This document shows, in pieces, positions 1 through 28,694 of a stretch of 28,694 bases of DNA; position 1 is the stretch's first letter; each line of letters begins with the position of its first letter. The notes under the pieces are model-generated. The model ran no database searches. It saw only the letters and a list, made by a program, of their open reading frames with translations, and had not been told where the DNA came from. The DNA is from a virus (Duplodnaviria > Caudoviricetes). Made by a program: the position numbers and the translations under genes. The stretch lies in IMG/VR virus record IMGVR_UViG_3300020156_000190, positions 1 through 28,694 of that record. One strand, given 5' to 3'.

Positions 1-138
1 GCATCCCCGTATACCCGCGCATCCCCGTATACCCACGCATCCCCGTATACCCGCGCATCCCCGTATACCCGCGCATTCCCGGATACCCGCGCATCCCCGT
101 ATACCCGCGCATCCCCGGATACCCACGCATTCCCGTAT
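1..138. repeat. 18-bp tandem repeat, about 7.7 copies visible, coding for the hexapeptide repeats
   Basis: Unit GCAT(C/T)CCCG(T/G)ATACCC(G/A)C begins at 1, 19, 37, 55, 73, 91, 109 and 127. Confidence 0.95.
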
Positions 139-287
139 TGATCTAGGTTATCTTCTTTCTCGATCCATCCACCCAATTCGCCCTCTTCAATGTCGTATTC
201 CTCAATTGGACGGACCGCCTTGATTTGATAAAGCGTAACTCCGAACCATTCCTTTGTGTTTTCCGTTAAAACATACTTTTTAGACAT
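1..287 (-). CDS. Phage hexapeptide-repeat (left-handed beta-helix-like) protein, 3' end runs off the window
   Basis: Not in the ORF track. Hand translation from ATG 287 (RBS GAGGGG): MSKKYVLTENTKEWFGVTLYQIKAVRPIEEYDIEEGELGGWIEKEDNLDQYGNAWVSGDARVYGDARV..., with a GGWIE motif followed by V[YS]G[DN]A[RW] repeats. Confidence 0.85.
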   Translation of the reverse strand, partial: MSKKYVLTENTKEWFGVTLYQIKAVRPIEEYDIEEGELGGWIEKEDNLDQYGNAWVSGDARVYGDARVSGNARVYGDARVYGDAWVYGDARVYGD

Positions 288-336
288 TTGTATTTCCCCT
301 CTCAAATTTATTAGTTTATCAATCTGAAAACTTGGT

Positions 337-594
337 CTAAACCTCAAACAAGTCCTTTTCAAGCGCCTCTATCCTTGTTCGTATATCTTTTTGCCATTCG
401 TTTTCACCGGCTAAGTAAGCTTGATATGAGAGGCTTTTCAGTTCGTCTAGTCTCTGAATCATCATCAAGTTTTGTTTTAAGAGTGGTTTCAACATCTGAA
501 TAGCGACTTCATCCAATTTGATTTTTCCGTCTTGATTCATCGACATCCAAGTAATCCAGGCCATTTTCCTGTGGATTGGATGTATGCCGATCAA
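337..594 (-). CDS. Hypothetical phage early protein (85 aa)
   Basis: ORF with a GGAG RBS upstream of a TTG start; lies in the early operon. Confidence 0.7.
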   Translation of the reverse strand: MIGIHPIHRKMAWITWMSMNQDGKIKLDEVAIQMLKPLLKQNLMMIQRLDELKSLSYQAYLAGENEWQKDIRTRIEALEKDLFEV

Positions 595-600
595 GGGGTA

Positions 601-717
601 TCAACTCCTTCCCAGTGTGATTAGCAAAAGCGTTATGATAATTGCGATTAACCAGTGCCACGGGTTTTTTGATGGTTCGACAAATGTTTCTCGGATATAA
701 TCTTTAAGGAAATTCAT
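601..717 (-). CDS. Small membrane protein (38 aa)
   Basis: Hand translation MNFLKDYIRETFVEPSKNPWHWLIAIIITLLLITLGRS; fills the gap between neighbouring genes; hydrophobic C-terminal helix. Confidence 0.65.
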   Translation of the reverse strand: MNFLKDYIRETFVEPSKNPWHWLIAIIITLLLITLGRS

Positions 718-726
718 GTGCTATCC

Positions 727-1485
727 CTACGCCAGAGTCCCAATAGACAACTCTTTGACTATGGTCGTATAGATTTCTTTTAAGCGTGGATCAGATTCGA
801 TTACATCCAGCCGGTTCGTATCGTTAATCTTGGTTTTTGTGGCTCCGGCATCGGCTAAACGGTCTTGTAGGTTTTTAAGCCTAATGTTCAGTTGGCATTT
901 GCCCCGCTCCTCAAGCAACCGATAGCTTTCTGTTCGGATGTCTTTGTAACTGGTGCCGGACCGATATGCAGCGCCGTTAAGCATGCCCTTGATCATGTTC
1001 CGCCAGTTCTCGTCATGCTGTAGGAATGTTTCTTTGATGACTGTGACTTGTTGTTCCGTGTGTTCTTGGCGTTGCTCAATTTGAATTTGACGGTGTTCCA
1101 TGGCGATCAATAGTTGAAGTTGAGGGCTTAAGCCAGTTAGGTCAATCGCAGCCTCTTTGACCCGGTAATAATCGTCCACCAGCATTTCGTAAGCTTCCCA
1201 TGCACGATCCGTATTCAAAGATTTAGCTTGCATCCAAGCGCCCTTTTCGGTCCAAAGATAGATAACGGGAGCAAATTTAAGGTTGTCATCAATTTGATGG
1301 GAAGCTTTGAAACTCTCCAACTCATGCCCACGAATCTCGAAATAATGTTTGCCTCGTGTGTATCGGTCCCGGTTCCGCCCAAAGTTGTTATTGATTGTTT
1401 TGGGTTCTGTTCCGAATGATTCGGCAAGTTGTGATGTCGTCAAAACACGCTGGCCGGAATATTCGATCACCTGCAATTGATTCAT
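727..1485 (-). CDS. ORF6N-domain phage antirepressor-like DNA-binding protein
   Basis: N-terminus IEYSGQRVLTTSQLAESFGT...NNFGRNRDRY..GKHYF...YLWTEKGA...KSLNTDRAWE is typical of ORF6N; coiled coil and helical C-terminal domain follow. Confidence 0.85.
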   Translation of the reverse strand: MNQLQVIEYSGQRVLTTSQLAESFGTEPKTINNNFGRNRDRYTRGKHYFEIRGHELESFKASHQIDDNLKFAPVIYLWTEKGAWMQAKSLNTDRAWEAYEMLVDDYYRVKEAAIDLTGLSPQLQLLIAMEHRQIQIEQRQEHTEQQVTVIKETFLQHDENWRNMIKGMLNGAAYRSGTSYKDIRTESYRLLEERGKCQLNIRLKNLQDRLADAGATKTKINDTNRLDVIESDPRLKEIYTTIVKELSIGTLA

Positions 1486-1688
1486 AGAGCCGAAACCTCC
1501 TCAATCTTCTTCAATAAGGCCGCTGTTTTTTCAAGGTTTACTTTGGCTTCTTCGCACTCTTTCGCGTATTCTTCCTTGCCGTCAAACGCTGTTACAAACC
1601 CGGCGTATTGGTCAACCTTTGATTTAAGCGCAAGGATGATCGCTATTTTTTCGTCAAACGATAGGGTTACTTCATATGTCCAATTCAT
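1482..1688 (-). CDS. Hypothetical protein (68 aa)
   Basis: Start moved to ATG 1688 (MNWTYEV) behind an AGGAG RBS; stop overlaps the start of the ORF6N gene. Confidence 0.7.
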   Translation of the reverse strand: MNWTYEVTLSFDEKIAIILALKSKVDQYAGFVTAFDGKEEYAKECEEAKVNLEKTAALLKKIEEVSAL

Positions 1689-1759
1689 TTCGTTACTCCT
1701 TTCTAATAGGACTTTTGCCCTCCCGTGGCGAATAATGGAATTCGAAGGGAGGTGAAAAC

Positions 1760-2236
1760 ATGTACACAATTCCGCAATTACAGGCACTTGATTTCCTGTT
1801 AAAGATCATTTCTGCCGAGCCCGATTCCGATGAATTTAAACCGGTCATTGAATCTTCTGGCATCTTGTGGCAGGGTGATTTTGTTATGAGCGACCGGACT
1901 TATTTAAAACAACCATATATCGATGTTTTAGGTGATTTGGAAGTTCGCACCACCAGCGCCGGAGAACATGGCCATCATGATGCTATCGCTAAGGTGTGGG
2001 AGTATTACTATCAAAAACCGAACCGCCTAATAAAGTTAGCTAAAGCAAACAACCCAGCCTATCTACACCACGGTCTCCTAGAAGTGCTAAACGCAGTTAC
2101 AACCGGCGAAGAGGCAAGCGATTTACACCCTTATCTGTTCAACGCCAAATCTCTTGATGGCAAGATGGAAGTTCCTTTCTTGGATTTATCCGACGAGAAA
2201 ATCAAGTTAGTCTCAATTTTGCGCCTTAAGAGATAG
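1760..2236 (+). CDS. Hypothetical protein, inverted (moron-like) within the early operon
   Basis: 158-aa ORF with a strong GGGAGGTG RBS, on the opposite strand to its neighbours. Confidence 0.75.
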   Translation: MYTIPQLQALDFLLKIISAEPDSDEFKPVIESSGILWQGDFVMSDRTYLKQPYIDVLGDLEVRTTSAGEHGHHDAIAKVWEYYYQKPNRLIKLAKANNPAYLHHGLLEVLNAVTTGEEASDLHPYLFNAKSLDGKMEVPFLDLSDEKIKLVSILRLKR

Positions 2237-2596
2237 GTAAAGAATGATTTCTTCGTATACTCGATCTTCTTTTTCTTCTTCCGGCAATTCTTGCGCAACA
2301 ATTTGGGAGATTCGCTTTTTCAATTGGAAAAGCGGGTCTCTCGCTTTTTTGCGGGCGTAAATGATCTCGTAAGCTAAATAAATCCAGTTTTCAAATCTGT
2401 CATTATCCATCGTTTCAATGCTTTCGGAACTCGGTAAATAGCGGCCCAGAGGAGTAATGCCCCATGGGTTTCGGGGGATATGTGACTTACCTAACCTTTC
2501 GTAAATTTCTTTTAAAGTCGCTATATTGGCGGCTTTTTCCTTTTCGATTTCCTCTCGGACAATTTCCCTAATGCGCTGTTCACCTTGTTTGTTCAT
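2213..2596 (-). CDS. Hypothetical protein (127 aa)
   Basis: AAGGAGG RBS; 3' end overlaps the convergent gene by 24 bp. Confidence 0.7.
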   Translation of the reverse strand: MNKQGEQRIREIVREEIEKEKAANIATLKEIYERLGKSHIPRNPWGITPLGRYLPSSESIETMDNDRFENWIYLAYEIIYARKKARDPLFQLKKRISQIVAQELPEEEKEDRVYEEIILYLSLKAQN

Positions 2597-2645
2597 TTGT
2601 TTCCTCCTTGTGGTTAGTTAGGTAGGTTGTCCGCTATGACGACCC

Positions 2646-2789
2646 TTAAGAGTCGCCATTATCCTGATCACAATTGGTTGCAGGTTCGGGCTCTTTGTAC
2701 GTTCCGTTTTTTATGGCCCGTTTAATTGCATTGGCACAAAGTTGATGTATAAAGTCTTGTGTTTCTTGGGAAAACTGATTTATGTGCAT
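2646..2789 (-). CDS. Small hypothetical protein (47 aa)
   Basis: Hand translation MHINQFSQETQDFIHQLCANAIKRAIKNGTYKEPEPATNCDQDNGDS; GGGAGG RBS; first gene after cro. Confidence 0.6.
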   Translation of the reverse strand: MHINQFSQETQDFIHQLCANAIKRAIKNGTYKEPEPATNCDQDNGDS

Positions 2790-2838
2790 TGCAATCCCTC
2801 CCTGCTAAAACTTATGATAAGAAAAATAGCGGACGACC

Positions 2839-3066
2839 CTATTGCATTGTCTTAGTTTTTCGTGTCTTATTAAGACACTGAACTTCAAAAAAATTTTGCA
2901 TGTCTACTTTGAAAAGATCGCTTAACACTACAACCTCATCAATATAAAATTTAGATTTACCATTTTCTTTTTTGGTATATCCACTCACAGAGAGGTTAAG
3001 TTGTTTAGCAACTTCTTTTTTAGATAGACCAGCGATGACCCGGGCTGCTTTGATGGTCAGCGTCAT
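2839..3066 (-). CDS. Cro-like XRE-family HTH regulator
   Basis: IKAARVIAGLSKKEVAKQLNLSVSGYTKKENG HTH; divergent from the repressor; GGAGGTG RBS. Confidence 0.88.
   Translation of the reverse strand: MTLTIKAARVIAGLSKKEVAKQLNLSVSGYTKKENGKSKFYIDEVVVLSDLFKVDMQNFFEVQCLNKTRKTKTMQ
2862..2878. promoter_or_regulatory. 17-bp operator inside the 3' end of cro
   Basis: GTGTCTT-ATT-AAGACAC, perfect 7-bp arms identical to the operator at 3086. Confidence 0.75.
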
Positions 3067-3085
3067 TCTGTCACCTCCCCTCGCC

Positions 3086-3186
3086 GTGTCTTTTTAAGAC
3101 ACCTTAAATATAACATCAAAGTCCCTTGAGGTCAACCACAAAAAGACACGTTTTTATATTTTTGTTGCATTTCGTGTCTTTTTGTG
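3086..3186. promoter_or_regulatory. Lysis-lysogeny switch: operators and divergent promoters
   Basis: Operator GTGTCTT-TTT-AAGACAC at 3086-3102. A 14-bp inverted pair, CACAAAAAGACACG (3137-3150) and CGTGTCTTTTTGTG (3173-3186), carries half-sites. Leftward sigmaA promoter: TTGACC (3135-3130), 17 bp, TATATT (3112-3107) with extended TG. Confidence 0.8.
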
Positions 3187-3227
3187 TTTCAATGGGTATA
3201 TATTTTTAAAGGAAGGCGGAAGTAAAG

Positions 3228-3878
3228 GTGTCAAACAAGCCAGATTCAAGATTATTTTATTATGCAGTAGGTAACAACATTAAAAAATACCGTACAATTA
3301 GAAATTTCAGTCTACAGGACCTGGCTGAACGAGTGGGATTGACTAAAAAAACCATCCAGCGTTATGAAAATGGCGAGATAAAAATTGACATGGATAGACT
3401 TACTGATGTAGCAGACGCTTTAGATGTGGAAGTTCTGCAACTTATCGAAGGCGCAGAATCTTTCCTTGGCGTTGATGTTGAGGAATTAGATTCCGTAAAA
3501 GTACCAGTTGCGGAAAAAGTAAGTTATGCAAATGGCGTTTTGAATTTTGAAGAGGTAACAGGGCGTGAAGATACACCGAGGTCATGGATTAAAAATGGCG
3601 AATATTTTTATGTACGTGCATCTGGAGATAGTATGATAAACGCTCGTATCTATGATGGAGACTTACTTTTGATTCGGAAACAAGAAGATGTTGAAGATGG
3701 TGAAATAGCAGTTGTATTGATCAATGGTGATATTTCCTTAAAAAGAGTTTTTAAAAATGAATCAGGACTTGCGCTTTATTCAGAAAACCCCTTATATAGT
3801 CCTGTCTATAGCACCAAAGAAAGTACTAATTCAATAAGAATCATTGGTAAATTAAAAAAGATAATAATCAGTATTTAG
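3228..3878 (+). CDS. CI-like repressor (XRE HTH plus S24 peptidase domain)
   Basis: HTH LQDLAERVGLTKKTIQRYENG; S24 motifs GDSM...DGDLLLI and LKRV. Confidence 0.92.
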   Translation: MSNKPDSRLFYYAVGNNIKKYRTIRNFSLQDLAERVGLTKKTIQRYENGEIKIDMDRLTDVADALDVEVLQLIEGAESFLGVDVEELDSVKVPVAEKVSYANGVLNFEEVTGREDTPRSWIKNGEYFYVRASGDSMINARIYDGDLLLIRKQEDVEDGEIAVVLINGDISLKRVFKNESGLALYSENPLYSPVYSTKESTNSIRIIGKLKKIIISI

Positions 3879-3891
3879 GGGAGGATTATTT

Positions 3892-5313
3892 GTGTACGCT
3901 GCGATTTATGTTCGTGTATCTACAGAAGAACAGGCCGAGCAAGGATTCTCTATCGATGTACAGAAAGAACGCTTAATGGCTTATTGTAAGTCTCAAGGTT
4001 GGGAAGACGTGAAGATTTACATAGATGATGGATATACAGGAACAAACTTAGAAAGACCAGCAATGAAACGTATGATAAGACATATTGAAGAAAAAAAGGT
4101 CCATACTGTAGTCGTTTATAAACTAGACCGTCTAAGCAGAAAACAAAAAGATGTGCTCAAATTATTAGAAGATGTGTTCGAACCAAACGATGTAATTTTT
4201 AAATCTTCAACAGAGCCATTCGAAACATCAACGGCATTCGGCAAAGCAATGATCGGTGTCTTGGCTGTTTTTGCTCAATTAGAAAGAGATATGATAGTTG
4301 AAAGAACAACTTCGGGAAGACGCCAAAAATTGAGCAAAGGCATTTGGAGCGGGGGGCGCGTTCCCTTTGGATATAGTTGGAATAAAGATGCTCTAAAATT
4401 TGAGATTATCCCCGAGGAAGCTTGGATTGTTAAAGAGATTTTCAAACGATATTTACAGGGTCACTCCAGATTGTCTATCGCCGAATGGGCTGCTAATCGT
4501 ACAAACGAAAGAACCATTGACCACAGTACGATAAGGGATATGATCGCCAGGCCCGTATACAAAGGGGATTTGGTCAATGCCGATCAAATATACGAAGGTA
4601 GCCATGAACCTATAATCGATCCGGAAATTTGGGAGGCCGCTCAAAGAGAAGCGATCAAAAGGAAGGAGGGGGCTGCGCCGTTAGGAGAGTACCTATTGAC
4701 AGGTTTGTTAAAATGCGGTGTGTGCGGCGGAAACGTAGTTCACGTCCTAAGAAAGGATAAAAAATACGGCAAGGAATATATATATAATTATTACACTTGC
4801 AAAAATCAACACGTCAGAAAAAAGGATGCCAGCAATCGTTGTAGTTTAAACTATCTGCACCGAGAAAAAATCGAAAAGTTTGTTGTTGATCAAATAAAAT
4901 CTTTGGCATTATACCCTGAAAAAGTAAAAGAAATTTTGGAGTCAAATGATGATGATCAGTCATATGAATACTCTGAAATAAACATAAAAGAGAGAATTAA
5001 AAAGATTGAGTCTGATTTGGAAAATTTATATGATGCCATTCAGAGTGGCGATATTAAAGCCTCGGCAGTAAGCGGGCGAATTAAGAAGCTTGAAGAAGAG
5101 AAAGAGTATTTAGAAAATGACCTGGACGATATTAATTTGTATAACTACACTTCGAAAATTAGTAAAAACGAATTTAAGTCCACGATTAAAGACGTTGGTG
5201 CTGCTTGGGATTACATGAATGAGGAAGAGCAGAAAGCCGCTATAAGAAGACTTATTTCAGTTATTACATTACACCGTGACTCCGATCCTAAAATCGAATG
5301 GAATTTCACATGA
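3892..5313 (+). CDS. Large serine recombinase (integrase)
   Basis: YVRVST catalytic Ser; YKLDRLSR; ERTTSG; PFGY; Zn ribbon LLTGLLKCGVCG...YYTC...C; C-terminal coiled coil. Confidence 0.95.
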   Translation: MYAAIYVRVSTEEQAEQGFSIDVQKERLMAYCKSQGWEDVKIYIDDGYTGTNLERPAMKRMIRHIEEKKVHTVVVYKLDRLSRKQKDVLKLLEDVFEPNDVIFKSSTEPFETSTAFGKAMIGVLAVFAQLERDMIVERTTSGRRQKLSKGIWSGGRVPFGYSWNKDALKFEIIPEEAWIVKEIFKRYLQGHSRLSIAEWAANRTNERTIDHSTIRDMIARPVYKGDLVNADQIYEGSHEPIIDPEIWEAAQREAIKRKEGAAPLGEYLLTGLLKCGVCGGNVVHVLRKDKKYGKEYIYNYYTCKNQHVRKKDASNRCSLNYLHREKIEKFVVDQIKSLALYPEKVKEILESNDDDQSYEYSEINIKERIKKIESDLENLYDAIQSGDIKASAVSGRIKKLEEEKEYLENDLDDINLYNYTSKISKNEFKSTIKDVGAAWDYMNEEEQKAAIRRLISVITLHRDSDPKIEWNFT

Positions 5314-5317
5314 CCAC

Positions 5318-5369
5318 TTCTTCATTCTTGTGGTTATTCGGTAAAATAAACACCAACATAAATGAAGAA
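5318..5369. other. Probable attP site
   Basis: 52-bp imperfect inverted repeat directly after the integrase stop: outer arms TTCTTCATT and AATGAAGAA, further symmetric positions inside, centre at 5343-5344. Confidence 0.6.
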
Positions 5370-5397
5370 AAGACCTCGAACTTTGGAGGTCTTTTTC
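5367..5397. terminator. Bidirectional intrinsic terminator
   Basis: AAAAGACCTC-loop-GAGGTCTTTT between convergent genes. Confidence 0.85.
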
Positions 5398-5401
5398 TGC
5401 T

Positions 5402-5569
5402 CTATAGCTTTTTATAGACGGCAAGCAATTTAATAAAAACATCGGCAGGGGTTTTCCCTGGTACACTTTCGTATTTAGAAAGAGATCTCTCGGATATTTT
5501 GATCATAGTGGATACTTCTTTTTTTGAATATCCACTATTTAGTCTAGCTTGTTTTAAATCTTCCAACAT
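5402..5569 (-). CDS. Small XRE-family HTH protein (55 aa)
   Basis: Not in the ORF track. MLEDLKQARLNSGYSKKEVSTMIKISERSLSKYESVPGKTPADVFIKLLAVYKKL; AAGGAG RBS; ends at the terminator. Confidence 0.8.
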   Translation of the reverse strand: MLEDLKQARLNSGYSKKEVSTMIKISERSLSKYESVPGKTPADVFIKLLAVYKKL

Positions 5570-5668
5570 ACTGATCTCTCCTTTTTAATCAATGTTGTTT
5601 ACTGCCGACCGACGAAATGATAAAATTACGACACAACTTGTCCGACATCCGAAAGGAGTTATCTAAGG

Positions 5669-5881
5669 TTGGCATACGTCCGTGGGAGATGCCGACTAAG
5701 ATACCTTTTAGCTCGTTCCGAAATGACACAGGCTGAATTATCGCGCCGAACGGGATATTCCCCGCAACAGATTTCAAATTGGGTAAACAACAGAGAACAT
5801 ATGAACTACGAATCTGCTGCGACAGTTGCGTATGTACTTTCGTGTCAAATGGAAGAAATTTATGAGCTAATCTGGGTCTAA
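5669..5881 (+). CDS. Small XRE-family HTH protein (70 aa)
   Basis: MTQAELSRRTGYSPQQISNWVNN HTH; AAGGAG RBS; TTG start. Confidence 0.85.
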   Translation: MAYVRGRCRLRYLLARSEMTQAELSRRTGYSPQQISNWVNNREHMNYESAATVAYVLSCQMEEIYELIWV

Positions 5882-5973
5882 GCCGGTTGGCTCTCCCCGG
5901 GCTGATCTATAGTCATAACTATAGACGCTTTATGTCCCAGTGAAGATAACCATCCCCCTTCATGTCTTATCAT
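5878..5973 (-). CDS. Possible 31-aa peptide
   Basis: AGGAGGGG RBS then MIRHEGGWLSSLGHKASIVMTIDQPGESQPA; no family recognised. Confidence 0.3.
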   Translation of the reverse strand: MIRHEGGWLSSLGHKASIVMTIDQPGESQPA

Positions 5974-6021
5974 TAAACCCCCTCCTATAGAAACAGAGAA
6001 TTGGTAACATTGTACTATTTA

Positions 6022-6053
6022 TTCGACAAACATTTCCTGCGAAACGTGTCGAA
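6022..6053. promoter_or_regulatory. Two consensus Spo0A boxes in inverted orientation
   Basis: TTCGACA at 6022-6028 and TGTCGAA at 6047-6053 (0A box consensus TGNCGAA). Confidence 0.45.
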
Positions 6054-6180
6054 TGCTAAAATTAAAATTTTTTCATAAACAACTATCTGTAGATGCTTAT
6101 CTGTAAACGCTTCCTAATAGATATTACTTCGATTTCCCGGAAACGTTTCTTCCCCTCGATGAATTAAATCGTTTGTCCCA

Positions 6181-6209
6181 ATTATACACGAACACATGTT
6201 CTTGTTCAA
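6181..6209 (-). promoter_or_regulatory. SigmaA promoter with a LexA (Cheo) SOS box in the spacer
   Basis: TTGAAC (6209-6204), 17 bp, TATAAT (6186-6181); CGAAC-ACAT-GTTCT at 6189-6202. Confidence 0.75.
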
Positions 6210-6275
6210 TATTAAATTTGCCAAAACGGTAATGTTTATTGCCAAATTGGATGTAAAATAAAAAACCACTTTGGC

Positions 6276-6482
6276 TTATGCCTCTGTGGTCTTTTCTTCT
6301 TCACGTTTTATTTTCTCTTCGATGGCTTCCAAGATAAAAGCGTTTCGGCTCATACCAGCTTTTTGGGCTGCTTCATCTATCCGGTCACGGTCGCCCCGTT
6401 TCCCCCACAACTTTATTTGATCGTAGTTTGCAGCGTTATATTTGTTTTTCGCCCGGGTGGACGCCTTACCTTGCATCTCCAT
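6276..6482 (-). CDS. Ribbon-helix-helix (Arc/CopG-like) regulator
   Basis: KYNAANYDQIKLW...RIDEAAQKAGMSRNAFILEAIEEK; GAGGTG RBS. Confidence 0.8.
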   Translation of the reverse strand: MEMQGKASTRAKNKYNAANYDQIKLWGKRGDRDRIDEAAQKAGMSRNAFILEAIEEKIKREEEKTTEA

Positions 6483-6516
6483 ATCATCACCTCACAGATA
6501 TTGTATCACAAAATTA

Positions 6517-6570
6517 ATACTTGAACCAGTATAAAAAACTCTTGACCATATACTTGAACCAGTATATAAT
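6517..6570 (+). promoter_or_regulatory. Strong sigmaA promoter with two identical 17-bp operator repeats
   Basis: TTGACC (6542-6547), 17 bp, TATAAT (6565-6570); ATACTTGAACCAGTATA at 6517-6533 and 6550-6566. Confidence 0.8.
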
Positions 6571-6599
6571 ATTAATCAGGGAGGAGGTGAACATAGGAA

Positions 6600-6725
6600 A
6601 TGAAAGAAATGATTGGGTTCCTCACAGCAGTCATTCAATTACTTACCGCAGCGCTGCTGCTACAGAAAACCCGTGAGGAAAAGAAAAAAGGAACCAAACG
6701 CAGCCGACCGGGCAAACGTAAATAG
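6600..6725 (+). CDS. Small hydrophobic peptide with basic tail, putative type I toxin (41 aa)
   Basis: Not in the ORF track. MKEMIGFLTAVIQLLTAALLLQKTREEKKKGTKRSRPGKRK; GGGAGGAGGTGA upstream; hairpin at 6733-6752. Confidence 0.7.
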   Translation: MKEMIGFLTAVIQLLTAALLLQKTREEKKKGTKRSRPGKRK

Positions 6726-6821
6726 GTTCCTCGGAGGGGTTACCGCCCCTCCTCCCAATCTTAACATAAACGGTTTGAAATATACAATCTGGCGGCGGCC
6801 TTACGCGGGAGGGATACGGAA

Positions 6822-7136
6822 ATGAGAAATTGGAGCGACGAAGCAAAATATTGTTCGTCTCGGGTAGTTCCTTCGGATTGGATTGAGGACATTCCGCAAA
6901 AGAACGCCCTTAGAGTTGAAACGATATCCGTTTCACATTGCGCTGATCGCTGCACGATGCAGCCGCCTGAACATTGGGCGCAAACAGCCAAGGAGCGTGG
7001 GTCCCTATGGTTGTTCTCCGGCGGAAGCCCGCTTGTTTTCGGTGAATGTCGGTTTAATACCTGCCCGATGCGTGAATTCTTTCGCCAAACAGGCGGAAAA
7101 CATTACGAGGATGCACCCGCTCGAATCGCAAATTAA
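6822..7136 (+). CDS. Hypothetical Cys-rich protein (104 aa)
   Basis: GGGAGG RBS; motifs HCADRC and CRFNTC suggest metal binding. Confidence 0.7.
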   Translation: MRNWSDEAKYCSSRVVPSDWIEDIPQKNALRVETISVSHCADRCTMQPPEHWAQTAKERGSLWLFSGGSPLVFGECRFNTCPMREFFRQTGGKHYEDAPARIAN

Positions 7137-7173
7137 CACAGGGGCTTCGGCCCCTCTAAGGAGGATAACGGGA

Positions 7174-7344
7174 ATGTACATCGTGGCTTGGGAAGGTCAA
7201 TTAATGACGGAGAAGGCGGACGAAGCAAAGATTCGGGAAATCATTAAAATCTTTGACTGCCGTCCATGGGTTCGCAAGGACTGGTCACTTGTTGGGGATT
7301 GGTGCACAAAGCGGGGTTCTTTGATTAGCGTTATACCGGCATGA
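7174..7344 (+). CDS. Hypothetical protein (56 aa)
   Basis: AAGGAGG RBS before ATG 7174 (MYIVAWEG); 3' part of the track ORF 6883..7344. Confidence 0.65.
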   Translation: MYIVAWEGQLMTEKADEAKIREIIKIFDCRPWVRKDWSLVGDWCTKRGSLISVIPA

Positions 7345-7383
7345 TCAATGGGGCGTAGACCCCTTCAAAGGAGGACATGAGTA

Positions 7384-7698
7384 ATGGCGACAAAAGCGAA
7401 ATCACGGGCCGTTTTGAAAGAACTAAACAAAATAAGAGATTCGTTGCCGCTCGGCGACCTGGAAAAATTAATCGAAGATATTCAACGCGAAATCATAGAG
7501 CCTATAGAGGAAAAACTTGACGTCCTGGCCGAAAAAGATCAGCTAACCGAAAAGCAAGAAGAGCGGCAGAGAACTTTGGAAGACGAACAAAGTGGATGGG
7601 AAAGCGTAATTGATGGAATTGATTCGTACAAAGACATGCTGGAAGAAATTGAAAACCTTATAGAAATAGTCGAACTGTTTGAGGAAATGGAGGAATAA
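7384..7698 (+). CDS. Acidic coiled-coil hypothetical protein (104 aa)
   Basis: AAGGAGG RBS; very E/D-rich with a heptad pattern. Confidence 0.75.
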   Translation: MATKAKSRAVLKELNKIRDSLPLGDLEKLIEDIQREIIEPIEEKLDVLAEKDQLTEKQEERQRTLEDEQSGWESVIDGIDSYKDMLEEIENLIEIVELFEEMEE

Positions 7699-7701
7699 CG
7701 C

Positions 7702-7782
7702 ATGGAAACAGTAACGCTGATTGTCAGTATGGCGGCGCTGGTGCTGTCGGTTGTGGCGCTGGTTCGGACGATTCGGAAATAA
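7702..7782 (+). CDS. Single-TM micropeptide (26 aa)
   Basis: GGAGG RBS; METVTLIVSMAALVLSVVALVRTIRK. Confidence 0.65.
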   Translation: METVTLIVSMAALVLSVVALVRTIRK

Positions 7783-7850
7783 GAAGGATTAAGTGGCGTT
7801 TGAGCGAAATAAGATAATACCAAAGATTAGGACGAAAGGAGGAAATCCCC

Positions 7851-8060
7851 ATGGTAAAACCCTTTGATCGGGCCGAGCTTGAAAACTCAATTGTTGAGGA
7901 TATAGAAAAGGCTATGATAAAAAAGCACAATGAGCGAGAAAGGATCGGCAAAATCACCGGGGCAATCCTAGGAATTATATTCATGTTTGCCGCCATTTTT
8001 AACACTGACATGATCAACTGGGGGACCGTCTGGGAAGACGTTAAAAATATGTTGCCATAG
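7851..8060 (+). CDS. Small membrane protein (69 aa)
   Basis: AAGGAGG RBS; TM segment ITGAILGIIFMFAAIF; ends at a terminator. Confidence 0.75.
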   Translation: MVKPFDRAELENSIVEDIEKAMIKKHNERERIGKITGAILGIIFMFAAIFNTDMINWGTVWEDVKNMLP

Positions 8061-8101
8061 TGACAAAGCCCACCGACCATATAGGTTAGTGGGCTTTGTC
8101 A
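8061..8101. terminator. Long hairpin, probable bidirectional terminator
   Basis: TGACAAAGCCCAC...GTGGGCTTTGTCA, 13-bp perfect arms, between convergent units. Confidence 0.7.
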
Positions 8102-8105
8102 TGTA

Positions 8106-8407
8106 CGTCAGTTTGACGGGGGTTGAAGCGTCCCCCAAAACGAGGAAAGTTGAACCGCCCTCAATATGAGGGTACTTGAGTATTAACCAGTTTGGTTAGT
8201 ACTCGACAATGCGTCGAGGGCTTAACTATTACCAAACTGGTAAGGGTTCAGCGAGGGACAAATTGTCCGGTACTCACTTACCGTCAAATTGACGGGTACT
8301 GAACACCTCTTGTTTTGAGAGGGGTTGAGTATATACCAACGTGGTAGGTACTGCGTTGTCCTCGTTTTAGGAACAACTAAAAAAGGGTAGCGCAATTTGC
8401 GCCACCC
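8106..8407. repeat. Array of 12 variable palindromes on a ~26-bp period with a conserved linker
   Basis: Palindrome centres at 8112, 8139, 8165, 8191, 8210, 8236, 8262, 8288, 8314, 8340, 8366 and 8396; core CA-NNN-TG; linkers of the GGTACT(G/C)A or GGGGTTGA type. Confidence 0.9.
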
Positions 8408-8416
8408 CATAACATA

Positions 8417-9091
8417 TTATTTTGCTTCTTCCGCTGCAATGCGTTCGCGATGACGTGGCAGAGCGCGTGTGCTGATGTTGGCATACTGTCCGTATATAGT
8501 ATCTGATACTTTAATATCCAGTCCAAACTTATCTGCCATCGACATTAGATTTACAGTGTCGTCTAACACCTCTTGTCTGTAGACGAGCATTTCAGGGGTC
8601 ATTTGGTCCTTTTTTATCATTTTAGGGTAACCGAACATTGTAGAGACTGCTTTGTTCGCAATGGTGTTGGCTTTGATGAAATCTGGCTTGCAGGGATCAC
8701 GAAATGCTTCTTTCAATCTTGCCATAGCTTCCTTTTGATGTTCCTTATCAAGCATGCGGAATACTTGAAATCCCTCTAGCCCGGATGCCTGGCGGAGCGA
8801 CTTAAGCATCTCAAAAACCCAGCGTTTGAACTCTTTAGCTTCTTTCTTGCGGCTCTCAAACACTGCGTCGTAAATCCCGTATTCATTGACAATTAGCATT
8901 TCTTGTACCCTACCAAGCGAATCTGGGATGTGGCCGTTTGAAACGGCTTCGTCATCTAAACGTTCCTTGATTCGTTTCGCTTTCAGATTCAAGACTTTGG
9001 CGATGTCTGCCAAGACTGCCCACCAATCGCCCGGCTCCTTTTCAACAAAGCGAATATCATGCCCATTCCAATTTTCTACGCGAATTTCCAA
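8417..9091 (-). CDS. Bro-N domain (antirepressor-like) DNA-binding protein
   Basis: ENWNGHDIRFV...WWAVLADIAKVL...DSLGRVQEMLIVNEYGIYDAVFESRKKEAKEFKRWV; probable TTG start at 9091 (track start 9106). Confidence 0.88.
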   Translation of the reverse strand: MEIRVENWNGHDIRFVEKEPGDWWAVLADIAKVLNLKAKRIKERLDDEAVSNGHIPDSLGRVQEMLIVNEYGIYDAVFESRKKEAKEFKRWVFEMLKSLRQASGLEGFQVFRMLDKEHQKEAMARLKEAFRDPCKPDFIKANTIANKAVSTMFGYPKMIKKDQMTPEMLVYRQEVLDDTVNLMSMADKFGLDIKVSDTIYGQYANISTRALPRHRERIAAEEAK

Positions 9092-9148
9092 TAAAACGCC
9101 CCCCATTCAAATGTATTAAATAGGATGCCGAATCATGTTGGGAATACA

Positions 9149-9178
9149 ATACTACCATAAGCAACTGGAAAAACGCAA
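9149..9178 (-). promoter_or_regulatory. Putative sigmaA promoter of the Bro-N gene
   Basis: TTGCGT (9178-9173), 18 bp, TAGTAT (9154-9149) with extended TG. Confidence 0.5.
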
Positions 9179-9200
9179 CGTTCGCATCACACACGAACAG

Positions 9201-9234
9201 AAAAAAGCCCCATCAACTGAATGACAGGGCTTCT
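9201..9234 (-). terminator. Terminator of the lysis operon
   Basis: Imperfect stem AAGCCC...GGGCTT followed by a T-run on the minus strand. Confidence 0.55.
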
Positions 9235-9264
9235 ACTGGTGCTACCGGATTTGAATCTGTTATA

Positions 9265-10035
9265 TCACTTTGCTTTGAATGTTCCAAGATTATGCAGAAT
9301 CTGAATGATTTTAATTTCCGGCGTGCCTTTATCGTTAGATGTTGTGATCGCCCCCGCTGCTTTAGCCGCTCCAATCGCTTCAAGCGCCCACGCCGGAGGT
9401 TCTTGGTTGCCAGAAATGTTAACGTGCTTTTCAACCTTTTCTAAGCGAGCTACAAGCGCCTCATATTCTTCTCTTGTCACTTCGTCTACACTCTCCTTAT
9501 AAATAACCCAGTATTGTTTTGCTTCACGTGCAAAAACGATTTCTTTGGCCGTTACCTTTCCGTCATTGCGGACGCCTTGATCAACAAGACCATCAGCGCC
9601 ATACTTCGTGTTATCGTGGTTCGGATCGTAAACGTCAATCCATCCATCCTTTGTGATCCCAACAAGCAAAATAAAATGACCGCCTCCGGTAAAGTGTCCT
9701 TTACCCATTGAGGCGATCACTAATTTGCCCTCTCTTAGTGCCGCCTTAGCGGCTTCTAAACTACCGGTTTGTATACACTGTAACCCGTAATTCTTGGCGG
9801 CGCTGGCGAAGAATCCCCATGCTGTGCCGTTGTTAGCCGTTCGATATCCCTTGCTAATAGCGTATTTACACATTTCTGTAGGCAAAATCTCCTTGCCTAA
9901 GTATGTGCTTGCCACCATAGCGAACGATGTCGGGCCGCAACCTGATGCGCCGATTGTCTCTCCGGCGTCTCCATCAATAGTGTACGGCGTATTCTTCCAA
10001 CGCTTATCCTCTTGGCTATAGTAGACTACGTTCAC
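9265..10035 (-). CDS. Putative endolysin, C39-like cysteine peptidase
   Basis: YYSQED.RW, SGCGPTSFAM (Cys), GHFILL (His) and YDPN motifs; directly after the holin. Confidence 0.8.
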   Translation of the reverse strand: MNVVYYSQEDKRWKNTPYTIDGDAGETIGASGCGPTSFAMVASTYLGKEILPTEMCKYAISKGYRTANNGTAWGFFASAAKNYGLQCIQTGSLEAAKAALREGKLVIASMGKGHFTGGGHFILLVGITKDGWIDVYDPNHDNTKYGADGLVDQGVRNDGKVTAKEIVFAREAKQYWVIYKESVDEVTREEYEALVARLEKVEKHVNISGNQEPPAWALEAIGAAKAAGAITTSNDKGTPEIKIIQILHNLGTFKAK

Positions 10036-10301
10036 TTATCTTCACCGCTTTTCTTGGCCTGCTTAATCAGTTGGTTACCGTAAACGGCCACAGCACCGCA
10101 CAGGATGCCTTGGATAAGGCTTTGAATCGTATAGCCTTGTAGAAACATTGCAAATACAATTGCAAACGCTGTGACGATGTAGATGATCGACCAATCCGGC
10201 ACCTTTGGAGTTTGTTTAAGAATCCCTCCAATGACCCAACAAGCAACAACAACAATTAACAATTCCGGGTTAATAAACTCAAGTACTGCGTTCCATTCCA
10301 T
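10032..10301 (-). CDS. Holin
   Basis: Three hydrophobic segments; LKQTPKVPDWSI; IQGILCGAVAVYGNQLIKQ; start MEWN after an AGGAG RBS. Confidence 0.85.
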   Translation of the reverse strand: MEWNAVLEFINPELLIVVVACWVIGGILKQTPKVPDWSIIYIVTAFAIVFAMFLQGYTIQSLIQGILCGAVAVYGNQLIKQAKKSGEDK

Positions 10302-10317
10302 TTCTATCACTCCTAAT

Positions 10318-10575
10318 TTATTTAAGTCCGCCAGATATGATAAAAGCGGCAATTGCCAAAATAATAGCCCCGGCGAATGTTCGCCAGAGCCATTTTTGGT
10401 TATCTTCGATTTTGTCTATCCTGTGATGTGCTGATTTCGATGATTCAAGCGCTTTTGCTGCTGTCTCATTAGCTGAAATTGCTCTATCAAGTTTTTCGTC
10501 CATATTATCGACTTTAGTTTCCACTCGCGTTATACGCTGTAGCATTTCACTTTGTACCGCTTGTGTTTCGTTCAT
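10318..10575 (-). CDS. XhlA-like lysis protein
   Basis: Coiled coil then SAHHRIDKIEDNQKWLWR and a C-terminal TM; upstream of the holin. Confidence 0.8.
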   Translation of the reverse strand: MNETQAVQSEMLQRITRVETKVDNMDEKLDRAISANETAAKALESSKSAHHRIDKIEDNQKWLWRTFAGAIILAIAAFIISGGLK

Positions 10576-10750
10576 CTGCCTGTACCTTTCCTTTCTCTAA
10601 TTCTTGAAGTTTCTTATCCGTAGAATCTCGGATAGCCCGCAATACCTTCGCCTCCTGTCCTGGATGAAATGACGTAACAAGCGAGATAACCGCCAAAACA
10701 TCCGGTATTGATGGTTCAATTTCAATAGACAGCCTTTTGATAATCGCCAT
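10547..10750 (-). CDS. Hypothetical protein
   Basis: AGGGGTG RBS before MAIIKRL; first gene of the lysis cluster. Confidence 0.65.
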   Translation of the reverse strand: MAIIKRLSIEIEPSIPDVLAVISLVTSFHPGQEAKVLRAIRDSTDKKLQELEKGKVQADERNTSGTK

Positions 10751-10775
10751 ATATACACCCCTTTTAGGCATAATA

Positions 10776-10802
10776 AAAAGCCCCGCCAGTTGACGGGACT
10801 TT
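10776..10802 (-). terminator. Intrinsic terminator
   Basis: AAAAGCCCCGCCA..TGACGGGACTTT imperfect stem after 10817..11362. Confidence 0.6.
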
Positions 10803-10816
10803 AGGTAAACGGTATG

Positions 10817-11362
10817 TTATTCCATTGTCGATAAGGCTTCATCCATTAATTTAAGCGCCTCATTGTACTCCTGGAGTCTTTGCTTTACCTTTTCCAAATC
10901 GGCTTTTGTTTGTTCGATATCTGTGGCGCTCGTTGGTTCTTCTAACTCATCTTCGTATGCATTGATGGCAGCTTCTGTCTGCGGAATCATTGTGTTCGTT
11001 AAGAATGAACGTTTTTCAGATATTTCATGATCGGAAAGACCGATGTATGGATTATTTGATGTGACTACCGAAGCTGCGCCGTTACTATCTGATGTTTCCA
11101 GTGTGGTTATATTTACTGTCTTAGTCGCATTATCCACGCTTATATCTCCCCCCATTTCTTCAGAAAAAGACCGGACCGGAGCAAAGGTTTTATTGTTGGC
11201 TACAATCGCTTTCTCATCTAGTTTGTTTCCGTTAACTACAATGGTGTATTCACCCGTAATTTTATTTCCTATAAGAGATAATTGGTTGGCGAAAGCCCCT
11301 ACGGGTATAGACAAAATTAAACCAACAATAATACCAATTGCTAAATATCTGAATTTCTTCAT
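10817..11362 (-). CDS. Secreted protein with a copper-amine-oxidase N-terminal-like domain (moron)
   Basis: Signal peptide MKKFRYLAIGIIVG...AFA; VNG...TFAPVRSFSEEMGGDISVD..TKTVNI; C-terminal coiled coil; own TATAAT and terminator. Confidence 0.7.
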   Translation of the reverse strand: MKKFRYLAIGIIVGLILSIPVGAFANQLSLIGNKITGEYTIVVNGNKLDEKAIVANNKTFAPVRSFSEEMGGDISVDNATKTVNITTLETSDSNGAASVVTSNNPYIGLSDHEISEKRSFLTNTMIPQTEAAINAYEDELEEPTSATDIEQTKADLEKVKQRLQEYNEALKLMDEALSTME

Positions 11363-11430
11363 TCTCGCTTTCCTCCCGACATAAGTAATATACTTATTAT
11401 AACGAATATCGGATAAGTTGGTCGCAAAAT

Positions 11431-12969
11431 TTACATTCCGATGTGCTCCATTATATCAATTATGGTTTGTTCGACATCGATAATACTTCCAATTCTTACA
11501 GTGTCGTAGAATCTAGTGTTACCTTGAACTAACACTTCTCCAAACCCATGTAAGAATAATTCATCGTCCGCGATAATATGAAGCGCCCCAGATATCGAGT
11601 AAACCTGCCCTTCATAAGCGCCGGTAGGTCCCCAGAACACAAACCCACCCATTCCTGCGTCTGTGTTGTATCCGAGTGTAACCCGCTCCTCACCCGAATC
11701 ATCAAAAGACCTAAAACCCGATTCATCCATTTCTATGCGTCTACCGTTTTCATCCGTGCGGATCAACGCACCCGTAACAGTTCCGCCTACGAGTTCCGAT
11801 CCTTCGATATAAGTGCCGAATATTTCACCGCCAGTGATCTTTGAAGCTGTGATTTCGCCACTAAACTCTGCCCCCGACGCGATCATGTGGCCGTCTTCGT
11901 CTACGCTGAAATTGCTGCCTATATGGATACTACCACCGATAAACTGCCCGGCCCGCACGATCCCATTAAATTCGTATTCACCATTGATTGGATCAAAGTA
12001 GAGGGCATCTTCATAACTACCGCTGCCGTCTCCTTTCTGCATTCTGAATTCATCGGCATTCCAGATAGATCGAGCCAAAAGATCATATCTCTCGATTACT
12101 ATACCTTCGTCCGGGCCAATCTTAACGCCATACATCCACTTATCCTTGCCCACCGTAGTTGTTTGGATGCGATATATGATGTCCTGTAAACCCGTAATGG
12201 CGCTTGAAATAACAACGGAACTGTTGATTCGACGTTTAGGAGAATAGGAATATTGGGTGATTCGTTGCGCCTCATCGATGCCTAATTCTTCATCAACAAT
12301 GTCCACCGTGTCACCAAGTTCGAAATATTCCAATCCCTCAAACTCCTTCAACGAGTTAAGTTCAACGATATCCACTTCATATGCCGTTATAACCTCGCCA
12401 GATTGCCCGTTAACGTCTTTGACGATGCCCCGAAGGTTTTTGCCCAGGCTGAATTGCACGCCGCGATCTTGGCCCCTCCTGGTCAGTAGATTAACGGTGT
12501 ATTTGTCAAAGAGTAGTTCGCCCCCGGTTTGTTTGGCAATTTCCATGATTACCGCCCGAGCCGTTACACCTTCTTTTAAATCCACGCTGATAATACCTGA
12601 TAAGCCCACGCCGCCGACCGTGAAGTTAGTCCCTTCTAAAGCCATATTGAGCAGTTGTGCCGGTGTGCCAGAGTGGATAAATCCTCCCTCAAACACAGTA
12701 AAGAGCAGATCATAGGCGACCTGCTCACATTCTACTGCTATGGCGACCTCTCCGCTTTGGGATCGCGTTCGGCGGTGGTGAACGATATTAAAGTATTGCC
12801 CTTCGGCTTCGGCATAGTTGCCGATTTGAATGTACTGGCTTTTGTCGTCGTCAAGATAAACCGAGAACTTTAGCGTATACGCCCCGTTGATCTGTTCTGC
12901 GATTTCATCAGAAAAGTAATCTTCCAGGATCGCGAGCGGCTTATATGACGAATTTAATATCGTGATCAA
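11431..12969 (-). CDS. Tal-like baseplate hub / tail spike protein
   Basis: E.INGAYTLKF, CEQVAYDL, GVQFSLGKNL and LGDTV motifs typical of prophage tail (endopeptidase-like) proteins; beta-rich C-terminus. Confidence 0.8.
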   Translation of the reverse strand: MITILNSSYKPLAILEDYFSDEIAEQINGAYTLKFSVYLDDDKSQYIQIGNYAEAEGQYFNIVHHRRTRSQSGEVAIAVECEQVAYDLLFTVFEGGFIHSGTPAQLLNMALEGTNFTVGGVGLSGIISVDLKEGVTARAVIMEIAKQTGGELLFDKYTVNLLTRRGQDRGVQFSLGKNLRGIVKDVNGQSGEVITAYEVDIVELNSLKEFEGLEYFELGDTVDIVDEELGIDEAQRITQYSYSPKRRINSSVVISSAITGLQDIIYRIQTTTVGKDKWMYGVKIGPDEGIVIERYDLLARSIWNADEFRMQKGDGSGSYEDALYFDPINGEYEFNGIVRAGQFIGGSIHIGSNFSVDEDGHMIASGAEFSGEITASKITGGEIFGTYIEGSELVGGTVTGALIRTDENGRRIEMDESGFRSFDDSGEERVTLGYNTDAGMGGFVFWGPTGAYEGQVYSISGALHIIADDELFLHGFGEVLVQGNTRFYDTVRIGSIIDVEQTIIDIMEHIGM

Positions 12970-13035
12970 TGTATCACCTCCAAATATAAAATAAACCTCA
13001 CTAATTAGTGAGGCTGTTGCGCAAGCAATATCGTC

Positions 13036-14061
13036 CTACTGTACATGTTTATCATTAGAATAAAACACTATTTTATTGAATGTTGGCTTGATGTAATGCT
13101 TTGCAAGCACCCCCAGCGCTACCGGCATGGCTAAGCTGCAAGATAGAATCCAAATCCTAGTAAGATAAACATTTTGAACTCCTACCATTTGTAGCAAATT
13201 ATACCTTAGGCTTAAATCAATGAATAATTTGTGATACATAAAAATATAGAGCGAGAAACTCCCAACATAACCAATCCATTTTAATATCACTAGATTTTTA
13301 AACTTAGATACAACTTGGTAAAGATTGAACAGCAATCCAAATACCAATAAGGTATACACCAACAAATAATCGTTTGGAGGATTAGACCAAATCGAATGAA
13401 TTAAGCCTTTATACTCAAAGATTGTTAGCAACAATATAACCAACAACAGTCCCAAAAAATTAGTTCTCATCCCAGTTAATTTGGGCAAATAATTATGAAG
13501 CATCATCCCAAGGGAGTACACGAATAAGTAAGTGCCCCCAAGTAAATTTCCCCCACCACCCATGATATTGCCTATCACCGTGTGGGCAGTAATGTAGTTC
13601 GAAATTAAATATATAACTATGAGTATGCCAATATGGTATAAACAATTGTTCTTAAAGTTAATGACTTTATATAAAATAGTCGAACAAAGTACCAATTGAA
13701 TATAGAAAGCAAAGAAATAAAACGGTGGAGACGCTGAGAATGTTGCCAATTGATTGATAAACGTAATAAAGTCGAATCTCATGCTGTTAACAAAAACATG
13801 ATAGACAAAAGAAGCTATAATGTAAGATGTTATAGGGGCCCTTAGCCTATACCAAAGATATTTATGGTCTATCTCATTCCTACCTGAGATTGAAACTGAA
13901 GAGGTTATTCCGGCTAATAATATAAATAGGGTTACCGAAAAACCAGTATGAAGCAAAATCAATTGGTTATCAAAAATAATTCCTGCCGTATGATTTAAAA
14001 TGACAGCCAATATTGCAACTACCTTCATCAAATCTAACCACTCATATCTTTGTTTAGACAC
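13036..14061 (-). CDS. Acyltransferase-3 (OafA/OatA-like) integral membrane O-acyltransferase
   Basis: RYEWLDLMKVVAILAVILNH, VTLFILLAG and GSFSLYIFMYH motifs; about 10 hydrophobic segments; visibly AT-rich. Confidence 0.88.
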   Translation of the reverse strand: MSKQRYEWLDLMKVVAILAVILNHTAGIIFDNQLILLHTGFSVTLFILLAGITSSVSISGRNEIDHKYLWYRLRAPITSYIIASFVYHVFVNSMRFDFITFINQLATFSASPPFYFFAFYIQLVLCSTILYKVINFKNNCLYHIGILIVIYLISNYITAHTVIGNIMGGGGNLLGGTYLFVYSLGMMLHNYLPKLTGMRTNFLGLLLVILLLTIFEYKGLIHSIWSNPPNDYLLVYTLLVFGLLFNLYQVVSKFKNLVILKWIGYVGSFSLYIFMYHKLFIDLSLRYNLLQMVGVQNVYLTRIWILSCSLAMPVALGVLAKHYIKPTFNKIVFYSNDKHVQ

Positions 14062-14090
14062 CTATAGCACCCCAGTATTTACCTTATACA

Positions 14091-15911
14091 CTAAATGCTA
14101 AACGAAATGGAATCCAAAATCAACCAATTTGTACCCGAAGAGAATGCTCCAATCCGAACATTTCCATTTGTTAATATTTCGATTGTAATAGGTGTGGCTG
14201 TCCCGCCTGCGTTAGATATACTAACAACTGATATGTTGTTTTGCGGCCTGTATGCAAGAGGTAAATTAAATAGAACCGTGTTTGCACTGGCTGTCCCATT
14301 TTTAATGAATCCCTTCAGGTGAACCCTTCCTCGATCCATAGCATAGCCAGGTGGATTATACCCCCCCCCAAATTCCACCCATCCATTTAATAGTTCGGGT
14401 GAATGCCATGCTTCATCAGTAAATTTATTACTTGGATCAGAAAAGACATTTCCATCAATAAAAAAATCAGAGATACGGTTATCTTTTAAGATGTTATTCG
14501 CAATCGAACAGTCAGTAAATGACCCTGACCCGCCGTAGTTTGTTACATAAATCCCGTACTTCTGTGTTTTTACCGCTTGGTCATCGTAACAGATGTTGTT
14601 ATTAATGCTTATTCCTTTGCCCTGCTTCGGCAACGTTATACCGTCCTTAAGCGCCAATCCAATGCCGCCGCCAAAAGTAAAACCTTCCTTATTGCAGTTG
14701 GAGATTATGTTGTTTTCAACCGTTAAGTAGGAGCAATTTGCGATTGCTATTCCATCTCCGCCACAACTAGTTATTACGTTATCTGCAATTACCGAGTTGG
14801 GTGTCGCCCATTCAATTCCACAAGCAGTCACGTCAACCATATACGCATTTGAAATCTTATTGTTTGTCGCCGAGTTGTATTCAGTTGGATATTCTGCCGA
14901 TGATTCCGAGTAAATCGAGGACTCACCAACATTATCAATCCGGCAGTTATTTACTGACCCTTTTTTGCCAAGCATAAACACAGCAGACCAGCGGCAATCA
15001 TCAAAATCACAATCTTCGACCACAAGCCCCTCGTTACCGTATGCGGCCCAAACAGCAGGCACAGATTTCGGCGACATTCCTCGCCAAGCGGTTAAGTTTT
15101 GACCGTGATCATAAAACTTACAACCTATGACCTTTGTATTTTTCCCTCCTTGAAAAGCAATTCCGATTCCCATATATCCTGTAAACTCGCAGTTCTCTAT
15201 TAAGATGTCGCTACATCCCAAAAGGAACATTGCAGGTTCGGCAGTTCCGGGAGTTGTGGGGTCAACTTTATTTCCGACAAATTTAATGTCTCTGACTACT
15301 ACATTATTAATGTTTCCCACATTAAAAAATCCAAATGTCGGTAACACATCTGGTTTCATTTTAATAACCGTTGCGCCCTTTACGCCTTCGATTGTAATAT
15401 TGCTTGGGGGTTGCATATAACTTGAATAGATGAATGTCCCTGCCGGGAACCGTACTCTACCGCCTTTTGCACCCGCAGCCGCAATAGCGTTTTTTATTGC
15501 AGTTGTATCATCAGTAACGCCATCACCAACCGCTCCAAAAGCTTTAACGTTATACGCTATATCCGCTAACCGCGCATCAGAGGCGTTCAGGCGATCGCCC
15601 AAAACTGGATATTCACCGCGTGAATCTACAATTTCTGTATTGCTATCCCCCGATTGAGCGACAATTTCGCTGATGCGGGTATAAGTTTTATCAATTGCGT
15701 CTTTCGCATCATTAGCAGTTGCTACAACGCCTTGATAGGTGATGCTTTGCGCCGGGTGCGCTGTTGTCGAATTTTTATGTGCTTCGAGCTTGTTGTCTGC
15801 ATCAGTTTTGTTTGCAGCAATTTCATTGTTTAAGTTTTGAAAGTTCTGATTAATCTTGGGGTTACTTATTCGTAATTTCTCGCCAATAGGTATGGTTTTA
15901 ATTTCCGCCAA
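14091..15911 (-). CDS. Tailspike / receptor-binding protein with a pectate-lyase-like right-handed beta-helix
   Basis: YNVKAFGAVGDGVTDDTTAI...VRFPAGTF; parallel beta-helix repeats; C-terminal L.NGW...GRVHLKG...LFNLPLAYRP module. Confidence 0.85.
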   Translation of the reverse strand: MAEIKTIPIGEKLRISNPKINQNFQNLNNEIAANKTDADNKLEAHKNSTTAHPAQSITYQGVVATANDAKDAIDKTYTRISEIVAQSGDSNTEIVDSRGEYPVLGDRLNASDARLADIAYNVKAFGAVGDGVTDDTTAIKNAIAAAGAKGGRVRFPAGTFIYSSYMQPPSNITIEGVKGATVIKMKPDVLPTFGFFNVGNINNVVVRDIKFVGNKVDPTTPGTAEPAMFLLGCSDILIENCEFTGYMGIGIAFQGGKNTKVIGCKFYDHGQNLTAWRGMSPKSVPAVWAAYGNEGLVVEDCDFDDCRWSAVFMLGKKGSVNNCRIDNVGESSIYSESSAEYPTEYNSATNNKISNAYMVDVTACGIEWATPNSVIADNVITSCGGDGIAIANCSYLTVENNIISNCNKEGFTFGGGIGLALKDGITLPKQGKGISINNNICYDDQAVKTQKYGIYVTNYGGSGSFTDCSIANNILKDNRISDFFIDGNVFSDPSNKFTDEAWHSPELLNGWVEFGGGYNPPGYAMDRGRVHLKGFIKNGTASANTVLFNLPLAYRPQNNISVVSISNAGGTATPITIEILTNGNVRIGAFSSGTNWLILDSISFSI

Positions 15912-15925
15912 TATACTCGCCCCCT

Positions 15926-16735
15926 TTAGGCTGCGTATTTAAAGTTAAAGATGATGTCTATGGTTATATTTAAACCAGTGCCCCCGACGACCACATTGGA
16001 GATTCCTGGAGGCAGTTTGCCGAATTGAGCATTTGAATTTTGAAGGACGTTCGTTGTGCCGACCTTTGCGGTTCTTCGTTTGAAATCCAATTCCAAAACG
16101 CCATTTAATGGTGCGTTATATGTGAAAACAACTCCACCTACCGTTAGAGATAAAGAAGAAAACGCCCCCGATATCTTAATGATCGGTAGAGCGTTTTGAT
16201 TTCCAATGTTGTTAATTTCAAGGGTGCTTGGAGCCGTGATACTGTACGAATAATCATCATCCCAAGCGAAATCATCATCCCATGTGTAATCCGTGTCCCA
16301 CGTGAGTATGTCGGACGTGGATTCCGCACTGTACGCAAATGGATCGTAGGCTGTAAACGGAAGCGTAAACGTCCCCAGTCCCGCGATCCGGTCTATTTGC
16401 AAATCTCCCGAGTAGCGGACTGCGTATTGTCTATCCGGTTGGTTTGCGAAGACAATTGGCATAGTTCGCGGCCTGCCGTCACCATCAAGTAAATAGGCAG
16501 CAAGAGCGCCCACTTTGGATTGTAATTCGGTTGCATCGCGCGTCATAAATGCACATTCTAAATTAAATGATTTTGGCCCCATATAAGCGCCGAAATCATA
16601 CGCTCCATGCATCTCGGGGACTGTAACGACATTATCGACGGTTGCCGAGAGGATAGGGCGCTGCGACTGTCTAAGCACTTGCATGCCGAGTTCTGACGGC
16701 GTCTTGTCTCCAAGATATTTAACTACATCACTCAA
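15926..16735 (-). CDS. Distal tail protein (Dit)
   Basis: Follows the tape measure gene; VPEMHGAYDFG, QPDRQY.V and F.AYDPFAYS motifs. Confidence 0.82.
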   Translation of the reverse strand: MSDVVKYLGDKTPSELGMQVLRQSQRPILSATVDNVVTVPEMHGAYDFGAYMGPKSFNLECAFMTRDATELQSKVGALAAYLLDGDGRPRTMPIVFANQPDRQYAVRYSGDLQIDRIAGLGTFTLPFTAYDPFAYSAESTSDILTWDTDYTWDDDFAWDDDYSYSITAPSTLEINNIGNQNALPIIKISGAFSSLSLTVGGVVFTYNAPLNGVLELDFKRRTAKVGTTNVLQNSNAQFGKLPPGISNVVVGGTGLNITIDIIFNFKYAA

Positions 16736-19700
16736 GCAGGAGCACCTCCCAATCCTCTCGTATTGTTTGAAATGTAACTGCCAATTTCTTGGCCCAATTT
16801 TGTTATGTCATTATCACTTCTGATAACAAAATTAGCCCCCCTAAACATATCAGAGAAGTTATTTGTTACTTGCGTAGCGCCCGAACCGCCATTGCTCATT
16901 GCATTCATTTTCGACACGTTTGCAGGGTTTATTGTTGGATTCAAAGCTAGCTCTCTATTTAACCCCGACATAGCCATATTGATGTTTTTTGCGCCGTCCG
17001 TAATACCGTTTTTCATGCCATTTGTAATTCTGTTTGTTGTATCCATTGCAGCACTTAAGGCGTATTTAGATGATTTTTCAATCCCCACACCCAATCCAGT
17101 GCCAACCGTCATGCCGACCTCATCGCGGATGCGTCGAGATGGAGAGTGACTGTTGAAACCACTTTTAAATCCCTCTACAACCCCATCGACAAAGCCCAAA
17201 ACTTGATCCCTAAGCCAACCAGCAGAGTTTTTTATACCATTCCATAGGCCGTTTACAACATCCTTACCAATGTCCACCATTCTGCCGGGAAGTTCATCGA
17301 AAAACTTAATTATGGAATTGATTACTTTTGGAATCTCTGTTTGTGCTGTAGATATTAAGTTTAAGGCCCAATCCTTAACGTTTTGCAACGCCGTTGATAG
17401 TGCTGTGGAGATTCTTGTTGGAATTTGTGCGAAAAACGTTGCGATATTATTAATCAGCTTGGGTATTTCCGTAGCAATCCAAGCACCAACATTAATGCCC
17501 CATTGTTTTATGTTGTTAAATGCCGATGTGATCGCCGTCCCAATTTTTCCGGGCAACTCCGCAAAAAAAGTCCCAATGCTATTAATCAGCTTCGGAACCT
17601 CTACTTTTGCCCAATTCCACGCATCGACGCCCCATTTTGTGATTGTTCCGAGTGCTAGGCCGAGAGCATAGCCGATCTTGTTAGGCAGTTCATTAAAAAA
17701 TTGGATTATACCTTCAATGATCTTTGGTATTTCGGTTGTAACCCACGCTACTGTATCAACCCCCCACTGTTTGATGGACGCCAGTAGTGAGTTAAATGAT
17801 TCCACAATCCTTTCAGGTAACGAGGCAAACCATCCGATTACATTATCAATCATTTTTGGGATTTCAACGGTAAACCATTCTGCAAGATTGGCCCCCCATT
17901 GTTTTATTCCATCCAGCACACCATTAACATATCCGGTTATGCTGTCCCAATTTTGAAATGCATAAACAACAGCCTTTATGGCTGCGGTAACAACAGTAAA
18001 TGGGGCCAGTAACGCCAGTATTGCGATTTTAAGCGGTGCCGCTAGTTTCATGATTTCGTCCCACTTGTTGTATAGGACAGCAACGCCAGCAGCAAATGCC
18101 GCAATAGCCGCAACGATCAACCCTATTGGGTTAGCCGCCATGGCTGCATTCAAGCCCCATTGAGCGGTTGTGAGGGCCTGAATGGATGTGATAACAGTAT
18201 TTATAAGAGAACCGACTTTCCAGCCTAAAAAGGCAGTTCCAACCGCCGCCACTCCCGAGGCTAATGCTCCAGCATGGTCAATGATCCACATCATCCCGTC
18301 AACAATTGGCTTGGTATCAACATTTTTTAAACTTGCTACCAATTCATTGATTTTGGGAAGCAATGCTGTTCCAACGGGCTCTGCGATTTCTGTTATTAAG
18401 TTGCGTTTCAACCCTTCTAGTGCCGAATCAATGTCATTGTATTTGACTTCATTTATTTTTTGCAGCGTATCGGAGGTCATATCAGCTTGAGAGCGGACAT
18501 TCCCTAGCGCCAAGATCGCTCCAGCTTCCAAGTCTTCAAATTGCGTACCAAAAAGAGCTACGCCGATTTGATTTCGTTTAACAGGGTCCTCTATCCCCTC
18601 CAAAGCGGATATGACTTTACCGAAAGCAGCTTGGGCCGTTTCTCCTCCCGCCGCGAAGGACTGTGTCATCAAATCGGCGTTGAGTCCAAGTTGCTGGAAT
18701 GCCTGCGCGGATGAATCACTGCCGTCTTTTGCCCGGATGTTAAATTCCTTGATAGCATCCCCGACTTTATCAATCGACCACGCGCCTTCATTGGCCCCTT
18801 GAATCAATATGTCCAAAAATTGCTCGGCGCTATAGCCCATTGCCTTAAATTGCGGTGAGTACTCGTTTAAAGTGTCTAGCAGGTCACCGTTCTTGTCGGC
18901 CCCATTTTGGGCTCCCTGGGCGATTAATGTCATAGCCTGCTTGCCAGTAATGCCAAACTGCTTCATAAGCGTATTGGACGTTCGGGTTGTCTCGTTGATT
19001 TCATAGCCAAATGTATCGCGAAGCATTAAGGCATCTTTGGTCAACTCTTTCAACGATTCGCCGGTCTCACCGGTCGTTCGTCTGACTTCCGCCATAGCCA
19101 CCGCAACATCTTCCATGCTCTCGCCAAGATTGTCGGTATAGACATCACTTGCAATCTCCTTGAATTCGGCCATTTCCTCTGCGGTTGCGCCGGTTTGAGC
19201 TTGGAAGTTGTTCATAGCCTTAGCGGAGTCATTTGCAAATTTCGCGATCCCTGCAACCGCCGCAGCCGCTGCGGCTCCCACAGCAGCAATTCCAGCAGCC
19301 GCTATTTTTACGGCTCCTTCGCCCATGGATTTCAATCTATCATTAAGGTCATCAACACCATTGGACAAATCATCTGTTTCATCCGCCGCTTCTTGGGATT
19401 CATTCCTTAAATTTTCTAGCGCCTGGGTAGAGCGTCGTATTTCAGCTTCGTTCCTGTTCAATGCCTCTGTTTCTCTGTTGATACGGATGAGTAAATCTTG
19501 TGCCGCCCTGCTGTTTTCGCCCTTCTCAGCGACAATTTGTTGGTATTGTGTTGTAAGATTTTCGACCTTTTTGCGTTGCAGGTCCGTTATGTCATTTAGC
19601 GCCTTGATTCTAGCTTGTAAACCTTCTTCCGATTTTCCCCAATCGTCCATACCGGCAGCAGCGGCCTTGAAACCAGAATCTATTACTTTGATCTGCCGGT

Positions 19701-19776
19701 TTAATTCGGCGATATTGGCTTTAAAGTCAGTAATGTCTAGGTCAACTCTACCGCCGATGTCATTTTCATTAGCCAT
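16732..19776 (-). CDS. Tape measure protein
   Basis: 1014 aa; DLLDTLNEY, DKVGDAIKEFNIR, ANPIGL and HSPSR motifs; Trp/Phe-spaced helical repeats. Confidence 0.95.
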   Translation of the reverse strand: MANENDIGGRVDLDITDFKANIAELNRQIKVIDSGFKAAAAGMDDWGKSEEGLQARIKALNDITDLQRKKVENLTTQYQQIVAEKGENSRAAQDLLIRINRETEALNRNEAEIRRSTQALENLRNESQEAADETDDLSNGVDDLNDRLKSMGEGAVKIAAAGIAAVGAAAAAAVAGIAKFANDSAKAMNNFQAQTGATAEEMAEFKEIASDVYTDNLGESMEDVAVAMAEVRRTTGETGESLKELTKDALMLRDTFGYEINETTRTSNTLMKQFGITGKQAMTLIAQGAQNGADKNGDLLDTLNEYSPQFKAMGYSAEQFLDILIQGANEGAWSIDKVGDAIKEFNIRAKDGSDSSAQAFQQLGLNADLMTQSFAAGGETAQAAFGKVISALEGIEDPVKRNQIGVALFGTQFEDLEAGAILALGNVRSQADMTSDTLQKINEVKYNDIDSALEGLKRNLITEIAEPVGTALLPKINELVASLKNVDTKPIVDGMMWIIDHAGALASGVAAVGTAFLGWKVGSLINTVITSIQALTTAQWGLNAAMAANPIGLIVAAIAAFAAGVAVLYNKWDEIMKLAAPLKIAILALLAPFTVVTAAIKAVVYAFQNWDSITGYVNGVLDGIKQWGANLAEWFTVEIPKMIDNVIGWFASLPERIVESFNSLLASIKQWGVDTVAWVTTEIPKIIEGIIQFFNELPNKIGYALGLALGTITKWGVDAWNWAKVEVPKLINSIGTFFAELPGKIGTAITSAFNNIKQWGINVGAWIATEIPKLINNIATFFAQIPTRISTALSTALQNVKDWALNLISTAQTEIPKVINSIIKFFDELPGRMVDIGKDVVNGLWNGIKNSAGWLRDQVLGFVDGVVEGFKSGFNSHSPSRRIRDEVGMTVGTGLGVGIEKSSKYALSAAMDTTNRITNGMKNGITDGAKNINMAMSGLNRELALNPTINPANVSKMNAMSNGGSGATQVTNNFSDMFRGANFVIRSDNDITKLGQEIGSYISNNTRGLGGAPA

Positions 19777-19806
19777 TGTCTCACCTGCCTTTCACCACGA
19801 ACGCTA

Positions 19807-19995
19807 CTACAGCCATTTAGGAGCTTGTTTGGCCCGTGTATATCGCTTTCCATTGATAACTCTCACGTTAGGGTCCTTCCAAAAAGCAAAATCGAGTAAC
19901 AACTCAAAGTCTGTCTCCTCGATTTCTTTCAAGCCCCATTTGTAGTTATCAGCAAACGTGTGATATAGCGAAATGATCATATCGTAGGCGTCCAT
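19807..19995 (-). CDS. Tail assembly chaperone C-terminal extension (gpT-like)
   Basis: Open in the -1 frame from the slippery site at 20028-20034; W.LKEIEETD motif; precedes the tape measure gene. Confidence 0.75.
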   Translation of the reverse strand: MDAYDMIISLYHTFADNYKWGLKEIEETDFELLLDFAFWKDPNVRVINGKRYTRAKQAPKWL

Positions 19996-20024
19996 ATCTT
20001 CGTTGCCAGCCGCGCTGCCGGGTA

Positions 20025-20360
20025 CTACTTTTTTTCAATCTTGCGGTTGATAGAGGATATAAGCGAATTGATCTGCAAATCTATTTCCTCGTCTGTTAAA
20101 TGATTTTCCAGATCATCTACAGTGAATTTATCTCCATAAGCTTTGCAGATCAGCGCGGCTTTCCGGTCTTTCAGTTCTAAAGTTTTATCCATAATATCAG
20201 TCAGTAAGTCAAAATCTTCTGTTTCTTCTGCTTGCTGCGCCTTTAGTGCTTCTTTCGCAAATTGCAAGGCATCCCGATTGATTTGAAAAGTCTCACGGGT
20301 AATCGCTGCATTAATCGTTGTGGCAACATAGGTCTTGTCTCCAAGCTTAAGTTTTAACAT
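20025..20360 (-). CDS. Tail assembly chaperone (gpG-like)
   Basis: Between the major tail and tape measure genes; ends GAA AAA AAG TAG. Confidence 0.82.
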   Translation of the reverse strand: MLKLKLGDKTYVATTINAAITRETFQINRDALQFAKEALKAQQAEETEDFDLLTDIMDKTLELKDRKAALICKAYGDKFTVDDLENHLTDEEIDLQINSLISSINRKIEKK

Positions 20361-20380
20361 CCTTCATCCCTCCGCAATTT

Positions 20381-20405
20381 AAAAAGGGCGGGAAGCACCC
20401 GCCCA
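20381..20405 (-). terminator. Terminator after the major tail gene
   Basis: GGGCGGG-loop-CCCGCCC followed by TTTT on the minus strand. Confidence 0.75.
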
Positions 20406-20414
20406 TCTATACTT

Positions 20415-21317
20415 TTAGGCTGTCGTAAAATGAATTGTTTGATTTGCTAACGACTGAGCATAAATGTCACTAACTCCGTTGACCATTACAGCGTAGTCCG
20501 TTGCCGCAGACAGATTTGCATTGGGATTGATAGTTAATACTTTTCCGGTCGCGTCGAAATTATAAGCCGCTGGCACAACGCTGAAAGTTTCATCGATCAA
20601 CGAAATAGCATGGTTGGAAATTTTGTTGCTAAATGTGAGCACGACGTTAGCGCCAACAGCAACACCCGTCGCTCCGTCTGCTGGAACGCTGCTAGAAAGT
20701 GTCAGGGCACTGGGTGATCCCGAATTGTCCGGTGTTTGTACTTGGGTAAACCATCCAGTTGGAACGAACGCCGCATCTGCTGTATCGGCAAACACTCGCT
20801 TAAGTGAAATCGCTTCTCCGCCTGTCGTCCACTCGTGTGTAGTGGTTACGGCTGTGTAGGTCAATTCATACGTGCGAATGTCAACGTCTGAAGACTTTGT
20901 AGCAGCCTCTTCCGAACCGCCCGAGAATGTCCCCTTAAAATACCAGTAATAGCGATAATCACTTGGCCCCATGTTGTATCTGAAACCAAGTGCAAGGTAA
21001 GGCGGGTTCGGTTGACCGCTATCATATACACGTCCGCTTGCTTCGTCATATGATTTACCTAGCAATCTTGCCGCGAGTTTTGCAGGGACGTTAGAGACGG
21101 TAATAGTTAGAGTGGTTACACCCTCGGAAACGTAGTTAAACCCAGGTTTGTTGTCATAGTATGTTGGCGTGTTGTTTATTTCCGCTTCCCCCGCTATTTC
21201 AGCAGCGGGAGCTAAATACTCTGGCGCTAACGTTGTATATTCTGTCAAAGTATCATTGATGATTTCAGCGAAATGCAGATTATCTACACCCACAAATTCG
21301 CCATACTGTTTCTCCAT
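20415..21317 (-). CDS. Major tail protein (phi13-like) with C-terminal Ig-like domain
   Basis: GVDNLHFA, YYDN, PPYLALGF and YYWYFKGTF motifs; C-terminal PADGATGV...LTFS...LTINP Ig-like module. Confidence 0.9.
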   Translation of the reverse strand: MEKQYGEFVGVDNLHFAEIINDTLTEYTTLAPEYLAPAAEIAGEAEINNTPTYYDNKPGFNYVSEGVTTLTITVSNVPAKLAARLLGKSYDEASGRVYDSGQPNPPYLALGFRYNMGPSDYRYYWYFKGTFSGGSEEAATKSSDVDIRTYELTYTAVTTTHEWTTGGEAISLKRVFADTADAAFVPTGWFTQVQTPDNSGSPSALTLSSSVPADGATGVAVGANVVLTFSNKISNHAISLIDETFSVVPAAYNFDATGKVLTINPNANLSAATDYAVMVNGVSDIYAQSLANQTIHFTTA

Positions 21318-21328
21318 TTTTTTCCCTC

Positions 21329-21682
21329 CTAAAAGTACATATAGTAACGATAATCACTTGTAAATCCGTAGTGTCCAGTTTTGATATCATAAGGTAGCGA
21401 TCTACCAGACACTCGCATAAAACCAACAGGGAGCAAGATTGAACGCAATGCGTCGTCTGCTCCCTGTGTAATTGCTGGGTCACGGCTATATAGATTAACT
21501 TGAACTCGGTACGTTGTAGAAGTAGGCAGGTTGTCTGCGCTGCTGTCGTTGGGACTGTCGATCAATTGGTAGGTGACATGCGTCTCGGGAAGTGTTTCGT
21601 CCGGAGCGTATGTCCCTTGTTCACGTACAGGATATCCGAGTTCGACAAGCGTGTTATAAATGATCGAGAAAATATCATTCAA
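21329..21682 (-). CDS. Tail completion / terminator protein
   Basis: Gene position; SADN...YRVQVNLYS motif; probable TTG start at 21682. Confidence 0.75.
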   Translation of the reverse strand: MNDIFSIIYNTLVELGYPVREQGTYAPDETLPETHVTYQLIDSPNDSSADNLPTSTTYRVQVNLYSRDPAITQGADDALRSILLPVGFMRVSGRSLPYDIKTGHYGFTSDYRYYMYF

Positions 21683-22100
21683 CCGGCATCCCCCCACGTT
21701 TCAAAACTTCGCGTTGTATCTTTTTGACTTTTGATTTGTTGTTATCAAAGGCGTTGCGAATCCCTGGGTCTGCTGGCTGCGTAGGAGTGCCGTATTCGGT
21801 AAAAACTGCGTGCCAAGCTCCGGGAGACTTCTCGTCATTAATACCTACGTTTACGCCGATTTCGTTTCCGCTTTGCCAGGGCTCCGACAAATCAACACCC
21901 GCTTCCATGACGCCGCTCTTTTTGTGCCGTTCAGCCCATTCCTTGATGTCCTTGTATATCGGTTGAGCACTTTCATATACGGCCATCTTTACTACATCGT
22001 CAACACTTCGCCCAGTAGCGGCAATCTGTTTTGCATATTCTTCAAGTCCTGATAGATCAAGCCTAACGCTCCGGCTCCTTGTATAACGTTTCCCGGCCAT
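21675..22100 (-). CDS. HK97 gp10-like neck protein
   Basis: FTEYGT.TQPADPGIRNAFD motif. Confidence 0.82.
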   Translation of the reverse strand: MAGKRYTRSRSVRLDLSGLEEYAKQIAATGRSVDDVVKMAVYESAQPIYKDIKEWAERHKKSGVMEAGVDLSEPWQSGNEIGVNVGINDEKSPGAWHAVFTEYGTPTQPADPGIRNAFDNNKSKVKKIQREVLKRGGMPVE

Positions 22101-22447
22101 TAGTTATTCACCGCCCGTCTTACCTTCAAAACAAGAAACATATTTCGTTGCTCTACATTTTCGGGCGGTCCAATCACGTCGTAGGCAAGTTTGGAATCGT
22201 CATTTAGTAGCAGCCTATCTTTTTGTGAGATATCCGACCTATACCATAAGACAACATCCGCCGTATCTTCGACGACAAGTGCGCCGGATTGCGTGCTTTC
22301 GGTTCCACCTCGACTCTTCCAATTGCAAAAGTCTAGCGCTGGATCAGCATCCTCATAGACTACTTTAGGCGATCCGTTGACAGTTGTTTCTCGACGGCGC
22401 TGCACACGGATTGGTGTAACCATTTGTTGTACATCTGGACGCCACAT
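22100..22447 (-). CDS. Head closure / head-tail adaptor protein
   Basis: Gene position; WYRSDI...DRL...YDVIGPPENVE motif. Confidence 0.78.
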   Translation of the reverse strand: MWRPDVQQMVTPIRVQRRRETTVNGSPKVVYEDADPALDFCNWKSRGGTESTQSGALVVEDTADVVLWYRSDISQKDRLLLNDDSKLAYDVIGPPENVEQRNMFLVLKVRRAVNN

Positions 22448-22923
22448 TATGCATACTTCCTTGCTCGAAAGGTAACTTTCTGCACTTCGGTGGCACCATC
22501 AGGCAAACTGACATAAAGCTTTGAGTAATAGAATGTGCTTGATGTACCGGGCGCTATCTCCCAATGTCCGAAAGGAACATCCATGTCACTCACCAATAAC
22601 GGTTGCGTGTTATCTTTGGGGTTTTGAATTTCAATTGCATACGCTCCTGTGGGTTCAATCAACTTTGGATAGTCAGTTCCACTGTTTGGATCGACGTCAC
22701 CCGTCAAGATTCCGGGTATTCCTTGGATTTTTAACGATCCAATCGCGGAAATGATTTCGTCCTGCTTTCCAGCTTTCGCAAGAGCCTGAAATTGAGTATC
22801 ATCGATTTTGATGGACGATCCACTTCCACCCCCATCACCACTTGTCGGCATTTTGTCCGTAATACTTCCGTCAGGCAACAACCATTTCGCCGCCATTGGC
22901 GTGTAACTTTCATATTTGGGCAT
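22447..22923 (-). CDS. Hypothetical virion-associated protein
   Basis: 158 aa, tightly coupled to both neighbours; Gly/Ser linker then a beta-rich domain. Confidence 0.7.
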   Translation of the reverse strand: MPKYESYTPMAAKWLLPDGSITDKMPTSGDGGGSGSSIKIDDTQFQALAKAGKQDEIISAIGSLKIQGIPGILTGDVDPNSGTDYPKLIEPTGAYAIEIQNPKDNTQPLLVSDMDVPFGHWEIAPGTSSTFYYSKLYVSLPDGATEVQKVTFRARKYA

Positions 22924-23225
22924 TAACTCTCACCTCCAGGTTCCGGCAGGCTTGACGCCATCAGCTGCGGTAACAATATAACCATAAATGCATCCGAAAA
23001 AGTAACTTCCCCAGGCGTTAAATTCCAAAGGTCATTGACACCGACTGTCAAGGTAGCAATTCCCAACTCGCTCTCAAACTTTTCAGGCGTTATACCTGCG
23101 CCGAGCATATATTGTTTAACCGCTAACACCTTGGGCATTAGAACCGGATTTTGGTATCCGGTCCCAAGCCCAAGCCCTTCCTTGACTTTTTGCAGCAATT
23201 CCGCATCAGTTAGAGCCATTGTCAA
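22923..23225 (-). CDS. Head-tail connector (HK97 gp6 / SPP1 gp15-like)
   Basis: LLQKVKEGLG...YMLGAGI...GVNDLWN motifs; gene position. Confidence 0.78.
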   Translation of the reverse strand: MTMALTDAELLQKVKEGLGLGTGYQNPVLMPKVLAVKQYMLGAGITPEKFESELGIATLTVGVNDLWNLTPGEVTFSDAFMVILLPQLMASSLPEPGGES

Positions 23226-23433
23226 TACTCTCTTCCACAGAATACGGGATCAAAACAATGTTCAAACCCGTTTGCCGCGCTTCATAACGTAACTTCGCGG
23301 ACAAGCTTTGGTGTTCAGCTTCCGTCATTGGTCGTGTTGCCTTCCAAACAAGGACAGTCTGATCCGAACCGTTCGCCAAATCTAAGCCCGCTACCTGTTC
23401 AGCAGCGGGCTTTTCCTTTCTTGGCCTAGCCAT
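23206..23433 (-). CDS. Hypothetical protein after the capsid gene
   Basis: AAGGGTG RBS before MARPRKE. Confidence 0.65.
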   Translation of the reverse strand: MARPRKEKPAAEQVAGLDLANGSDQTVLVWKATRPMTEAEHQSLSAKLRYEARQTGLNIVLIPYSVEESIDNGSN

Positions 23434-23449
23434 ATTTTTCACCCTTTCA

Positions 23450-24676
23450 TCAGGTTGTTGGTGCTTCTACAAATGTCCAGTATGTGAACGTGTCTTTGGC
23501 AAACAACGGCTTACCGCCACTGTACACCTTGCCACGCCAAACCGTTTCGTCAGAGCTAAAGCGCTCGGAAGAGTTGGATTCAAGCGTGAACGATTCGGAT
23601 TCGTTTACGATGTAGGTTGACAGGTCTCCGTACAACACCGCGTCTGCGTCTGGCATTTGCGACGAGAAGATAACCGGCATACCCGCAATCAAGTAATTGG
23701 ACGATCCCGGCCCTCCTTGTACTGGTGTAACAGTAACGAGCGGTTTTCCTGCGGCGTCCGTTAGAGAGAAGAACCGAGTAAAGAACGTGTACCGCTTCAT
23801 TACCCATGTGCCTTGATCGCCGTACGGGCTTTCTACCGATGCAAGAATTTCACCGATCTGCTGCCAATCCATTTGCGAGTAGGTTTTTGCAGCCGAGGGA
23901 GTTTCTTTGATTGCTGGAATGATACCGAGAAAATTAGATGTAGGCGAAATCGTACCGTTCAAAACCGAGTTTTCCAGTTGCAAGCCGATATATTTACCAA
24001 CTTCCTCCGCTAAATACTGTTCGAAAGCAGGAATGCTATTACGAAGCAGTAGGTTTTTAACGATAATGGTTGCGACAACGGCTTGTTGCTGGATTTTAAC
24101 CTCTGTAAACGAGAAGTTCAGCGTAACGGTTCCATCAGAATTCGTTGTAGGTGCTCCAGCTGTACCAATCGGCAATGCCACGTCGCCAGTAAAACCATAT
24201 TTTGTGATTGCCGAATACAATCGGCCATACTGTTTAATTACCGCATACACTTTGTCAAGCGTGGTTTGTGGTACAAGATACTCCGCACCGCTGGTTACGC
24301 TACCGCCATTCATGTCCGTAATGGCGCGTTTCCCATAAGACATGATTTCCGCGTCTTCGTCGCTGATTTTATTGTTCAGATAGGAACGATAAAAAGCATC
24401 GCGATATTTGGCGGAACTACGGAAATTTTCTTCGTTTAACTCCCCGCCACGTTGACTAAACAAACCACGCTTATTATCTTCCGGCGCTTCCGTCAATTGC
24501 TCATTGATATTGTCAATTTGGTCTGACAGTGTCCGAAGTTGATCGGCTGTTTCATTCAGTTCATCAGTAGATGCGCCGCGATGGTTCTTCACCTTTTCTT
24601 TCAGCGCAAGACGTTTTTGTTCGAGTTCATTTTTTTGCCGTTTCAATTCGGCAGCTTCTTTTTGAGTAATAGCCAT
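23450..24676 (-). CDS. Major capsid protein (HK97 fold, N-terminal delta domain)
   Basis: Coiled-coil N-terminus; GAEYLVPQT, LTDAAGKPL, IAGMPV and YGDLS.Y motifs. Confidence 0.93.
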   Translation of the reverse strand: MAITQKEAAELKRQKNELEQKRLALKEKVKNHRGASTDELNETADQLRTLSDQIDNINEQLTEAPEDNKRGLFSQRGGELNEENFRSSAKYRDAFYRSYLNNKISDEDAEIMSYGKRAITDMNGGSVTSGAEYLVPQTTLDKVYAVIKQYGRLYSAITKYGFTGDVALPIGTAGAPTTNSDGTVTLNFSFTEVKIQQQAVVATIIVKNLLLRNSIPAFEQYLAEEVGKYIGLQLENSVLNGTISPTSNFLGIIPAIKETPSAAKTYSQMDWQQIGEILASVESPYGDQGTWVMKRYTFFTRFFSLTDAAGKPLVTVTPVQGGPGSSNYLIAGMPVIFSSQMPDADAVLYGDLSTYIVNESESFTLESNSSERFSSDETVWRGKVYSGGKPLFAKDTFTYWTFVEAPTT

Positions 24677-24697
24677 TGATTTATCCCCCTTTGCAGC

Positions 24698-25321
24698 CTA
24701 CAGCTGCTCAATTAAATTAATTAGTGCGGCCTTTTTGGCCTCTTCTTCTACATTCACTTCCGGCTCAACCGGAGCTTCCTCGGCGATAATAAGCGTTTCG
24801 TCATATGCCGGGAACGCCAATACGCTAACCTCATAGATAGCGTTGATTTGAGCAATGACATCGATTTTGTTTTCCCAGTCAGAAGCAATAACCGCTTGGG
24901 AGTCAAAGTAGAAGCTCATTCCGTCTACCAATTCACGGGAAACGCGGTCAAAAACGTAATCGTCCAACCATGTATTCCCGAGCGTTACTTCTACAAACAA
25001 ACCAGTTTCATCTACTTCAAGGCGGGCGTTTTTCCCCGTCTTGCCCAGTACCCACGCCGTGTTGTGATCCCACAAAACCGGCACAGACGACAGGTCAACA
25101 CCATCAAGCGCATTTTTGCTTACTTTTTCTTTCCACACACTTCCGCGCCATGGTGTGCCAAGGACGTCAAATAAAATAGCGTACCCGCGCAGTTTTCGCA
25201 CAGATACGCCATCTATTTCTTCGGATACCGCCCGGAATCGCGAGCGTTCCACGTCATAATTTACTCGCCGCTTCGATTGAGACGAGAGGGGCGATACCTT
25301 ACCCTGTTCATCCTTCTCCAT
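24698..25321 (-). CDS. HK97-family prohead protease
   Basis: LRGYAILF, LWDH, DETGL, GMSF and EVSVLAFPAY motifs. Confidence 0.92.
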   Translation of the reverse strand: MEKDEQGKVSPLSSQSKRRVNYDVERSRFRAVSEEIDGVSVRKLRGYAILFDVLGTPWRGSVWKEKVSKNALDGVDLSSVPVLWDHNTAWVLGKTGKNARLEVDETGLFVEVTLGNTWLDDYVFDRVSRELVDGMSFYFDSQAVIASDWENKIDVIAQINAIYEVSVLAFPAYDETLIIAEEAPVEPEVNVEEEAKKAALINLIEQL

Positions 25322-26510
25322 CCGTCTCACCTCCTTTCACGGTGTATGTTCCTGGTTGCAAAGTCTGAAAGTTTTTACTTTCCATGTATTGATCAAGTTC
25401 GGGCGGTCCTTTTGGAAGCCCGATTCTCTTTCGCACTTCGTTTCTTGTCATAACCGAAGCAAAAAGCATTTCTTTGTAAAATGCCGTACGTGCTGACAAT
25501 GTGCTTATTTCAAGGTCAACCAATTCAGCAATAACTTTGTTGTGATGCGACATTTCTGTGTTTGTAAAAATTTTGTATGTCGATTCTTCTTCGATTTGGT
25601 ATACAGTTGGAAGAATCGTATTAGTAATGAATTGTTCTATTTCAATTTCATTTGCGCTATGCGTAAAGATTGCTCGGCTTCCCCCGAAGTACGTGTAAAG
25701 ATAATCAACAACAGCGTTTAATACTTCTTTGTTGAGCGGCTGGATTTTTAAGTCCAGGTTGTGAACCTCATATTCAGGGCCGATCATCCCAAATCCGGTT
25801 GTGTTTTCGGAAGTTAAAAATAAGTCCTTAAACTCTTCCAGCTTTTTCTTCATATCTGCGCCCTTGAGTTGTGACTTATTGATTAACAGGGCTGCAATGC
25901 GCTGGCTGTTTTTGCTGTCATTAACCGCTTGAGATTGCAAGGTGTTAACGATCTCCATATAACCCCGTGTTGCCTGTGTAGGCGCTCCGCCCGTCTGCGT
26001 CGGGAATCTTTGTAAGTGAATAATGTCATCGTAATAGAACATTCCTTCTCTGCCTGCTGCCGGGAACCAAATGACTACCCTACCATCATCGTCCTGACCA
26101 AATTCATGTTGTGAAAACGGTAACGGGTAAATCGCCCTAAGATTTCCGTTGTCATCCCAATCCGGGAACGCATAGGCATTGTTTGCCAGTAACACTCGAG
26201 TAATCATGTGCGTCCAAAATACTTGTGGCCCCTGTAACGGGTTAGTCCGCTTGGTTAAAACGTATTGGACGCGACTGTTCATATGTTCTACGTTTCCTTC
26301 ATCATCCGCACGCGCATGATAGAAAGGTACACTACCAACCTTTTCTGCTATAAAATTAATTGCCGCCCTTACTTCCGGCGTGTCGTATAGATTTCGACCA
26401 AAACTCATAAGCGGCATGCCGCGCTGGAGTAAATCAATAATTTGCGCGGCTGTAATCGTTTCATCTTTTTGCGGTCGGAACACATTTGTTATTCGCTGCA
26501 AAATCCCCAA
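25308..26510 (-). CDS. HK97-family portal protein
   Basis: PN..Q, NNAY, DIIHL and MTRNEVRKRIGLP motifs; probable TTG start at 26510. Confidence 0.92.
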   Translation of the reverse strand: MGILQRITNVFRPQKDETITAAQIIDLLQRGMPLMSFGRNLYDTPEVRAAINFIAEKVGSVPFYHARADDEGNVEHMNSRVQYVLTKRTNPLQGPQVFWTHMITRVLLANNAYAFPDWDDNGNLRAIYPLPFSQHEFGQDDDGRVVIWFPAAGREGMFYYDDIIHLQRFPTQTGGAPTQATRGYMEIVNTLQSQAVNDSKNSQRIAALLINKSQLKGADMKKKLEEFKDLFLTSENTTGFGMIGPEYEVHNLDLKIQPLNKEVLNAVVDYLYTYFGGSRAIFTHSANEIEIEQFITNTILPTVYQIEEESTYKIFTNTEMSHHNKVIAELVDLEISTLSARTAFYKEMLFASVMTRNEVRKRIGLPKGPPELDQYMESKNFQTLQPGTYTVKGGETDGEG

Positions 26511-26523
26511 TTTCTCACCTCCC

Positions 26524-28263
26524 CTAGGGCTGGTATTCCTCGAATAGGTCAAGCGCCTTTTTGTACGCGATATAGGCCATTAAAAATGACACGTATCCAT
26601 CAATGCGCGCCCTGCTCTTGGCCTTGTCTGGCTGTATATTGTTGTTGGCGTCTATTTTTGCCGCTGTGTTGGTAACGCACCAACGAAACAACCCATTGTG
26701 CCTACTGAACTGAATAATCTTGTCTTCGAAAAGCACGCGGGTTTCTTTCATTGGCGCAGAAAGAGATTTAGCCCCCTGTGCAACAGGGAATGTAACACCT
26801 CGTTCGTTACTGTCTTCTTTCGGGAAGCCGTTTACTTCCATTTCGTCCACCCAATCCCCGCCGTGCCAGCGGTCATAACCAATCTTCCAGAATGTCACTT
26901 GGTACGTTGTGGCAAGTTCCACGAACCATGCGGTAACATCGGATTTTCTGACCATTGCCCCCTCGCAAATTTGGAGAAGTTCCTTGTTCAAAGGTTCAGC
27001 TGCGGATGTGCGAGTAAATGTCTCATATGCCATTTTGTCCGCCTTGCTGTTCTGTTCAATACGTTGCCTAGCAATGAAATATTTTTGAAAAACATGCAAC
27101 TTTCCGTTGAGAGGAATAATTGCTGTGGCGCAACACAAGTCCGTTGTCTCCGCCAAATCCACCCCGCCAACTGCATAACGGTCCTGGATCATAGACAGGT
27201 CCATATCTATAGCGCACTTGTCAACCTTTTGCAAATCAAAATAAACCACACTCGTACCTGATGCGCGGTTAAGGTGTTTTGCCAGGAATGATGGAAGTTG
27301 CGCCGGGTCCTCGACGGCCTTTTGATATTCCCCTTTCAGGTAGCTCATAGTAGGCCTACCTTCGGGAATACCGGGATTTGCTTTAATCCAACATGACGGG
27401 TTCGCTGGATCGTCGTCGTCGTCAATTCTAAATATCATCGGGAACAATCGTTCTTTGCTTTTTCCCGACAACACTTTCTGGCAACGCTCCAAGATGCTAT
27501 CAAAAATTCCTTCGCGCACAAATCCAAACGTCGAGATGATAACGGTAAGCGGCTGCGCCCGAGCGCCCATTGCAGACGAGAACACGTCATATGTGTTCCG
27601 ATCCTTGATTGCGTGAAGTTCGTCAATGACTACGCCATGTGGGTTCAAACCGTCTTGCGACTGACTATTTTTACTCCCGGCTTTCATGTAGCTACCGCTT
27701 GCCGGGTGCAATATCATTTCTGAGTTATCTTTATCGCGCTTCGTCCGCCAGTGTTTGCGCGGATTATTTGCGGGAGTGAGAATATCGCTGGATTGCAGAA
27801 ACGCCTTTGCCGCCTCATAAACAATAGATGCCTGTTGTTTCTGTGTCGCAAGCGTCCAGACCTGAGCAGCCGGTTCTCCATCCGCCATAAGCAAAAAGTC
27901 CGCAACAGCAGAGATAAAGGTTGACTTGCCCCACTTCCGGGCAACAAAAAGAACTAGCTCACGGAAGTATCTGACCTCCATTGCTAGTTCTTCGTCATAC
28001 ATCTTAAAACCAAATATACAAGCTGCAATGTACTTTTGTTCTATTGATAGCTCAAGTGACTGTCCTGCCCAACGCCCTTCTCGATGTTTTACCAATCGGC
28101 AGTAATCAATAAAGGCGTCAACATCAATCGGATCGTACCAAACGCTTTTACTCTTAAGCAGTTTCTCAATCAGTTTTTTTAGCTTCTTGATATCCTTGCC
28201 GTGCTTTTCCGGTTCCCGTTCTACATAATCATGCCAATCAGCAATATACTGCGGGACACTCAT
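26524..28263 (-). CDS. terL: Terminase large subunit (HK97/P27-like)
   Basis: Walker A VARKWGKS; Walker B VIDELH; WIKANP; GVDLA.TTDL; RIDG. Confidence 0.96.
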   Translation of the reverse strand: MSVPQYIADWHDYVEREPEKHGKDIKKLKKLIEKLLKSKSVWYDPIDVDAFIDYCRLVKHREGRWAGQSLELSIEQKYIAACIFGFKMYDEELAMEVRYFRELVLFVARKWGKSTFISAVADFLLMADGEPAAQVWTLATQKQQASIVYEAAKAFLQSSDILTPANNPRKHWRTKRDKDNSEMILHPASGSYMKAGSKNSQSQDGLNPHGVVIDELHAIKDRNTYDVFSSAMGARAQPLTVIISTFGFVREGIFDSILERCQKVLSGKSKERLFPMIFRIDDDDDPANPSCWIKANPGIPEGRPTMSYLKGEYQKAVEDPAQLPSFLAKHLNRASGTSVVYFDLQKVDKCAIDMDLSMIQDRYAVGGVDLAETTDLCCATAIIPLNGKLHVFQKYFIARQRIEQNSKADKMAYETFTRTSAAEPLNKELLQICEGAMVRKSDVTAWFVELATTYQVTFWKIGYDRWHGGDWVDEMEVNGFPKEDSNERGVTFPVAQGAKSLSAPMKETRVLFEDKIIQFSRHNGLFRWCVTNTAAKIDANNNIQPDKAKSRARIDGYVSFLMAYIAYKKALDLFEEYQP

Positions 28264-28646
28264 AATTGCTTCTTGCGATCCCTAATTTGTTCAAACGGGT
28301 CCGGTTCGTTGTTTTGTGGCGGCGTCTGACCACCTTCCGGTATTAGGTCAGTTAGTTGCTTCATGATGGAGGCGTGATTTTTGATCATAGTGTTGTAAAT
28401 CTCAACCTCGGGGCTTTTTTTAGTACCCCACTGGTTTTCTCCGTTTTGATATTCGGATACAACGCCGTTGCGATTAATCGTTTCTTGCAAGTCTTCTAGT
28501 GTAATTGTCATAAATGCCGCATTGTATATTAACGACATGACTGCGTTCAGTCTGTCGGCAGGAATTTCTTTCAGTAGTTCCTTTAGCCTGTCCGATTCTT
28601 TTTGGATTCGTTCGTCTTTTGATTTATTACCTCTATTTTCAAACAT
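28260..28646 (-). CDS. terS: Terminase small subunit
   Basis: Directly upstream of terL; GVV.EYQNGENQWG.KKSP...YNTMIKN...KQL motif. Confidence 0.85.
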   Translation of the reverse strand: MFENRGNKSKDERIQKESDRLKELLKEIPADRLNAVMSLIYNAAFMTITLEDLQETINRNGVVSEYQNGENQWGTKKSPEVEIYNTMIKNHASIMKQLTDLIPEGGQTPPQNNEPDPFEQIRDRKKQL

Positions 28647-28694
28647 TTTTCACCACACCCCCTCGCGCGTGATCTCCCCGAGTGATTTTGCAGG

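What the first reader, a model, noticed from the sequence alone, without database searches (positions are those of the whole stretch)
8106..8407. Phased array of 12 different palindromes (26-bp period) downstream of the Bro-N gene: candidate undescribed system
Seen in sequence: units CGTCA-gtt-TGACG, CCCCA-aaa-CGAGG, CCCTCA-ata-TGAGGG, TAACCA-gtt-TGGTTA, CTCGACA-atg-CGTCGAG, TTACCA-aac-TGGTAA, GGACA-aat-TGTCC, CCGTCA-aat-TGACGG, CCTCTTG-ttt-TGAGAGG, TACCA-acg-TGGTA, GTTGTCCTCG-ttt-TAGGAACAAC and GGGTAGCGCA-att-TGCGCCACCC. Centre-to-centre spacings are 27, 26, 26, 19, 26, 26, 26, 26, 26, 26 and 30. Most units are followed at a fixed offset by a linker such as GGGGTTGA, AGGGTTCA, GGTACTCA, GGTACTGA or GGTACTGC. 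The arms differ between units yet stay largely self-complementary, so this is not simple decay of a tandem repeat. The 26-bp period argues against coding. The layout is the reverse of CRISPR: a constant short linker and a variable palindrome. Inference, three alternatives: (a) a library of operator variants acting as decoy or sensor for DNA-binding antirepressors of other phages; (b) donor cassettes that diversify antirepressor genes; (c) a tandem-hairpin RNA in the Bro-N 3' UTR processed into small RNAs. I know of no published description of this element, but I could not search.
Basis: partly seen in the sequence, partly recalled or inferred. Interest (0 to 1): 0.95.

Follow-up and report, generated by a model that had tools for sequence, protein, structure and literature searches.

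The report
Phage panel of rivals' operator sites
This soil phage carries a precisely spaced row of eleven different DNA palindromes that match sites lying inside the 'antirepressor' genes of other phages, sites that those genes' own proteins likely bind, so the row likely works as a broad decoy for rival phages' regulators.

Summary
The array is real (phased score 13; shuffles max 6) but was misparsed: each unit is a 29-bp pseudo-palindrome T(C/G)A-10-NNN-10-T(C/G)A overlapping its neighbour by 3 bp. It is an insertion between the Bro-N stop and its terminator (empty site in two studies) and recurs in another gene context (L281), where inner half-sites are conserved (48/54) and centres are not (13/27). 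Units match the variable palindrome inside genes of another Bro-N subfamily. In that subfamily five residues on one helix face predict the palindrome class (81/106, controls 24-40), so the palindromes are likely each protein's own operator. The array covers the five classes seen in 106/110 proteins and lacks the phage's own two sites. Best reading: a multi-specificity operator panel acting as a decoy; binding and function are untested. Donor-cassette and RNA readings are disfavoured. The scan noted self-embedded operators and looser stockpiles before on other DNA (e1-1933458, e1-6258295, e1-9802356); my ten literature searches found no description.

The parts
8101..8126 (+). Unit 1 (half-sites TGACG/TGACG) plus joint; right arm and joint identical, 13 of 13, to the in-gene site of Bro-N gene L320
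8128..8153 (+). Unit 2 (asymmetric, TGGGG/CGAGG) plus joint; asymmetric in L281 as well
8154..8179 (+). Unit 3 (TGAGG/TGAGG) plus joint
8180..8202 (+). Unit 4 (TGGTT/TGGTT); overlaps unit 5 through a 19-bp step that L281 shares
8199..8224 (+). Unit 5 (TGTCG/CGTCG) plus joint
8225..8250 (+). Unit 6 (TGGTA/TGGTA) plus joint
8251..8276 (+). Unit 7 (TGTCC/TGTCC) plus joint; 25 of 29 to the in-gene site of L311
8277..8302 (+). Unit 8 (TGACG/TGACG) plus joint; 27 of 29 to the in-gene site of L310; its 13-bp core is also the in-gene palindrome of five ORF6N loci
8303..8328 (+). Unit 9 (CAAGA/TGAGA) plus joint; right arm and joint identical, 13 of 13, to the in-gene site of L083
8329..8354 (+). Unit 10 (TGGTA/TGGTA) plus joint; right arm and joint 12 of 13 to the in-gene site of L323
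8355..8380 (+). Unit 11, degenerate inner arms, paired outer arms
8384..8408 (-).
8061..8101 (-). Ancestral terminator hairpin of the Bro-N cassette; in L083, L310 and L320 it follows the Bro-N stop directly
8417..9106 (-). Adjacent Bro-N gene (PF02498, PHROG 9976); a different subfamily from the one whose sites fill the array
8933..8947 (-). In-gene palindrome of the phage's own Bro-N (centre TCA on the sense strand); not represented in the array (at most 4 of 10 inner bases)
9177..9253 (-). Upstream segment of the cassette, 87% identical to the segment in front of the cognate-type Bro-N gene L310
1287..1299 (-). In-gene palindrome of the phage's own ORF6N gene (CATCA/TGATG); same core geometry, but no exact copy in the array (best 8 of 10 inner bases)

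Best explanation
The element is a mobile, non-coding row of eleven different 29-bp palindromes that match the variable palindrome inside other phages' Bro-N 'antirepressor' genes; each palindrome is likely the operator of the protein whose gene contains it, and the row likely acts as a decoy that would sequester those foreign proteins. Steps shown: the anatomy, the insertion into the cassette's 3' end, the recurrence in another context, the conservation of half-sites over centres, the match to gene sites, and the statistical coupling between helix residues and palindrome class. Steps inferred: that a Bro-N dimer reads the two half-sites through helix 42-52 with the wing at the A/T-rich centre; that binding inside its own gene limits the gene's expression (as recalled for HK022 Roi); that the 26-bp period (2.5 helical turns) lets neighbouring dimers load on opposite faces; that one to three sites per specificity matter mainly when the phage DNA is amplified during lytic growth, when they would titrate the Bro-N proteins of co-resident or co-infecting elements and uncouple their autoregulation or their action on DNA. 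How units are collected is unknown; their shared orientation and gene-like outer arms point to capture from genes rather than duplication and drift.
For: Anatomy and chance. Empty site, 8096 joined to 8417 with 7 letters between, in runs X2 and X6 of two studies; same terminator directly after the stop in L083, L310, L320. Homologous 9-unit array L281 with the same unit order and 19-bp step between unrelated genes. Conservation window vs L281: inner non-core bases 48/54, centre 13/27 (Fisher p=2e-4), left outer 26/45 (p=5e-4), right outer 36/45. Gene sites: 13 of 18 distinct genes of the subfamily carry the palindrome, 12 of those 13 bounded by TCA and TGA. Units scored on a profile of 55 loop variants: mean 5.9 against -4.7 (sd 1.8) for random palindromes that keep ends, core and centre, 0 of 5000. 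Right arm plus joint identical or nearly so to gene sites found without the array: 13/13 (L320), 13/13 (L083), 12/13 (L323). Helix coupling: the top non-loop columns by mutual information are 44, 47, 43, 48, 51 (92 proteins); these five predict the class in 81/106 (78/106 without neighbours of 65% identity or more), the rest of the domain in 43 and 22, the residues between helix and loop in 30 and 12, random sets of five in 28.7 on average, max 51. In ORF6N the matching helix residue is Lys/Arg in 54/54 proteins of the CGTCA class, Asn in 25/25 of the CATCA class, Asp in 13/13 of a third (99 of 120 parsed). The model (pLDDT 94) puts 42-52 in a helix and the loop in the first wing strand, and resembles Mbp1 (Z 7.3, rmsd 2.9, 89 aligned), whose homologue PCG2 places helix B in the major groove and the wing in the minor groove (PMC4333399, passages). 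All 17 TG-starting half-sites of the 22 fall in the five classes that cover 106/110 proteins; the phage's own two sites are absent. Ectopic binding sites can block a phage in trans (PMC4488673, abstract and section 3.3).
Against: No binding or phenotype was tested. Helix-loop coupling could be protein packing or joint reading of some other target; no coordinates were available to measure contacts, and in PCG2 the wing, not helix B, carries most specificity. The five helix columns were picked after seeing the data; on a tree, single-column co-change reached only p=0.012 and 0.007 uncorrected among 67 columns; the ORF6N counts have no phylogenetic control. L310 and L311 were found by similarity to the array, and the protein library grew from them, which favours a match. 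The 17 half-sites are not independent. Five of 18 genes lack the palindrome. One to three sites per class in a single-copy prophage is a weak sink; the lambda precedent used 20-40 copies. The contig is partial, so a cognate gene elsewhere in this phage is not excluded. Long arrays are rare: one homologue, none among 401 related genomes. The 26-bp period in other loci was imposed by my patterns. G-T pairs outnumber A-C on one strand.
Confidence: 0.5

Rival explanations
1. Sensor or tether: the units are binding sites, but they act in cis. Occupancy by an incoming element's Bro-N protein changes local transcription, or tethers this DNA to the protein (looping, partition-like hitch-hiking), and so reports or exploits another phage's arrival.
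For: All the binding-site evidence above. L281 lies about 90 bases upstream of a DUF3800-like gene matching a PADLOC candidate (PDC-M04A, 7e-8); the L200 cluster lies between divergent genes beside a ParE/RelE-like gene, and L245 upstream of a CopG-like gene. The fold also matches the pSK1 Par centromere-binding domain (Z 6.0, rmsd 1.8, 53 aligned).
Against: In the window the array lies between convergent genes and two terminator-like hairpins, with no promoter-like site inside, so no output is apparent. The Par match covers only the common winged-helix core.
Confidence: 0.2
2. Neutral relic or by-product: palindromes left by dead Bro-N genes, or amplified by slippage and template switching, with no present role.
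For: The cassette slot holds cognate-type genes in relatives. Looser, unphased clusters of such palindromes occur in non-coding stretches (L309, L312, L313, L315, L245). Pairs are lost as often as gained between the two arrays. Earlier scan notes read similar clusters as relics (e1-6077001, e1-9802356).
Against: No coding remnant lies between units; joints fall at the TCA/TGA ends. Half-sites are conserved far more than centres between two arrays in unrelated contexts. The array points opposite to the cassette gene. Unit similarity does not fall with distance (Spearman -0.07, p=0.63), as simple tandem duplication would predict.
Confidence: 0.14
3. Silent donor cassettes that rewrite the variable wing segment of Bro-N or ORF6N genes.
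For: Units are co-oriented and correspond to the variable coding segment from the Ser codon to the Asp/Glu codon; the palindrome class changes 40 times on a tree of the rest of the domain.
Against: The central Lys codon is not kept, several units hold stops in frame, flanking homology is three bases, no cognate-type gene is on this contig, 0 of 24 cognate gene loci have an array nearby, and the helix would have to change as well.
Confidence: 0.08
4. Tandem-hairpin RNA or single-stranded DNA structure, processed or bound unit by unit.
For: Both strands fold far better than shuffles (z -8.7 and -7.3); G-T exceeds A-C on the + strand (13:8, 9:2); the oral-phage and gut-phage triplets also show one-strand wobbles.
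Against: No Watson-Crick pair changed on both sides in 90 pairs; 13 lost, 12 gained. Sequence, not pairing, is what is kept. No Rfam family reaches its threshold. Many gene sites are stably asymmetric.
Confidence: 0.08

Closest known systems
HK022 Roi and its binding site within the roi gene (Clerget and Boccard 1996, PMID 8763934; reference and a one-line role seen in PMC3430580; the binding result is recalled, paper not held)
   Same: An antirepressor-like phage DNA-binding protein with a site inside its own coding sequence.
   Different: A single site for one protein; here a family-wide helix-to-palindrome code and a separate non-coding panel of many specificities.
Decoy or titration loci: ectopic lambda ori blocking lambda (PMC4488673, abstract and section 3.3 read); P1 incA, datA and lactococcal Per (recalled)
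   Same: Binding sites placed away from their normal position that could sequester a protein in trans.
   Different: Those repeat one site for one protein, often the element's own; this panel holds different sites for foreign proteins and lacks the phage's own.
Lambda ori iterons inside gene O (19-bp imperfect inverted repeats; PMC7466680, passages)
   Same: Hyphenated palindromes with an A-rich centre inside the gene of the protein that binds them.
   Different: Iterons are near-identical and serve initiation; these units differ and match Bro-N genes. Replication-initiator genes were not surveyed.
TIGR arrays, including stem-loop arrays (PMC12045711, passages; bioRxiv 10.64898/2026.09.09.750476, abstract and outline)
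   Same: Phased phage arrays with low sequence conservation, short CA/TG-like motifs and variable palindromes.
   Different: TIGR units are 36 nt or longer with two 8-12-nt guides and a Nop-domain protein; here 26 bp, arms complementary to each other, no Nop protein among the ORFs scanned.
KilA-N/APSES winged-helix domains (Mbp1, PCG2; PMC4333399 and PMC4862756, passages)
   Same: Predicted fold of the cognate Bro-N domain; helix B and wing contact DNA.
   Different: Fungal proteins read non-self promoter elements mainly through the wing; PMC4862756 states that little is known of target sequences outside fungi.

Membership tests
CRISPR array | Constant repeat alternating with unique spacers | tested here: not met
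   Pairwise unit identity 6-17 of 26; only the 3-base joint and the CA/TG core recur.
CRISPR array | cas genes or an Rfam CRISPR repeat | tested here: inconclusive
   None among 30 ORFs scanned and no Rfam hit at threshold; contig is partial.
TIGR-Tas | 36-nt dual-spacer or longer stem-loop units with box C/D motifs around 8-12-nt guides | tested here: not met
   Period 26; the variable parts pair with each other and match Bro-N coding palindromes.
TIGR-Tas | Nop-domain Tas protein | tested here: inconclusive
   Not among 30 ORFs scanned with Pfam; contig is partial.
Self-embedded operator (Roi type) | Palindrome inside the coding sequence of the DNA-binding domain | tested here: met
   13 of 18 distinct cognate-type genes; also the window's own Bro-N and ORF6N.
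Self-embedded operator (Roi type) | Specificity residues track the palindrome | tested here: met
   81/106 against 24-43 for controls; ORF6N 54/54, 25/25, 13/13. Statistical; columns chosen post hoc.
Self-embedded operator (Roi type) | Protein binds the site | not testable with these tools
   Needs EMSA, SELEX or ChIP.
Titration/decoy locus | Binding sites away from a regulated promoter | tested here: met
   Between convergent genes and two terminator-like hairpins; no promoter-like site in 8100-8410.
Titration/decoy locus | Many copies of one site | tested here: not met
   One to three units per class.
Titration/decoy locus | Sequesters the protein in trans | not testable with these tools
   Needs a multicopy or deletion experiment.
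Silent-cassette gene conversion | Cassettes keep coding capacity and share flanking homology with an expression locus | tested here: not met
   Stops in frame, central codon free, 3-base flanks.
Structured RNA array | Compensatory changes between homologues | tested here: not met
   0 double Watson-Crick changes in 90 pairs, but only two arrays compared.
Phage replication iteron array | Near-identical repeats in or beside an initiator gene | tested here: not met
   Units differ; flanks are Bro-N and a small membrane-protein ORF.

The most novel reading that the evidence does not exclude
An acquisition-built memory of rival elements: 26-bp operator pieces are captured from invading phages' Bro-N genes and joined at their TCA/TGA ends into an ordered, mobile array that covers the family's specificity spectrum and excludes self, giving the phage a DNA-level, pan-antirepressor sponge or sensor.
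Probability: 0.25. Interest if true: 0.95.

Novelty: new variant of a known kind. Interest (0 to 1): 0.78.

Why it matters
Bro-N and ORF6N domains are among the commonest phage DNA-binding domains, are annotated 'antirepressor' by habit, and have almost no known targets. The coupling found here gives a ready code: the gene spells the site, and a few helix residues predict it, so each prediction can be tested with one protein and one 29-bp probe. The array is a natural test set of eleven such sites. If it sequesters or senses rival proteins, it is phage-versus-phage conflict carried out by non-coding DNA with many specificities at once, unlike known single-site titration loci, and it raises the question of how units are collected in register.

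Tried and rejected
Link to the adjacent Bro-N family: 0 of 80 loci above score 6.4 against 11.8 for the window. Link to ORF6N loci: 0 of 21. Arrays beside cognate-type genes: 0 of 24. ORF 7851-8060 has no relative in viral contigs. First pattern gave 2 coding repeats. Genome-collection pattern: 26 loci, all tandem or REP-like repeats. Two-mismatch pattern in 401 related genomes: 18 genomes, 20 loci, none palindromic. blastn of the array in phages and plasmids: 4 and 2 chance-level hits. Rfam: nothing at threshold. No RNA holder listed. PDB sequence search: nothing. Ideas dropped: cI-operator library (own operator GTGTCTT-NNN-AAGACAC has another core; other phages' cI operators not surveyed), IS3 circle junctions (arms do not match as element ends; judged by eye), CRISPR-repeat mimics and tRNA-like arms (recalled resemblance only), TIGR (unit size), lambda-type iteron library (better match found in Bro-N genes; initiators not surveyed). 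More DNA around L281 could not be obtained, so its element type is unknown.

Full report
Setting. The window is a whole 28.7-kb virus record: a temperate siphophage with serine integrase, CI, ORF6N gene, Bro-N gene, lysis and structural genes. Named relatives of its proteins are mostly Paenibacillus and allied genera. The replication module is off the contig. The array lies between a small + strand ORF (7851-8060) and the Bro-N gene (8417-9106, minus strand).

Observation. The phased score is 13 against a maximum of 6 in 300 shuffles. Unit 12 is out of phase and scores as a minus-strand terminator. The source run covers the array at flat depth.

It is an insertion, and it moves. In runs X2 and X6, of two studies, contigs of close relatives join 8096 to 8417 with 7 letters between. 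The hairpin at 8061-8101 follows the Bro-N stop directly in L083, L310 and L320. None of 80 loci of the adjacent Bro-N's relatives holds a phased array. A three-unit pattern in metagenomes returned 114 loci from 36 of 64 parts scanned. After scoring palindromy and unit diversity these held: the window's own contig (L262, left out); a homologous nine-unit array, L281, with the same unit order and the same 19-bp step, between an unassigned ORF and a DUF3800-like ORF; an unrelated five-unit cluster of different palindromes in an archaeal-looking locus (L200, L226); a long looser cluster (L245); and triplets in gut and oral phages also seen in viral contigs. The remaining loci were tandem repeats or scored low. 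The 26-bp period was imposed by the pattern, so these hits do not show that 26 is preferred. The genome collection gave 26 loci, none of this kind.

What the units are. Searching 401 genomes of a related family with the array gave 11 short matches in 10 genomes. Two lie inside Bro-N genes of another subfamily, at the segment F-S-x-x-x-K-L-x-x-[TV]-[DE]-G; one is a small intergenic array (L312); five lie in non-coding stretches with scattered palindromes; three are single hairpins. Of 18 distinct genes of that subfamily for which I had DNA, 13 carry the palindrome and 12 of those run from TCA to TGA, exactly the array's 29-bp unit; five lack it. Tiling such sites with a 3-base overlap gives the 26-bp period. 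Unit 8 matches L310 at 27 of 29. Right arm plus joint match gene sites found independently of the array at 13/13 (unit 1, L320), 13/13 (unit 9, L083) and 12/13 (unit 10, L323). Against a profile of 55 loop variants from 123 of 130 proteins, the 11 units average 5.9; random palindromes with the same ends, core and centre average -4.7, and 0 of 5000 sets reach the observed value. The library grew from L310 and L311, which were found through the array, so some bias remains. Units 1 and 8 also equal the commonest ORF6N in-gene core (41 of 76 parsed proteins). The cassette slot that holds the window's Bro-N holds a cognate-type gene in L310 and L083, with shared tail and terminator, and in L310 the upstream segment too.

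Are the palindromes operators? Among 110 dereplicated proteins (92 in classes of four or more), the columns outside the loop with most information about palindrome class are 44, 47, 43, 48 and 51, one face of helix 42-52 in the model. These five predict the class in 81 of 106 proteins when neighbours of 75% identity are excluded and 78 at 65%; the rest of the domain gives 43 and 22. Residues between helix and loop give 30 and 12, the next five best columns 40 and 24, random sets 28.7 on average (max 51), so block inheritance does not explain it. On a tree of the rest of the domain, single-column co-change is weaker (p=0.012 and 0.007 uncorrected). Among 25 proteins with Arg at position 67, 22 of 23 with the CTCA left arm share one helix motif and the two with other left arms do not (codons inferred). 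In ORF6N one helix residue is Lys/Arg in 54/54, Asn in 25/25 and Asp in 13/13 proteins of three classes, which fits the usual Arg-G, Asn-A, Asp-C readout (general knowledge); no phylogenetic control was run there. The window-type Bro-N shows the same trend in a small set. The fold resembles baculovirus Orf22 (Z 10.0) and Mbp1 (Z 7.3); in the Mbp1 homologue PCG2 helix B enters the major groove but the wing carries most specificity (PMC4333399, passages). Protein packing between helix and wing is not excluded. HK022 Roi is cited in PMC3430580 (passages); that it binds its own gene is recalled.

Is the array under constraint? Between window and L281, inner non-core bases are 48/54 identical, centres 13/27, left outer arms 26/45, right outer arms 36/45. 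Pairing is not what is kept: 47 pairs unchanged, 13 lost, 12 gained, none changed to another Watson-Crick pair. That is the pattern of protein sites with an unread spacer, not of RNA stems or coding donors. Against this, G-T exceeds A-C on the + strand (13:8, 9:2), and only two arrays were compared. All 17 TG-starting half-sites of 22 fall in the five classes covering 106 of 110 proteins, and neither of the phage's own in-gene sites is copied.

Mechanism. I put about 0.7 on a panel of binding sites for foreign Bro-N (perhaps also ORF6N) proteins, split between decoy (0.5) and cis sensor or tether (0.2). Decoy is favoured because the window copy sits in a transcriptional dead end. Its weakness is copy number; the lambda precedent used 20-40 copies (PMC4488673, section 3.3), so the effect would come with lytic amplification. 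What the phage gains is open. The C-terminal part of L310 matches a PADLOC defence candidate (PDC-S13, 4e-11), which hints that some cognate proteins act in inter-phage conflict. Relic (0.14), donor (0.08) and RNA (0.08) remain.

Novelty. Earlier scan notes on other genomes report self-embedded operators (e1-1933458, e1-9802356) and looser stockpiles (e1-6258295, e1-6077001); others saw no operator role (e1-416226, e1-499585). They are not independent support. What this locus adds is exact tiling, an empty site, a conserved homologue in another context, coverage of the known classes and controls for the covariation. I file it as a new variant of decoy-site loci, not as a member of any array family, with interest 0.78.

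Noticed in passing
window 2862-2878 and 3086-3102: Two copies of a 17-bp palindrome GTGTCTT-NNN-AAGACAC, in the cro-like gene and the cro-cI gap, with half-sites nearby: likely the CI operator.
   Followed up: no
window 6518-6531 and 6551-6564: Two copies of TACTTGAACCAGTA over a strong promoter-like site between a ribbon-helix-helix gene (6276-6482) and a 41-aa hydrophobic, basic ORF (6600-6725); L083 has the same layout with a different palindrome. Looks like an autoregulated small-toxin module.
   Followed up: no
window 6187-6200: CGAAC-N4-GTTCT, like a Bacillota SOS box (consensus recalled); L083 has a YolD-like gene at this position that the window seems to lack.
   Followed up: no
window 7140-7170 and 7350-7380: Short GC-rich hairpins directly before AAGGAGG ribosome sites in front of successive small unknown ORFs; cassette-like.
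   Followed up: no
L200 1960-2215 (also L226): Archaeal-looking locus with five phased different palindromes, joints all TCA, plus two more, between divergent genes beside a ParE/RelE-like gene.
   Followed up: partly
L245 about 1300-2300: Roughly 1 kb non-coding stretch upstream of a CopG-like gene packed with palindromes of this class, only three in 26-bp phase.
   Followed up: partly
L309, L313/L319 (G625, G527): Homologous 1.5-kb non-coding stretches after a tape-measure-like gene with scattered palindromes of this class.
   Followed up: partly
L098 1990-2070 and L090 1490-1572: Three-unit 26-bp clusters in gut phages (upstream of an HTH gene) and oral phages (end of an HTH gene), sharing outer ACYG...CGGT ends across distant hosts.
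   Followed up: partly
L322, L339 and 23 proteins of the LTT class: A stably asymmetric in-gene site (ACCA left, TGAC right), mirrored by the asymmetry of array unit 2.
   Followed up: partly
L281 755-782: A further palindrome of the same class at the end of the upstream gene.
   Followed up: no
window 13036-14061: Low-GC acyltransferase-3 gene inserted among tail genes; possible surface-modifying moron.
   Followed up: no
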